From positions 1 through 64,000 of the forward strand of contig CAWIIV010000007.1 of the NCBI GenBank assembly GCA_963836205.1: 64,000 bases of DNA. The letters run 5' to 3'. The DNA is from an uncultured Acidimicrobiia bacterium (GTDB lineage Bacteria > Actinomycetota > Acidimicrobiia > Acidimicrobiales > AC-14). The notes beneath the pieces are model-generated. The model was given only the letters and a program-made list of their open reading frames with translations. It had not been told where the DNA came from and ran no database searches. Below, one piece after another: positions 1 through 64,000 of the stretch; the stretch's first letter is position 1; each line of letters starts with the position of its first letter. Made by a program: the position numbers and the translations under genes.

Positions 1-183
1 GTCGGGCATCATGATGTCGAGCAGGAGGAGGTCGGGCGGCTCGATCGCCAGCCGTTCCAGCGCCGTCGCCCCGTCGGGCGCCTCCTCCACCTCGTACCCC
101 TCGGTGGTGAGCAGGCGCCGCAGCAGGGTCCGGATCGAGGTGTCGTCGTCGACGACGAGGATGCGCAGGCTGCCGCCGTCCAC
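1..183 (-). CDS. Response regulator receiver domain protein (N-terminal part, runs off window)
   Basis: Manual translation: VDGGSLRILVVDDDTSIRTLLRRLLTTEGYEVEEAPDGATALERLAIEPPDLLLLDIMMPD, a canonical REC domain; start could also be GTG at 195. Confidence 0.85.
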   Translation of the reverse strand, partial: MDGGSLRILVVDDDTSIRTLLRRLLTTEGYEVEEAPDGATALERLAIEPPDLLLLDIMMPD

Positions 184-394
184 GCCCGCGCCCACTGTCC
201 GAGGGTAACGCCTGGAAGCTGTCCGCCCCCTGATGGGTCCGGGCGACCTGTCAACTCAACACTACGGAACCACAACTTTTCACAACAAACTCCTTAAGTC
301 CCGACCGCCTCCGCCGATACAACAACTGCCGGACAACGAAACCCCCCGGCAGCCCCTCCAGAGCGGAGGGAGCAACAACTTGGAGGTCATCATC

Positions 395-490
395 ATGCGC
401 AAGCTCATCCCCGTCGTCGGCCCCCTGCTCGCCGCGGTCGTCGCCATGATCCCCATCGTGGGCGCCCTGCTGGCCGGCGTTCTCGCCTGA
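395..490 (+). CDS. 31-aa hydrophobic small peptide MRKLIPVVGPLLAAVVAMIPIVGALLAGVLA
   Basis: GGAGG SD 8 nt upstream of ATG 395; GC3-rich codons typical of real genes here. Confidence 0.6.
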   Translation: MRKLIPVVGPLLAAVVAMIPIVGALLAGVLA

Positions 491-593
491 GCGCTGAGGA
501 ACATCGTGACCACGTCGACGCACTGACCGCGAACCACCGGTCGAGCAAGACCCGCACCACGAGGCGCACGGATCACAGCCCGCACCGCGGGTC

Positions 594-1592
594 GTGGGCG
601 CATGGGAGTCGCTCACGACATCCTGTGCCCTGGTGGTGTGCGTCGCTGCTCGACTGCCCCACCGGGCCCTGGACGCAACCGGCGTCCGGGGGTGGACGGT
701 GGCACTGATCGTCGTCGTGGCCGTCGTGGGCGGCGTCCGGGCACTGGCCCGGGCGCCGTTCACCTTTCGTCGCCCGTCGGCCGTCCGTCGGTGGGCGGGC
801 GAGGAGATCAAGGTCGCGCTGACCGCGGTCGCGGTGGGAGCGGCCGTCAGCCTTCCCCTCTACGCCCTGATCCGGGCCACGCCGCTGTGGTGGCTGTGGG
901 CGGGGCTTATGTTCGCCACAGCCACCGTCGGGTGGCAGCTGGCCGCACCGCTCGCCCTGCGAGCCCAGGCCGGTCCGGACGAGCTGGCGGTCCGGGTGCA
1001 GTCGCTGGCCGAGCGGGCGGGTGTCGACCTGGGTGGTGGCGTCGTCGTCGCCGGCAAGCCCGGCAACGGTCGCTGCAACGCCTACGTGGTCGGCCTCGGT
1101 CCGACCCGCCGCCTCGTCGTCGAACAGGCGGTGGCGGAGTGGCCGCCCGAGCTGGTCGACCAGGCGGTGGCCCACGAGCTGGGCCACTGGAGACTCGGAC
1201 ACGCCGGCCGCCGCCTCCCCCTCACCGTCCTTGCCCAGTTGGCGACGTTGGCCGCGGCCGCCGCTGCCCTCTCGTCGCAGACGGTGCTCGATCTGGCCGG
1301 AGTCGCCCACGCCGGCGACCCCCGGTCGTACCCGTTCCTCCTCCTGCTGGGGGCGCTGCTGGCCTTGCCCGCCCGCTGCCTGCTGGCCTGGCGGGACCGG
1401 GCCCAGGAGCGCGCCGCCGACCGCTTCGCCCTCGACCTGCTCGACCGTCCCGAGGACTTCACGGCCATGCTCCACCGGGCCGCGATCGAGAGCGACACCC
1501 CGACAAAGCTCGTCTGGTGGCGGCGGGCCACCGCCAGCCACCCGTCCACCGACGAGCGGGCCGCGGCCTGCCCCGTCTCCAAGGCGGCCTGA
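594..1592 (+). CDS. M48 (Ste24/HtpX-like) membrane zinc metalloprotease
   Basis: NAYVVGLGPTRR, HELGH zinc motif, QERAADRFA, SHPS; several TM segments; start uncertain. Confidence 0.85.
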   Translation: MGAWESLTTSCALVVCVAARLPHRALDATGVRGWTVALIVVVAVVGGVRALARAPFTFRRPSAVRRWAGEEIKVALTAVAVGAAVSLPLYALIRATPLWWLWAGLMFATATVGWQLAAPLALRAQAGPDELAVRVQSLAERAGVDLGGGVVVAGKPGNGRCNAYVVGLGPTRRLVVEQAVAEWPPELVDQAVAHELGHWRLGHAGRRLPLTVLAQLATLAAAAAALSSQTVLDLAGVAHAGDPRSYPFLLLLGALLALPARCLLAWRDRAQERAADRFALDLLDRPEDFTAMLHRAAIESDTPTKLVWWRRATASHPSTDERAAACPVSKAA

Positions 1593-1594
1593 TC

Positions 1595-2205
1595 GTGGGC
1601 CCGACCACCCGCCGCGGGGTCGTGGTGCTGGGGGCCGCCGTCGCCACCACTCTCCTCCTGGCCGTGGGCGTCGCCATCGGGGCCGTCCCCCGCCTGGTCG
1701 ACACCTCCGCCACGCCGCCCGGTGAGGTGGCGTCGGCGCCGTCGACGGTCGTCGTTGTTCCCGAGACCACCGAGACACCGGCGGCCACCGTCGCCGAACC
1801 GGTCGAGCCGGCCGAGATCCCGGCCCCGCCACCGACGGTCGCCCCGGACGCACCCGTCACCACTCCCCCGACGACCCCGGCATCCACGACCCTTCCGCCG
1901 ACGACCACACCCTCCCCGCCGGGGCTTCCTCCCGGCCAACGGATCGAGCCGACAGCGGGCCAGGTCCAGGCCGCCATCGCTCAGCTTCGCCAGCGAGTTC
2001 CGCTGTTCGCGCCGACCGAAGGCCAGCTCCGGACGTTCGCCGAGGCAGTGTGCGCCTCGTACGACCAGGGCCAGACCCAGGCCCAGGTGGAGTCGGCAGT
2101 GAGCCAGGCGGTGTCCCACGTCCAAGGGGCGTCGCTGTCGGCACCCGATGCCGCCTTCGCCGTGCAGCTGTCGTCCAGCTGCGCTGCCCGGGCTTCCTGC
2201 CGTAG
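1595..2205 (+). CDS. Pro/Thr-rich membrane-anchored protein with DUF732-like C-terminus; apparent frameshift near 2168
   Basis: N-terminal TM, PT linker, AVCASYDQG...DAAFAV; the other frame continues VVQLRCPGFLP* to TAG 2203-2205. Confidence 0.55.
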
Positions 2206-2212
2206 CGCGCCC

Positions 2213-2356
2213 TCAGGAGGCGTCGGCGCCGGTATCGGTGACGTCGGCGAGGTCGTCGTCCGTTGCGTCGGCCGGCGTGGGCTCCTCCTGACCGTCGCCG
2301 TCCTCCCGGGGAGCGGCGTGCACGCCGTGGGACGCGTCCTCTCGTTGATCGCTCAT
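2213..2356 (-). CDS. 47-aa acidic small protein (MSDQREDASHGVHAAPREDGDGQEEPTPADATDDDLADVTDTGADAS)
   Basis: Manual translation; GGAG SD upstream; fills the gap between neighbouring genes. Confidence 0.45.
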   Translation of the reverse strand: MSDQREDASHGVHAAPREDGDGQEEPTPADATDDDLADVTDTGADAS

Positions 2357-2387
2357 GGAGGTCTTCTCCCCGGTACCGTCCTTCGTG

Positions 2388-2870
2388 ATGCTCTACGCCT
2401 TCGGGTTCGCCACCGTCGGGGTGGTGGTGGGCGACTTGTACATCGTCGACCCCGATCCCCTGCCGGGACAGGAGGGGCCGGAGCGGGGCGTGCGGGTCGA
2501 GGTGCGAGTGCTCGAGCGGCCGCCACTGGAGGGCGGGATCTACTCGGCCCAGCCGATCCTCGTCGGACGGCCGGTGTGGAGGGCCGACCTGCTCGAGGCC
2601 GTCGACCATCCCGGCACCCTCGACCGGGCCCACCACCATCCGGCCTTCGACGGTTGGGACCCCTGCCCTCGGGTGTTCGACCCTGGCCTCACGGCCGACC
2701 CCGTGGGCTGGGTGGGCGAGCGCCTGGCTGCCTACGACGACGTGCGGGCCACCGTTCCCGAGATCCTCGACGCCGTCCGCCGGCTCCTCGACCGCGTCCG
2801 GAACGGCGAGCTGGGAGTTGCTCCGGACACGGGCGGTGCCGCCGCGGGCCTGCGGGTCAGCTGGCTCTGA
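2388..2870 (+). CDS. Conserved actinobacterial hypothetical protein (MLYAFGF...)
   Basis: Good codon bias; TACCGT -10-like box just upstream. Confidence 0.7.
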   Translation: MLYAFGFATVGVVVGDLYIVDPDPLPGQEGPERGVRVEVRVLERPPLEGGIYSAQPILVGRPVWRADLLEAVDHPGTLDRAHHHPAFDGWDPCPRVFDPGLTADPVGWVGERLAAYDDVRATVPEILDAVRRLLDRVRNGELGVAPDTGGAAAGLRVSWL

Positions 2871-2876
2871 CCGTCC

Positions 2877-3302
2877 TCAGTCGGCGATATGGGACTGAGC
2901 CACGGTCTTGGTGGGCGTGACCCGCACCAAAAGCTCCCCCGGCACCGCGTTGCGATGGCCGAACTCGTCCGCCTGATCCTCGCCCATGTACCGGCCGCCG
3001 ATGCGGGTGGCCCAGGTCAACATCTCCTCGAGATCCTCGCTGAGCTCGACCGTGCCGTCGATCAGGACGAAGGCGAACGGCGGCGTCTCGTCGTCGACGA
3101 GGATGCTGACCCGGGGGTCGCGGCGCAAGGTTCGCCCCTTCACCGAGTCGGCATGGGTCGTGAACACCACCGTGTCCCCGTCGAGGACGAACCACACCGG
3201 GGCGATGTGGGCTCGGCCGTCGCGGCGGACGGTGGCCACCTTTGCCGTCCTCGTGCCCTGGGTGAGGAAGTCTCTTCGCTCCTGCTCGGTCATATCTTGC
3301 AT
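2877..3302 (-). CDS. PPOX-class F420-dependent oxidoreductase
   Basis: [21 protein letters not shown]...[13 protein letters not shown]. Confidence 0.9.
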
Positions 3303-3493
3303 TCCGACAGTCTTCCCGACCTCGGGGGGTAGGTCGGGAAGATGACGGTGGGAGGCACCGGGCCGGGGCGGGACCGACCCGGCGCCTACAACCACCTGAC
3401 ACACCCGGGCGGCGGGAACCCGGATGCAGAGCAGATTCTACCGACGGCCGATTGTTAGTTGGACGCGCGCCACCAGTTCTACGGTGGGGATCG

Positions 3494-4330
3494 ATGCCCG
3501 AGTTCCCCGAGGTCCAGGCTCTGGCCGAACGGCTGGACGCGGCGGTGGCGGGGGCGGCGTTCGAGTCGGCGACCCCCTTGCAGTTTTCAGCTCTGAAGAC
3601 GTTCGCGGTGCCGCCGGAGTCCCTGGCCGGGGTCCGTTTGGAGCGGGTCGGGCGGCGGGGCAAGTTCGTGCTGTTCGAGTTCGATGGGGGCGCCCGGTTG
3701 GCGCTGCACCTGTCCCAAGGGGGTCGGGTCGACCTGGAGGACCCTCCCAAGTCCACCCGGCCCAAGGTCGGGGTGGTGCGGCTGCGCTTCGCCGACCGGC
3801 CGTCGGTGCTGGTCAAGGAGTTCGGCACCGAGCGTAAGGCGGGGTGGTGGGTGCTGGCCCCGGGCGACGACGGGCCCCTGGTCGACCTGGGCCCGGAGGC
3901 GCTGTCGGACGAGTTCGCGGAGCTGCTGCGGACGGGCGCCGACAGCCGGCGGGTGCACACCCTGCTCCGCCACCAACGCACGGTGTCGGGGATCGGGCGG
4001 GGCTACGCCGACGACATCCTCCACCGGGCGCGGATCTCGCCCTACGCGTCGCTGGCCACCATGCCGGCCGGGGATCGGGAGCGGCTGGTGGCGGCCGTCC
4101 ACGAGGTGATGACCGAGGGGCTGGCGGTGGAGCGCCGGCGGAAAGGGGGCCTGCCCACCAAGGTCGGCGACCACTGGGTCGTCCACGGGCGGGCCGGTAC
4201 GCCCTGCCCGGTGTGCGGCGACGACCTCCGCCGCGTCTCCTACGAGTCCCACGAGGTCGCCTACTGCCCCACCTGCCAGACGGGGGGCAAGATCCTGGCC
4301 GACCGGAGGCTGAGCCGACTGGTGCGGTAG
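3494..4330 (+). CDS. Fpg/Nei family DNA glycosylase/AP lyase
   Basis: N-terminal MPE.PEV, RRGK, H2TH ([12 protein letters not shown]), C-terminal CPVC...CPTCQ zinc finger. Confidence 0.92.
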
Positions 4331-4366
4331 CAGGTGCCGGCGGACGCGACTGGGCGTTGCGGCTCT

Positions 4367-5368
4367 CTAGGCGGCGGCGCCTTCGAAGATGGCGACCTTG
4401 ACGCCCCGCTCGGCCAGCACCGCCAGGAACGGACCGGGCTCGACCAGCTCGGCCAGGCCGGCGGCGCCGACCCGGGAGAAGCGTCCGTCGACGGCCCACC
4501 GGGCGGCAAGGGCGGCAACCGCGCCGGCGGCCACTGCCGGCCGGTCTATGGCCCCGACTACACGGGCGTCGTGGGTGAGGCCCTGGGTGCCGGCGACCTC
4601 CACCCGTAGCGCCCCCAACTCCCCCTCCGGCCCCGGCCGGGACAGTCGCGGCACCCGGGCCGCCAACCGGTCGAGCCGGCGGGCGCCGTAGCGGGACGTC
4701 ACCCGCCGGACACCGGCGAAGGCGGGCACCAGCAGGAGGGGCTCGGCGAAGGCGCCCCGGTAGCAGTCGAGCCCGCCGATCGGGTCGGGGAACCAACACA
4801 GCAGGCGTCCGGTGCCCGGGCGCCGGGTGACCCATTCGCCGTCGGCCCATTCCTGGGCCCGACCCCGGGAGGCTTCCTGGTGCTGGCGGACGCAGGCCGG
4901 CCCGCCGACGCCCACCCGGGCCACGTGGATCTCGTCGATCCGTTCGAAGCTGCGGGCGGCATAGGCGGCCAGGACGCATGAGAGTCCGGGGGAGAAGCCG
5001 GCCCCGGCCACCACCGACAGTCCCTGCGATCGGGCCTGGCTGTCGAGGGCGAGGAGCCCGGCCACGTCGTCGGCCGAGTCGGACACCGACACCACCGACG
5101 CCCCCGCGGCCAGGGCCTCTTCGGCCAGCGCTCGGTGGTTTCCGGCCGGTCCGGCCAGGACAACCGACGTCGACGGGCCGTGGACGGTCGTGAGCACGGA
5201 CGCCAGGTCGGAGCCGACGGAGACCGGGCGGCCGAGGGAGCCCACCACCGCCTCCCGGCGGGCGGTATCAGGGTCGATGACGGCGAGGTCGTCGACCGGC
5301 CCGAGGGCGAGGAGCTGGCGGGCAGCCCGGGCCCCCACGGCACCGACACCGACGACGATCGCTCGCAT
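4367..5368 (-). CDS. NAD(P)-dependent oxidoreductase, saccharopine-dehydrogenase-like
   Basis: Rossmann GVGAVG at N-terminus; GAGFSPGLS motif. Confidence 0.75.
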   Translation of the reverse strand: MRAIVVGVGAVGARAARQLLALGPVDDLAVIDPDTARREAVVGSLGRPVSVGSDLASVLTTVHGPSTSVVLAGPAGNHRALAEEALAAGASVVSVSDSADDVAGLLALDSQARSQGLSVVAGAGFSPGLSCVLAAYAARSFERIDEIHVARVGVGGPACVRQHQEASRGRAQEWADGEWVTRRPGTGRLLCWFPDPIGGLDCYRGAFAEPLLLVPAFAGVRRVTSRYGARRLDRLAARVPRLSRPGPEGELGALRVEVAGTQGLTHDARVVGAIDRPAVAAGAVAALAARWAVDGRFSRVGAAGLAELVEPGPFLAVLAERGVKVAIFEGAAA

Positions 5369-5503
5369 CAGTGGAGGTCGGGACCGGAGAGCTCGCGCCA
5401 TCCGCCCCGCTGGGGTCGGGCGGCCTTGCCGCCCCGCAGCCGGACGACGGCGGCGGCCAGTCCGGCGAGGGCGATGGCCAGCAGGGCGCGTCGTTTCATG
5501 GTG

Positions 5504-5577
<74 letters not shown>

Positions 5578-5691
5578 AGCATTGGTGTGCTGGACGGAGG
5601 GAGATCGCCGGCCGGTGGTCGGCTCGAGCCCCGGTGGGCAACTTCCTCGTCCGCCGACTTTACCGCCGTTGGCCGGGACGGGCGCACGGGA

Positions 5692-7359
5692 TCATGGGGT
5701 GCCCGAAGGGATGGGTGCCGATCCACCGGTCGACGAGGGTGCGGATTCGCCGTCCGGCGGAGGGACGTCGGCCGGGATTGGAGTCGTCCCGTTCCGAGGG
5801 GCATCGGTGCGGGTTGGGGCCCCGTCGGGTGAAGCGGGGGACGCTGTCGGCAGGGACTGGGTGGGATCGGCCGAGGGAGTCGGTGGTTGCTCCGGCATCG
5901 GTGCGGTGTGCGAAACCGGAGTGGCCGGCGGCGTGATTGTGGGCGTCTCGCGTGGTGGGGGCACGGGAGGTGCGGATTGGGACGGCCCTGCGTCGACGCT
6001 GGCGGGGGGCGGCGAGGGTGCGGGCGCGTCGATCGGGCGGGGCAGGAACGGGGGCGGAGGACTGGGGGCGTCCTGAGTGGCGGGCCGCTGGGGGGACGCG
6101 TCCGGGGTGGCGACGTCCGGTGCGGTGCTGGCGACGGGTGCCTGTTCCGGTCGCACGGGGTGTGCTTCCGCTGCGGGTCGACTGTTCGGGGGCGGCGAGG
6201 GGGTGCTGGCAACCGGCGACGTCGCAGGCGCGGAGGGGTAGGGCGGCAGCGCTGGAGGTGGCCGGCCGGCCGGCTGACCGCTGATGGGGGGCTGTGGTCG
6301 TGGGGCGGGCGGGGTGGCTGGTGGCGGTGTCAGGCGCGGCGGGGACGGCGCATCGTTCGGGCGAGGCGCGCCGGACGGGTCGGCTGGCTGGGACATCGGG
6401 GTGGGCGGGGCGGCTCCGAAGCCGATCGTCGCCGCCACGCCGGGCGGCGCAGCGGTCGGTGATCCTGGTGTGGGCGGGGACGGCGCGTTCGATGGCGCGG
6501 GCGCGGTGGGGCGGCCTGGCGGCGTGGCGGGCGGGGGGGGTGTGGCGGCGGGCGGGGGGGGTGTGGCGGCCGGCGGGGGGGGTGTGGCGGCCGGCGGCGG
6601 CGGTGTGGCGGCCGGCGGCGGCGGTGTGGCGGCGGGCGGGGGCGGTGTGGCGGCCGGCGGCGGGGGGGCGGCGGCGGGCGGGGGGGCGGCGGCGGGCGGG
6701 GGGCCGGCGGCGGGCGGCGGGGGGGCCGACCGGGAGAGAGGGGTCGGCGCGGCGGGGGGTGTGGGTGGGGCTGGTGGCGGTGACACGGGTGGTGAGGTGG
6801 CTGCCGCCTCGGGGCGGACAGTGGCGGCCGGCTCGGCCGGCTCGGGCGGCCTTGGTAGGCGCCGGGCGGTGGCTTCGGGCTTCGGCTCCTTGGGTTTGCG
6901 CTTGGGTGGACGGGGTTCGATCACGTCGGTGACGGAGTCGTCCTCCCGCCACGACGACCGGGGCGGCGGGACGTCGAGCGTGGGCTGGCGAGCGGCGCTC
7001 CGCAGGGGCCGTTCCTCGAACACCACGCCGAAGCCACCGATGAGGTCGCTGATCAGGTTGTGGAGGACGCTGAACAGCACGGTCACGCCCGAACCCAGCA
7101 GGACGAGGAGGGTGCCGCCGATGAGCGAGGCCCGGAACAGCTCCCCGCCCTCGAAGTGGAAGTCCTTCGTCGCCACCAGGTCGCCGACGAAGCTCTCCAC
7201 ACTTCCCCGCAGTCCGGTGATCGACGCCGCCGCCCACAGGGTGATGGCGGCCACCAGCAACACCAGGTAGAGGCTGGTGTAGAGCAGCAGGCTGAACTTC
7301 AGCACCGTCCACGGCTCGATCCTGCGCAGGACCAGCCGGACACGCCGCGCCTGGGTCAT
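5692..7359 (-). CDS. DUF3566 membrane protein with very long Pro/Ala/Thr-rich tail
   Basis: RRVRLVLRRIEPWTVLKFS...HNLISDLIGG; synteny between gyrA and tRNA-Ile. Confidence 0.8.
   Translation of the reverse strand: MTQARRVRLVLRRIEPWTVLKFSLLLYTSLYLVLLVAAITLWAAASITGLRGSVESFVGDLVATKDFHFEGGELFRASLIGGTLLVLLGSGVTVLFSVLHNLISDLIGGFGVVFEERPLRSAARQPTLDVPPPRSSWREDDSVTDVIEPRPPKRKPKEPKPEATARRLPRPPEPAEPAATVRPEAAATSPPVSPPPAPPTPPAAPTPLSRSAPPPPAAGPPPAAAPPPAAAPPPPAATPPPPAATPPPPAATPPPPAATPPPPAATPPPPAATPPPPATPPGRPTAPAPSNAPSPPTPGSPTAAPPGVAATIGFGAAPPTPMSQPADPSGAPRPNDAPSPPRLTPPPATPPAPRPQPPISGQPAGRPPPALPPYPSAPATSPVASTPSPPPNSRPAAEAHPVRPEQAPVASTAPDVATPDASPQRPATQDAPSPPPPFLPRPIDAPAPSPPPASVDAGPSQSAPPVPPPRETPTITPPATPVSHTAPMPEQPPTPSADPTQSLPTASPASPDGAPTRTDAPRNGTTPIPADVPPPDGESAPSSTGGSAPIPSGTP
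6521..6726. repeat. 21-bp coding tandem repeat (PPPPAAT)n plus 18-bp variants
   Basis: About six copies of ggtgtggcggc(c/g)ggcgg(g/c)gg(g/c). Confidence 0.85.
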
Positions 7360-7368
7360 GAAGCTCCT

Positions 7369-7377
7369 TTGTCCACA
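7369..7377 (+). promoter_or_regulatory. DnaA box TTGTCCACA
   Basis: Perfect actinobacterial DnaA box just upstream of the DUF3566 start. Confidence 0.55.
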
Positions 7378-7419
7378 GCGGGACCCGCAAAAAACGTAAC
7401 CCGGATTCGACCCCGCCAG

Positions 7420-8037
7420 TCAGTCACGCCCGCCATCCCCCTCCTGGCACACCTCGAAGAGCGTCGGACGGGTGTCGGGGTCGGGCCGACACATGCCCGC
7501 CGACGGTGCTACCCCGGCTAAACGGTCGGCAACCGCGGCCGGGACTTCGACGGCCAACCCCGGCGGGTGCACGTCGGTGATCGGGACGTCGGCCCGCAAC
7601 AATCCCCGCGCCCGAGCGAGGGCGGCTCGCATGGCGGGGGCCAGCCGCTCATCGCCGAGTGATCCTCGGTCGAGCCCGTCGACCGCCCCGTGCGAGCGCC
7701 GGGCCCGACCCACCGCCCGGGCCGTACCCAGCTCGACCTCCACCAGGGCGTCGGTGCCGTCGGCCTCGAAGCGCTCGATCTCAGCCCCGTTGGCCGCGGC
7801 CAGGTCCCGGGCCTGGGCCTCCCCCGCGGCCGCTCCGGCCAGGGCGGCGGCGTCGGCCGCGGTGCGGGCGCCCGCCCGGTCGGCGGCCGCGACCCCCAGT
7901 CGAGCGAGGAGCAGAGCCGCCGCGCCCACCACCACGATGGCCAGCGCCATCAGCGGTAGCACCGAACCGTTCTCCCGGAGAGGGCCCCGTCGGCCGAATG
8001 GGTGCCGAGATTGCCGTGGGCACCATGTGGTCTGCAT
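7420..8037 (-). CDS. TadG/TadE-like pilus-assembly pseudopilin-domain protein
   Basis: ENGSVLPLMAL + TM + ARTAADAAALAGA; AAGGAGG SD. Confidence 0.7.
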   Translation of the reverse strand: MQTTWCPRQSRHPFGRRGPLRENGSVLPLMALAIVVVGAAALLLARLGVAAADRAGARTAADAAALAGAAAGEAQARDLAAANGAEIERFEADGTDALVEVELGTARAVGRARRSHGAVDGLDRGSLGDERLAPAMRAALARARGLLRADVPITDVHPPGLAVEVPAAVADRLAGVAPSAGMCRPDPDTRPTLFEVCQEGDGGRD

Positions 8038-8095
8038 CACTACGTCCTCCTTCACGCTCGTGTCGGAGGGGGAAGTTGGAGGGGGCGACGATCCT

Positions 8096-10543
<2,448 letters not shown>

Positions 10544-10553
10544 ATGTCCCGGG

Positions 10554-12512
<1,959 letters not shown>

Positions 12513-12623
12513 TCACGTGCTCGGGATCGAGTCGACCCTGGGGTCGAGAGAGTGGGTTTCAGAGGGAGAAACCGCAGGTCAGACCCCCGAACCACACTGA
12601 TGCAAGGATACCAGACAGGTGTG

Positions 12624-12953
12624 TCAACTCGGGCGGACCACTACCTTCACGGCGGTGACGACACCCGTCCCCACGGCGTCGTCGAGGCGCCTCCGAAGGG
12701 TGGCCTCGAGGTAGGTGAGCTCGGTGACCCACCCGGCCTGGTCGACGGCGATGACGAGGTTCCCGTCGCTCAGGCGCAGGGGTCGGCTGTGGGTGGCCAC
12801 CGCCGGCCCCACGATCTCGGCCCACCCCGCCACCAGGGTGACGAAGGCGGCCCCGTCCGGTCCACCGATGCGGCGGGTGACGCCGGGCAGGGAGTCGGCG
12901 AGCTTGCGGGGGGCGATGTCGTAGCCCGCCTTCTTGAGCGGCCGCCAGGTCAC
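12624..12953 (-). CDS. dciA: DUF721/DciA family helicase loader
   Basis: WAEIVGPAVATHSRP...LVIAVD..GWVTEL; position between recF and gyrB. Confidence 0.85.
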   Translation of the reverse strand: MTWRPLKKAGYDIAPRKLADSLPGVTRRIGGPDGAAFVTLVAGWAEIVGPAVATHSRPLRLSDGNLVIAVDQAGWVTELTYLEATLRRRLDDAVGTGVVTAVKVVVRPS

Positions 12954-13041
12954 GCCGGCTGGCCGCTCGCCGGCGCCGGTCTGGGGTCGGAAAAGGGGTG
13001 CTGAGCGCACCTTTTCATGCCCACGACCGGCGGCGTCGGCG

Positions 13042-14238
13042 TCATGCCGGGCGCTTCTGGGGTTCGTCGGCGTGGCCGGGCCGGTCCGCGGGGTCGCTCG
13101 ACTCGTCCTCCGGCGCGGGACGATCGCCAGGCGACGAATTTGGGCCGCGGAAGGAGCAGTGGGGTGTGAGGCGGGCGGCGGTGGCCTCGACCACCAGGTC
13201 GGGGGCGGCCGCGACGGGGATGCCGCCGGTGGTGGTGAGGATGGCCTGGCCCGGCGGGAGATGGTCGAGGAGGGCCTGGCTGCGGCGCTCGTCGAGCTCG
13301 GAGAAGACGTCGTCGAGGAGGAGGACGGGGGGCTCGCCCGCACTCTCCCCCACCACCCGATGCCCGGCCAGGCGCAGGGCCAACGCCAGCGACCGATGCT
13401 CGCCCTGGGACGCGTGGGTGCGGGCGGGCATGCCCGAGACGGTGAGGATCAGCTCGTCGCGGTGGGGACCGACCAGGCACGCCCCCCGGCGCAGCTCCTC
13501 GGCCCGGGACGCGGCCAGCGCCGCCGCCAGCCCCCCACTGCGCCACGGCGCCTGGTAGGCCACCCCCACCGGCCGGGCGTCGGCCCCGGCGATCCCGGCG
13601 TACGCCGCGTTCAGCGCCGGCTCCAGCCGGTCGACCAGCGCCGAGCGGGCTGCACCCAGGGCGTCGCCCACCGTCGCCAGCTTGGCGTCCCAGACGTCGA
13701 GCGTGGGCGCCAGCGCGGGCGACAGGCGGCCGCCGGCGTCACGCAGCAGGGCGGTGCGCTGCCGCAGGATCCGCTCCAGGTCGCGCCGCAGCGCGTCGTT
13801 CCGGATGTGCAGCGACACCAGCAGGTCGTCGAGGTACCGGCGCCGGGCGGCCGGACCCCCCTTGACCAGCTCCAGGTCGTCGGGCGAGAAGACGCTCACC
13901 ACCAGCGCGCCCACCAGGTCGGCCGCCCGTCGCAGCGGCTGACGGTTGACCGACACCCGCCCTCGGCCCCGCACCCGGATCTCGGCCTCGATGAGCAGCT
14001 CCCGTCCATCCCGCACGGCTGTCCCCCGCACGACCGCCCGTTCCTCGCCCATCCGCACCAGGGCCTCTCCCGGTGCCCCCCGGAACGACTCCAGCGTGGC
14101 CAGGTACCCGACCGCCTCCAGCAGGTTGGTCTTGCCCGCCCCGTTGTCGCCCACCACCACCGTCAGCCCGGGCGGGAACTCCAGCTCAGCAGCGGTGTAG
14201 TTCCGAAAGTCGGCGAGCCAGAGTTGGGTCAGCCGCAC
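13042..14238 (-). CDS. recF: DNA replication/repair protein RecF
   Basis: FRNY, GDNGAGKTNLLEA, GPHRDEL, SQGE, LLLDDVFSELD. Confidence 0.97.
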   Translation of the reverse strand: MRLTQLWLADFRNYTAAELEFPPGLTVVVGDNGAGKTNLLEAVGYLATLESFRGAPGEALVRMGEERAVVRGTAVRDGRELLIEAEIRVRGRGRVSVNRQPLRRAADLVGALVVSVFSPDDLELVKGGPAARRRYLDDLLVSLHIRNDALRRDLERILRQRTALLRDAGGRLSPALAPTLDVWDAKLATVGDALGAARSALVDRLEPALNAAYAGIAGADARPVGVAYQAPWRSGGLAAALAASRAEELRRGACLVGPHRDELILTVSGMPARTHASQGEHRSLALALRLAGHRVVGESAGEPPVLLLDDVFSELDERRSQALLDHLPPGQAILTTTGGIPVAAAPDLVVEATAARLTPHCSFRGPNSSPGDRPAPEDESSDPADRPGHADEPQKRPA

Positions 14239-14266
14239 GCCAAGCCGCCCATGACCTGGCCCGCCC

Positions 14267-15376
14267 TCAGGACACCCGAACCGGCATCAACAGGTAAAGG
14301 AAGTCGGTGCCGCCGTCGGGGTTGGTGGCCACCGGCTTGAGGGTGGCCGGCTTGAGCGCGTCGAGCGTCTCCAGCACCACCTCGTCGCCGGGGATGGCCT
14401 CAATGCCTTCGAGGAGGAAGTCGGGGTTGAAGGCCACGGTCATCTCGGTGCCCTCGTACTTGGCGTCGACGTCTTCGCGGGCCTGGCCCACGTCCTGGGT
14501 GATGGCCGTGAGCTGCACCCCGTCGGCCCGCAGGGCCAGGCGCACCGGCGTGGCCTCCCGGGCCAGCAGCTTCACCCGGCGGACGGCGTCGATCATGGGC
14601 TCCTTGCCCACCGACAGCCGGTTGGGGTAGGTGCTGGGGATGAGTTGGCGGTAGTTGGGGAACTCGCCCTCGATGAGGCGGGTGGTGAGCCGGACGTTGC
14701 CCGCCTCGAACGTGGCCTGGTCGGCCCCCAGGCGCAGGGTGACGGTGGGTGAGGCGCTGAGCACCCGGGTGAGCTCGCCCAGGGCCCGCGCCGGCACGAG
14801 CACCTGCTTTCCTTCGGCCAGCAGGCTGGTGCCGGGCAGGTCGCGCAGGGCCAGCCGGTAGGAGTCGGTGGCCACCAGTCGCAGCCCGCCGGCCTCGGCC
14901 GCCAGCAGCACGCCGGTGAGGATCGGCCGGGCGTCGTCGCGCGACGCGGCCCGCACCACCTGCGTCAACGCCGCCGACAGGGTGGCCGCGTCGAGCGTGA
15001 CCGCGTCGGCGGCCGGCTCGGGCAGGCGCAGGAACTCCTCCGCCGGCAGGAGGCGCACAGTGAACTGCGACCGCCCGGCCGAGATCACCGCCTCGCTCCC
15101 CTCGGCCGAGATCGACACCGCGGAGGGGTCGAGGGCCCGCACGATGTCGGCCGCCAGGCGGGCAGGCACCACGCACACCCCGTCGGCCACCCCGTTGACG
15201 GTGGCCTCCACCTGGACGGTGAGGTCGAGATCGCTCCCGGCCAGCTTGAGCGTGTCACCGGCGACTTCCATGCGCACTCCGGACAGCGCGGGCAGGGCCC
15301 CGCCGCGGGTGGCCGCGGCCCGGGCGGCGGTGCTCAGCGCGTCGAGGAGGGTGTCGCGTTCGGCCCGAAACTTCAC
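14267..15376 (-). CDS. dnaN: DNA polymerase III beta sliding clamp
   Basis: SDLDL, ATDSYRLA, RLIEGEFPNY, AFNPDFL, YLLMPVR. Confidence 0.97.
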   Translation of the reverse strand: MKFRAERDTLLDALSTAARAAATRGGALPALSGVRMEVAGDTLKLAGSDLDLTVQVEATVNGVADGVCVVPARLAADIVRALDPSAVSISAEGSEAVISAGRSQFTVRLLPAEEFLRLPEPAADAVTLDAATLSAALTQVVRAASRDDARPILTGVLLAAEAGGLRLVATDSYRLALRDLPGTSLLAEGKQVLVPARALGELTRVLSASPTVTLRLGADQATFEAGNVRLTTRLIEGEFPNYRQLIPSTYPNRLSVGKEPMIDAVRRVKLLAREATPVRLALRADGVQLTAITQDVGQAREDVDAKYEGTEMTVAFNPDFLLEGIEAIPGDEVVLETLDALKPATLKPVATNPDGGTDFLYLLMPVRVS

Positions 15377-15631
15377 TGGATCGACTCCCCTGCGGTTAGC
15401 TCTTTCATATGTAGAACATGGAGAGAGAGCGGTAGGGCTTGTGGATTGGGGAAAGTTCGGTGTTGTCGCAGGCCGGAGCCGGTTTGCGACTCCACCCTGC
15501 GTCCCCAGCCTTCCACAGTGGTGAGACAACGAGACGAAATCCCACGCCTGTCACTCGGGATGACGGGGGAGTTGTCGACAGGGGGCGGTAGGACGCGTCC
15601 ACCGGTCGTGCACCGGCTCCACGGGTAGGGG
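15377..15631. other. oriC (dnaA-dnaN intergenic part)
   Basis: Non-coding; degenerate DnaA boxes (TGTGGATTG, TGGGGAAAG, CCTTCCACA, TTGTCGACA) and an AT-rich patch next to dnaN; canonical actinobacterial location. Confidence 0.7.
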
Positions 15632-17119
15632 TCACGAGCCGGCGCTGCGGATGCGGTGCATGAGCTCGGTGACCTGCTCGTAGATCGTCCGCCGCTCCCG
15701 CATGAGCTCGGAGATCTTGGACACCGCGTGCATCACGGTGGTGTGGTCGCGGTCGCCGAAGGCCCGCCCGATGGCCGGGTAGCTGAAGTCGGTCATCTCC
15801 CGCAGGACGTACATGGCCACCTGGCGGGCGGTGACGAGGGGACGGCTGCGGCTCTTGCCGCACAACTCGTCGACGGTGAGCCCGAACATGTCGGCCGTGG
15901 CTTCGATGACGAGCTTGGCTGTGATCTGGCGGGGCGCCTTGGCCGTGATGAGGTCGCCCAGGACGTCCTCGGCCATCTCCAGGTCGAGTGGGACCCGCTG
16001 GAGGTTGGAGTAGGCCAGCACCCGGTTGAGGGCGCCCTCCAGCTCCCGGATGTTGTTGGTGATGTGGGTGGCGATGTAGGTGAGGACGTCGTCGGGGGCC
16101 TTGGACGGCTCACCGGCTGCCTTCTTGCGCAGGATGGCGAGGCGGGTCTCGAGGTGCGGCGGCTGGACGTCGGTGATGAGGCCCCACCCGAAGCGGCTGC
16201 GGAGGCGGTCCTCCAGGGTGGCCATGGCCTTCGGCGGGCGGTCGGAGGAGATCACGATCTGACGACCGGCGGAGTGCAGGTAGTCGAAGGTGTGGAAGAA
16301 CTCCTCCTGGGTGGTGGCCTTGTTCTCGATGAGCTGCACGTCGTCGACGAGCAGGACGTCGCATCGGCGGTAGCGGAGCTTGAACGCGCCCTGGCTGTTG
16401 GTGCGGATGGCCTCGATGAAGTCGTTGAGGAAGTGCTCGGTGGAGACGTAGCGCACGCACATCTGCGGGTAGTTGGCCCGCACGTAGTGGCCGATGGCGT
16501 GGAGGAGGTGGGTCTTGCCCAGGCCGGCGTCGCCGTAGATGAACAGGGGGTTGTAGGACACCGCCGGCTGCTCGGCCACGGCCAGGGCGGCGGCGGCCGC
16601 GAACCGGTTGGACTCGCCGATGACGAAGTCGTCGAACGTGTAGTTGGGGTTGAGCGCGATCTCGCCCAGGGCGCCGAAGTCGTCAGGGGTGGACTGGCTG
16701 GCCCGCACCCCCCCGCCACGGGTGACGGTGCTCCCCGACCCGGGGGAGGGTGGGGTTGGAGGGCTCCCCGAGTCGGCGCCGCCGCCGCCGACCGAACCGA
16801 CCGGGCTGGCAACGCCGACGCCGACCGTGGCCAGCTCGTCGCCCGAGGCCCGGGCCAGCTCGGTGTGGACCTCGAGCACGATCTGGTGGGCTTCGCCGGC
16901 CAGCTCGGTGAGGATGTCCTCCACGAAGCGCAGGTAGCGGCTCTCGATGCGCTCCTTGGCCACCGCGCTTGGGACCGCCAGGATCAGGCGCCGATCCGCG
17001 AGTGCAAGGGGGCGAGCCGATTCGAGCCAGGCTTTGCCTGCTCCGTCGGGCAACTCGTTGCGCAGCACGGCCACGCACGCACCCCACAAGTACTCAGCGT
17101 TCGGCACCCGCGCAGCCAC
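15632..17119 (-). CDS. dnaA: Chromosomal replication initiator DnaA
   Basis: YTFDDFVIGESN, YNPLFIYGDAGLGKTHL, LLVDDVQ, RDHTTVMHA. Confidence 0.98.
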   Translation of the reverse strand: MAARVPNAEYLWGACVAVLRNELPDGAGKAWLESARPLALADRRLILAVPSAVAKERIESRYLRFVEDILTELAGEAHQIVLEVHTELARASGDELATVGVGVASPVGSVGGGGADSGSPPTPPSPGSGSTVTRGGGVRASQSTPDDFGALGEIALNPNYTFDDFVIGESNRFAAAAALAVAEQPAVSYNPLFIYGDAGLGKTHLLHAIGHYVRANYPQMCVRYVSTEHFLNDFIEAIRTNSQGAFKLRYRRCDVLLVDDVQLIENKATTQEEFFHTFDYLHSAGRQIVISSDRPPKAMATLEDRLRSRFGWGLITDVQPPHLETRLAILRKKAAGEPSKAPDDVLTYIATHITNNIRELEGALNRVLAYSNLQRVPLDLEMAEDVLGDLITAKAPRQITAKLVIEATADMFGLTVDELCGKSRSRPLVTARQVAMYVLREMTDFSYPAIGRAFGDRDHTTVMHAVSKISELMRERRTIYEQVTELMHRIRSAGS

Positions 17120-17130
17120 CTCCCTGGATG

Positions 17131-17346
17131 TTTCCCACAGGCTTATCCACAGAGAGTGGATAAGTCTCGGGCACCGGATTTATCCGCGGCGCTGCAATGT
17201 CCGAGGGCCAGGGAAGTGGGACCCGCTCCCCAAGGGCCGCTCCCGGGGAAGGTGGAAACCGTACCACCGGCGGACGGGCGGGGCACAAGGGGTGAAGGCC
17301 GATTCCGGGGCCGCCGGGGCCTGCCCGGCGGGCGGTGTTGCCCACA
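17131..17346. promoter_or_regulatory. DnaA box cluster upstream of dnaA
   Basis: TTTCCCACA 17131, perfect TTATCCACA 17143, AGTGGATAA 17155, TTGCCCACA 17338. Confidence 0.85.
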
Positions 17347-17439
17347 GGCTCCGGGAGCCTTTAGCCTGGATCGGATTCTTGACTGCAACGATTCTTCCAA
17401 CGATGAAGCCGGCGCGGGCGCACGCCGGGGAGGCCATGG

Positions 17440-17574
17440 GTGAAGAGAACATTCCAACCGAACAACCGGAAGCGGGCCAAGCGCCACGGGTTCCGTCACC
17501 GGATGTCGACATCGGCCGGCCGGGCGATCCTGTCCGCCCGCCGACGCAAGGGTCGCGCCAAGCTGTCGGCCTGA
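17440..17574 (+). CDS. rpmH: 50S ribosomal protein L34
   Basis: Manual translation [44 protein letters not shown] (below the ORF-track cutoff). Confidence 0.97.
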
Positions 17575-18029
17575 TCTGGTCGGTCCGTGACCGGGCCACG
17601 TTCCAGGCCCTGCGCCGGTCCCGGTCCCGAGTCCGTCGGGGGCCGATCACGGTAACCTGGGTGCCCGGTGACCCGTCCGAACCTCCCAGGGTCGCCTATG
17701 CGGTCGGCCGGTCGGCCGGCGGTGCGGTGGTGCGCAACCGGATCCGGCGCCGGCTGCGGTCAGTCTCCAGGGAGGCCGGACCGCTGCTCCGTCCCGGCGC
17801 TTACCTCGTCGGGGCCCACGCAGGGGCGTCGTCGCTGTCCTATCGAGAACTGAGAGCCACCCTGTGCGAAGCGCTGGCCACCCTGGCCACCAAGGAACCT
17901 CCGGCAGCCGCCGGGCGTCGGTCGACGCCGCCGGGTTCGTCGACGACTTCGACTGCGACCGGAACAGCCTCGCCACCACCGCCACCACCACCACCACCAC
18001 CGGCCGGCGGACGTCCGCCGGCGTGCTGA
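17571..18029 (+). CDS. rnpA: Ribonuclease P protein component
   Basis: [24 protein letters not shown] (RNR motif); probable CTG start overlapping the rpmH stop. Confidence 0.9.
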
Positions 18030-18259
18030 GCCGGGTGGCCAGTGCTCCGATCCGGCTGTACCGGCTGCTGTCGGCGGGCCGTCTCCCCCACTGTCGCTAC
18101 TGGCCGACGTGTTCGGCCTACGCCCTGGAAGCGATCGAGGCCCACGGTGCCGGCCGGGGCCTGTGGCTGGCCGTGCGGCGGATCGGGCGGTGTCACCCCT
18201 GGGGCGGCTTCGGGGCCGATCCGGTGCCCGCGGCCAGTTCGCGTCGGGTGACCGCTTGA
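18023..18259 (+). CDS. yidD: Membrane protein insertion efficiency factor
   Basis: [17 protein letters not shown]...RCHPWGG.G.DPVP. Confidence 0.93.
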
Positions 18260-19553
18260 TGGGCTCGCCGATGCTGGCCGCCGCCCTCTTCGACTGGCTC
18301 TACAACGCCTTTGGGTCGGTGATGGCGTTCTTCTACGCCCTGATCCCGTCCTACGGCTTCGCCATCATCATGCTCACCATCACCGTGCGGGTGGTGCTCA
18401 TTCCCCTGACGGCCAAGCAGGTGAAATCGCAAAGGGCGATGCAGCAATTGCAGCCCGAGCTGAAGCGGTTGCAGGCCAAGCACAAGGGTGATCGCCAGAA
18501 GCTCAACGAAGAGATGATGAAGCTCTACAAGGAGAACAAGGCCAACCCCCTTGCCGGGTGCCTGCCGCTGATCCTGCAGATGCCGCTCTTCATCATCCTG
18601 TACCGGCTGATCATCGATCTGAGCAAGGTGCCGCCCAGGCACATCCCGCTGGGGAGCGAACTGCACCAGGCGCTCGTCGAGTCCTCGGGCAAGCTGGAGT
18701 CGTTCGGGATCGACCTGTCCAACAAGCCGGCGTCGGTGATCGGGCTGTTCCTGGTGGCGGCGGTGGTCGCCACCGGGTACTACCAGCAGAAGCAGATGAC
18801 GGCCCGGATGTCGAAGGACGCCATCAATCCCCAGATGCAAATGGTCACCAAGATCATGCCCGCCTTCTTCGGCCTGATCTCACTGTCGGTTCCGGCCGGT
18901 GTCGTCCTCTATTTCGTCGTGTCCAACCTGTGGCAGATCGCCCAACAGGCGGTCGCCTTTCGCAATCGTCCCATGCTTGTGGGCGAGGAGGACACGTCGA
19001 AGCCGGCAGGCAAATCCGGTGGCTCCGGCGGGGCGGGTGGGTCGGGTGGCGTGGGCGCGGGGGCCAAGGGTGGTGGGGGCGCGGGGTCGACCAAGGGTGG
19101 GGGAGCGAAGGATTCGGGGGCGAAGCGGGGTCGTCGAAGACGGGGTCGTCCAAGGTGGGGCCGGCTAAGCCCGCGGTTCCGAAGAAGCCTGGCGGAGGTG
19201 GCGGCTCCGGAGGCTCGAACCGCCCCCCCAGTGGGCGGGTCACCCCCAAGGGTGGAGGCACCGGACGGGTCACGCCCAAGGGCGGGCCCGGTGGAACCAG
19301 GCCCGGGGGATCGAAGTCGGGAAGCGGCGCCGGGAGCGGGTCAGGCGCCGGCGCCGGCCAGAAAGCAGGGAAGGCGAGCTCCAAGGCGGAGACTCCTCAG
19401 TCCTCGGGCGAGAGGCCCTCGGTTCGGGACTCACTGCTGGGCCGCCTGTCGAATCGTGCTGCCAAGGCCAAACGACCACCCCCCGCGGCCCGCCCCAAGG
19501 GCCTGCCTCCCACGAAGGGGTCGTCCGGAGGCTCTTCGAGGAAGGAATCGTGA
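18259..19553 (+). CDS. yidC: Membrane insertase YidC with Gly/Lys-rich tail; apparent frameshift near 19125
   Basis: LQPELKRLQ, NPLAGCLPLILQMP, LYFVVSNLWQ; tail continues in another frame to ...SSRKES* at 19553. Confidence 0.92.
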
Positions 19554-19556
19554 CGC

Positions 19557-20521
19557 GTGGAATGGGTCGAAGTAACTGCAAAAACAGTGGAAGATGCGAA
19601 GGAGATGGCGCTCGATCAGTTGGGCGTCGACGAGAGCGATGCCGAGTTCGAGGTCCTGGAGGAGGCCAAGGCGGGCCTCTTCGGGCTGTTGCGGTCGCAG
19701 GCCCGGGTTCGGGCCCGAGTCGTGCCGACCGCGGCCCGTCCGAAGGTGGAGCGTCGCGACCGGAAGCGGCCCGGGAGCGGGAGCGGGAGTGGCGGTGGCG
19801 GCGGTCGTCGGGAGCGGCCGGCTGCGGCGGCGGGCAGTGCGTCGTCACCCTCCCCGGGTAGCCGCCGCCGCCGGCCTCCTCGGGCTCGCGGGGCGGTTCC
19901 GGGAACGGGGCCAGGGGCCGGCCGCGGTCTCCGGCCTCCGACGGGGCCCGTTCGGGTGGGCCTCGCCGCAGCCCGGCCAGGGAAGATCGACCGTCGCGAC
20001 CGGCGTCACAGGAGGGAGTTGGCATGCACGAGGGTGACCCGGACGTCGATGCGGCGGAACTGGCCGAGGAGTTCGTCGAGGGACTGCTGAACCGCTTCGG
20101 TGCCAAGTTCGACCTGGAGCGGCGGGAGATCGACGACGACACCGTGGAGATCGCGGTGACGGGCGACGACCTGGGCATGCTCATCGGCCCGCGTGGCCAG
20201 ACGCTGGCCGCGGTCCAGGAGTTGGCTCGTACGGTCGTGCAGCGCAAGGCTCCGGGGGCTCGCACCCGCATCCTGGTCGACATCGCCGGGTACCGCATGG
20301 CCCGCCGGGAGGCCCTCGAGCGCTTCACCCGGGGCGTGGCCGAGCAGGTGCTGGCCACCGGTGTGGCCCGGGTGCTGGAGCCGATGTCGCCACCCGACCG
20401 CAAGGTGGTGCACGACACGGCCAACACCATCGACGGGGTGTCGACGTCGTCGGAGGGCGAGGAGCCCCGCCGGCGGGTCGTGATCATCCCCGACGCAGTC
20501 GAGGACGACGGCGACAGCTGA
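19557..20521 (+). CDS. jag: Jag/EloR (KhpB) RNA-binding protein; split by a frameshift near 19860
   Basis: Jag_N MEWVEVTAKTVEDA..GLFG; KH LIGPRGQTL and R3H RKVVH in the 20024-20521 frame. Confidence 0.9.
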
Positions 20522-20543
20522 CAGTGCCGGCCCCGGTCGGCGG

Positions 20544-21167
20544 GTGGAGCTCGAGTCCCGGCTGCTGCCGGTGCTGGAGGACGCCCGCCGCCTGGGCCTG
20601 ATCGGTCCCGGTCATCTCCTCCCCCACCTCGACCACGCCCTCGGTTTCGGGCCGGCCGGGGGTGTGTGCCTCGACCTCGGGAGCGGCGCCGGCCTGCCCG
20701 GCCTCCCGCTGGCCCTGGCCTGGCCCGAGAGCCGGTGGACGCTGATCGACGGCGGCGTTCGGCGGGTGGAGTTCCTGGTCGAGGCGGTGCGGGCGCTCGG
20801 GATCGCGGATCGGGTGACGGTGGTCGAGGGCAGGGCGGAGGAATTGGCCCGACGTGAGGGGCTGCGGGGTCGTTTCGACCTGGTTGTGGCTCGGGGCTTC
20901 GGTCCCCCGGCGGTGACGGCCGAGTGTGGGGCCGGTTTCCTGGCCGTCGGGGGTCGGTTGGTGGTGAGCGAGCCGCCCGGGGGCCGGCCGGACCGGTGGC
21001 CGTCGGTGGGATTGGCCATGCTTGGGTTGGAGCCGGTCGAGGGAGAGGGAACTCGGGAGGCGGGCGGGGCGGCGTATCAGGTGCTTCGGCAGGCGGCGCC
21101 CTGCCCCGACCGGTTCCCCCGCCGGGTGGGCATCCCCGCCAAGCGGCCCCTGTTCGTCACGGGATAA
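20544..21167 (+). CDS. rsmG: 16S rRNA m7G527 methyltransferase
   Basis: LDLGSGAGLPGLPLA, GRAEE, FDLVVARG; synteny. Confidence 0.92.
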   Translation: MELESRLLPVLEDARRLGLIGPGHLLPHLDHALGFGPAGGVCLDLGSGAGLPGLPLALAWPESRWTLIDGGVRRVEFLVEAVRALGIADRVTVVEGRAEELARREGLRGRFDLVVARGFGPPAVTAECGAGFLAVGGRLVVSEPPGGRPDRWPSVGLAMLGLEPVEGEGTREAGGAAYQVLRQAAPCPDRFPRRVGIPAKRPLFVTG

Positions 21168-21510
21168 TTGGCGAACGACCACGCCGGACACACGCTACGG
21201 CGGTCCTCGCTGCTCGGCCGGCCCGCGGCGGGGTCGCCATCGAGGAGGGCATCTGACGACCCACCGAGACTTAAGGCTCCTCGGTCGGTTCTGGAGCCGC
21301 TGGGACGCGGCAACGTGGTTCGCGGGGGTTCGACGGCAGGGGAGTGTCGAATCGTGTCCGGGGTCTTCGCGGGGAGCCTGCACGCACGGGATGTACACGT
21401 GCTGCTGCCCCGCCGTTCACCCGGCAGGCACTCCCCTACCTCAGACCAGGGAACGATCGCTGGCGTGGTCCGACCTACGCCCCGGGGAACGTTCCAACAC
21501 TCGGCGAAAT

Positions 21511-21526
21511 TGTTTCACGTGGAACA
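21511..21526. promoter_or_regulatory. parS centromere site
   Basis: TGTTTCACGTGGAACA, one mismatch to the parS consensus, directly upstream of parA. Confidence 0.93.
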
Positions 21527-21574
21527 CGAGCTTGATGCTTGACCCGGGGTCGAGAGGTGCCATGATGGGGAGCC

Positions 21575-22726
21575 GTGAGCGAGGAAAACGGACACTCCTG
21601 GCCCGCCGTCGATGTGGAGCCACCTCCGACTCACTTCTCCGGCGACGGCCCGCCCGACGACGATATCCCCTCGATCCTCGAGTTGGCCGGTATTGCGGAC
21701 CCGTCTGCGTCGCACCGCGCGCCTCCCCTGTTGGAGGTGGCCCCCCACGCGCCGCCCGCCCCGTCAGACGAGGTGGCCGAGTCGGATTGGGACATCGCCG
21801 CATCCACCCAGATCCTCGATCGCCCGCTCCCCACCCCCTCTTCGACCGACGAGTCCCCCGTCGCGGCCGAGCCCGACTCCGCCGCCCCGCCGCCGACGCC
21901 CGAACCCGCACCGTCGCCAGCGGCGCCCGATCCCCTCGCCCGGCCGCCCCTTCCCCGGGTGATGGCCGTGGCCAACCAGAAGGGCGGGGTGGGCAAGACC
22001 ACCACCGCCGTCAACCTGGGCGCCGCCCTGGCCGAGATGGGCTACCGGGTCCTGCTCGTCGACCTCGATCCCCAGGGCAACGCCACCACCGGCGTGGGCG
22101 TCAACGCCCGCAACCTCCAGTCCTCGATCTACGACGTCCTCCTCGCCGACCTGCCCATGGAGGACTGCATCGAGCCGACGGGCGTCCGCAACCTGTTCGT
22201 CGCCCCGGCCATGATCGATCTGGCCGGGGCCGAGATCGAGCTCGTCCCCGCGTTCAGCCGTGAGCTCCGCCTTCGACGGGCGATCGAACGCATGGACGGC
22301 GACTTCGACTTCATCATCATCGACTGTCCCCCGTCGCTCGGCCTGCTGACGGTCAACGGGCTGGCCGCAGCCACCGAGGTCGTCGTCCCGATCCAGTGCG
22401 AGTACTACGCCCTCGAGGGCCTGGGCCAGCTCATGCGCAACGTCCAGCTCGTCCAGCGCAACCTCAACCCCCGCCTCGACCTGTCGACGATCATCCTCAC
22501 CATGTACGACGCCCGCACCAAGCTGGCCGAGCAGGTGGCCAAGGAGGTGCGCAAGCACTTCGGCGCCAAGGTGTGCCGCAACATCGTGCCTCGCACGGTC
22601 CGCCTCTCCGAGGCCCCGTCGTTCGGGCAACCCATCATCGTGTTCGACTCCACCTCGCGCGGCGCTCTGGCCTACCGCGAGCTGGCCAAGGAGGTAAGTG
22701 GTGGCGCGCCGCAGCGGACTCGGTAG
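21575..22726 (+). CDS. parA: Chromosome partitioning ATPase ParA/Soj with acidic Pro-rich N-extension
   Basis: ANQKGGVGKTTT, DLDPQGN, IDCPPSLG, QCEYYALEG. Confidence 0.96.
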   Translation: MSEENGHSWPAVDVEPPPTHFSGDGPPDDDIPSILELAGIADPSASHRAPPLLEVAPHAPPAPSDEVAESDWDIAASTQILDRPLPTPSSTDESPVAAEPDSAAPPPTPEPAPSPAAPDPLARPPLPRVMAVANQKGGVGKTTTAVNLGAALAEMGYRVLLVDLDPQGNATTGVGVNARNLQSSIYDVLLADLPMEDCIEPTGVRNLFVAPAMIDLAGAEIELVPAFSRELRLRRAIERMDGDFDFIIIDCPPSLGLLTVNGLAAATEVVVPIQCEYYALEGLGQLMRNVQLVQRNLNPRLDLSTIILTMYDARTKLAEQVAKEVRKHFGAKVCRNIVPRTVRLSEAPSFGQPIIVFDSTSRGALAYRELAKEVSGGAPQRTR

Positions 22727-23579
22727 GGGCCTCGGGGCCCTCATCCCGGCAGGGAGCAACGACTGGGCGGACTCCGCCTTCCAGGACCTACCCACCTCGG
22801 CGATCTTCCCCAACGCCCGCCAGCCCCGCAGCGCCTTCGACGAGGAGGCCATGGCCGCGCTGACCGCGTCGGTGCGGGAGCTAGGCGTCCTCCAACCGGT
22901 CTTGGTGCGGGCGATGGGCGAGGGCACCTACGAGCTGATCGCGGGGGAGCGGCGGTGGCGGGCGGCCAAGCGGGCCGGGCTGCCCCTCGTTCCCGCTATC
23001 ATCCGCACCGTCGACGACACGTCGTCGCTGGAGCAGGCCCTGGTGGAGAACCTCCAGCGGGAGGACCTCAACCCCCTCGACGAGGCCGCCGCCTACCAGC
23101 AGCTCCTGGAGGACTTCCACCTCACCCACGACGAGCTGGCCACCCGCATGGGCAAGAGCCGGGCCGCCATCTCGAACACCCTCCGGCTTTTCCAGCTGCC
23201 GCCGTCGGTGCAGCGCCTGGTCTCGGAGGCCAAGCTCACCGCCGGCCACGCCCGGGCCCTGCTCACCTGCCCCGACCGGGCCTTCCAGGAGACCATGGCC
23301 AAGCGGGCGGTGGCCGAGGGCCTGTCGGTGCGGGCGGTGGAGGAGGAGTCCCGCCGCCACAACCAGAAGGCCACCGCGACGGCCCCCACCGGCCCGGCCC
23401 GCCGCCTACGCCCGCCGGGATTGCTCGAGCTCGAGGAGCGCCTGTCGGATCACCTCGACACCCGGGTGAAGGTGGAGATGACCGCCAACCGGGGCAAGGT
23501 CGTGATCGAGTTCGCCAACCTGGAGGACCTCGAGCGCATCTACCGGGCGATGACCGGCGGCAAAGTCACGACGCCGTAA
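22698..23579 (+). CDS. parB: Chromosome partitioning protein ParB
   Basis: [32 protein letters not shown]. Confidence 0.96.
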
Positions 23580-23681
23580 TTGCAAAGTCGGGCAACGGCT
23601 CCCCCGCCCGGAACGACCGCGTCTCTCCCGGTCCTCCACACCAAATCCTCCACAGCTTGTTCGTGCGCTGTGGAAAGCGGG

Positions 23682-24014
23682 TCACCCAGGCCCCTCCGGG
23701 GATCCCTCTCGTGCGTCTTCGGTCCGTTCCGATGCCTTCTGCAGCATCTCCAGTAGATCGCCGAGCCGACGGTGTTCCGTCTCCAGGTGACGGAGCGGCA
23801 TGGCGTCGTTGACCACGTAGTGGTTGCGCCGCCCCTGCCTGGTCCTCGCCAGGTAGCCGGACGCGACCAGTTGGCCTACGATCGCTTGGACCCGTCGCTC
23901 GGTGATGCCGACCCTCACGGCGACGTCGCGCATCCGCACTTCGGGATTTTCGGCGATGCAGAGCAGGACGAGCGTGTGGCTGGTCACGAACGTCCAGCTG
24001 TCGTCCATGGCCAT
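23682..24014 (-). CDS. Winged-helix transcriptional regulator
   Basis: WTFVTSHTLVL...RMRDVAVRVGITERRVQAIV..L...GY..RTRQGRRNHY. Confidence 0.85.
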   Translation of the reverse strand: MAMDDSWTFVTSHTLVLLCIAENPEVRMRDVAVRVGITERRVQAIVGQLVASGYLARTRQGRRNHYVVNDAMPLRHLETEHRRLGDLLEMLQKASERTEDAREGSPEGPG

Positions 24015-24039
24015 GATGGTACGGGGAGTGAAGGCAACG

Positions 24040-24118
24040 ATCACGAACTCGTCATCACGAACTCGTCATCACGAACTGCCCATCACGAACTGCCCATCAC
24101 GAACTACTAGTCACGAAC
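24040..24118. repeat. Six tandem 14-bp repeats, core TCACGAAC
   Basis: ATCACGAACTCGTC x2, ATCACGAACTGCCC x2, ATCACGAACTACTA, GTCACGAAC. Confidence 0.93.
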
Positions 24119-24144
24119 AAAACAGCGGTGCTACCTTCCCCTCG

Positions 24145-25446
24145 ATGACCGGCGCCGAGATCAATGTGCACGTCTTGCTGGCTCTCAGCATCGTGATCGC
24201 GGCGGCCAAGCTGTCGGGCTGGGCCATCTCCCGGATCGGCCAACCTCGGGTGCACGGCGAGATCCTGGCCGGCATCATCCTCGGGCCGAGCCTCCTGGGC
24301 CTCGTGTGGTCGGGCGCCCTCGACTACCTGTTCCCCACGGAGGTGATCGGAGCCCTCCGGGTGCTGGCCCAGGTGGGCCTGGTCCTTTTCATGTTCCTCA
24401 TCGGCCTCGAGCTCGATCTCGACAAACTGCGGGGCAACGGGCACAAGGCAGTGGTCATCAGCCAGATGTCGATCCTCGCCCCGGTCGCACTCGGTGCTCT
24501 GCTCGCGGTCTGGCTCTACCCGAGGCTCGGCGACGACGTCGACCAGCTCGGCTTCACGTTGTTCATGGGGGCGGCGATGGCGATCACCGCCTTCCCGGTG
24601 CTGGCCCGGGTGTTGCAGGAGACGGGTCTCACCCACACGCGCATCGGGGTGCTGGCGATCACCTGCGCGGCCGTCGACGACGTCACCGCCTGGTGCCTGC
24701 TGGCGGTGGTCGTCGCCCTGGTCCAGTCGTCGGGTGCAGCCGCCGTGGCCCAGGTGGTCGCCCTGTCACTCCTGTACCTGATCGTCATGCTCCGTGTGGT
24801 CAGGCCGGCGGTGCGACGGCTTCCCTCCCTGCCCCTCTGGGTCGCGGTCTGCCTTGCCCTCGCCAGCGCCTGGGTCACGGAGCAGATCGGCATCCACGCC
24901 ATCTTCGGCGCCTTCATGGCCGGTGCCGTCATGCCTCGCCGGGCCGACATCCAGCAGGAGATCCACGAGCGCCTGGAGCACGCCGTCCTCGCCTTCCTCC
25001 TGCCTGTCTTCTTCGTGGTCGTCGGGCTCGCCACCCGGGTCGACCTGCTCGACTCGGTCTACCTGTGGGGCGTCACGGCTCTCGTCATCGCCACGGCCGT
25101 CGCCGGCAAGTGGGGCGGCTCCATGCTGGCGGCACGGGTGATGGGCGAGAACTGGCGGGACGCGGCCGCCATCGGCATCCTCATGAACACCCGCGGCCTC
25201 ACCGAGCTGGTGATCCTGAGCGTCGGTCTCGAGCTCGGCGTCATCACCCCCACGATCTTCACGATCATGGTCCTGATGGCGCTCGTCACCACCCTGATGG
25301 CCACACCGATGCTGGCCCTCGTCTCACCGATCTACCACCGGGGGATGACTTCCTCCGATGGGCCGGCGGAGCCCCCGCCGGAGCCGCCGCCTGCCGACGC
25401 CGAGGACGAAACCCCCGGTGCCGGGGTTGGCGTGGCCTCGCCGTAG
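24145..25446 (+). CDS. Cation:proton antiporter (CPA2/Kef type)
   Basis: GEILAGIILGPS, ITAFPVLAR, AAVDDV, MNTRGLTEL; many TM helices; TACCTT -10 box 7 nt before ATG. Confidence 0.92.
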   Translation: MTGAEINVHVLLALSIVIAAAKLSGWAISRIGQPRVHGEILAGIILGPSLLGLVWSGALDYLFPTEVIGALRVLAQVGLVLFMFLIGLELDLDKLRGNGHKAVVISQMSILAPVALGALLAVWLYPRLGDDVDQLGFTLFMGAAMAITAFPVLARVLQETGLTHTRIGVLAITCAAVDDVTAWCLLAVVVALVQSSGAAAVAQVVALSLLYLIVMLRVVRPAVRRLPSLPLWVAVCLALASAWVTEQIGIHAIFGAFMAGAVMPRRADIQQEIHERLEHAVLAFLLPVFFVVVGLATRVDLLDSVYLWGVTALVIATAVAGKWGGSMLAARVMGENWRDAAAIGILMNTRGLTELVILSVGLELGVITPTIFTIMVLMALVTTLMATPMLALVSPIYHRGMTSSDGPAEPPPEPPPADAEDETPGAGVGVASP

Positions 25447-25461
25447 AGAGCTCGGGCCCCC

Positions 25462-25788
25462 TTAGAGGAACTCGGCCAGATCGTCGAGCAAGGCGGCCTT
25501 CGCCTTGGCCCCCACGATGCGCTTCTTGGCCACGCCGTCCTTGAACACGATCATGGTGGGGATGCTCATCACCTGGTACTTGCGGGCCGACGCCGGGTTG
25601 TCGTCGACATTGAGCTTCCAGATGCGGACCTTGCCCTCGTTCTCGGCTGCGATCTGGTCGAGCAGCGGCGCCACCATGCGGCACGGGCCGCACCACTCGG
25701 CCCAGAAGTCGACCACCATGGTGACGTCGGCGGCGGCGACTTCCTCTTCGAACGTGCTGTCGGTGAGGACGTCTACTCCCTCAGCCAT
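25462..25788 (-). CDS. trxA: Thioredoxin
   Basis: VDFWAEWCGPC, SIPT. Confidence 0.97.
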   Translation of the reverse strand: MAEGVDVLTDSTFEEEVAAADVTMVVDFWAEWCGPCRMVAPLLDQIAAENEGKVRIWKLNVDDNPASARKYQVMSIPTMIVFKDGVAKKRIVGAKAKAALLDDLAEFL

Positions 25789-25872
25789 GACCTGCCTCCT
25801 GTAGTACCGGGGGGAGAACATCTCCCTGCTGTCGGTGAAACGCCAGCGCCGCGCTCGGGATTCCGCCCGCAC

Positions 25873-26859
25873 CTACCACTCGGTGGGTGTCCCCGCGATC
25901 TCGGCCTCGTGGGGCTGCGACTCCAACCACCGCTCGGCGTCGATGGCCGCCATACAGCCGGTGCCGGCGGCAGTGATGGCCTGGCGGTAGATGTGGTCGA
26001 CCACGTCGCCGCCGGCGAACACCCCGTCGACGTTGGTGCGGGTGCCGGTGGTGGTCACGAGGTAGCCGTTGTCGTCCATGTCGAGCTTCCCCACGAACAG
26101 CGACGTGTTGGGGACGTGGCCGATGGCGACGAACAGGCCGGCGATGTCGAGCACCGATTCCTCGCCGGTCTTCACGTTGCGGACCTTGACCCCCTCGAGC
26201 ATGCCGTCGCCGAGCAGCTCGACCGGCACCGAGTCCCAGACGAACTCGATGCGCTCGTTCTTGAACGCCCGCTCCTGCATGATCTTCGAGGCCCGCAGCT
26301 GGTCACGGCGGTGGATCACGTAGACCTTGGTGGCGAACTTGGTGAGGAAAGTGGCCTCCTCCAGGGCGGAGTCGCCCCCGCCGACCACGGCGATGGTCTC
26401 GCCCTTGAAGAAGAAGCCGTCGCAGGTGGCGCACGTCGACACCCCGTGGCCGATGAGCTTGATCTCGTTCTCCAGCCCGAGCAGCCTGGCCTTGGCCCCG
26501 GTGGACACGATCACCGAGCGGGCCTGGAACTGCACGTCGCCCACCTCGACGAGGAAGGGCCGCACCGAGAAGTCGACCCGGGTGACCTTCTCGGTGAGGA
26601 ACTCGGCTCCGAAGCGGGCCGCCTGGGCCCGGAAGTTGCCCATCAGCTCCGGCCCCTGGATGCCGTCGACGAAGCCGGGATAGTTCTCCACCTCGGTGGT
26701 GAGCATGAGCTGTCCGCCGGGCTGGTCGCCGGTGGACGACAGCTCACCCTCGATGACCAGGGGACGGAGGTTGGCCCGGGCGGTATAGATGGCCGCCGTC
26801 AGCCCTGCCGGCCCGGAACCGATGATGATCACGTCGCGAACGTCTCGCACTGCCAGCAT
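25873..26859 (-). CDS. trxB: Thioredoxin-disulfide reductase
   Basis: GSGPAG, CATCDG, GGGDSA, YRQAITAAG. Confidence 0.97.
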   Translation of the reverse strand: MLAVRDVRDVIIIGSGPAGLTAAIYTARANLRPLVIEGELSSTGDQPGGQLMLTTEVENYPGFVDGIQGPELMGNFRAQAARFGAEFLTEKVTRVDFSVRPFLVEVGDVQFQARSVIVSTGAKARLLGLENEIKLIGHGVSTCATCDGFFFKGETIAVVGGGDSALEEATFLTKFATKVYVIHRRDQLRASKIMQERAFKNERIEFVWDSVPVELLGDGMLEGVKVRNVKTGEESVLDIAGLFVAIGHVPNTSLFVGKLDMDDNGYLVTTTGTRTNVDGVFAGGDVVDHIYRQAITAAGTGCMAAIDAERWLESQPHEAEIAGTPTEW

Positions 26860-26907
26860 TCTCCTCGATTGGGCGGAACAGGGGACCGACCGGCGGGGAC
26901 GGTTCGG

Positions 26908-27687
26908 TCAGGCCGACTGCGGCTTTGGTGTCCGCTTCGCCCGTGCGAATGACAACCGCCCGCCGGCCACAAATATTGCCCCCAGGACGAGGTACGGGAT
27001 CCACACCGGCCCCGGGATCACCGCCAGCACCCGGAAGAAGAGGATGAGCAGCAGGACCAGGGCGGTGAGGCCCAAGATGGCGGCCAGCAGCCCGTAGACC
27101 ACCATGCGGACGATGCCGACCAGGCGGTCGGAGGTGTTGGCCCGGACCTTGGCCACCACTTCGTCGATGCGGTCGGCGATCTCGGCGGCCCAGTCGGCCT
27201 GCGGGCGGGCCGGGACCGGAGCCGCTTCCGAGCCGGAGGATGGGGTTGTCGCGGGCGCGGTGGGCGGGGGCGTCATCGGGCGGGCGGGGGGCGGTCGGGG
27301 AGTCGCCGGGGGCCTCGGCCGGGCGGCCGGCTTGGTGATGGTGGGCGTCTCGTTGGAAGCCGCTGCCGTGAGGGCGGCCGTGGCGCCGGGCAGATCGACG
27401 GCCGGGGACGCCGGTGAGGCGGGATCCGTCGCCGGCGCTTCGGCGGCGGTCGCCGCCGGGCCTGGGCCGGCGCCCGCGGCACCCGTGACGGGCCGTCGGG
27501 TGGCGGCCGCCCGCGGGGGAGTGGGGGAAGGGGTCTCCGCCGGGGGGGTGGTGAGGCCGCCGGCGCCGTCGGTGGGGGGGACGACGACGGCCAGGATCTC
27601 GGCGGTGGCGGGGTCGCCGGAGGTCCCCGCCGGCGTCGGCGTGAGGGGCCCGGAGTCGGCCGGCGTCAGATTGGGGTCGTCCGCCAC
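26908..27687 (-). CDS. Hypothetical membrane protein, Pro/Ala-rich N-terminus with two C-terminal TMs
   Basis: DWAAEIADRIDEVVAKVR...VVYGLLAAILG; start uncertain. Confidence 0.65.
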   Translation of the reverse strand: MADDPNLTPADSGPLTPTPAGTSGDPATAEILAVVVPPTDGAGGLTTPPAETPSPTPPRAAATRRPVTGAAGAGPGPAATAAEAPATDPASPASPAVDLPGATAALTAAASNETPTITKPAARPRPPATPRPPPARPMTPPPTAPATTPSSGSEAAPVPARPQADWAAEIADRIDEVVAKVRANTSDRLVGIVRMVVYGLLAAILGLTALVLLLILFFRVLAVIPGPVWIPYLVLGAIFVAGGRLSFARAKRTPKPQSA

Positions 27688-27711
27688 GGGCGGGAGCCTA
27701 CCCTTGCCCGG

Positions 27712-28077
27712 GTGCGGTTCACTCTTTCCCTCGTCGCCGGGGCCATGGTGGCGGCTGTGGCCGCCGTCCTCCTCGGTGAGTACGCCTTCGACGGCCTGGC
27801 CGTGATCGGGGCGGGCCTGGTCCTCGGCCTGTTCGTCTCCGAGGCCACGACCAGCGTCGCCCGCCGCCGGTCGCTGCTGCTGGCCGTCGTCGGCGCCCTG
27901 TACACCGTGGGCGGCCTGCTCGGGGCGGCGTGGATATCCACCGATCACCGGCTGTCGATCGTGGGCTTCAAGGGGTGGCTGGCGGTGGCGTTGGGCGCGG
28001 CCGCGGCCGCCTTCAGGGCCCGGCCGCTTCGAGAACGACCCGACAGCCCCCCGCCTGAGCCAGGGCCAGAAGAGTGA
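27712..28077 (+). CDS. Hypothetical 4-TM membrane protein
   Basis: Hydrophobic ORF with typical codon bias. Confidence 0.65.
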   Translation: MRFTLSLVAGAMVAAVAAVLLGEYAFDGLAVIGAGLVLGLFVSEATTSVARRRSLLLAVVGALYTVGGLLGAAWISTDHRLSIVGFKGWLAVALGAAAAAFRARPLRERPDSPPPEPGPEE

Positions 28078-29188
28078 CGGGCCCGGCGACGTCAGGGGCG
28101 GGGTCGAAGCCGAGCACCACCACCGGGACGCCTTGCACCCGGCCGGTGGCGAAGTAGACGACGGTCCCCAGGCCGGAACGGGCGGACCGGACCTCCATCT
28201 CGCACGGGCGGGTGCCGACGACCTTGGGTGTGAGGTCGGCGTCGGCCTCCGCCGACGCGATCCCGGCGGGCGCGGCTGCCTCCGGCGCCACCTGCCGTTG
28301 GACCAGCACCGATTGGGCCCGCTGGGCCAGGGTGGTCGCATCGGCGATGTCGCCCAGGTCGCCGCCGTTGACGCCGAGGACGAGATCGGGCGGGGCTGCG
28401 AGGGCGCCCGACACCCCGGCACCGCCCACCGAATCGCCGGCCAGGTCGGTGGCGGTGCGCTCCTGGGTGGGACCGGCCGCCACGGTGGTGTTTTCGTCCC
28501 GGCCGGTGCCCTGGCCGAGCACGCCCACCCCCACCAGGATGGCCACCACCACGGCCGCGGCCGAGCCCACCCCGATCCAGACCCCGGAACGGTCGCCCCC
28601 CCGACTCCGACGGCGGCCGGCGGTGATGGGGATGGGCGCCGCCGGCCCCGGCCGCGACGGCACCGGCCGACCGCCGGAAATGCCACCGCCACCGCCACCG
28701 CCGCCGCTGGAGCGTGCACCGGCACCACCGGCACCACCGGCAGCCCCCACATCGCCGGCGCGAGCGGAGCGGCCGTCGCCGGCCCCGGCAGCATCGGCGG
28801 CGCCAGAACGCCCGGCGCGGGCGGGACGAGCATCGCCGTCCCCGGCACCGAAAGGCCCGGCGCGGGCGGGACGACCATCACCGTCCCCGGGGCGGCTCTC
28901 CGCCGTTCCTGGCAAACGATGACCTTCCGTGATATCTGACGTGCTTTCGACCGCCGAATCGAGCGCCCGGGCGATGGCCCGGTCACGGGCCGACGGGACC
29001 CGGGGCGGCACGGGGGTGGCGACCAGGGCGCTCGCCGTCCGCAGCCAGCGCAGCTTGGTGCGGCACTCGGCGCAACCGGCGACGTGCTCCTGGAGGGTGG
29101 ACGCCTCCGCGCCGGCGGTCTCGCCGTCGGCGTGGGCGCTCAGCGCCTCGAGGTCGGGATGTCCGGGGAGGGTGTCGTCGGTGCTCAT
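28013..29188 (-). CDS. Zinc-binding (HxxxCxxC) transmembrane anti-sigma factor
   Basis: LSAHADGE...HVAGCAEC; one TM; start overlaps the sigma stop. Confidence 0.88.
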   Translation of the reverse strand: MSTDDTLPGHPDLEALSAHADGETAGAEASTLQEHVAGCAECRTKLRWLRTASALVATPVPPRVPSARDRAIARALDSAVESTSDITEGHRLPGTAESRPGDGDGRPARAGPFGAGDGDARPARAGRSGAADAAGAGDGRSARAGDVGAAGGAGGAGARSSGGGGGGGGISGGRPVPSRPGPAAPIPITAGRRRSRGGDRSGVWIGVGSAAAVVVAILVGVGVLGQGTGRDENTTVAAGPTQERTATDLAGDSVGGAGVSGALAAPPDLVLGVNGGDLGDIADATTLAQRAQSVLVQRQVAPEAAAPAGIASAEADADLTPKVVGTRPCEMEVRSARSGLGTVVYFATGRVQGVPVVVLGFDPAPDVAGPVTLLALAQAGGCRVVLEAAGP

Positions 29189-29733
29189 GCTTGTCCCGTT
29201 GGACGTTCGCCGGGGGCCGGCGGGTTCCCGTCCGGGTCGAGGAACGGGATCAGGGCCGACCTGCCCCGGGCGATCCGCGACCGGACGGTGCCGATGGGCA
29301 CGGCGAGCACCTCCGCGATCTCGCCGTACGACAGGCCGCACAGGTCGCGCAGCACCACCGCCACCCGGTACTCGGGGACCAGGCCGGTGAGGGCGGCGTC
29401 GACCGCCACCCGGGTGTCGACCCCCGAGTACTCGTCGACCCCACTGCCGCCCAAACCCTCGTCCGAGGGCAGCCCGGGTTCCGGACGCCGTCGGCGCCGG
29501 CGCAGCTCGTCCAGGCAGGCATTGGTGGCCACCCGGTAGGCCCACGTCGAGAACGACGACCGCCCGTCGAAGCCGCCCAACGCCCGCACGATGGCGATCA
29601 ACGCCTCCTGGCAGGCGTCGGCGCCGTCGGCGTCGTTGCCCGTCACCCGCCGGCAGAGGGCGTAGAGACGGTCGTGGTGGCGGCGCAGGAGGGTGTCGAG
29701 GGCGCCCCGATCGCCGTCCTGGGCCGCCGCCAC
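29185..29733 (-). CDS. sigM: ECF sigma factor, SigM-like
   Basis: DACQEAL, FDGRSSFSTWAYRVATNACLD, SYGEIAEVL..PIGTVRSRIARGR; synteny upstream of trxB. Confidence 0.85.
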   Translation of the reverse strand: MAAAQDGDRGALDTLLRRHHDRLYALCRRVTGNDADGADACQEALIAIVRALGGFDGRSSFSTWAYRVATNACLDELRRRRRRPEPGLPSDEGLGGSGVDEYSGVDTRVAVDAALTGLVPEYRVAVVLRDLCGLSYGEIAEVLAVPIGTVRSRIARGRSALIPFLDPDGNPPAPGERPTGQA

Positions 29734-29826
29734 CAGGGCCGCGTCGCTCCGGTCGTCTCCGATGGGCCGAGAGCGTACCGATCCGCCAACACCCAGGCAG
29801 GCCGGCGGTCAGGCCGGCATCGACCG

Positions 29827-31365
29827 TCAGGCGGCGGTGAGCTGCACGTCGCCGATGGCGAGGGACGTGCTCGTGGGGTTGGTGATCCACACCAGCACCG
29901 CCGCCCCCGTCGTCCCGTCGAGATCGAAGGTGGCGTTCGCCCCAACGCCCTTCCTGGTCGCCACCGCCGAGCCCCACGCGGCCCGGCTCGACCGGGACGC
30001 GTCGGCCACGACCACCTCGGCGTCGAAGTTGCGGCTGGTGCCCACCAGCTCGAGCTCGCCCAGCTCGGCCGGACCGTCGAGCACGAGCACGAAACCCAGG
30101 CCCGGCTTGAGCCCGGCGAAGTTCGCCCCCCCGTACTGCGACGACCGCCACGTCGTGGATGGGTCGTCGTCGACCAGGTTGCCGACCTCGTCCTCGTGCT
30201 CCTCGCCGTCGCCGTTGGGATCGAACGAGGTCACCGACGCGATGGACACAGCGGCCGCCCCGCCGCCCCCGCCGCCCCCGTCCCCGTCTCCCGTCTCGCT
30301 CGGCTGATCGCCCAGCAGGCGTTGGCCGGTGTCGGACCGGGCGAAGATCACGCCCACGATCCCCAGGGTGACGGCCACCACCACGATGAGCACGGTGGGC
30401 ACCATCCACGAACGCTCGCTCTGGGCGAAGGTCTGGGGGACGCCGTGGGGTGGGGTGTCCTCCCGGACGATCATCGGCACCGCGTCGTCGGACCGGGTGT
30501 CGACCGACAGCAGCGCGCTCTGGAGGGCGGCGGCGGTGGGGTAGCGGTCGTCGGCCGACTTCGCCATCGCCTTGAGCACCACCGCCTCCAGGGGCCGGGG
30601 GATGCCGGCCCGCACCTGGCGGGGGTTGAGCGGCTTCTTGTCGACGTGCTGGATGCCGATGGCCATGTCGGTGTTGCCCACGAACGGGGCCCGGCCGCAC
30701 AACATCTCGTAGAGCACGACGCCGAGGGCGTAGACGTCGGCCCGGCGGTCGACGGGCTTGCCCTCGAACTGCTCGGGCGACAGGTACTTGGCCGTGCCCA
30801 CCACCATCCCGGTGCCGGTGAGGTCCCAGTCGGCCCCCGCGCCCACGGCTCCCACCAGGGCGGCCTTGGCGATGCCGAAGTCGGCCACCTTCACCCGCCC
30901 GTCGGGGCAGAGGAGGATGTTGGCCGGCTTCACGTCCCGGTGGACGATGCCCGCCTGGTGGGCGTAGTGGAGCGCCCCCGCCACCTGGGCCGCGATGGTG
31001 GTGGCCTCGGGGGAGTCGAGGGGACCCCGGTCCACCAGGACGTCCTTCAGGGTGCGGCCGTCGACCAGCTCCATGACGATGAAGGCCAGGCCGCCCTCGA
31101 CGCTCACGTCGACGCCCGTGTCGTACGTGGCGACGATGTTGGGGTGGGCCAGGCGGGCGGCGGCGATCGCCTCCCGCCGGAACCGCTCGAGGAAGGACGG
31201 GTCGGCGGCCAGCTCGGGCAGGAGGACCTTGACCGCCACCGAGCGGCCGAGCACGTCGTCGCCCGCCTCCCACACCTCGGCCATGCCGCCCCGGGCGATC
31301 TGGTGGCGGAGCCGGTAGCGCCCGCCGATGAGCTGGCCGGGAGAGATGAGGTCGGGTGCGATCAA
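29827..31365 (-). CDS. Hanks-type Ser/Thr protein kinase, TM, extracellular C-terminal domain
   Basis: GGMAEVW, VAVK, HRDVKPANIL, DFGIAK, GTAKYLSPEQ. Confidence 0.95.
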   Translation of the reverse strand: MIAPDLISPGQLIGGRYRLRHQIARGGMAEVWEAGDDVLGRSVAVKVLLPELAADPSFLERFRREAIAAARLAHPNIVATYDTGVDVSVEGGLAFIVMELVDGRTLKDVLVDRGPLDSPEATTIAAQVAGALHYAHQAGIVHRDVKPANILLCPDGRVKVADFGIAKAALVGAVGAGADWDLTGTGMVVGTAKYLSPEQFEGKPVDRRADVYALGVVLYEMLCGRAPFVGNTDMAIGIQHVDKKPLNPRQVRAGIPRPLEAVVLKAMAKSADDRYPTAAALQSALLSVDTRSDDAVPMIVREDTPPHGVPQTFAQSERSWMVPTVLIVVVAVTLGIVGVIFARSDTGQRLLGDQPSETGDGDGGGGGGGAAAVSIASVTSFDPNGDGEEHEDEVGNLVDDDPSTTWRSSQYGGANFAGLKPGLGFVLVLDGPAELGELELVGTSRNFDAEVVVADASRSSRAAWGSAVATRKGVGANATFDLDGTTGAAVLVWITNPTSTSLAIGDVQLTAA

Positions 31366-31378
31366 TGGTCCTGTCTTG

Positions 31379-32221
31379 TTAGCCGGGCACCTGGAAGGCC
31401 ACCCCGATGGTACGGGGCCCGGTGTGGCTTCCGACCACCGCCCCCAGCTGGCCGATCACGATCCGCTCCCGGGGGAAATGGGGCGCCAGCAGTTCGATGA
31501 AGGCGTCGACGTCGGGGGCGTCGCCGTGGAGGACGGCGAGGTTCTCGAGCCTCGGCTCCGCCGTCACCCGGTCGACCAGGTACTGGAGGGCCTTCGACCG
31601 GGTGCGGACCTTGGGGCCGGCCTCGACCGCCCCGTCGACCACCTCGATGACCGGCTTCACCGACAGCATGGTGCCCATCAGGGCCTTGGCCGCCCCGATG
31701 CGGCCACCCTTCTTGAGGTTCTCCAGGGTGTCGAGGGTGGCGTGGATCCTGGTCCGGGCACCCATGTCCTCGGCCATGGCCACGATCTCGTCCACCGAGG
31801 CGCCGGCCGCGCCCGCCTTGGCCGCCTCGATGCAGATCGTCCCCAGGCCCAGGCTCACCGACTTGGAGTCGACCGCCCGCACCGGCAGCTCGCCGGCCAT
31901 GGCCTTGGCCGCCGTCTCCGCGGCCTGGATGGTGGCCGACAGCTTCGACGACAGGTTGATGCACACCACGCCGGACGCGCCGGCCGCGGCTGCGTCGCGA
32001 AAGGCCTGCTCGAAGGCACCGGGGGACGGCGCCGCGGTCGACGGCAGCACCGCCGAGGCGGCCGACCGGGCCCAGAAGGCGGACGGGGTGAGGTCGCGCC
32101 CGTCGACGAACTCCTCGTCGCCGAAGCGGATCGACAGCGGCACCACCGTGATCCCGTGTTCCTTGACGACCGCCGCCGGAAGGTCGCAACTGCTGTCGGT
32201 GACCACTCGCACGACGGCCAT
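31379..32221 (-). CDS. DegV family fatty-acid-binding protein
   Basis: VTDSSCDLP, STAAPSPG, SSKLSAT, LKKGGRIG, HTGP. Confidence 0.93.
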   Translation of the reverse strand: MAVVRVVTDSSCDLPAAVVKEHGITVVPLSIRFGDEEFVDGRDLTPSAFWARSAASAVLPSTAAPSPGAFEQAFRDAAAAGASGVVCINLSSKLSATIQAAETAAKAMAGELPVRAVDSKSVSLGLGTICIEAAKAGAAGASVDEIVAMAEDMGARTRIHATLDTLENLKKGGRIGAAKALMGTMLSVKPVIEVVDGAVEAGPKVRTRSKALQYLVDRVTAEPRLENLAVLHGDAPDVDAFIELLAPHFPRERIVIGQLGAVVGSHTGPRTIGVAFQVPG

Positions 32222-32227
32222 GGATCG

Positions 32228-34414
32228 CTAGCCTCCTCCGAGGGTGCCCGGCGTGGGGAACGGCGGGGACTCGTTGTTGGGGTCCCCGGTGGCGGTGGAT
32301 GGCGGCGCGTGGGGGGGACCAGGGACGGCTTGGACGGTAGTGCCCCCGGTGATGATGCGGAGCGGGGGAGGGGCGGGGGCCAGCTCCAGCCCTTCGAGCT
32401 CCGACGGTTCCATCAGCCGCCGGGCCCGCCGGCCCTTCATGGAATGTCGTCCCCACCAGAGGGCGAGGAACAGGGCCGCCCCGATGGAGATGGCCAGCCC
32501 CACGCCCGACGTGGCCGTGGAGCGGACGGTGAGCCGGGCCCGGCCCACGATGAGGTCGCCGTCGGGCGACTCCAGTGTGATGCGGATGGGGAAGGTGCCC
32601 GACGTCCGGGCCACCACGGGGAAGCGGTGGGTGGTGTTGAGCCGGGTGAGGTCGATCTCCAGCCGGGCGCCGCCGGGGAAGTCGAGCTTGTCGCTCTCCA
32701 TCCGCACCACCACCTTGACCGGGTGGCCGGTGTGGTTCTGGAACGTCACCGGGATCTCCCCCTCGCGGGAGGTGAGGGTGATCGACCGGTCCTGGGGCAT
32801 GACGATGCCGCCCAGCTGCTCGTCGATGGCGTCGCCCACGCCGGCCAGGTAGGGCTCCCGTTGGCGGACGGAGCGGAAGTCGGCCGACTCGGTGACGAGC
32901 AGTCGCTCGCCGAGGTTGCCCGACACCGCGTTGGTCGGCCCCAGGACGGAACCGAGGGCGTCGAGGCGGCGCCGCACGGAGCGGATCTCGTCGACCAGCC
33001 CGGTGAGGCTGCCCCCGGGGTCGACCACCGGCCGCCGGACGAGGGGTTCGCCCAGGTCGGTGGCGTCGGGCACGGTGGCGAACAGGTCGTCGAGGCCGAT
33101 GGCCGCCACCACCGGGTGGTTGGCCAGCCCCGCCCGGAAGGTGTCGAGGAACACCCGGTCGGGCTGCCACTCCCGGGGGGCGAGGGCCACCACGCCCCGA
33201 TCGTCGCCGGGCAGGTCGAGGTAGAGCACGGCCAGGTCGGCCAGCAGGTGGCTGGCCTGGAGGGCGGGGTTGGCCTTGCCTTCCTGGTCTGGGCCGGCGA
33301 AGTGGGCGGTCAGCCCCGCGTCGGCCGCCGCCCCGTGCACCGTCGACCGTTCGCCGTCGAGCTGGAACGGGCCGGTGAGGGTGACGAGCTGGTCCGGGAT
33401 GGGGCTGAGCCCGGCCTCGGTGGCCACCACCTGGTCGACGCCGTAGCGGCCGGCGAGCAGGTCGATCGAGGCCGCGTCGAGCGGTTCCTGGGCCACCCAC
33501 GTGCGGCTCACCGGCTCGGGCACCCGGAGGACCTCGCTCAGGGTCGTCGTCCCCCGCTCCATCTGCAGGGCGACCTCGTCGTCGAGGCCGGCGGCGCTGA
33601 GGGCGGGCAGGCTGACGGGGACGTAGGTGCCGCCGATGAGCGACCGGTCGGACACCGCTTCCCGGAGCGACGTGAGCACGACCCCCGCCCGGGGGTCGTT
33701 GCTTGCCACCAGGGAGGCCACCGTCTCCGGCGTGGGGACGAACGACACCGGCAGGCTGCCGGCGGCGTCGATGGCGAGCGCCAAGCCGGCCAGCTCGGTC
33801 TCGTCCGGGCGGCGGCGGGTGCCGTCGGGCTGGAGCGCGGGCTGGTCGTGGATGGGCAGGACGACGGCGACGCCCAGCTTGGGCCCGATGTGCTCGCCCG
33901 GCAGGTAGACGAGGTGGGTGACGAACTCGTCGAGCACGTCGAAGTCGTCGCGGTCGCGCAGCTCGACCCGAACCGGGTGGACGCCGTCGCGGAAGCCGAG
34001 GCCGGCGGTGACGGCCACCGAGTAGTCGCCGTTGGGCTCGGGGTTGAGTCCGCCGAGGGGGAACACCGCCACCGGCAGCTCCGGCTCGCCGAAGATGCGG
34101 TTCTCGAGCGTCTCCTGGAACTCCGACCGGAAGGCGACGGCGGCGTACACGCTCACCGCCACCTCCAGGTTCGAAGGCCCCGTCGGCCGGGTGACCTTGA
34201 AGCGCACGCCCCACTGCCCGTCGGCCACGGCCACGTACGGGGTCTGGGCCACGAAGTCGATCGCCCCCGTGCCCGTGCCCGTGCCTGTCGGCTGGGTGCG
34301 GGCGGCGGCGCGGGCGGCGGCGGCGGCGGTGGTGGTGGCGGCGGTGGTCGCCACGGCGAGGACGATCGCGGCGGCCACGAATGCGGACGCCGTCCGGCGG
34401 AGTTGCGTCGTCAC
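32228..34414 (-). CDS. DUF6049-like secreted/membrane-anchored protein
   Basis: Signal peptide, C-terminal ITLTSREG.IPVT.QN module and TM; conserved oriC-region position. Confidence 0.75.
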   Translation of the reverse strand: MTTQLRRTASAFVAAAIVLAVATTAATTTAAAAARAAARTQPTGTGTGTGAIDFVAQTPYVAVADGQWGVRFKVTRPTGPSNLEVAVSVYAAVAFRSEFQETLENRIFGEPELPVAVFPLGGLNPEPNGDYSVAVTAGLGFRDGVHPVRVELRDRDDFDVLDEFVTHLVYLPGEHIGPKLGVAVVLPIHDQPALQPDGTRRRPDETELAGLALAIDAAGSLPVSFVPTPETVASLVASNDPRAGVVLTSLREAVSDRSLIGGTYVPVSLPALSAAGLDDEVALQMERGTTTLSEVLRVPEPVSRTWVAQEPLDAASIDLLAGRYGVDQVVATEAGLSPIPDQLVTLTGPFQLDGERSTVHGAAADAGLTAHFAGPDQEGKANPALQASHLLADLAVLYLDLPGDDRGVVALAPREWQPDRVFLDTFRAGLANHPVVAAIGLDDLFATVPDATDLGEPLVRRPVVDPGGSLTGLVDEIRSVRRRLDALGSVLGPTNAVSGNLGERLLVTESADFRSVRQREPYLAGVGDAIDEQLGGIVMPQDRSITLTSREGEIPVTFQNHTGHPVKVVVRMESDKLDFPGGARLEIDLTRLNTTHRFPVVARTSGTFPIRITLESPDGDLIVGRARLTVRSTATSGVGLAISIGAALFLALWWGRHSMKGRRARRLMEPSELEGLELAPAPPPLRIITGGTTVQAVPGPPHAPPSTATGDPNNESPPFPTPGTLGGG

Positions 34415-35145
34415 GGCACCAGGCTGCGGTGAAGGACGGCCAGGTTGGACGGCTCCTCCCGGAAGCCGATGCGGACGTAGAGGGCCAGGGCGGCATCGTT
34501 GCCGAACTGGGTGTTGACCACCGCCCGCTGGACGCCCCGTCGCCGCAGCCAGCGCAGGCCGTCGAGGGCCAGGGCCCGGCCCACGCCCGTGCGCCGGGCG
34601 CCGACGGCCACCGCCAGCCGCTGGAGGTAGCCCTGGTCACCGGCCCGGCCGGTGATGGCGTAGCCCGCGATCCACCGGCCCCCTCCGCCGGTGGCGACCC
34701 GGAATCGGGTGGACGGGGTGGCGGTGAGGGCCTCCTCCAGCCCGGCCCGATCGAGCCGCCAGAAGGGGCTGAAGGAGCCGGCGTCGACGTCGAGGATCGT
34801 GTCGTAGTCGGCCGGGGCCGCCTTGCGCAGGTGGTGGGGGCCGACCGCGGGCCGGTAGGGAACGCCGACCAGGTCGTGGCCCAGGAAGCGGAGGTGCTCG
34901 TGGGGAAGGAACCCGACCGCGAGGAACGGGCGCTGCTCGCTGCCGGCCAGGGCCGAGGTGATGACCTGGGTGTAGCCCCGGTCGGCGAGCTGGTCGAGGC
35001 ATCGGAGGAGGAAGTCGGCCGAGGGCGGCGGATCGTAGGGGAGGGGGGCGAGGTAGGCCACGTGACCGTCGCCGCGCCACGGGCCGGCGCGGGCCCGCTC
35101 CCGGCCCCATTCCAGGACCTCGGTCGTGACGGTCATCGGTGCCAT
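34411..35145 (-). CDS. GNAT N-acetyltransferase
   Basis: YLQRLAV...RRTGVGRAL, VNTQ..NDAALALY..IGF. Confidence 0.88.
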   Translation of the reverse strand: MAPMTVTTEVLEWGRERARAGPWRGDGHVAYLAPLPYDPPPSADFLLRCLDQLADRGYTQVITSALAGSEQRPFLAVGFLPHEHLRFLGHDLVGVPYRPAVGPHHLRKAAPADYDTILDVDAGSFSPFWRLDRAGLEEALTATPSTRFRVATGGGGRWIAGYAITGRAGDQGYLQRLAVAVGARRTGVGRALALDGLRWLRRRGVQRAVVNTQFGNDAALALYVRIGFREEPSNLAVLHRSLVP

Positions 35146-35293
35146 CGAGGATACCGGCGGGCGACCGGAGAGCATCGGTCGCCGCCGATCGCCGCCCCCG
35201 CCCACCCCCCCTTTGGGTGTGCAGTCGTGTCGGTATATCCACCACAACCGCACAACCAACCGTGCGAACGGAGTTCCCGGAGACGGCGGTCGG

Positions 35294-35299
35294 TAGCGT
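35294..35299 (+). promoter_or_regulatory. Putative -10 box (TAGCGT) of a leaderless transcript starting at ATG 35307
   Basis: TANNNT 7 nt upstream of ATG, no SD. Confidence 0.5.
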
Positions 35300-35309
35300 T
35301 GTCGCCATG

Positions 35310-37267
35310 TTGCGTCCTGAGAACTGGACCAGACCAGCGGGTGCGAGTCCCGCCCGGGTAATCGCCGGAGAGCCCGGTAGCAGGCCCCGGTTCGTCGCCG
35401 AGAGGCGGCGGGCTGAGCGGGGCGTCAAGAGCCTCTTTGGAGGGAGCAAGCGTGCGGGCCGTAGTGCCACCAGGCGCGAGTCCTGCAGCCTCGTCAAACG
35501 CACAACGGGGGAGCCGAGCCGCTCATGTCACGGCGAAGGCCACGTCCGACCGACTGGCGTTCCGGACACGCCCCTGGTCGGGTCCCCTCGGGGTACGGGG
35601 AGCGGCACGTACGCACGGTCAGGTTCGGAACAGGAGAGACCCGTCTGCGCAGCCTCGTCAGCAAAGACCGCTCGTATAAGCCAGTGGTGAAATCGAGCGG
35701 AGCGCAGCGGGAGTCCGACGGGGTCGTAGTACCGCTGATCGCCGGGATGAACCCGGCGGGAGGGAAGGGCCCCGACTTCGGTCACGCCGGAGACGGAAGT
35801 AAGCGCCAGGGCATGGCCGGGAACGCCCGGCCCAACTCCCCCGGCGGGCAGCCGCCCACCGACAACGTGCGAAAACTCCAGAACCGGCTATGGGCTGCGG
35901 CCAAGCAGTCTCCGGGTCGCCGCTTCCACGCCCTGTTCGACCGAATCCACCGCAGTGACGTGCTGTGGACGGCGTGGGAGCGGGTGCGAGCCAATCGTGG
36001 CGCCGCCGGGGTCGATCGACTGACCCTGGAGGCGGTGGAGGACTACGGGGTCGGGCGCGTGCTCGACGAGCTTTCCCGTGACCTCCGTGCAGGCACCTAC
36101 CGCCCGTCGCCTGTTCGGCGGGTGGAGATCCCCAAGCCCGACGGCCGGATGCGGCCCCTGGGCATCCCCACCGTGCGCGACCGGGTGTGCCAGGCGGCAG
36201 CCAAGATCGTCCTCGAACCCATCTTCGAGGCCGACTTCCTGCCGACCGAGCTTCGGTTTCCGACCGAAGCGCTCGGCCACCGACGCCCTGGAAGCCATCC
36301 GGGTGTCCTTCCCCCGAGGACGGCAGTTCGTCTTCGAGGCCGACATCCGCGACTTCTTCGGCCAGATCGACCACGACAGGCTGCTGTCACTGGTCGGCGA
36401 GCGCGTGTCGGACCGGCGGGTGCTCAAGCTCATCCGCCAGTGGCTGCGTGCCGGGGTGCTGGTCGAGGGGGTGCGCTCCGAGACGGTCACGGGCACGCCC
36501 CAGGGCGGGGTCATCTCCCCGCTGCTGGCCAACATCTACCTGCACGCCTTCGACCGGTCCTGGGCCGAGTCCGGCACCGGCGAGCTCGTCCGTTACGCGG
36601 ACGACTTCGTGGTGCTGTGCACGACCCGCAGCCAGGCCGAGACGGCCCAGGCCAGGGCGGCGGCCCTGCTGGGTGATCTCGGCCTGAGCCTGCACCCGGA
36701 CAAGACCCGTGTGGTCGACCTCCGGGAGGGCAAGGAGGGCTTCGACTTCCTGGGTTGTCATCTTCACGCCCGCATGTCGGGCCGGTTGTGGGAACAGCAG
36801 CGGGTCATCCGCTACTACCTCCACCGCTGGCCGTCGCAGCGGTCGATGAAGCGGGCACGACAGCGGGTCAAGGCCCTCACCGGCCGGAACCGGGTCGGCA
36901 TGGAGTTGGAGGACGTGATCTACGACCTCAACCTGTTCCTGCGGGGGTGGGGCAACTACTTCCGCACCGGCAACGCGGCGAATAAGTTCGTCTCCCTCGA
37001 CCGACACGTCGTGTGGCGGCTCAAGCGCTTGCTCATCAAGAAGCGGGGCCGCAACCTACGGGCAGGCCAGGCAGACTGCTGGACCCGCACCTGGTTCCAC
37101 GGCCAGGGCCTGCATCAGCTCATGGGCACCATTCGCTACCCGAAGGCGTCGTAACCATGTCCAGAAGATCGTCGGAAAGCCGTATGCGGGAAAACCGCAC
37201 GTACGGATTGAAAGGGGGATGGGGAAACGTGCTGGCCTTGCCGGCAACGCGCCCCTGACTACCAATG
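35310..37267 (+). mobile_element. Group II intron inserted directly after the ATG of the HDAC-family gene
   Basis: 5' TTGCG; DI closing TCCTG(35315)/CAGGA(35631); DII; J2/3 CGA 35716; DIII 35719-35774; RT ORF; DV AAGCCGTATGCGGGAAAACCGCACGTACGGATT 37177-37209; DVI ending ACCAATG. Confidence 0.92.
35813..37154 (+). CDS. ltrA: Group II intron reverse transcriptase/maturase, no endonuclease domain; frameshift near 36248
   Basis: GAAGVD, RPLGIPTVRDR, SFGFRP, GTPQGGVISPLLANIYL, RYADDF, GFDFLG, LRGWGNYF. Confidence 0.95.
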
Positions 37268-38266
37268 GCTGTGCTGGTCGAGAGCTCGCCGGCGTGCAAG
37301 GGGCACCGTCCCGGCGGGGGCCATCCGGAGCGTCCCGAGCGGCTCGACGCGGTGCTCGCCGGCGTGCGTTCGTCGCCGGTGGCGGACGCGGTGGTGTGGG
37401 CCGAGCCCCGGGTGGCCACGTTCGACGAACTGGCCCGGGTGCACCGGCCGGCCCTGGTCCAGGGCCTCGAGCGGTTCGTGGCCGGCGGTGGGGGATGGAT
37501 CGACCCCGACACCGCCGCCTTTCCCGGCTCCTGGGACGCCGCCCTGCGGGCCGCCGGCTCCGGCCTCGACGCTGTCGAGCGTCTCGAACGGGGGGAGGCC
37601 GACGCCGCCTTCTGCGTGGTCCGGCCACCCGGCCACCACGCCACCCCCACCGAGCCAATGGGGTTCTGCCTGTTCAACAACGTGGCCGTGTGCGCGGCCG
37701 CCCTGGCCGAGCGCGGCGAGCGGGTGGCGATCCTCGACTGGGACGTCCATCACGGAAACGGCACCCAGGACGCCTTCTACGCCGACGGCCGCATCCTCTA
37801 CGTGTCCACCCACCAGTCGCCCTTCTATCCCGGCACCGGTCGCTTGACCGAGACGGGCACGGGTGACGGGGAGGGACTCACCGTCAACCTCCCCTTCCCG
37901 GCGGGGACGACGGGCGACGCCTACCGGGCCGCCTTCGACGAGGTCGTCGGGCCGGTGGCCGAGCGCTTCGCCCCCACGTGGGTGCTCATCTCCCTCGGCT
38001 TCGACGCCCACCGGGCCGATCCGCTGGCTTCGCTGGCCCTCTCCTCCGGTGACTACGGGTGGCTCGTCGCCCGATCCGTCGCGGTGGCGCCCGCCGCCGG
38101 CCGCACCATCGCCTTCCTGGAGGGCGGCTACGACCTCGACGCCCTCACCGCGTCGGCCGCGGCCTCGGTGTCGGCCCTCGACGGTGTCGTCCACGACCCG
38201 GAGGCACCCACCACCGGCGGTCCCGGGCGCGACGTGGTCGCCGCCGCCCGCCGGCTACATACCTGA
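37265..38266 (+). CDS. Histone deacetylase family (AcuC/AphA-like) protein; original ATG at 35307-35309 lies upstream of the intron
   Basis: [46 protein letters not shown]. Confidence 0.95.
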
Positions 38267-38319
38267 GAGCGGCATACCCGAGAGCAGCCGGGGGCCGGGC
38301 CGGTACCGTCGTTGTCACC

Positions 38320-39711
38320 ATGGTCCCCGAGCGGCTGCAGCCGCTTCTCGACGACACCGCTCCCCTCGCCGAGCGCTTCGCGGCCGCCGGTCACCGCCTG
38401 TACCTGGTCGGCGGCAGCGTCCGCGATGCCATCCTCGGCCGCCCGTTCACCCAGGACTTCGACTTCACCACCGACGCCCGGCCCGACGCCATCGAGGCCA
38501 TGCTCCGGGGCTGGGCCGACTCCATCTGGGACCAGGGCCGGCGCTTCGGCACCATCGGCGCCAACAAGGACGGGGTCGTCTACGAGATCACCACCCACCG
38601 GGCCGAGGCCTACTCCCCCGACTCCCGCAAGCCGGAGGTGGCGTTCGCCGACGCGGTCGAAGCCGACCTCGCCCGGCGCGACTTCACGGTCAACGCCATG
38701 GCGCTGGAGCTGGGGGCGGGCGGCCGGGCCGAGCTCATCGACCCCTTCGGGGGACTGGGCGACCTCGCCGGCCACCGCCTGCGCACGCCATTGTCGCCGG
38801 AGGAGTCGTTCACCGACGATCCCCTGCGCATGCTTCGGGCGGCCCGGTTCATCGCCGGCTACGGCCTGGCGCCCGCGCCCGAGCTGGTCGACGCCGTCCG
38901 CCGCTTCCGGGGCCGCATGGAGATCGTGTCCCCCGAGCGCATCCGGGGCGAGCTCGACAAGCTCATGGTGGTCGACGAGCCGGGTGAGGGCCTGTGGTTC
39001 CTGGTCAACACCGGCCTGTCCGACGAGTTCATGCCCGAGCTGCGGGCCCTGTCCCTGGAGCAGGACCCCATCCACCGCCACAAGGACGTGCTGGCCCACA
39101 CGATCGCCGTGGTCGAGAAGACCAGCCCCGACAAGATCCTGCGCCTGGCCGCCCTCCTGCACGACATCGGCAAGCCCAAGACCCGCTCCATCGGTCCGGA
39201 GGGCGTGTCCTTCCACCACCACGAGGTGGTCGGGGCCCGTATGGCCGACACCCGGCTGCGGGCCCTGCGCTACCCGATGGACGAGATCGCCGACATCACC
39301 CGGCTGGTCGAGCTCCACCTGCGCTTCCACGGTTTCGGCACCGGCTGGAGCGACAGCGCGGTGCGCCGCTACGCCCGCGACGCGGGACCGCTGCTGGAGA
39401 AGCTGAACGAGCTCACCCGTTGCGATTGCACCACCCGCAACAAGCGCCGGGCGGAGGAGCTGGCCCGGCGGATGGACGTGCTGGAGGAGCGCATCGCCTA
39501 CCTGCGGGAGCAGGAGGAGCTCGACGCCATCCGCCCCGACCTCGACGGCAACCAGATCATGGAGCACCTCGGCATCGGCCCCAGCCGCGACGTGGGCCGG
39601 GCCCGCGACTTCCTCCTCGAGCTGCGCCTGGAGGAAGGCCCCCTCGGCGAGGACGAGGCCCGCCGCCGCCTCGACGCGTGGTGGAAGTCCCAGCCCGCTA
39701 CGAACCGGTGA
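38320..39711 (+). CDS. cca: CCA tRNA nucleotidyltransferase with HD domain
   Basis: LVGGSVRD, DFDFTT, RRDFTVNAMA, DDPLRMLRAARF, LLHDIGKP. Confidence 0.95.
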   Translation: MVPERLQPLLDDTAPLAERFAAAGHRLYLVGGSVRDAILGRPFTQDFDFTTDARPDAIEAMLRGWADSIWDQGRRFGTIGANKDGVVYEITTHRAEAYSPDSRKPEVAFADAVEADLARRDFTVNAMALELGAGGRAELIDPFGGLGDLAGHRLRTPLSPEESFTDDPLRMLRAARFIAGYGLAPAPELVDAVRRFRGRMEIVSPERIRGELDKLMVVDEPGEGLWFLVNTGLSDEFMPELRALSLEQDPIHRHKDVLAHTIAVVEKTSPDKILRLAALLHDIGKPKTRSIGPEGVSFHHHEVVGARMADTRLRALRYPMDEIADITRLVELHLRFHGFGTGWSDSAVRRYARDAGPLLEKLNELTRCDCTTRNKRRAEELARRMDVLEERIAYLREQEELDAIRPDLDGNQIMEHLGIGPSRDVGRARDFLLELRLEEGPLGEDEARRRLDAWWKSQPATNR

Positions 39712-40038
39712 CACCGAGGGCCATCGCCCGAGCGAACCGGTGACGTTTCGGCCGTCCAGCGACCTTTTGCGTCCCCAGTTGGGCCTGAACACCGGCGTCC
39801 CCTCGGCTCCAACACCCCTTCGCCGTCCTCGGCACCTCACCAGCGCCGCGGCCCCGTGTAGTTGCCCGCAAACCATCGGCGCGCTCGGAGATCCGCAAAC
39901 TCCTGGCTGCGTCACGGCAGGAGGCGCAAATCGAAGGTTGCGTGTCGCGAGGCCTCGCCCCCACACAAGTCGTGCCGGGGCTCGGGCTCCTCCGCGGTCC
40001 TGCTGTGCGGACCCCCGGGCCGGTGGCATCATCGGGGC

Positions 40039-41187
40039 TTGTCCGCCGCGCCCCGCCTCGCCGACCTGAGCTCCGACACGCCAGGCGTCCTTCCCAGCCA
40101 GTTGCTGGCGGAGGCGGTCGACGCCGGCTACCTCGACGCCGGTGAGCTCCGCATCTCCCGGGAGAGCATCCAGCCGGCGAGCCTCGACCTGCGTCTCGGG
40201 GAGAGCGCCTTCCGGATCCGGTGCAGTTTCCTGCCCGGGGCGGACACGGTCGAGCGCAAGGTCAAGGACTACGTCTTCGACGAGCTCGATCTCCGGCGGG
40301 ACGGAGCAGTCCTCGAGACCAACCGGCCGTACCTCATCCCCCTGGCGGAACGGCTCGACCTCCCACCGCACATCCGGGGCAAGGCCAACCCCAAGAGCTC
40401 GACCGGCCGGGTCGACGTCTTCACCCGGGTGATCACCGACCACGGCCACCGCTTCGACGAGATCGCCCCCGGCTACAAGGGCCCGCTCTACCTGGAGGTC
40501 GTGCCCCTCTCGTTCCCCATCCGGGTGAAGCAGCACCTGTCCCTCAACCAACTCCGCCTCATGGTCGGCCGCTCGACGCTCACCGACGAAGAACTGGCCG
40601 CCCGCCACCACGCCGAGCCCATCCTCTTCCGCGGTGGCCGCCCGACCCCGAGAGAGGACTTCGAGACCGCCAACGGGCTGTTCCTCAGCCTCGACCTCGA
40701 GGGCGACAAGGGCCAGCAGGTCGGGCATCGGGCGAGGAGCAACGCCGATCTGCTCGACATGTCCGGCATCGGCGCCCACCAGGTGGAGGACTACTGGGAG
40801 CCGGTGCGAAGTGAGGAGGGGGCCCGCCTCGTCCTCCAGCCGGAGCGCTTCTACCTGCTGCTTTCCGACGAGAGCGTGATGGTGCCGCCCGACCTGGCCG
40901 CGGAGATGACGGCCTACGACCCCACCAGCGGCGAACTGCGCACCCACTACGCAGGGTTCTTCGACCCCGGCTTCGGCTACGACCCCGCCGCCGGCCTCAA
41001 GGGCTCACGGGCGGCCCTGGAGGTGCGGGCCCACGACGTCCCGTTCATGATCGAGCACCGCCAAAAGGTGTGCAAGCTCACGTTCGAGAAGATGATCGCC
41101 CCCCCGGCCAAGCTCTACGGCTCCGGCATCGGCTCCAACTACCAGGGCCAGATGGAGACCCTCGGCAAGCACTTCCGCCGGGACTGA
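40039..41187 (+). CDS. dcd: dCTP deaminase (long two-domain form)
   Basis: IQPASLDLRLG, ANPKSSTGRVDVF, HYAGFFDPGFG, LEVR, SNYQGQ; start uncertain. Confidence 0.88.
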   Translation: MSAAPRLADLSSDTPGVLPSQLLAEAVDAGYLDAGELRISRESIQPASLDLRLGESAFRIRCSFLPGADTVERKVKDYVFDELDLRRDGAVLETNRPYLIPLAERLDLPPHIRGKANPKSSTGRVDVFTRVITDHGHRFDEIAPGYKGPLYLEVVPLSFPIRVKQHLSLNQLRLMVGRSTLTDEELAARHHAEPILFRGGRPTPREDFETANGLFLSLDLEGDKGQQVGHRARSNADLLDMSGIGAHQVEDYWEPVRSEEGARLVLQPERFYLLLSDESVMVPPDLAAEMTAYDPTSGELRTHYAGFFDPGFGYDPAAGLKGSRAALEVRAHDVPFMIEHRQKVCKLTFEKMIAPPAKLYGSGIGSNYQGQMETLGKHFRRD

Positions 41188-41364
41188 CTCCGCCTGGCCG
41201 CCCGCGTCAGCGGGCGACGACCAAGGCAGCCACCTCGGCCGGGTCGACCAATCGAACCCGTGGTCACGCTCGGAGGTGGTCTCTCGGTGACGGATGGCCA
41301 GGAAGATCGCCGCACCCGGAACGCCCGTCAGCCGGACGGCCTCCGTGACCTTCACCCGGTCGTG

Positions 41365-42075
41365 TCAGATCCCCTCTTTGCGGGCGCGGATCACGAGCGT
41401 GCGGGGGACCCAGCGGGCGGCTTCGTCCCAGAAGGGGCTGCGGTTGCCTTCGACCGACGGCTCGGGCTCGAGGACGATGTCGACCCGGAACTTGGCCCGG
41501 CTGAGGCCGGTGAACAGGTCGGACACGGTGTGGTGGAAGCCGTCGGCCAGCGGCGTGTGGTCGAAGTACGACCGCCGGATCACCAACGCCTGGCCGTGGT
41601 GGTCGATGAGGTCGTAGACGGGATGGGGGAGGGAGAACACGAACGGCGCCCCCTCCTTGAGCACCCGGTGGACCTGGCGGAAGACCCGGTTGAGGTCCTC
41701 CACGAAGCCCAAGGCGTAGGCGGAGAACACCAGGTCGACGCTGTCGCCCCGCATGAAGGCGAGGTCGGCCAGATCGCCTTGATGGAGCTCGACCCGCACA
41801 CTCTCGGCGTCGGCCAGGCGCTTGGCCGCCGCCAGCTGGGGGGCGGCGAAGTCGAGGCCGATGGTGTGGGCGCCCTTCTTGGCCAGGCACACGAGGGACT
41901 GGCCGGCGCCGCAGCCCAGCTCCAGCACCCGCTTGCCCTCCAGGTTCCCGAGCAGCCGCAGCTCCGACTCGGTGACCACGTCGGGCCCGTACTGGACGTC
42001 GGCCACCGGGCCGAGCGACTTGGTGGTGTCACCGGGCGGGAGGCGTTTCCACCCGACCAGGGCGTCGTTGGCCAT
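41365..42075 (-). CDS. Class I SAM-dependent methyltransferase
   Basis: VLELGCGAG, VHRVLKEG..FVFS..HP. Confidence 0.9.
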   Translation of the reverse strand: MANDALVGWKRLPPGDTTKSLGPVADVQYGPDVVTESELRLLGNLEGKRVLELGCGAGQSLVCLAKKGAHTIGLDFAAPQLAAAKRLADAESVRVELHQGDLADLAFMRGDSVDLVFSAYALGFVEDLNRVFRQVHRVLKEGAPFVFSLPHPVYDLIDHHGQALVIRRSYFDHTPLADGFHHTVSDLFTGLSRAKFRVDIVLEPEPSVEGNRSPFWDEAARWVPRTLVIRARKEGI

Positions 42076-42134
42076 AAGCGGCCATTGTGGCCGACCCGCG
42101 GGGTGCGGTCGGGGACACCCCCCTCGGCCCTCGC

Positions 42135-42662
42135 CTATTCCTGGGCGGCGGTCTCCAGCCCCAACTCGACCCAGCGGCGCACTTCGGGATCGGGATCGTC
42201 GGCCGCGATCCGCAGGACCTTGCGGATGGGCTCGTCGTCGGGCGAGGACGATACGACCATCGCCAGGTGGTAGGCGCCCATGCGCCGCAGCGGCGGCGTG
42301 CGCAAGAGGAGGTTGCACGCCGCGCCCACCGTCAGCCCCGCCTCGTGGGCCGCCACCGCCAAGGTGTCGACCACCCCGTCGTCGACCTCCTCGGCGCCGA
42401 CCGCGATGAGGCTGTCGCAGACGGTCTGGGCCAGCGCCCGGTGGGCGTGGCCCAACCGGCCGAGGATCCGGGCCGCAGCCGCCCGCCGCACCGAGTCGGA
42501 GTCGCCCAAGAGCGGCAGGACCGCGTCGAACGCGTCCCATTCGTGGGCGGCGATGGTCGTGGCCTGCTCGACGAAGGCCGCGGCCAGGGCGGGGTCGTCG
42601 GGATCGAGCTCGGCCGCCCGCCGGGCCTCGACTGCGGCCGTCACCTGCTCTGCGAGGGACAC
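42135..42662 (-). CDS. HEAT-repeat-like hypothetical protein
   Basis: LLGDSDSVRRAAAARILG, AADDPDPEVRRW. Confidence 0.65.
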   Translation of the reverse strand: MSLAEQVTAAVEARRAAELDPDDPALAAAFVEQATTIAAHEWDAFDAVLPLLGDSDSVRRAAAARILGRLGHAHRALAQTVCDSLIAVGAEEVDDGVVDTLAVAAHEAGLTVGAACNLLLRTPPLRRMGAYHLAMVVSSSPDDEPIRKVLRIAADDPDPEVRRWVELGLETAAQE

Positions 42663-42690
42663 GATCCGCCCATACTGCCGCAGCCGCAGG

Positions 42691-43749
42691 TCAACCGTCC
42701 CCGTCGGCCTGGACGAACTGGCCCTGGACCAGCGCCGCGGTCGACTCCCGCTCGCCATCGACCACCACGTCGGAGAACGCCAACGGCAACCCGAACCCTT
42801 CCAGCGCCGTCGGCGAATCCTGCAGGTGGACGTGCAGGTGTGGCTCGGAGGAGTTCCCCGAGCTCCCGCACAGCCCGAGTGGCTGCCCCGCCTCCACCCG
42901 ATCGCCGGCCTTGACGGCCACGCTGCCCTCCTGGAAGTGGGCGAGGAGCACGTACTCGCCGTGGCCGACGTCGAGCAGCACATGGTTGCCGGCGGGGTCA
43001 GTGGTGTTGACGCCGCCCGTGAGGGGCTGGTTGTCGGCGATGCCGTCGACCGCGGCCACCACCTGGCCCGCGGCCGGGGCGACCACGGGCTGGCCCCACG
43101 CCCAGTAGTCGGTGTTGGCGGCTCCCGTGCCGGCGTGGGTCGCACCATCGCGCCACACCGCCAGGTCGTAGGCGTGGCGCTGGTCCGGCGCCCGAACGTG
43201 GTGGTTGGTGCGGTCGCTGTCCCCTCCCCAGAAGGTGAACCACTCGCCTTCGACCGGCAGCCGCAGCTGAGCCCGGACCTGGTAGCCGGCCCTGGGGTCC
43301 TCCGGTAGAGGGTCGAGCGCAGGCCGGATCTGGCCCGCGATGATCGAGTCCTCCTCGTCGAACACCATTCCGAACGACCAGCGGGCGTCGCCGACCTCGT
43401 GCTCGGCCGTGTAGACCCGGAACTCGGGACCCTGAATCAACGATCCCTCGTCGGTGCGGGCGCCGACGCCGCCCGCCCGCCGTAGCTCGGCGACGAGCTC
43501 GCGAACCTGGTCGGGGGGGAACTGGGCCGCCAGGTCGGGGCTGAACCGGGCCGCCACCGTGTCGGCGTCGCCGGCCTCGAGTCGGGCGACGACCTCGCGG
43601 CCGACCGCTTCCACCTCGCGCTGGGCGGACGCGTACTCGGCGGCGGCGGTCGCATCGGGGTCATCGCCCGACCCGCACCCGGCCGCCATCAAACCGACGA
43701 CCGCAGCCACGACGACCGGGAGCCCGAGCGTCCCGCGGGACAGGCGCAT
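42691..43749 (-). CDS. M23 family peptidase lipoprotein
   Basis: Lipobox MAAGC; HAYD, GNHV, LLAH, GNSSEPHLHVH. Confidence 0.88.
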   Translation of the reverse strand: MRLSRGTLGLPVVVAAVVGLMAAGCGSGDDPDATAAAEYASAQREVEAVGREVVARLEAGDADTVAARFSPDLAAQFPPDQVRELVAELRRAGGVGARTDEGSLIQGPEFRVYTAEHEVGDARWSFGMVFDEEDSIIAGQIRPALDPLPEDPRAGYQVRAQLRLPVEGEWFTFWGGDSDRTNHHVRAPDQRHAYDLAVWRDGATHAGTGAANTDYWAWGQPVVAPAAGQVVAAVDGIADNQPLTGGVNTTDPAGNHVLLDVGHGEYVLLAHFQEGSVAVKAGDRVEAGQPLGLCGSSGNSSEPHLHVHLQDSPTALEGFGLPLAFSDVVVDGERESTAALVQGQFVQADGDG

Positions 43750-43796
43750 CTCCTGGACCTACCCACCATCGTCGAGGCCGCCAACCTCATACCGGA

Positions 43797-44867
43797 TCAG
43801 CCGGCGATGAAGTCCTCGAGCATCTGACGGGCGACGTCGTCGTGGTACTGCACCGGCGGCGACTTCATGAAGTAGGCGGAGGCGGCCGGCAGGGGTCCGC
43901 CGATGCCCCGGTCGAGGGCGAGCTTGGCGCAGCGGACGGCGTCGATGATCACGCCGGCCGAGTTGGGGGAGTCCCACACCTCGAGCTTGAGCTCGATGTT
44001 CAACGGCACGTCGCCGAAGTTGCGTCCCTCCAGCCGGATGTAGGCCCACTTGCGGTCCTCCAGCCAGGCCACGTGGTCGGACGGGCCGATGTGGACGTCG
44101 TCGGCCGCGATCCCGTTGTCGAGCTGGCTGGTGACGGCCTGGGTCTTGGAGATCTTCTTCGACTCCAGCCGTTCCCGTTCGAGCATGTTCTTGAAGTCCA
44201 TGTTGCCGCCGACGTTGAGCTGGTAGGTGCGGTCGAGCACCAGGCCCCGGTCCTCGAACAGGCGGGCCAGTAGGCGGTGGACGATGGTGGCTCCCACCTG
44301 GCTCTTGATGTCGTCGCCCACGATGGGGATGCCGGCGGCCCGGAAGCGCTCGGCCCACTCGGGGTCGGACGAGATGAAGACGGGGATGGCGTTGACGAAG
44401 GCCACCCCCGCCTCCAGGCAGGCGTTGGCGTAGTAGCGCTGGGCGTCCTCCGAGCCGACCGGGAGGTACGACACCATGACGTCGGCCTGGGCGTCGCGGA
44501 GGGTCTGGGCCACGTCGACCGGCTCGTCGAGCGACTCCTCGATGGTCTGGCGGTAGTACTTGCCCAGCCCGTCGAGGGTGGGGCCCCGCTGCACCTCGAT
44601 GCCCAGCTCGCCGACCCCGGCGAAGCGGATGGTGTTGTTCTGGCCGGAGAAGATGGCCTTGCCCACGTCGAGGCCGACCTTGGCCGCGTCGACGTCGAAG
44701 GCGGCGACCACCTCGACGTCGTGGACGTGGTAGCCGCCGAGCACCACGTGCATGAGGCCGGGGACGGTCTCGGCCGGGTCGGCGTCGCGGTAGTACTCCA
44801 GGCCCTGCACCAGCGAGCTGGCGCAGTTGCCGACTCCCGCGATGGCCAACCGAATCTTCTTGGTCAC
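43797..44867 (-). CDS. ino1: myo-inositol-1-phosphate synthase
   Basis: [37 protein letters not shown]. Confidence 0.96.
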
Positions 44868-45541
44868 TGCTGTCCTCCCGAATCAGGAATGGCCAGATCA
44901 GACTTCGCCTGGCGTTCGATAGCGATCAGGCGGTCGAGCCAGGAGATGTCGCGCTCCGCGGCCTCGGTGCCGTGATCGATCAGCGATTGCGTGTAGGTGT
45001 CCATGCGGTCCCGCCGGCCGCGGAGGCTGGTACGGGTGCGGTCCAGCCGGTCCTCCAGCTGGGCCCGCCGGCGTTCGAGCAGCCGAAGCCGCCGGTCGGG
45101 CGGCAAGAAGCGGCAGAACGCCAACTTGAGGTTGAACGACTTGTCGTCGTCGCCCACCGACTCGGCGTCGAGCAGCTCCTCGAAGAGCTGCTGGCCACGG
45201 TCGGTGATGGCGTAGACCTTGCGGGTGCGGGCGGAGCGGGGCTCGCTCCGCCGCGCGGCCGTGGCCGCTGCCCGTCGGGCGCGGAAGGCGGCCGCCTCGC
45301 CGGCGATGGAGCCGGTCATGGGGACGGCGGCCCGCAACGGGGCGTCGGGGGTGGTCGCCGTAGGCGCCGGGAAATCGACCGCCCGGACCGCCCCCGCCGT
45401 CTCCAGACGGTTGAGGGCCGGATAGAGCGAGCCGAAGGAAACGCTCGAGAACGGCCCGAGGGCCTCGGTGAGGCGCTTCTTCAGTTCGTACCCGTGGAGC
45501 TGCTGTTCCTTCAGCAGCCCCAGGACGGCCAACTCCAGCAA
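44864..45541 (-). CDS. PadR family regulator upstream of ino1
   Basis: [10 protein letters not shown]...[10 protein letters not shown]...SFGSLYPAL. Confidence 0.92.
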
Positions 45542-45551
45542 CCTGAGTCCC

Positions 45552-45582
45552 CTTCCGATATATCGATCCGATATATCGGAAG
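45552..45582. promoter_or_regulatory. Double palindrome, putative PadR operator
   Basis: CTTCCGATATATCG-ATC-CGATATATCGGAAG, about 10 nt upstream of the PadR start. Confidence 0.75.
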
Positions 45583-45666
45583 CAAGTATGCCACGGTGCC
45601 GACGTTGTGCAACCCGCGGCCCGCCTACGGGCGCCACGCTCGGGACGGTCGCCGTCCTTGTCGTGC

Positions 45667-45749
45667 CCGGGCGGAGGCGGGCCGGGCGGAGGCGGGCCGG
45701 GCGGAGGCGGGCCGGGCGGAGGCGGGCCGGGCGGAGGCGGGCCGGGCGG
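45667..45749. repeat. Intergenic 15-bp tandem repeat CCGGGCGGAGGCGGG x5.5
   Basis: Five exact copies plus a partial copy. Confidence 0.93.
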
Positions 45750-45848
45750 TGCATGGCCCAACCGGCCGTGGCCCCGGCCCGTCACCGGTTCGACGGGGCG
45801 GACGACGCAAGCGGGGTCGTTCGCTACCCTGGCTGCGGTGAGGCGTTC

Positions 45849-46262
45849 GTGAGCTTCCGACCCGAATCGATCCGCGGCGCGGGCGCGTCTCCCGCGGGAC
45901 AGATCGACTACCGGCTGGTGCGACGGCACACCGTCGACGAGTTCCGCCGGGGCCGCCTCGGCCGGCGCGACATCTGCGACGCCCACCCCGAGCTCATGCG
46001 GGCCGCCCGGGGCATCGGCCGTCCGAGCCAACCGCTCGAGTGCCCCATCTGCGAGGAGTCGGCCCTGGTGCTCGTCTCCTTCGCCTTCGGGGCCAACCTC
46101 CCCCCGTCGGGCCGGGTCGTCGACACCCACAAGGAGATGACCAGGCTCTCCCGCCGGCGGGACGAGTGCACCTGCTACGTCGTCGAGGTGTGCCCCGAGT
46201 GCGCCTGGAACCACCTCGTCCGGGCCTTCCCCCTGGGCGGCCGCCGCACCGGCACCGGCTGA
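45849..46262 (+). CDS. DUF5318 family protein
   Basis: IDYRL.RR, DICDAHPELMRAA, CPIC, YVVEVC..C.WNHL; precedes PBP1. Confidence 0.88.
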   Translation: MSFRPESIRGAGASPAGQIDYRLVRRHTVDEFRRGRLGRRDICDAHPELMRAARGIGRPSQPLECPICEESALVLVSFAFGANLPPSGRVVDTHKEMTRLSRRRDECTCYVVEVCPECAWNHLVRAFPLGGRRTGTG

Positions 46263-46770
46263 GCCGACCCCCGAGGCCCATCGCCCGCCCCGGCGAGGGC
46301 CGATGCCCGTCGGGTTCACGACGCTTTTGACGCTCGAGGCGTTCCGATCGTCAGAATCGTCGTGAAACGGCGCGTTCAGGGCCCGATCACGACCATTTCG
46401 GCGCGTGATGCATTCGGATCGTCGGAATCGTCGTGAAGTTGCCTCTGAGGGCCCGGGTACCAACCCTCTCGGCAGGGAATGTTCGGGCCCGTCGCGAGGC
46501 CTGGCACCGGGCTGTCGACGGGCCTCATCCCACCAGCGAGAAGGTCGGCTGGGGCCGATTCTGGGCTCCGGGGCGCCTGCCTTGGTAGTCTTCGAGTCTC
46601 GTGCGCCCACCCGTAGCGCTGTCTCCGAGCCGCCATCGGCGGTCGTTCGGCCAATCGCGGCCGGGTCCGGCTGCCGCCGGCCGGGGCTCCCACGACCCCC
46701 GCGCCGCCACCGGTCTCGACCTCGACGAGACGGTAAGGCTTGGCCCCCCGGGCACCGTCGGAGCCCCGAT

Positions 46771-49700
46771 ATGAGCCAGCAGGCCACCGGGCCGCACCCG
46801 CCGCCGGGCCGTTCCCGTCCGGTCGGACCCGACCAGAACCCGGCCGCCGCCCGCAAGCGCCAGCGGGCCGCAGCCGCCGCCCGCCGGGGCACGGCCAACA
46901 CGCTCCGTCCCCGCGCCGGCCAACCCGCCCCCGATCCCCACCGTGCCCGCACCGCCGCCGGCGAAATCGCCGATTCCCTCGGGCCCCGTCCCGCCGCCGG
47001 CCAAGTCCCGGACCCCCGCAGGACTCGCACCGCCGCCGGCGAGGTCGCCGATTCTCGCGGCCGCCGTCCCGCCGCCGGCCAAGCCCCGGACCCCCGCCGG
47101 CTCCGCACCGGTCCACCACCGACCGCCCCCGGCCCGCAGCCGATAACCGCCCGCCCCGCGGCCATCGACAGCGTTGCCGACCCCCGCAGCGCCCCCGCCC
47201 CGCAGCCGATCTCGACCCGTCCCCCGGCAAGCCAGGGCGTCGCCGACCCCCGTATCGCCCCCGGCCCGCAGCCGGTAACGGCCCGTCCCGCGGCCGTCGA
47301 CAGCGATGCCGACCCCCGCACCGCTCCCGGCCCGCAGGCGATGGCGAGCCATCCGATCGCCCCGTCCCGGCCGCCGATCGCTCCCGGCCCCACCCGGCCC
47401 CTGCGCGGCCCGGCCGCGGCCGACCGCCGGCTGCCGGGGCCCGTCGCCCGTGGCGCCCGGGGGGGTGCGGCGCCGGGCCACCGGACCCCCCTACCCCGCC
47501 GGACGGCGGGCGTGGCCACCGGACCCCGTGGCCGTCCCGTCGCCCGTGGCGGCCGGTCCGGGTCGACCACCACCCGCCGATCACCGACCGGGCTCCTTGC
47601 TGGCGGCACCGGCGTCATCGACCCCCGCCAGACCAACGGCCACGGCGGCAACGGCCAAGGCAACGGCCACGGCGGCAACGGCGGTCGCCGGGGCCGGAGT
47701 CGCGGCAAGAAGGCCAGCTTCCTGTGGCGGTACCGGCGGGTGTGGTTCCTGTTCGGCGTCATGGTGGTCACCGCCCTGGCCGGAGCGGCGTGGGTGCTCA
47801 CCCAGGTCCCCCTCCCGCCCGAGGCCGCCCTGTCCCAGACGACGATCATCTACGACGCCACCGGCAACCAGATCGCCACCCTCCATGGCCAGGAGAACCG
47901 CTTCCCGGTCAAGCTCGACCAGGTTCCCGCCATCGTCCAGAGCGCGGTCGTGGCGGCCGAGGACCGCAAGTTCTTCCAGCACGGCGGCATCGACCCCCTC
48001 GGCATCGCCCGGGCCACCTGGGCCGACGTCCGCCACAAGGGCGCCACCCAGGGCGGATCCACCATCACCCAGCAGTACGTCAAGCAGGTCTACGTGGGCA
48101 GCGACCCCACCCTGTGGCGCAAGCTGCGGGAGGCGGTCATCGCCATCAAGCTCGAACGCAAGCTCGACAAGCGCCAGATCCTCGAGCGCTACCTCAACAC
48201 CGTCTACTTCGGGCGGGGCGCCTACGGCATCCAGGCCGCGTCCCGCACCTGGTTCGACAAGGACGTCAACCAGCTCGGACTGCAGGAGGCGGCATACCTG
48301 GTCGGGCTCATCCGATCACCCTCCGCGGGCGACGTCGTGGCCGACCCCGCCCTCGCCTACGAGCTGCGCACGTTCGTGCTCCAGGCCATGGTCGAGACCA
48401 AGGCCATCACCCCCGCCCAGATGGCCGAGGTGGAGGCCACCAAGCTCGAGTCCTACGTGGCCGAGCGCACCGAGCTCGACTCCGAAGTGGCCCTGCCCGG
48501 CATCGGCGCCGAGTACTACGTCCAGTACGTGCGCCAGCAGCTGGAGAAGTCGTACTCCGAGGACTTCGTCCTCCGCCAGGGCCTGCGGGTCCAGACCAGC
48601 CTCGACCCCGAGCTCCAGCGCCAGGCCTACGAGGCTGTCTACGGGCTGCTCGACGAGCCCGGCGATCCTGCCGGCGCCCTCGTCGCCATCAACCAGGACG
48701 GCCAGGTGGTGGCCATGGTCGGGGGACGGGACTGGGACCAGTCCGAGGTCAACCTGGCCGTCGGCGACGAGGGCGGAGGCTCCGGCCGCCAGGGCGGCTC
48801 CACCTTCAAGCCCTTCGCCCTGGCCGCCGCGGTCAAGGAGGGCTACAGCCTGGAGTCGTCGTTCCGGGGACCGGCCAAGATCATCCTCCCCAAGGCCGAC
48901 CGGGGCAACGACTGGGAGGTCACCAACTACGAGGGGGCCTCCTTCGGACAGGTGAACCTCATCGACGCCACCGTCGACTCGGTGAACACCGTGTACGCCC
49001 AGCTGGTCGACAGCCTCGGGCCGGCCGCGGTCGTCGACACGGCCAAGCAGCTCGGCATCATCTCCGACCTCGAACCGGTGGCCTCCATCGCCCTCGGCAC
49101 CCAGAACGTGTCGGTCCTGGAGATGGCCAACGCCTACTCCACCCTGGCGCGGGGCGGGGTCCGCTACGAGCCCCAGGTGATCACCAAGGTCACCATGAAC
49201 GACACTGTCCTGCCCGACACCCGGCCCAAGGGGGTGCGGGTGCTCGAGAAGTCCCAGGCCGACCAGGTCAACTTCGCCCTCGAACAGGTGGTGGCCCGGG
49301 GCTCGGGCACCGGCGCCCAGATCAAGAACACCAAGGTCAAGGGCAAGACCGGCACCACCGAGGACTTCGGCGACGCCTGGTTCGTCGGCTCCACCCGCTC
49401 CCTCACGGTGGCGGTGTGGATGGGCTATCCCGAGGGCCAGAGCCAGCAGCTGCTCGACGTCCACGGGGTGCGGAAGGTGAACGGCGGCTCGCTGCCGGCC
49501 CGCATCTTCCAGCGCTTCCTGAGCGGCCTGCCCCCGGAGAACGACGACACCGCCACCGCCGCCCCCGAGTTCGAGGGTCGGGCGCTCACGCCCATCATCC
49601 GCTACACGACCCCATCGGCCACCGTCCCCGAACCGGAGCCCACCGTCACCAGCGTTCCCGACGGCTCCGTCACCCTGAGCGCACCGACCACCACGGTGGC

Positions 49701-49878
49701 GGAGGCCACCGGGGGCGACGATCCGGGTGAGGCAACCGCCGACGGCGACGCCTCGTCCACCGCCAACATCGACTCCGAGGCCACGGTCGACACCACCCCG
49801 GCCACCACCAGACCACCGCGCACCAACACCTCGCCGACGTTCACCCTGCCGCCCGGCGTGACCCTTCCCGGGGGATAG
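46771..49878 (+). CDS. Class A penicillin-binding protein (PonA-like) with repeat-rich cytoplasmic N-terminus
   Basis: EDRKFFQHGG, GGSTITQQY, RKLRE, YLN.VYFGRG; STFK, SVN, KTGT. Confidence 0.93.
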   Translation: MSQQATGPHPPPGRSRPVGPDQNPAAARKRQRAAAAARRGTANTLRPRAGQPAPDPHRARTAAGEIADSLGPRPAAGQVPDPRRTRTAAGEVADSRGRRPAAGQAPDPRRLRTGPPPTAPGPQPITARPAAIDSVADPRSAPAPQPISTRPPASQGVADPRIAPGPQPVTARPAAVDSDADPRTAPGPQAMASHPIAPSRPPIAPGPTRPLRGPAAADRRLPGPVARGARGGAAPGHRTPLPRRTAGVATGPRGRPVARGGRSGSTTTRRSPTGLLAGGTGVIDPRQTNGHGGNGQGNGHGGNGGRRGRSRGKKASFLWRYRRVWFLFGVMVVTALAGAAWVLTQVPLPPEAALSQTTIIYDATGNQIATLHGQENRFPVKLDQVPAIVQSAVVAAEDRKFFQHGGIDPLGIARATWADVRHKGATQGGSTITQQYVKQVYVGSDPTLWRKLREAVIAIKLERKLDKRQILERYLNTVYFGRGAYGIQAASRTWFDKDVNQLGLQEAAYLVGLIRSPSAGDVVADPALAYELRTFVLQAMVETKAITPAQMAEVEATKLESYVAERTELDSEVALPGIGAEYYVQYVRQQLEKSYSEDFVLRQGLRVQTSLDPELQRQAYEAVYGLLDEPGDPAGALVAINQDGQVVAMVGGRDWDQSEVNLAVGDEGGGSGRQGGSTFKPFALAAAVKEGYSLESSFRGPAKIILPKADRGNDWEVTNYEGASFGQVNLIDATVDSVNTVYAQLVDSLGPAAVVDTAKQLGIISDLEPVASIALGTQNVSVLEMANAYSTLARGGVRYEPQVITKVTMNDTVLPDTRPKGVRVLEKSQADQVNFALEQVVARGSGTGAQIKNTKVKGKTGTTEDFGDAWFVGSTRSLTVAVWMGYPEGQSQQLLDVHGVRKVNGGSLPARIFQRFLSGLPPENDDTATAAPEFEGRALTPIIRYTTPSATVPEPEPTVTSVPDGSVTLSAPTTTVAEATGGDDPGEATADGDASSTANIDSEATVDTTPATTRPPRTNTSPTFTLPPGVTLPGG

Positions 49879-49933
49879 AATCGGGGCGCCGCCGGCAGGC
49901 TTGGGCCGCCGGACGGAAGGAGGTAGCACCGCC

Positions 49934-50803
49934 ATGGCTCCTGCGTCCCTGCACGTCACCGTCCCCGCCCTCCGGTCCCGCAAGGGAGGGACGCCCCTGG
50001 TGATGGTCACCGCCTACGACGCGCCCACCGCCCGGGTGGCCGACGAGGCCGGCGTCGAGATCGTGCTCGTGGGCGACTCGGTGGCCATGGTGGTCCTCGG
50101 CTACGACGACACCCTCCAGGTCACCGTCGACGACATGGCCCGCCACGTGGCCGCGGTCGCCCGCACCCACCCCCGTCCCCTGGTGGTGGCCGACCTGCCG
50201 TGGATGAGCTACCACGTGTCGCCGGAAGACACGGTCCGCAACGCGGCGGTGCTCGTGCGGGCGGGGGCGGGGGCGGTGAAGCTGGAGGGCGGACGGCGGC
50301 GCCTGCCCGTGATCGACGCCCTCCTCGGCGCCGAGATCCCGGTGATGGGCCACCTCGGGCTGACGCCGCAGTCGGTGCACATGATGGGCGGCTACCGGGT
50401 CCAGGGCCAGCAGGTCGAGGCGGCGGCCGGCCTGATCGACGACGCGGTGGCGCTGGCCGAGGCCGGCTGCTTCGCCATCGTGCTGGAGTGCGTCCCCCGG
50501 GAGGTGGCGGCGGCGGTGACGGCGGCCGTGCCGGTGCCCACCATCGGCATCGGGGCCGGTCCCGACTGCGACGGCCAAGTGCTGGTGTTCCACGACCTGG
50601 TCGGGTTGGAGGACCGGGTGCTGCCCAAGTTCGTGCGCCGCTACGGGTCGCTGCGGGCCGACGCGGTGGCGGCGGTGGCCGCCTTCGGCGCCGACGTGCG
50701 CGCCGGGCGCTTCCCGTCCGACGACGAGAGCTACCACCTGTCGGCCGAGGTCGCCGCCGCCCTGGGGACGGCGCCGCCGTCGTCGGCGTCGCGCAGCGCG
50801 TGA
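49934..50803 (+). CDS. panB: 3-methyl-2-oxobutanoate hydroxymethyltransferase
   Basis: TAYD, LVGDS, VKLEGG, GHLGLTPQS, IGIGAG..CDGQVLV.HD. Confidence 0.96.
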   Translation: MAPASLHVTVPALRSRKGGTPLVMVTAYDAPTARVADEAGVEIVLVGDSVAMVVLGYDDTLQVTVDDMARHVAAVARTHPRPLVVADLPWMSYHVSPEDTVRNAAVLVRAGAGAVKLEGGRRRLPVIDALLGAEIPVMGHLGLTPQSVHMMGGYRVQGQQVEAAAGLIDDAVALAEAGCFAIVLECVPREVAAAVTAAVPVPTIGIGAGPDCDGQVLVFHDLVGLEDRVLPKFVRRYGSLRADAVAAVAAFGADVRAGRFPSDDESYHLSAEVAAALGTAPPSSASRSA

Positions 50804-51384
50804 CCCCCTACACCCGGCGAGCGCTGAACTGGGGGCTCCCCATCCTGGCCGTGCTGGCCATCGTCGGCTTCGTGCTCGCCGGTGCCGACGGGCCGCCCAA
50901 CCCCTCCTTCCGCCTCGGACCGCCGGGGGCGGCGCCCGACACCACCTCCCAGGTGCGGAGCCGGGTGAGCGGGTTCGGGGAGATCACGTTCCGGGTCGAC
51001 ACCACCGGGGTGCTCTTCGGCGGGGGGTCGGTGTCGGCCGCCCGCTGCGCCCTGCTGGCGGCCACGGCCGAGCAGCAGAGCCAGGGGCTGATGGGACGCA
51101 CCGACCTGTCCGGCTACGACGCCATGCTGTTCCGCTTCGAGCGCGACACCCAGTCCGAGTTCTACATGAAGGACACGCTCATCCCGCTGTCCATCGCCTG
51201 GTTCGACGGCGAGGGCCGGTTCATCTCGGCGACCGACATGCCGCCGTGCGGCGACGAGGATCCGTGCCCGACCTACGGGGCCGAGGCCGCCTACCGCTAC
51301 GCCCTCGAGGTGACGGAGGGCGACCTCCCGTCGCTCGGCATCGGCCCCGGCACCCGCCTGGTCATCGGCGAGGAGACCTGCTGA
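50800..51384 (+). CDS. DUF192 family protein
   Basis: QGLMGR, MLF.F, FYMKDTLIPLSIAWFD, YALEV. Confidence 0.9.
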   Translation: MTPYTRRALNWGLPILAVLAIVGFVLAGADGPPNPSFRLGPPGAAPDTTSQVRSRVSGFGEITFRVDTTGVLFGGGSVSAARCALLAATAEQQSQGLMGRTDLSGYDAMLFRFERDTQSEFYMKDTLIPLSIAWFDGEGRFISATDMPPCGDEDPCPTYGAEAAYRYALEVTEGDLPSLGIGPGTRLVIGEETC

Positions 51385-51564
51385 CCGCCTGACAGCGGCC
51401 CCCCAGCCGACGGACCGCCGCCCCGGCTCGTTGTCTCACCCCTTTGCCAAGCTGTGGGTGTGGACGGGTACCATGGACGTTTTCACCCCACACCCTGCCC
51501 CCGGAACCGTCCGCGGGGCCCTGCGCGTCACCACGCCAGGTCCAGAGGGAGGCAGTGCGCAGAC

Positions 51565-51960
51565 ATGCGACCCTACGAGGTCATGATCATCATCGACCCC
51601 GGCCTTGACGACGACGTCATCCGGGCCGAGGTCGACCGAGCGGTGGAGCTCATCCGCTCCCGGGGCGGCACCCCCGGGCGGGTCGATCGCTGGGGCCGGC
51701 GGCGCCTGGCCTACGAGATCGCACACAAGCGGGAGGGCTACTACGTCCTGCTGGAGGCCACCGCCGAGCCGGCAGTGATGGCCGAGCTCGACCGCACCCT
51801 CCACCTGGCCGACGCCGTGATCCGGCACAAGGTCATTCGACAGCCCGACCGCCCCGCCGGGAAGGCCCGGCCCGCTTCGACGGCCTCCGCACCGGAGGCC
51901 TCCTCTCTCGCCGCCGAGACGGCTGCAGTAGCACCCCGCACCGACGCGAACGGAGCGTAA
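51565..51960 (+). CDS. rpsF: 30S ribosomal protein S6
   Basis: MRPYEVMII.DP, WGRRRLAYEI, EGYY. Confidence 0.96.
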   Translation: MRPYEVMIIIDPGLDDDVIRAEVDRAVELIRSRGGTPGRVDRWGRRRLAYEIAHKREGYYVLLEATAEPAVMAELDRTLHLADAVIRHKVIRQPDRPAGKARPASTASAPEASSLAAETAAVAPRTDANGA

Positions 51961-51966
51961 AGAGAG

Positions 51967-52575
51967 ATGTCCAACGGAAACAGCGTCACCCTTGTCGGCA
52001 ACGTCACGCGCGACCCCGAGTTGCGCTTCACCCCCAGCGGCCAGGCCAACGCCTCCTTCGGCCTGGCCGTCAACCGCATCTGGAACGACCGCCAGACCAA
52101 CGAGCGCAAGGAGGCGGTGTCGTTCTTCGACGTCGTCTGCTGGCGGGAGATGGCCGAGAACGTGAGCGAGTCGATCACCAAGGGCGCCCGCGTGCTCGTC
52201 ACCGGCCGCCTCGAGCAGCGCAGTTGGGACGGCGCCGACGGCGAGCGGCGTTCGAAGATCGAGATCATCGCCGACGAGATCGGCCCCAGCCTGCGGTGGG
52301 CCACGGCCGAGGTCCGCAAGAACGACCGGCGGGGCCCGGCCGACGGCGGCGGTGGCGGCGGCCAAGGCGGTGGCGGCTACGGCGGCGGCCAGGGAGGCGG
52401 CTACGGCGGTGGCGGCCAAGGCGGTGGCGGCCAAGGCGGTGGCGGCCAAGGCGGCGGCCAGGGCGGCCAAGGTGGGCAGGCTCCTGCCGGCGGCCAGGGG
52501 GCGGGCAGCTACACCCCGGCGGCGCCGGCCCCGTCCGGCGGGCAGTCGTACGACTACGGGGAGGAACCCTTCTAG
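51967..52575 (+). CDS. ssb: Single-stranded DNA-binding protein
   Basis: VTLVGNVTRDPELRFTPSG, Gly-rich linker, C-terminal EEPF. Confidence 0.97.
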   Translation: MSNGNSVTLVGNVTRDPELRFTPSGQANASFGLAVNRIWNDRQTNERKEAVSFFDVVCWREMAENVSESITKGARVLVTGRLEQRSWDGADGERRSKIEIIADEIGPSLRWATAEVRKNDRRGPADGGGGGGQGGGGYGGGQGGGYGGGGQGGGGQGGGGQGGGQGGQGGQAPAGGQGAGSYTPAAPAPSGGQSYDYGEEPF

Positions 52576-53021
52576 TGAAGATCATCCTGCGGGCCGACGT
52601 GTCCAACGTCGGCAAGAAGGGCGACGTGGTCGACGTCTCCGAGGGGTACGCCCGCAACTACCTGGTCGCCAAGGGGCTGGGCCTCAAGGCCACCGACGGC
52701 GCCGTGGCCCAGGCCGCGGCCATGCGCCGCTCCCGCGACCTCAAGGACGCCCGCGACCGGGAGTCGGCCGAGAAGCTGGCCCGGGCCCTGGTGCCCGTCG
52801 TCATCCGCATCCCGGCCAAGTCCGGCAGCGAGGGCCGGCTGTTCGGATCGGTCACCGCCAACGACATCGTGGCTGCCATCCAGACCCAGACCGGCGCCGC
52901 CCTCGACCGCCGCCGCCTCCACCTCGACGACCCGATCAAGGCTCTCGGCGTGCACGAGATCCCCGTCCGCCTGCACCCCGAGGTGGAGTTCCGGGTCACG
53001 GTGGAGGTCGTCCCGCAGTAG
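52575..53021 (+). CDS. rplI: 50S ribosomal protein L9
   Basis: MKIILRADVSNVGKKGDVVDVSEGYARNYL, GRLFGSVT. Confidence 0.96.
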   Translation: MKIILRADVSNVGKKGDVVDVSEGYARNYLVAKGLGLKATDGAVAQAAAMRRSRDLKDARDRESAEKLARALVPVVIRIPAKSGSEGRLFGSVTANDIVAAIQTQTGAALDRRRLHLDDPIKALGVHEIPVRLHPEVEFRVTVEVVPQ

Positions 53022-53130
53022 CCGCCCGCCTCCCCGCCCAGGCTCCCGGCCGGGCGGGCTCGGCCTCCTTCGGCGCGCCCGATCACCCGGAGAGAGGGTG
53101 TTCGACTCCGGCCGGGATGTGGGTAGACTA

Positions 53131-53144
53131 CGAACGTATGTTCG
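53131..53144. promoter_or_regulatory. LexA (SOS) box upstream of dnaB
   Basis: CGAACGTATGTTCG matches Gram-positive CGAAC-N4-GTTCG. Confidence 0.85.
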
Positions 53145-53163
53145 CACCGGGCGACATCCGACT

Positions 53164-53172
53164 TGTGGACAA
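53164..53172 (-). promoter_or_regulatory. DnaA box upstream of dnaB
   Basis: TGTGGACAA, the reverse complement of TTGTCCACA. Confidence 0.65.
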
Positions 53173-53262
53173 CCCGTCGTTGTCCGCCCCTTCCTCCCCG
53201 CGAAATCCCGAGGTTTGCGCGCTTACGACCAACAGCCGTTTCGGGGGATGGTGAACCCCTTC

Positions 53263-55953
53263 ATGGCCCAAGTGATCCGCACCGTCGCCCGCCGCACGCC
53301 CGCATCCGGGGCCCGCGTCCCGCCCCACAACCTCCAGGCCGAGGAGTCCCTCCTCGGCGCCATGCTCCTCAGCCGCGACGCCATCGTCTCCGCGGTCGAG
53401 GTCCAGCTCGACGCCGACGACTTCTACAAGCCGGCCCACGGCCACATCTACGACGCCGTCACCTCGCTCTACGCCCAGGGGGAGCCGGCCGACCCGGTCA
53501 CCGTGGCCGACGAGCTGTCCCGGGCCGACCTGCTGGAGGCGGTGGGGGGGGCGGCGGTCCTCATCTCCCTCCAGGCCGGCACCCCCGCCATCGGCAACGC
53601 CGGCCGCTACGCCCGCATCGTCGAGGAGCACGCCCTCCTCCGCCGCCTCATCTCGGTGGCGGGCGACATCGCCGAGATCGGCTACAGCCTGCCCGACGAC
53701 ATCGCGGGGGCGGTCGACCAGGCCGAGGCCCTCGTGTTCGACGTAGCCGAGCGGCGGGTCACCGACTCCATCTCGCCCCTGCGCGACCTCCTCGGCCCCC
53801 ACCTCGACCACCTGGAGGCCCTCTTCGAGCACGACGAGGCCGTCACCGGCGTCCCCACCGGCTTCATCGACCTCGACCAGCAGCTGGCCGGCCTCCAGCC
53901 GTCGAACCTGGTCATCGTGGGTGGCAGGCCGGGTACCGGGAAGACCAGTTTCGCACTGGGCGTGGCCGCCCACGCGGCCATGGCCTCCCACGTCCCGGTG
54001 CTCGTCTTCAGCCTGGAGATGAGCCACCAGGAGCTCACCCACCGTCTGCTGTCCTCGGAGGCTCGGGTCGACGCCACCCGCATGCGCACCGGCCGCCTCA
54101 TGGAGTCCGACTGGCCCAAGATCACCAACGCCATCGGCCGCCTGGCCGAAGCCGACATCTACATCGACGACAACCCCCGCCTCACCGTCATGGAGATCCG
54201 GGCCAAGGCCCGCCGGCTCAAGAGCCGCCACGGCCTGGGGCTGATCGTGGTCGACTACCTCCAGCTCATGAGCGGCCGCTCCGACGCCGAGAACCGCCAG
54301 GTCGAGGTGTCCGAGATCTCCCGTGGCCTCAAGATTCTGGCCCGCGAGCTCGAGGTGCCGGTGGTGGCGCTGTCGCAACTCTCCCGAAATCTTGAATCCC
54401 GGGCCGACAAAAGGCCGGTATTGGCGGATTTACGCGAATCGGGCTGCATGCCGGCCGCCACCAAGCTCATGCGGGCCGACAACGGCCAGGAGATCTCGCT
54501 GGGCGAGCTGGTGCTGGGCCAGGAGCAGCCCCTGGTGTGGTCGGTCGACGAGCACCAGCGGCTGGTGCCGGCCCGGCTGGTCAAGGCGTTCCCCTCGGGT
54601 ATCAGGTCCGTCTTCACCCTGCAGCTGGCCTCGGGCCGCAGCGTCACCGCCACCGCCAACCACCCGTTCCTCACCATCGACGGATGGACCCGGCTCGACG
54701 CCCTGGAGCCGGGGTGCCTCATCGCCACCCCCCGCCGGCTCCCGACCCCACTGCAACCCAACGCGGACTGGACCGACGACGAGCTGATGCTCCTCGCCCA
54801 CCTGCTGGGCGACGGCACCATGGGGTCGAGCTTCAAGTACGCCACCGCCGACCCGGCCAACAAGGAAGTGGTCGAGGACATGGCCCGCCGCCTGTTCGGG
54901 ATCGAGACCGAAGGCGACAAGGTCGGCAACACCTGGCAGCTCTGGTTCCCGAGCCCCTACCGGCTCACGCACGGGGTGCACCACCCGATGCGGAACTGGC
55001 TGGAGCCGCACGGCCTGTGGAGGTCGAGGGCGTGGACCAAGTTCTGCCCCGAGTCGCTCGTCGGCCTCCCCGACGCCCAGGTGGCGCTGTTCCTCCGCCA
55101 CCTGTGGGCCACCGATGGCTCGATCACCATCGGCCGCAACGCCCGGGGCCCCATCGTCTCCACCTACTACGCCACCACCAGCCGGCGCCTGGCCCTCGAC
55201 GTCCAGCGCCTCCTGCTTCGCCTCGGGATCCGGTCCACCATCGGCACTTCCAAGAAGCAGCGAGCCGGCCGTCCCGACGACGCCGGCCGCCAGCACTACC
55301 GGGACGGATTCAGCGTCCGCATCCAGGGTGCTGCCAGCCAGGCGAGGTTCCTGCGCACGGTCGGCTGCCACGGGCAACGGGGCGAGTGCATCCCCGAGGC
55401 CCTGGCGATCCTCGACGGGATCAAGGAGAACCCCAACGTCGACCTGGTGCCTTGGCCGGTCGCGGCCCGGGTTCAGGAGGCCGCCCGCCGGGCGGGCGTC
55501 ACCCAGCGCCAGATCGCGGCCGGCTTGGGGGAGGGCTACTGCGGCAGTTATCTGCTCGGCACTGAGCAGCGTCCCCGCCGGTTCTCCCGCGACCGCCTGG
55601 CCGCCATCGCCGGCATCGTCGGCTCGCAGGAGCTGGCCGACATCGCCTCGTCCGACCTCTACTGGGACGAGGTGGTCGAGGTCACCTCGGGCGGCTCACA
55701 GCCCACGTTCGACGCCACCGTCGAGGGCACCCACAACTTCGTCGCCGACGGCGTCCTGGCCCATAACAGCTTGGAGCAGGACGCCGACGTGGTGATTTTC
55801 ATCTACCGCGACGAGGTCTACAACCGCGACAGCCCCGACCGGGGTACGGCCGAGATCATCGTGGCCAAGCACCGTAACGGCCCCACCGGCGTCACCAACC
55901 TGGCCTTCCTCGACCACTACACGAGGTTCGCCAACATGGCCCGAGGCGTCTAG
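53263..55953 (+). CDS. dnaB: Replicative DNA helicase DnaB containing an intein
   Basis: PPHNLQAEESLLG, GRPGTGKT, FSLEM, DYLQLM, DLRESG|intein|SLEQDAD, AKHRNGPTG. Confidence 0.97.
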   Translation: MAQVIRTVARRTPASGARVPPHNLQAEESLLGAMLLSRDAIVSAVEVQLDADDFYKPAHGHIYDAVTSLYAQGEPADPVTVADELSRADLLEAVGGAAVLISLQAGTPAIGNAGRYARIVEEHALLRRLISVAGDIAEIGYSLPDDIAGAVDQAEALVFDVAERRVTDSISPLRDLLGPHLDHLEALFEHDEAVTGVPTGFIDLDQQLAGLQPSNLVIVGGRPGTGKTSFALGVAAHAAMASHVPVLVFSLEMSHQELTHRLLSSEARVDATRMRTGRLMESDWPKITNAIGRLAEADIYIDDNPRLTVMEIRAKARRLKSRHGLGLIVVDYLQLMSGRSDAENRQVEVSEISRGLKILARELEVPVVALSQLSRNLESRADKRPVLADLRESGCMPAATKLMRADNGQEISLGELVLGQEQPLVWSVDEHQRLVPARLVKAFPSGIRSVFTLQLASGRSVTATANHPFLTIDGWTRLDALEPGCLIATPRRLPTPLQPNADWTDDELMLLAHLLGDGTMGSSFKYATADPANKEVVEDMARRLFGIETEGDKVGNTWQLWFPSPYRLTHGVHHPMRNWLEPHGLWRSRAWTKFCPESLVGLPDAQVALFLRHLWATDGSITIGRNARGPIVSTYYATTSRRLALDVQRLLLRLGIRSTIGTSKKQRAGRPDDAGRQHYRDGFSVRIQGAASQARFLRTVGCHGQRGECIPEALAILDGIKENPNVDLVPWPVAARVQEAARRAGVTQRQIAAGLGEGYCGSYLLGTEQRPRRFSRDRLAAIAGIVGSQELADIASSDLYWDEVVEVTSGGSQPTFDATVEGTHNFVADGVLAHNSLEQDADVVIFIYRDEVYNRDSPDRGTAEIIVAKHRNGPTGVTNLAFLDHYTRFANMARGV
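54445..55767 (+). mobile_element. 441-aa intein with LAGLIDADG homing endonuclease at the RESG/SLEQ site
   Basis: C1 (CMPAAT), block B TANHPF, LLAHLLGDG and FLRHLWATDG, terminal HNFVADGVLAHN followed by S+1. Confidence 0.95.
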
Positions 55954-56168
55954 CGGGCGAGAGAGGCGGGGCGGCAGCAGCAGGACCCTGATCTAGTTCA
56001 ACAATCGCGGAGATAGTTCCGCACAGGCTCAGCAATCCGTCGGATCTATTTCAGCAACGCCCTCGGCGGAGGCGGAAGGATGTGCCACCCTCTGCGTCGG
56101 GCGCCGACGACGAGGTCGCGACTTACCCTGCGGAACAACTTCAGCGATGTTGTGAGGACCTGCCGTGC

Positions 56169-56633
56169 TCATGCCGCGGCGCTGTATGGAGCCCGCACCC
56201 ACGCCATCGTGACGGCTGCGGCGTTTCGCCGCCTGAGCGCCCCGAGGAGATGCTCCGCGTCCTCCAAGGCCCCCTGATGAGCACGGTCGACCTCGACGAG
56301 CTCGCGTCGGATGGCCACCGCCTGAGATACCGCCCTGCGGGCGGCGGAGATCTCGTCGAAACCCAGCAACAGCCCCAGAAGATGCAAAGAGCTGGCGAGC
56401 TCGGGCAGACGGCGATCGTCAGCTTCGGCGAGCTGGCGGCGGATTTCGACGGCCTCTTTCACTGAAGCCAGGGCGTCCCCTTCCCGCGTTCCCAGCTCCC
56501 CGAGGCGTAGTGCGACTCGATGGAGCGCAGCGGCCAGCTCAGACTGAGCAGTGGGGTTGGGGGCCGCGAGGCGACCGCGCATCCGTACGGCCTCCTCGAG
56601 CGCGGCAAAGCCGGATGCCCCCGGACTCAACAC
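56169..56633 (-). pseudogene. TPR-like repeat protein fragment
   Basis: Repeated EEAV.IRR.LA...LA.SL units; no convincing start. Confidence 0.5.
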
Positions 56634-56680
56634 GCCGTCGAGCCAGAAGAGGGCGGGCCGCTCGAACGCGCCGGCGCCCG

Positions 56681-56929
56681 GGCCTCGCGCCTGACGAAGC
56701 CGATCGGGTCTTCGACCGCTTCTACCGTGGCGACCACTCCCGCGCCCGGACGACCGGTGGGTCGGGCCTGGGCCTCGCCATCGCCAAGTCGATCATCGAC
56801 GCCCACGGTGGCCGCGTCGACCTCGTCACGGCCAAGGGTCGGGGCGGCACCTTCACCGTCCGCCTCCCGGCGCGCGCTGGCGATGAGTTTTCGAGTCGCC
56901 ACCCGTCCAAACTCATACCGCCGGGGTAG
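56681..56929 (+). pseudogene. Orphan C-terminal HATPase fragment of a sensor histidine kinase
   Basis: [18 protein letters not shown]...[18 protein letters not shown]...GGTFTVRLP without H/N boxes. Confidence 0.8.
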
Positions 56930-56971
56930 CGACGGCAGGAGCCGCTACCCGACATTCAAGGAGAGAAGACC

Positions 56972-57577
56972 ATGGCAGAACTCCTCGTTGACTTCATCAC
57001 CTCCCTCGACGGCTACGCGTCAGCGGACGGCTGGCCGGGATGGTGGGGGCTGGAAGGGCCTGAGTACCTCGCCTGGCTCGGCGAGCAACCCGAATCCACG
57101 CTGCTGATGGGAGCGAACACGTACCGAGTGATGTCGGGCTTCGCCGCGGGAGAGCTCCCGGCGGGAACGGACGAGTTCAGGCCCGACGAGGCGGCCTCCA
57201 TAGACGAACTGGCGCGAGCGTCGAAGGTCGTCTTCTCCACCTCGCTCGAGGCGCCGCTCATGTGGGCCAACGCCACGCTCGTTCGGGATGACGCGGTCGA
57301 AGCCGTCCGCGCCATGAAGGAGAGCGACTCGGGCCTCCTGAGCACGATCGGCAGCATCAGCCTGTGCCGGTCGCTGCTGCGGGCCGGACTCGTCGATCGC
57401 TTCCGGGTTGTCATGTTCCCGGTGATCACCGGCGCCACGGGAGCAGAGCGCATCTACGACGGCTACCCGGACGTCGCCCTCGAGATGATCGACAACCGCA
57501 CCTTCGACGGCTCTATCCAACTGGTCGAGTACCGGCCCCGCGTGCTCGAGCACCCACCGGTGGATCCCAACGCCTGA
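56972..57577 (+). CDS. Dihydrofolate reductase/RibD C-terminal family protein
   Basis: SLDG, LLMGANTY, KVVFSTSL, GLVDRF..FPVI.G; AAGGAG SD. Confidence 0.9.
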   Translation: MAELLVDFITSLDGYASADGWPGWWGLEGPEYLAWLGEQPESTLLMGANTYRVMSGFAAGELPAGTDEFRPDEAASIDELARASKVVFSTSLEAPLMWANATLVRDDAVEAVRAMKESDSGLLSTIGSISLCRSLLRAGLVDRFRVVMFPVITGATGAERIYDGYPDVALEMIDNRTFDGSIQLVEYRPRVLEHPPVDPNA

Positions 57578-57618
57578 TTCGAGGTCCAGGCCGGACGTCC
57601 ATTCGACGGCGCCAGCCG

Positions 57619-57972
57619 CTACATCGTCGCCCAGGGCGTGAAGAGCTGCACGGGGCCGCCGCCGGGGAGCTTTGCCCGGAGCTCCGGGCTGGGTTCACCG
57701 AGGAGCTCGCCCGACACCGATCCCGTGGCGATGATCGCGTCCATCAGGTGGGCGAGGTTCTCGCTGTGCCGTATGAGCGCGTCGGAGTCGCAGAACCGCT
57801 CGATGACGATGCATTCCGTTTCGTCGTCATTAAAGTAGGTGTCGTACTGCAGCGTCCCGGTGTCCTGGGTACGGACGATCTCCATGCACTGCTCGGACAG
57901 GCGCTTGAACTCCTCGACGTCGCCGTCGTGGAACCGGAACCTGACAATGGCCTGAAGTTCGGTGGAAGCCAT
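57619..57972 (-). CDS. Antibiotic biosynthesis monooxygenase-like protein
   Basis: DTGTLQYD.YFN...IERF.DSDAL..H. Confidence 0.8.
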   Translation of the reverse strand: MASTELQAIVRFRFHDGDVEEFKRLSEQCMEIVRTQDTGTLQYDTYFNDDETECIVIERFCDSDALIRHSENLAHLMDAIIATGSVSGELLGEPSPELRAKLPGGGPVQLFTPWATM

Positions 57973-58120
57973 GTCCGCTCTCTCCGTCCTGTGGAACCCC
58001 GGGTGGCTGCGCCGACCCAGGGACGACGCGGGGGCCGGGTTCTCGACATCCGATGGCGAGATTCCCCGGCCGCTCGCACGCTCAAACCGCAGGCGACCGC
58101 CCCAGAACGCCGTCCCGCTG

Positions 58121-58687
58121 TCATGATGAGGCGCGTACGCGGTAGTGGAGATGAACGACGCCGTTTCCGAAGCGGCGCTCATCGAGCAGTTCGAGTTGGG
58201 CGCGGACGTTGTCCGGCAGGGCGCGTTTGCCGCCACCAACCACGATCGGGCAGAGGAAGAGATGGCACTCGTCAACCAGCCCGGCGCCGATCGCCTGGCC
58301 GGCGAGCTCGCCGCCGCCGACTGCGATGTCGGCCGTCGAGGACAGCTTCAGCTGCCGGACCGCGTCCGGCTCGAACTCGCGCTCGATCCGAGTCCTGGCG
58401 CTGGATGGCGCCTGAAGCGTCCGTGAGTACACGATCTTCTCAGCTGCCCGCCAGATCCCGGCATATTCCAAGAACACCGTCGGCTCATCGGCCTCGGTGC
58501 TCACGGTCTCCCAGAACACCATCGTCTCGTACATCCGGCGCCCGTAGAGGTAGGTGCCGATCGGCCGCTCGAGATCGTTGACGAACGCATGCACCTCGTC
58601 ATCCGGCGCCGCCCAGTCGAACCTGCCCTCCGCGTCCTCGAAGTACCCGTCAAGCGAGCTGAGTACCGCATAGATCAGCTTGGTCAT
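58121..58687 (-). CDS. Dihydrofolate reductase/RibD C-terminal family protein
   Basis: SLDGY, LYGRRMYE, KIVYSRTL, VGGGELA, GLVDE. Confidence 0.9.
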   Translation of the reverse strand: MTKLIYAVLSSLDGYFEDAEGRFDWAAPDDEVHAFVNDLERPIGTYLYGRRMYETMVFWETVSTEADEPTVFLEYAGIWRAAEKIVYSRTLQAPSSARTRIEREFEPDAVRQLKLSSTADIAVGGGELAGQAIGAGLVDECHLFLCPIVVGGGKRALPDNVRAQLELLDERRFGNGVVHLHYRVRASS

Positions 58688-58757
58688 GTCTACTCCAATC
58701 GATCGTTTCTCACCCAGTCCACTGAGACTGCGATCCGCACTCGTGGGCACAGAGCAG

Positions 58758-58890
58758 TCTCGTTGTTCGACTTCGCGCTCACCGACGACGACATGACCCG
58801 GATCGCCACCATGGAAACCGGACCCCCCTCAACTTCGACCACCACGACCCCGCCATTGTCAGCTGGCTCAACAGCCGCAAGGGGCCTGAC
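58758..58890 (+). pseudogene. C-terminal remnant of an aldo/keto reductase
   Basis: LFDFALTDDDMTRIATMETG then (frameshift) FDHHDPAIVSWLNSR. Confidence 0.6.
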
Positions 58891-58934
58891 CACGACGCCT
58901 TCTGGGCCGGCGCCCTGACATCCCCAGATCGTGC

Positions 58935-59828
58935 TCAGGAGGTCGGGGCGCTGGCGCGATAGGCGGCGATGACCTGACCGAGGGCCTCCAGGCTGGGCTC
59001 ATGGGTCGTCACGCTGTCGAACCCGTACACCGACTGTCGGCGGCGCAGTTCCTCCGCCGCCTGGTGGGCGTCGGGCGCGAGGAGCACGAAGGGGCTGTCG
59101 AGCACGCCCGCCGCGGTGAGGCCCGGCACGTGCGACGCGATCTCGGCCGCCGCGTCCTCGGGGTCGCGGTCGACGGCGACCATCTGGAGGAGGGCGTCGG
59201 ACCGGTAGGGCCGGGCGCCGGCCAGGCGTCGGACCTCGGCCACTCGCGCTGCCGTCTCCGCCGCCGTCGACACCGTCAACGTCCCGGCGGGTGCCCCCTT
59301 GATCTGCCGGGTACCGGCGAACCCGACGATGTCGGCGTGGCTGGCCGCTACTGCCAGCCCGGCCCGGGACATGGCGCCCACCATCATGGGCACGGGCTGT
59401 TGCACCGGGTGGGGCCGGCACGACTCGTCCGCCAGTCGCCGGCGGACGTCGACGACGGCCGCCTCCATCGCCTGCACCCGTCGCTCGAAGCTAGGCCAGG
59501 GCAGACCGGCGCTGACGTGCTCCGCCTTCACGTGGCCGGCGCCGAGGCCGAGCTCGACTCGTCCGTCGGAGAGCAGGTCGAGGGTGGCGGTCTCCCGGGC
59601 CAGGAGGGCGGTGTTCCAGAAGCCGACGTTGAGCACGTACGTGCGTAGGCGCAGGCGACCGCTGATCGTCCCCGCCGCGGCCAGGATCGAGAAGGGAGCG
59701 AGGGAGCCGAGGTGGTCGGGCGCGGCGAGCACGTCGAAGTCGAGCTCGTCGGCCCGGCGGACCAGTCGTTCGAGGGCCCGGCCCGACGAGGGGAAGCGCA
59801 CGTTGACGCCGAACTGGAGTCCCGGCAT
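58935..59828 (-). CDS. LLM-class F420-dependent oxidoreductase (TIGR03621-like)
   Basis: APDHLG, TYVLN, LARE.ATLDLLSDGRVELGLGAG, P.PVQQP.P. Confidence 0.9.
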   Translation of the reverse strand: MPGLQFGVNVRFPSSGRALERLVRRADELDFDVLAAPDHLGSLAPFSILAAAGTISGRLRLRTYVLNVGFWNTALLARETATLDLLSDGRVELGLGAGHVKAEHVSAGLPWPSFERRVQAMEAAVVDVRRRLADESCRPHPVQQPVPMMVGAMSRAGLAVAASHADIVGFAGTRQIKGAPAGTLTVSTAAETAARVAEVRRLAGARPYRSDALLQMVAVDRDPEDAAAEIASHVPGLTAAGVLDSPFVLLAPDAHQAAEELRRRQSVYGFDSVTTHEPSLEALGQVIAAYRASAPTS

Positions 59829-59989
59829 GGGCCCATGGTGGCAGGCCGCGGCGAGCGATTCGGCCGGTGACCCGTACGACGAGACCACGACCGGACGCGC
59901 CGGGCCCCTTGCTGCTCGATGGGTGCCGCGTCAGGCGGCGACGTAGCGGCCGGCGAGCCGGTTGCTCGTCGTGGTCGTACCGCCGGTGC

Positions 59990-60135
59990 GGGAGTCGCAC
60001 TGAAACCCTTGACCACCAGCCAGACGCCGATGGAGAACTCCCAGAGGGCGATGGGGAAGGCGAGCAGCGCGCCCCACGTCGAGACCTGGTCGAAGACCCG
60101 AAGATCGACAGCGTGGCGGACACCAGGATGAGGGA
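59990..60135 (-). pseudogene. C-terminal remnant of a DUF4386-like membrane protein
   Basis: (frameshifted) VFDQVSTWGALLAFPIALWEFSIGVWLVVKGF; no N-terminus. Confidence 0.6.
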
Positions 60136-60195
60136 GGAAGCGACTCCGCGCCGTTGGGGAGCAGCTTGCTCGCTCAGCGGCAGCGCCATCTCGAC

Positions 60196-60246
60196 GTTGC
60201 GACCGAGGAATTGTTGCGGCCGAGGAATTGTTGCGGCCGAGGAATT
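60196..60246. repeat. 17-bp tandem repeat GTTGCG(G/A)CCGAGGAATT x3
   Basis: Three adjacent copies, one mismatch. Confidence 0.9.
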
Positions 60247-60476
60247 GACACCCTTCGCCGACCACGGGGTCGCCCTACCGGGGTGCCCCCGTGCCGTTCA
60301 GGAGGTTCACCCCTGGGGCCGTCTTGGTCGAGGCCGAGAGACCGCGAGCCTCAGCAGGGCGTTTGCGCAGCCGCCGCCCGCCTCCGGCGGGCCGGGGCCG
60401 GGCGTGGCCGTCGTCGTATCCTTGGTGGACTTGGTCGTGCGCCTCGAACCAGGACGGAAACGCCTTGCCTGAGCGT

Positions 60477-61421
60477 GTGAAGAAGGTCGATTTGGTGCTC
60501 GAGGGCGGCGGTGTCAAGAACATCGCCCTGCTCGGCGCGGTGACGGTCCTGTCCGAGGCCGGGTACACCTTCCCGCGGGTGGCCGGCACCAGCGGCGGCG
60601 CCATCATCGCGGCCGGGGTCGCCGCCTACCAGAAGGCGGGGCGTGATTTGGGCGGGATGCTCGACGTGTCGCTGCGCGTCGACAACTCGCGGTTTCTGGA
60701 CTGGCGATGGCGCGGCCGTGTCGCAGGGCCGGTCTCGGGCGCGGTCGACCTGCTGCGCCGGGGCGGCCTGCACTCGGGGGACTACCTCTACGAGTTTCTC
60801 GGCCCTGCCCTGGACGATGTCGGCGTGCGGACCTTCGCCGACCTGCGCATCGACGACGACCACGGGTCCTCGCTGGCCGAGCATCAGCGGTACTCGCTCG
60901 TCATCCACGTGGCCGACGTCACCCACCGGGTGCTGGTCCGCCTCCCGTGGGACTACCCGCTCTACGGGCGCCCGGCCGACGAGCAGCCGATCACCGACGC
61001 GGTTCGGGCGTCGATGTCGATTCCCTTCTTCTTCCGTCCCGTCAACGTGGAGACCGACCACGGCGCCGCCACATGGGTCGACGGCGGCCTCCTCGCCAAC
61101 TACCCCATCACCGTGTTCGACCGCACCGACGGCCAGCCGGCGCGCTGGCCGACCTGGGGGGTCAAGGTCAGCACCTCGCCGCCCCATGGTCCGGACCGGC
61201 CGGTGCGCACGGCCGTGGGCTTGGGCGTCCGTTGCCTGGCGACGATGACCGGCGATTGGTACCGCTCGTCGCTGGGCGCCGACACCGCCGGTCGGCGGAC
61301 CATTCAGGTCGACACGTCGGGCGTTCCCGCCACCCAATTCGACGTCGACAACCGCTCCCGGCTCCGCCTGTTCGAGAACGGCCGCGCCGCCGCCACCGCC
61401 TTCCTGGAACGCCTTCCCTGA
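60477..61421 (+). CDS. Patatin-like phospholipase
   Basis: LVLEGGGVK, AGTSGGA, RASMSIPFFF, VDGG. Confidence 0.92.
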   Translation: MKKVDLVLEGGGVKNIALLGAVTVLSEAGYTFPRVAGTSGGAIIAAGVAAYQKAGRDLGGMLDVSLRVDNSRFLDWRWRGRVAGPVSGAVDLLRRGGLHSGDYLYEFLGPALDDVGVRTFADLRIDDDHGSSLAEHQRYSLVIHVADVTHRVLVRLPWDYPLYGRPADEQPITDAVRASMSIPFFFRPVNVETDHGAATWVDGGLLANYPITVFDRTDGQPARWPTWGVKVSTSPPHGPDRPVRTAVGLGVRCLATMTGDWYRSSLGADTAGRRTIQVDTSGVPATQFDVDNRSRLRLFENGRAAATAFLERLP

Positions 61422-61631
61422 TCCTCACCGGGACGAGCTCGGCCCGGACCTGACCGACTGCCCACCGGGACGAGGACCGTCGCCGAGTCGGCTCGAGTCA
61501 GCTGGGCGACGCAGTGGGACGGGACGTCGACCGACCCGCTCGCAACGGCACCTCCGGGTGGCTGCGGCTGCCACCGTGATCTTTGGCGCGCCTAACGCGT
61601 CGGGTAAACGACGCCTAAGCTGTGGGGAACG

Positions 61632-62473
61632 ATGACTGGCACCGGTACCGACCACGACCTGCGGGCCGACGACCTGCGGGCCGACGACCTGCGTCTGGCC
61701 TACGACGCCAAGGTCGTCGTCGACGGGCTGTCGCTGGCCATCCCGCCCGGCAAGATCACGGTTATCGTCGGGGCCAACGCCTGCGGGAAGTCGACCCTTC
61801 TGCGGGCTCTCGCCCGGCTGCTCAAGCCCAAGGCGGGCACCGTCCACCTCGACGCGAGAGCATCTTCCATCTCCCGACCCGCGACGTCGCCATCAAGGTC
61901 GGCATCCTGCCCCAGTCGCTGATCGCCCCCGAGGGCCTCACCGTGGGCGACCTGGTGGCCCGGGGCCGGTACCCGCACCAGCGTTGGTTCCGGCAGTGGT
62001 CCCCCGAGGACGAGGCCGCGGTCGGCTCCGCCCTGGAGGCCACGGGCACCGCCGACCTGGCCAACCGTCCGGTGGACGAGCTCTCCGGCGGCCAGCGGCA
62101 GCGGTCGTGGATCGCCATGGCCCTGGCCCAGGGCACGCCGATCATGCTCCTCGACGAGCCCACCACGTTCCTCGACATGGCCCATCAGGTGGAGGTGCTC
62201 GACCTGCTGGCCACGCTCAACGCCACCGACGGCCGCACCGTGGTGATCGTCCTCCACGACCTCAACCAGGCGTGCCGCTACGCCCACCTGGTGGCGATGG
62301 CCGGCGGGACGATCGTGGCCGAGGGGGCGCCGGCCGACATCGTGAGCGAGGAGCTGGTGGCCATGGTCTTCGGCCTCGACTGCCGGGTCGTGCCCGACCC
62401 GGTCGCGGGCACGCCGATGATCATCCCCATCGGGTCCCGGCACCGCCGCCCCCTCGTCCTCGCCGCCGACTGA
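61632..62473 (+). CDS. Iron-siderophore ABC transporter ATPase (FepC/FhuC-like); frameshift near 61855
   Basis: GANACGKST in the first frame; [26 protein letters not shown] in the second. Confidence 0.88.
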
Positions 62474-62483
62474 GGGTGCTGGG

Positions 62484-63008
62484 TCAGGCGTTGCGCACGG
62501 CGGCTTCCACCGCTCGACGGAACGAAGGCGGGTCGATCGCCGGGAACCGGTACAACTCGTCTTCGATGGCGGAGAGATAGGCGAGCAGCCCTTCCCGCCC
62601 TACCAGGTCCCGCTCCAACATCGCCCGCACGTCCCCGAGGTCGCGGGCGTGTCCTCGCTCGAGCTTGGCCACCGCCTGGGCGGTCAGGTCGAAATGGCGG
62701 ACGGAGAGCATCCCCTCGGTGGCCTCCCAGGGACTGCGGTCCTCCCACCCCGGCGGCACCGGGATGAACAGGTCGGGCGAGGCCAGCTCGACGTTGATCT
62801 CGAGCTCGTCCTTCAGTCTGGGCACGGCTCGCAGGAGCGATCCCGAGTCGGGAACCAGCTTGAGGTCGATGTCGATGGTGCTGTCCCGCCAGCCGAGGAG
62901 CACGGCCGTCGACCCACCGGTGAGGTAGGCGGTGGTGGGCTCTCGGGCGGCGGCGCCCAGGCGGGACAGGAAGGTGCGGATGCGCTCGGCGGTCGCTAGC
63001 CGACGCAC
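62484..63008 (-). CDS. DUF6036-like nucleotidyltransferase
   Basis: YLTGGS, T.DID, KLERG..RD..D. Confidence 0.75.
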   Translation of the reverse strand: MRRLATAERIRTFLSRLGAAAREPTTAYLTGGSTAVLLGWRDSTIDIDLKLVPDSGSLLRAVPRLKDELEINVELASPDLFIPVPPGWEDRSPWEATEGMLSVRHFDLTAQAVAKLERGHARDLGDVRAMLERDLVGREGLLAYLSAIEDELYRFPAIDPPSFRRAVEAAVRNA

Positions 63009-63280
63009 GCCGCAGCCCGTTCGAAGCTGACGAGCAGTCGGACGAGTGCGTTGTACCGGCCGTGGGCGCTGTCGGCATCCTCCGCCGCCAGCAGCTCGTA
63101 CAAGGCATGGTCGGCCTCTGCGATCGGGGTCGAGACCTCGAATCCGAGCTGGCCGAGCCGGGGGGCGCCGATGGACACGACGAGCGCAGCGACGGTGCGG
63201 CGACCCTCGGCCAGGTCGTCCAGGCCGGCCGCGACGAGCTCCGAGCCGGGGAGGGCGGCCATCGACGGTCCCACGGCCAT
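62996..63280 (-). CDS. Small hypothetical protein overlapping the nucleotidyltransferase start
   Basis: LPGSELV..GL.DL...IGAPRL...LYELL...AHGRYNAL.R.LVSFERA. Confidence 0.7.
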   Translation of the reverse strand: MAVGPSMAALPGSELVAAGLDDLAEGRRTVAALVVSIGAPRLGQLGFEVSTPIAEADHALYELLAAEDADSAHGRYNALVRLLVSFERAAACVG

Positions 63281-63299
63281 CACCGTATGCGACCTTCGA

Positions 63300-64000
63300 T
63301 CAGCTCGGCGGACGCCGGTCGGACCATGCCGCCCACAGCTCGGCGTAGCGACCGCCGGCGGAGACCAGCTCGTCGTGGGTCCCCTCCTCCAACCAGGCGG
63401 CCGGCGTCGAGGACCACGATGCGGTCGGCGGTGGCAGCCTGGGTCAGGCGGTGGGCGACGACGAGCGACGTTCGGCCCGCGACCGCGGCCGCGGCCGCCG
63501 CCTCCAGGATCCGGGCCCCGGCGCTGCCCGCCTCGGCAGTGGCCTCGTCGAGGACGGCGACCACAGGGTCGGCCAGGACCAGGCGGGCCAGGGCCAGGTG
63601 CTGGGCCTGAGTGGTGGTCAGGGGGTGGCCGCCGTCGCCGACGACCGTCTCGATGCCCGCGGGCAGGGCCCGGACCCATCCCAGGGCGCCCACCGTGGTG
63701 AGGGCCCGTTCCAGGTCGGCGTCGCTGGCCTCGGGGGCGGCCAGCCGGAGGTCGTCGGCCAGGGTGCCGGCGAACACGTGGACCTCCTGGGTGACGAGGG
63801 CGACGGCGACCGCCCCCGGCGCCACCCCGCCGATCGTCACCGATCCGGCGACGGGCTCGTGGACCCCCGCCACCAGCTTGGCGACGGTGGTCTTGCCCGC
63901 CCCGCTCGCCCCCACCACCGCCACCCGTTGGCCGGCCTCCACCCGCAGCCCGAGCCCGTGGAGGACGAGGTGGTCGGGCTCGTAGGCGAAGTCGACGCCC
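63300..64000 (-). CDS. ABC exporter-type ATP-binding domain (partial, runs off window); frameshift near 63390
   Basis: GASGAGKTT, TQEVHVF, LDEATAE, VAHRL; alternative frame ends EEGTHDELV..GGRYAELW. Confidence 0.85.

Follow-up and report, generated by a model that had tools for sequence, protein, structure and literature searches.

The window analysed here, a stretch of 64,000 nucleotides from an uncultured Acidimicrobiia bacterium, contains a group II intron whose position raises a question: it lies directly 3' of the ATG of a histone-deacetylase-family gene, and it ends in an ATG of its own. What does such an intron recognise, and why should it end in a start codon? A first-pass annotation had proposed a ribozyme re-tuned to start codons that supplies a replacement AUG. 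From the comparison of copies, relatives and empty sites, we consider it likely that the element belongs to a lineage of mobile group II introns that specialises in inserting just behind the first codon of leaderless genes. The features of the locus are the following.

35310-37267, + strand: group II intron of 1958 nt, delimited by Rfam matches, eight genome copies and empty sites
35294-35299, + strand: TAGCGT, a TANNNT box of -10 type, 7 nt before the host ATG, putative host promoter region and target signature, kept in intron-less orthologues
35306-35309, + strand: predicted IBS1, CATG, the last four 5'-exon bases including the native start codon (35307-35309), covarying with 35524-35527 among 77 introns
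35310-35314, + strand: intron 5' end, UUGCG in place of GUGCG, placed by homology to sister copies
35518-35534, + strand: predicted EBS1 hairpin, GCCG-CUCAUGUCA-CGGC, with EBS1 CAUG at 35524-35527, from covariation
35596, + strand: predicted EBS3, a C whose partner is the first 3'-exon base, G37268; top column of an unbiased scan
35716-35718, + strand: J2/3, CGA, with gamma C35716 and its predicted partner, the terminal G37267, from the CGA lineage versus the GGA outgroup
35813-37154, + strand: reverse transcriptase/maturase without endonuclease domain, from profile matches in an intact sister copy
37178-37209, + strand: domain V, from the RF00029 match at 37175-37259
37214-37263, + strand: domain VI, in which the unpaired A37261 at -7 is the branch-point candidate, from the GG/CC pairs, the unpaired A and a covarying helix
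37256-37258, + strand: UGA in frame with the terminal AUG and 6 nt upstream of it, from the in-frame stop enrichment in tails
37265-37267, + strand: intron-borne terminal AUG, the last three intron bases, constant while the 5' triplet of the copies varies
37268-38266, + strand: 3' exon, the histone-deacetylase-family gene from its second codon, with G37268 as predicted IBS3; Pfam Hist_deacetyl 299.8 bits, and orthologues

With a slash marking each junction, the 5' junction (35307-35319) reads gcc-ATG/TTGCGTCCTG and the 3' junction (37259-37273) reads CTACCA-ATG/GCTGTG. Domain I is matched by RF02003 at 35335-35469 (91 bits, gathering score 49) and by RF02005 at 35487-35594. Domains V and VI are matched by RF00029 at 37175-37259 with 37.8 bits, slightly below the gathering score of 40, which is exceeded in the relatives L105 and L141. 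The host genome carries eight copies of the intron, whose homology begins at 35291-35308 and ends at 37267-37286 in window coordinates. All eight 5' junctions follow ATG or GTG, and the 3' junctions, counted for seven of the eight copies because L008 runs off its contig, all read CCAATG/ and then unrelated sequence. Intron-less orthologues in four genomes of the same genus read TAnnnT-N7-8-ATG, then GCC or TCC, then GTG CTG GTC GAG, with a single ATG. Exact excision would thus restore the host gene, as had been predicted when precise removal was said to leave an intact HDAC-family ORF, and a canonical intron end at 37262 is excluded by the same single ATG. At a GTG insertion site, five orthologues without the intron retain one native GTG, showing that the 5' triplet belongs to the host. 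The register 35310-37267 is upheld by the common copy ends, the junctions and the empty orthologous sites, and comparative sequence analysis confirms a group II intron placed directly after the host ATG and ending in an ATG of its own. For the window intron, the splice sites, branch point and transcription start are those that we infer, since the contigs of four soil metatranscriptome runs contained intron-family sequence only, with no exon, no intron-skipping joint and no usable ends, and were uninformative on splicing.

Pairings were counted over 77 introns at 75 sites. The CAUG loop had been taken for EBS1, and compensatory changes at exon positions -4 and -3 bear this out: -4 pairs with 35527 in 73/77 introns (four Watson-Crick types), -3 with 35526 in 76/77, -2 with 35525 in 77/77 and -1 with 35524 in 76/77. 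An unbiased column scan found EBS3 paired with exon +1 in 74 of 76 introns, again with four Watson-Crick types. For exon positions -5 to -7 no covarying column for an EBS2 emerged among the 77 introns, the best value, 0.64, being at noise level; a candidate in the hypervariable internal loop 35494-35506 was rejected, as its best pairing, with exon -6, reached 0.64. Judged by covariation, the lineage is without EBS2. J2/3 reads CGA in 73 lineage introns versus GGA in 10 outgroup introns, a split that implies one change on the tree and matches the trait exactly, on a branch with SH-aLRT 99, and those outgroup introns whose 3' ends were examined finish in C. The proposal that gamma C pairs with a terminal G is borne out by this single switch. 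No AY 3' end is found: the window intron ends in UG, as do 57 of 58 tails, and the remaining ACG tail ends in CG. UUGCG had been assigned to the GUGYG position, and sister copies L006-L008 and 42 of 60 named loci indeed have GTGCG there; the RT tree implies 12 switches of the first intron base between G and U. The candidate branch A at 37261 also stands, an unpaired A at -7 being present in 33/33 distinct domain VI sequences, with GG/CC pairs before it and a covarying helix after it. Taken as sequence comparison, these data demonstrate the boundaries, the predicted pairings and the gamma switch.

Two other registers were considered. A canonical intergenic intron would begin at one of the GTGCG motifs at 35262, 35341 and 35452, end in AC at 37262 and leave the host ATG at 37265 untouched; it would make use of the CUAC at 37259-37262, and some outgroup relatives do end in ...CCUAC. 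Yet the copies have nothing in common upstream of about 35291-35308, which places 35262 outside the homologous segment; 35341 and 35452 fall within the conserved domain I match, and CAATG precedes unrelated exons in all copies. These canonical starts, which the first-pass annotation had named as the alternative, are ruled out, and with one ATG and no CAATG in the intron-less orthologues the intergenic reading is refuted; we give it practically no chance. The second register is closer to ours. Because the exon triplet and the intron tail share TG, the junctions could formally be moved by up to 2 nt, and only GUGCG homology and gamma covariation settle them. Shifted by one, the same DNA would be read as G-UUGCG...CCAAU, with insertion between the T and the G of the start codon, and this would give back G1 and a canonical AU end. 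However, the majority form would then begin GGUGCG rather than with the exact consensus GUGCG, the gamma C of all 73 members is a partner for G but not for U, outgroup introns combine G in J2/3 with C at the 3' ends examined, and EBS1 C35524 pairs with an exon G in 76/77 introns. We therefore regard the shifted register as very unlikely and retain an intron that begins after the start codon and ends in AUG.

Relatives occur in 38 of the 58 genomes of the host family and in at least nine phyla; at least 593 were found, and 80 of these were kept for boundary reading. Carriers in culture include Embleya sp. NBC_00896, Saccharopolyspora hattusasensis, Nannocystis pusilla and Pelomonas dachongensis. 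Distinct 5' junctions in the host family (n=36) comprise ATG 28, GTG 7 and ACG 1, the last from a decayed fragment, and distinct 3' junctions (n=29) comprise CCAATG 25, CCAGTG 3 and CCCATG 1; one row in both counts (L015) comes from an unpublished genome. The ACG triplet is that of L049, a decayed 5' piece that is uninformative. When the flanks of homologues were compared, RTG/ ... CCAATG/ boundaries recurred at different host genes. A different gene is occupied at each insertion, both among the host-genome copies and among the named loci, and the genome-wide target class that had been envisaged is borne out. The 3' exons of the named loci stay open for at least 60 codons in 50 of the 54 informative cases, and many of them look like the N-termini of housekeeping proteins when their first residues are read by eye. 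The genomes are metagenome bins, and repeats may therefore be mis-joined.

The TANNNT box recurs with the insertions. It is found 6-9 nt upstream in 34 of 35 family insertion sites (6-7 nt in 31 of them) and 6-8 nt upstream in 56/60 named loci; in the genome background, 0.29% of RTG triplets (662/226,129) have a TANNNT 6-7 nt upstream. The association, as a sequence pattern, is demonstrated by these counts. Among the near-identical host-genome copies, L001-L005 and L007 have TANNNT and L006 has TAGCGA. L004 lies within a histidine-kinase gene, at a Val GTG that carries a chance TANNNT box, and the orthologue has no box. Because this copy sits at an intragenic Val GTG with a box, the target appears to be sequence plus a promoter-like signature and not start codons as such. 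The earlier claim of start-codon recognition thus holds in part: EBS1 pairs with the ATG or GTG triplet and the base before it, but the start codon alone is insufficient, the TANNNT box and the EBS3 pair being part of the signature as well. At L041 the box is present and only five codons follow the insertion site. Ribozymes of identical sequence sit behind boxes with different middle bases and different spacing, so the box is not read by base pairing. A pairing of the domain VI tail CUACC with the box GGTAG was considered and rejected, as the middle base varies (U/A/C) while its partner is unchanged. TANNNT upstream of a start codon has been described as a leaderless-promoter signal (Cortes 2013; Zheng 2011). 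A scan that requires an E. coli-type consensus detected no promoter upstream of the host ATG. The targets are presumably leaderless promoters, and we infer that the box is needed for insertion, either because the protein of the intron reads it or because RNA polymerase melts the DNA there.

The RT ORF, placed in domain IV, is disrupted in the window copy by one extra base within 36244-36250 (a +1 frameshift) and is intact in copies L003 and L004. The L003 protein, P0001, matches RVT_1, GIIM and TIGR04416 (416 bits, cut-off 300); RVT_1 and GIIM are the only domains of this 446-residue RT. A variable patch of the window RT, 36235-36272, resembles the other subfamily, which may point to conversion or to a chimeric assembly. 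In tblastn against plasmids, identity to introns of several kinds was 31-41%, the range of the best plasmid-borne relatives outside the lineage, with one exception, an Embleya sp. record at 66%. An S. meliloti locus was left out of the class comparison, as its identity was uncertain.

The comparison of copies shows that the terminal AUG belongs to the intron. Among the tails of the named loci (n=58), 53 end in AUG, 4 in GUG and 1 in ACG; position -3 is only A or G, -4 may also be C or U, and U-2 and G-1 are nearly invariant. Of 50 distinct tails, 30 have an in-frame stop codon in the 21 nt before the terminal triplet, versus 9 and 5 for the other two frames; this enrichment goes back to only some four or five sequence contexts. 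In a splicing-incapable remnant of ~110 nt, the tail ATG is kept before the only ribF found in its genome (90% complete). Two remnants and the stop-codon enrichment are what supports use of the terminal AUG. No Shine-Dalgarno-like sequence precedes it in the window, and internal initiation there is therefore unproven. That the terminal AUG, often behind an in-frame stop, keeps the host gene translatable when the intron is unspliced or unspliceable is in our view a serious possibility, if somewhat short of an even chance, and the case for near-neutral insertion is circumstantial. The actinobacterial subclade also has a small ORF, which begins at a UAAccAUG located behind the RT stop, crosses domains V and VI and terminates at the UGA 6 nt before the tail AUG, and nearly all members of this subclade have 113, 110 or 107 nt between RT stop and tail. 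A translational relay as a lineage-wide feature was set aside, since the frame of the small ORF is kept only in this subclade.

Both the box and the terminal AUG admit other explanations. The box might not be sensed at insertion at all: CRTG+N sites could be hit widely, and only copies behind a leaderless promoter would persist, because these are transcribed, spliced and harmless. Most sites are genuine gene starts, and group II introns are described as having no promoter of their own and relying on host transcription (Gomes 2025, PMC12584367), both of which fit such selection. On the other hand, no box-less copy is seen among the near-identical, hence recent, copies (L001-L007, L006 with TAGCGA), the intragenic L004 site has a box and its orthologue has none, and five base pairs alone would offer thousands of sites per genome; we find selection after insertion unlikely, though it deserves to be kept in mind. 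As for the AUG, it could mimic IBS1 and have nothing to do with translation. In leaderless transcripts that have lost their three-base 5' exon, the AUG would pair with EBS1 instead and bring the 3' junction into the active site, freeing an intron still competent for reverse splicing. Tail position -3 does pair with EBS1 base 35526 in 75/77 introns, and a GUG tail is found in 3/5 rows with the GUG-specific EBS1 CAC versus 2/62 with CAU (naive Fisher p = 0.002), but this coupling has only three phylogenetically independent contrasts and is thus a hint only. Tail position -4, moreover, is mostly mismatched with EBS1 (A opposite G in 57/77), and the in-frame stops would be left unexplained, which makes the mimic doubtful. 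Alternatively, the last bases could be set by the needs of the ribozyme alone (gamma' G and its neighbours), their start-codon spelling being without function. The near invariance of U-2 and G-1 is what would be expected of ribozyme contacts; however, -3 varies only between A and G whereas -4 also shows C and U, and more is suggested by the match to the target codon, by the enriched stops and by the remnants, so that we hold this to be improbable.

Under the preferred explanation, in which the lineage has become a specialist for insertion after the first codon of leaderless genes, the ribozyme would read five target bases only, through a 4-base EBS1 and a 1-base EBS3. EBS1 CAUG would pair with the base before the start codon and with ATG or GTG, and EBS3 with the first base of codon two. 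The TANNNT box 6-8 nt upstream of nearly every target would be a -10 promoter element that sets transcription start at the start codon itself. At the 3' end, AAUG stands in place of AY, and gamma has switched from G to C, the partner of the new terminal G; the candidate branch A is still 7 nt from the end. Exact splicing would rejoin the native start codon to codon two. A bolder extension, to which we attach a low probability, would make this a cross-phylum retroelement co-adapted to leaderless expression, whose RNP finds RNA-polymerase open complexes and whose AUG behind an in-frame stop keeps the host gene translatable. The -10 box would then position the bubble and the non-template start codon would be exposed as single-stranded DNA, which would suit an intron without an endonuclease; as the AUG of the intron would allow the host gene to be translated from unspliced RNA, insertions in essential genes would be nearly neutral.

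Bacterial group II introns are described as using three target modes, namely long base-paired homing sites, terminator hairpins and attC sites (Zimmerly and Semper 2015). If the explanation is true, a promoter-plus-start-codon signature would be a fourth, available at hundreds of genes per genome. The genes hit include, from first residues read by eye, those for DNA ligase, leucyl- and tryptophanyl-tRNA synthetases, DnaX and RibF; insertions into such essential genes contradict the usual picture that bacterial introns avoid housekeeping genes. With its gamma pair exchanged and its AY end lost, the lineage would constitute a natural experiment on 3' splice-site definition and, with three transcribed 5'-exon bases, the same AUG would be contested by splicing and translation initiation. 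Developers of gene-targeting tools may also take an interest in a gene-start recognition that is short and programmable.

A full-text literature search found no paper on group II introns that sit at leaderless starts or that have AUG as their 3' end, and an earlier description in Michel 2007, Simon 2008 or the Zimmerly intron database is possible. Classes D, E, F and g1-g4 have an RT/maturase without D/En and IIB-like RNA, and their hosts include Actinobacteria, Proteobacteria and Acidobacteria, with myxobacterial members (Toro and Martinez-Abarca 2013, PMC3552965); the terms "start codon", "ATG" and "promoter" do not occur in the main text of that paper. Compared by description only, our lineage resembles these classes in its RT without D/En, its IIB-like RNA and the shared host phyla.

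Class C (IIC) introns insert after terminator hairpins or attC sites, use a short EBS1 and EBS3 without EBS2, and occupy many sites per genome (PMC12584367; Zimmerly and Semper 2015). The likeness lies in EBS1 plus EBS3 without EBS2, and in a specificity completed by an upstream DNA feature that is not base-paired. In class C, however, this feature is a hairpin and the intron lies between genes, whereas here it is a TANNNT box at 6-8 nt and the intron lies inside a coding frame; no terminator-like site was found at 35100-35400, and the targets are gene starts. Domain V of the window intron begins AGC; the class C domain V triad is CGC.

A parallel in target choice is the IIB1 start/stop-codon clade (Michel 2007), whose members are associated with the opening or closing codon of housekeeping genes (Gomes et al. 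2025, PMC12584367); our lineage shares this association, at the initiation codon. Its groEL members are inserted inside the stop codon, where the first intron base, G, rebuilds the stop from UAA to UAG (PMC12584367), a codon-restoring trick comparable to the terminal AUG of our lineage. We set the two apart provisionally, by the description of that clade in Gomes 2025 (PMC12584367). The IIB1 clade has a CL1 RT with a C-terminal endonuclease domain, and our lineage has no endonuclease domain. A further difference lies at the 5' end, where only 25 nt precede the domain I match in the window intron; distant members of our lineage have only ~35-45 extra nt there. Unlike that clade, the lineage is apparently without EBS2, occupies many different genes and includes a -10 box in its target signature.

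The intron under study occupies an intergenic region between a divergently transcribed GNAT acetyltransferase gene (34411-35259, minus strand) and the histone-deacetylase-family gene whose ATG it follows (37265-38266, plus strand). The features read in this region are listed below.

34411-35259, minus strand: GNAT acetyltransferase, upstream of the intron (ORF and domain search)
35307-35319, plus strand: 5' junction, gcc-ATG/TTGCGTCCTG (read from the sequence)
35335-35469, plus strand: domain I, full-length RF02003 match (Rfam, 91 bits)
35487-35594, plus strand: partial RF02005 match (Rfam)
35813-37154, plus strand: reverse transcriptase (RT) frame, split over two frames (ORF reading)
37175-37259, plus strand: domains V and VI, RF00029 (Rfam, 37.8 bits)
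37256-37258, plus strand: in-frame stop UGA before the terminal AUG (read from the sequence)
37259-37276, plus strand: 3' junction, CTACCA-ATG/GCTGTGCTG (read from the sequence)
37265-38266, plus strand: 333-codon ORF with a histone-deacetylase domain, downstream of the intron (domain search)

In a relative with another phylum label (L095) the same intron stands at the start of what its first residues suggest is an HDAC-like gene. Of the words sampled from 35150-37450, 51-79% were present in three DNA runs belonging to a single study with the label soil metagenome, and contigs of intron relatives were present in four soil or rhizosphere RNA libraries.

The start-codon group II intron that ends in its own AUG is real and recurrent. 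The host genome, a metagenome bin of 25 contigs and 4.05 Mb (88.6% complete), contains eight copies by genome search, five of which share 99-100% identity with the window copy and the other three ~90%. The 5' exon ends in ATG or GTG in all eight, and in the seven copies having a 3' end CCAATG is followed by unrelated sequence. A family-wide search gave matches in 38 of 58 genomes of the taxonomic family. The distinct 5' junctions (n=36) were ATG 28, GTG 7 and ACG 1, the last a decayed fragment, and the distinct 3' junctions (n=29) CCAATG 25, CCAGTG 3 and CCCATG 1; each count includes one row (L015) from an unpublished genome. The paired ATG boundaries proposed in the first-pass annotation recur at different host genes with unrelated 3' flanks.

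Four same-genus genomes without the intron in the orthologous gene read TAnnnT, 7-8 nt, ATG, GCC or TCC, then GTG CTG GTC GAG. They have a single ATG, which exact removal of the intron restores, and the terminal ATG therefore belongs to the element. At the GTG site of the host-genome copy L007, in a gene we take from its first residues to be MogA-like, five orthologues keep a single GTG. The native triplet is thus the one on the 5' side, whereas the 3' ATG moves with the intron. Empty sites and GTG-site orthologues alike make the terminal AUG a property of the intron, not of the host. The TG common to both triplets creates a formal two-base ambiguity of register, which is settled by GUGCG homology and the gamma pair. 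The ~90% subfamily begins with canonical GTGCG at the exact position of the window copy's TTGCG, as expected if UUGCG occupies the GUGYG position. On the RT tree the first intron base (35310) has switched between G and U no fewer than 12 times, and UCGCG is a further variant; this is uncommon at a position that is considered almost invariant.

To examine the pairings, 77 introns from 75 sites were aligned over their first 620 nt, and the best-pairing alignment column was sought for each exon position.

Exon positions and their best-pairing columns
-4 with 35527: paired 73/77 (C-G 59, A-U 4, U-A 3, G-C 2, G.U 5)
-3 with 35526: paired 76/77 (A-U 62, G-C 6, G.U 8)
-2 with 35525: paired 77/77
-1 with 35524: paired 76/77
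+1 with 35596: paired 74/76 (all four Watson-Crick types seen)

Because exon positions -4 to -1 pair best with these columns, the CAUG loop at 35524-35527 is EBS1, as had been proposed. C35596, which the first-pass annotation had not noticed, is EBS3. No partner column was found for exon positions -5 to -7 within the 620 nt of the 77 introns (best 0.64), and the lineage therefore lacks EBS2. A 13-nt internal loop adjoining the EBS1 arm (35494-35506) is hypervariable between otherwise conserved copies; the column-pairing scan found no exon pairing partner for it.

J2/3 is CGA in every readable lineage member, whereas the closest outgroup introns have GGA; those outgroup 3' ends that were read are ...CCUAC or ...CCUACCUCAC. 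On a tree of 88 RTs (L042, L127, L145, L149, L151, L153 and L155 are absent, their alignments being short or broken) a branch with SH-aLRT 99 separates lineage from outgroup, and J2/3 changes once (73 CGA, 10 GGA). By this comparison the gamma pair has been swapped cleanly, from G-C to C-G, which makes the terminal G the last intron base, in agreement with the earlier reading of gamma C and terminal G. The domain VI layout common to 33 distinct sequences has two G-C pairs, an unpaired A and a helix of at least 9 pairs with many compensatory changes; one of the 33 rows (L123) is mis-anchored and contributes no pairing information. The unpaired A lies at -7 in 33/33, flanked by covarying pairs, and its equivalent in the window is the candidate branch point A37261. 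Comparison supports all four structural points of the first-pass annotation, whose structural interpretation we consider right.

Among species-representative genomes scanned with the intact protein there were at least 593 relatives, of which 80 were kept for reading. The lineage traits were found in 64 of these, at protein identities from 93% down to ~52%.

Boundary features among kept lineage relatives
5' triplet: ATG 48, GTG 10, TTG 1, ATT 1
Box spacing: 6 nt 38, 7 nt 15, 8 nt 3, none found 4 (three are cut flanks)
First bases: GTGCG 42, TTGCG 13, TCGCG 4, GTGTG 1
Tail: CCAATG 51, CCAGTG 4, CCCATG 1, CCTATG 1, CCAACG 1
J2/3: CGA 61/61 read

The host labels include Acidimicrobiia, Pseudonocardia, Embleya, Saccharopolyspora, Mycobacterium simiae, Solirubrobacterales, Chloroflexia, Gemmatimonadales, Acidobacteriota, Planctomycetota, Burkholderiales, Steroidobacteraceae, myxobacteria, Spirochaetia and Nitrospirae. 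Four of 58 3' exons leave the contig at once, and 50 of the other 54 are open for at least 60 codons. Judged by their first residues, most insertion sites are N-termini of recognisable proteins, which we take to include deacetylase, PIG-L-type deacetylase, HIT, PdxS, 2-oxoglutarate dehydrogenase E1, RsmD, LigA, UvrD/PcrA, RibF, LeuS, TrpS, NadD, DnaX, MnmE and RsmI. The finding is wider than first noted: this is a cross-phylum lineage aimed at putative leaderless gene starts.

The start codon had been proposed as the target class. ATG or GTG triplets at many genes bear this out, but a start codon alone is insufficient, since TANNNT precedes the triplet in 34 of 35 distinct family 5' flanks, with spacings of 6 nt (17 flanks), 7 nt (14), 8 nt (2) and 9 nt (1). 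In the host genome as background, a box stands at 6-7 nt for 662 of 226,129 ATG/GTG triplets (0.29%). The box is a host feature, as it is found in intron-less orthologues too. Its recognition by base pairing is ruled out, because identical ribozymes in the host genome occur behind boxes differing in middle bases and spacing. A promoter scan that requires an E. coli-type consensus found none at the insertion site. The host-genome copy L004 interrupts a histidine-kinase gene at a GTG coding for Val; TATCGT stands seven bases before this GTG, and both the box and the GTG are missing from the orthologue. The L004 site speaks for a box that insertion itself requires, and against one that matters only to whether a copy survives. 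In M. tuberculosis, 73% of primary transcription starts are reported to have a TANNNT with its centre 7-12 bp upstream (Cortes et al. 2013). A TANNNT ~12 bp ahead of the translation start is reported to mark leaderless genes, which make up ~19% of genes in Actinobacteria and are also found in Acidobacteria, Chloroflexi, Proteobacteria and Spirochaetes (Zheng et al. 2011). The first T of the box here is 12-13 nt before the ATG, and because this position matches those marks we infer that the targets are leaderless genes.

A candidate role for the terminal AUG is that of a replacement start codon. Several observations fit this idea and do not prove it. Among kept lineage relatives the first base of the tail triplet is only A or G, while the preceding base is also C and U. 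Of 50 distinct tails, 30 have an in-frame stop in the 21 nt that precede the tail AUG, compared with 9 and 5 for the other two frames. These stops represent about four or five different sequence contexts, with UGA or UAA at a distance of 6 nt, or one of UAG, UGA and UAA at 9 nt. In two remnants with internal deletions, L054 (G020:C76, ~110 nt) and L053 (G010:C255, ~164 nt), the ribozyme cannot fold, but the tail ATG is still there and the host frame is open. Besides the tail ATG, each retains the 5' end, domain VI and some of domain V, and an intact gene follows; ribF behind L054 is the only ribF match in that genome (90% complete), and the gene behind L053 is, by our reading, chain-length-determinant protein-like. 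No ribosome-binding sequence precedes the terminal AUG. There is also a hint that the tail mimics IBS1: GUG tails occur in 3 of 5 rows with a GUG-specific EBS1 vs 2 of 62 others, although this association rests on only three independent contrasts. If transcripts start at the start codon, the 5' exon would be three bases held by three pairs, which would make the replacement-start and IBS1-mimic readings both worth testing.

The RT stop is followed by UAAccAUG (window 37152-37267), and a small frame that opens there crosses domains V and VI; its stop is the UGA that precedes the terminal AUG by 6 nt, and it shares the frame of the host gene. The distance from RT stop to tail is 113, 110 or 107 nt in nearly all members of the actinobacterial subclade; in other subclades UAAUG is present and the frame is not conserved. 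Translation might be relayed through the small frame into the host gene.

In the window copy and L002, a second host-genome copy, the RT gene has one extra base within a 38-nt patch (36235-36272). Otherwise 99-100% identical copies differ at 10 positions there, and the window copy's patch is the ~90% subfamily sequence plus one extra base. The patch could be due to gene conversion between subfamilies or to an assembly chimera, the latter because the genome is a metagenome bin. The 446-codon RT gene is intact in the host-genome copies L003 and L004, as is that of L006 and L007, and L005 has lost one base at 35872. For its protein the window copy would rely on another copy. A domain search found RVT_1 and GIIM and no endonuclease domain. 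In one relative (L041, G022:C10) the intron copy is 3506 nt, and a ~1.5 kb insertion in its RT gene holds a minus-strand ORF, which from its translation we take to be IS3-family transposase-like.

Like this lineage, the IIB1 start/stop-codon clade of Michel 2007, as described in Gomes et al. 2025 (PMC12584367), combines terminal-codon association with a codon-rebuilding base. By that description, and in contrast to the lineage, the clade's protein carries an endonuclease, EBS2 pairing is complete, domain I contains an insertion of 300-700 nt and homing is gene-specific. The lineage RT is probably, by description, a member of the class F or 'g' varieties, which lack an endonuclease, in Toro and Martinez-Abarca 2013 (PMC3552965), the main text of which does not mention start codons. 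The target modes named in the available text of Zimmerly and Semper 2015 are only homing sites, terminators and attC sites. Among the full texts covered by literature searching, no report of this architecture was found; an earlier description is possible. Nearest in logic are the class C introns, which, like the lineage, combine a short EBS1 and EBS3 with an unpaired upstream DNA feature, a hairpin in class C and a promoter box here.
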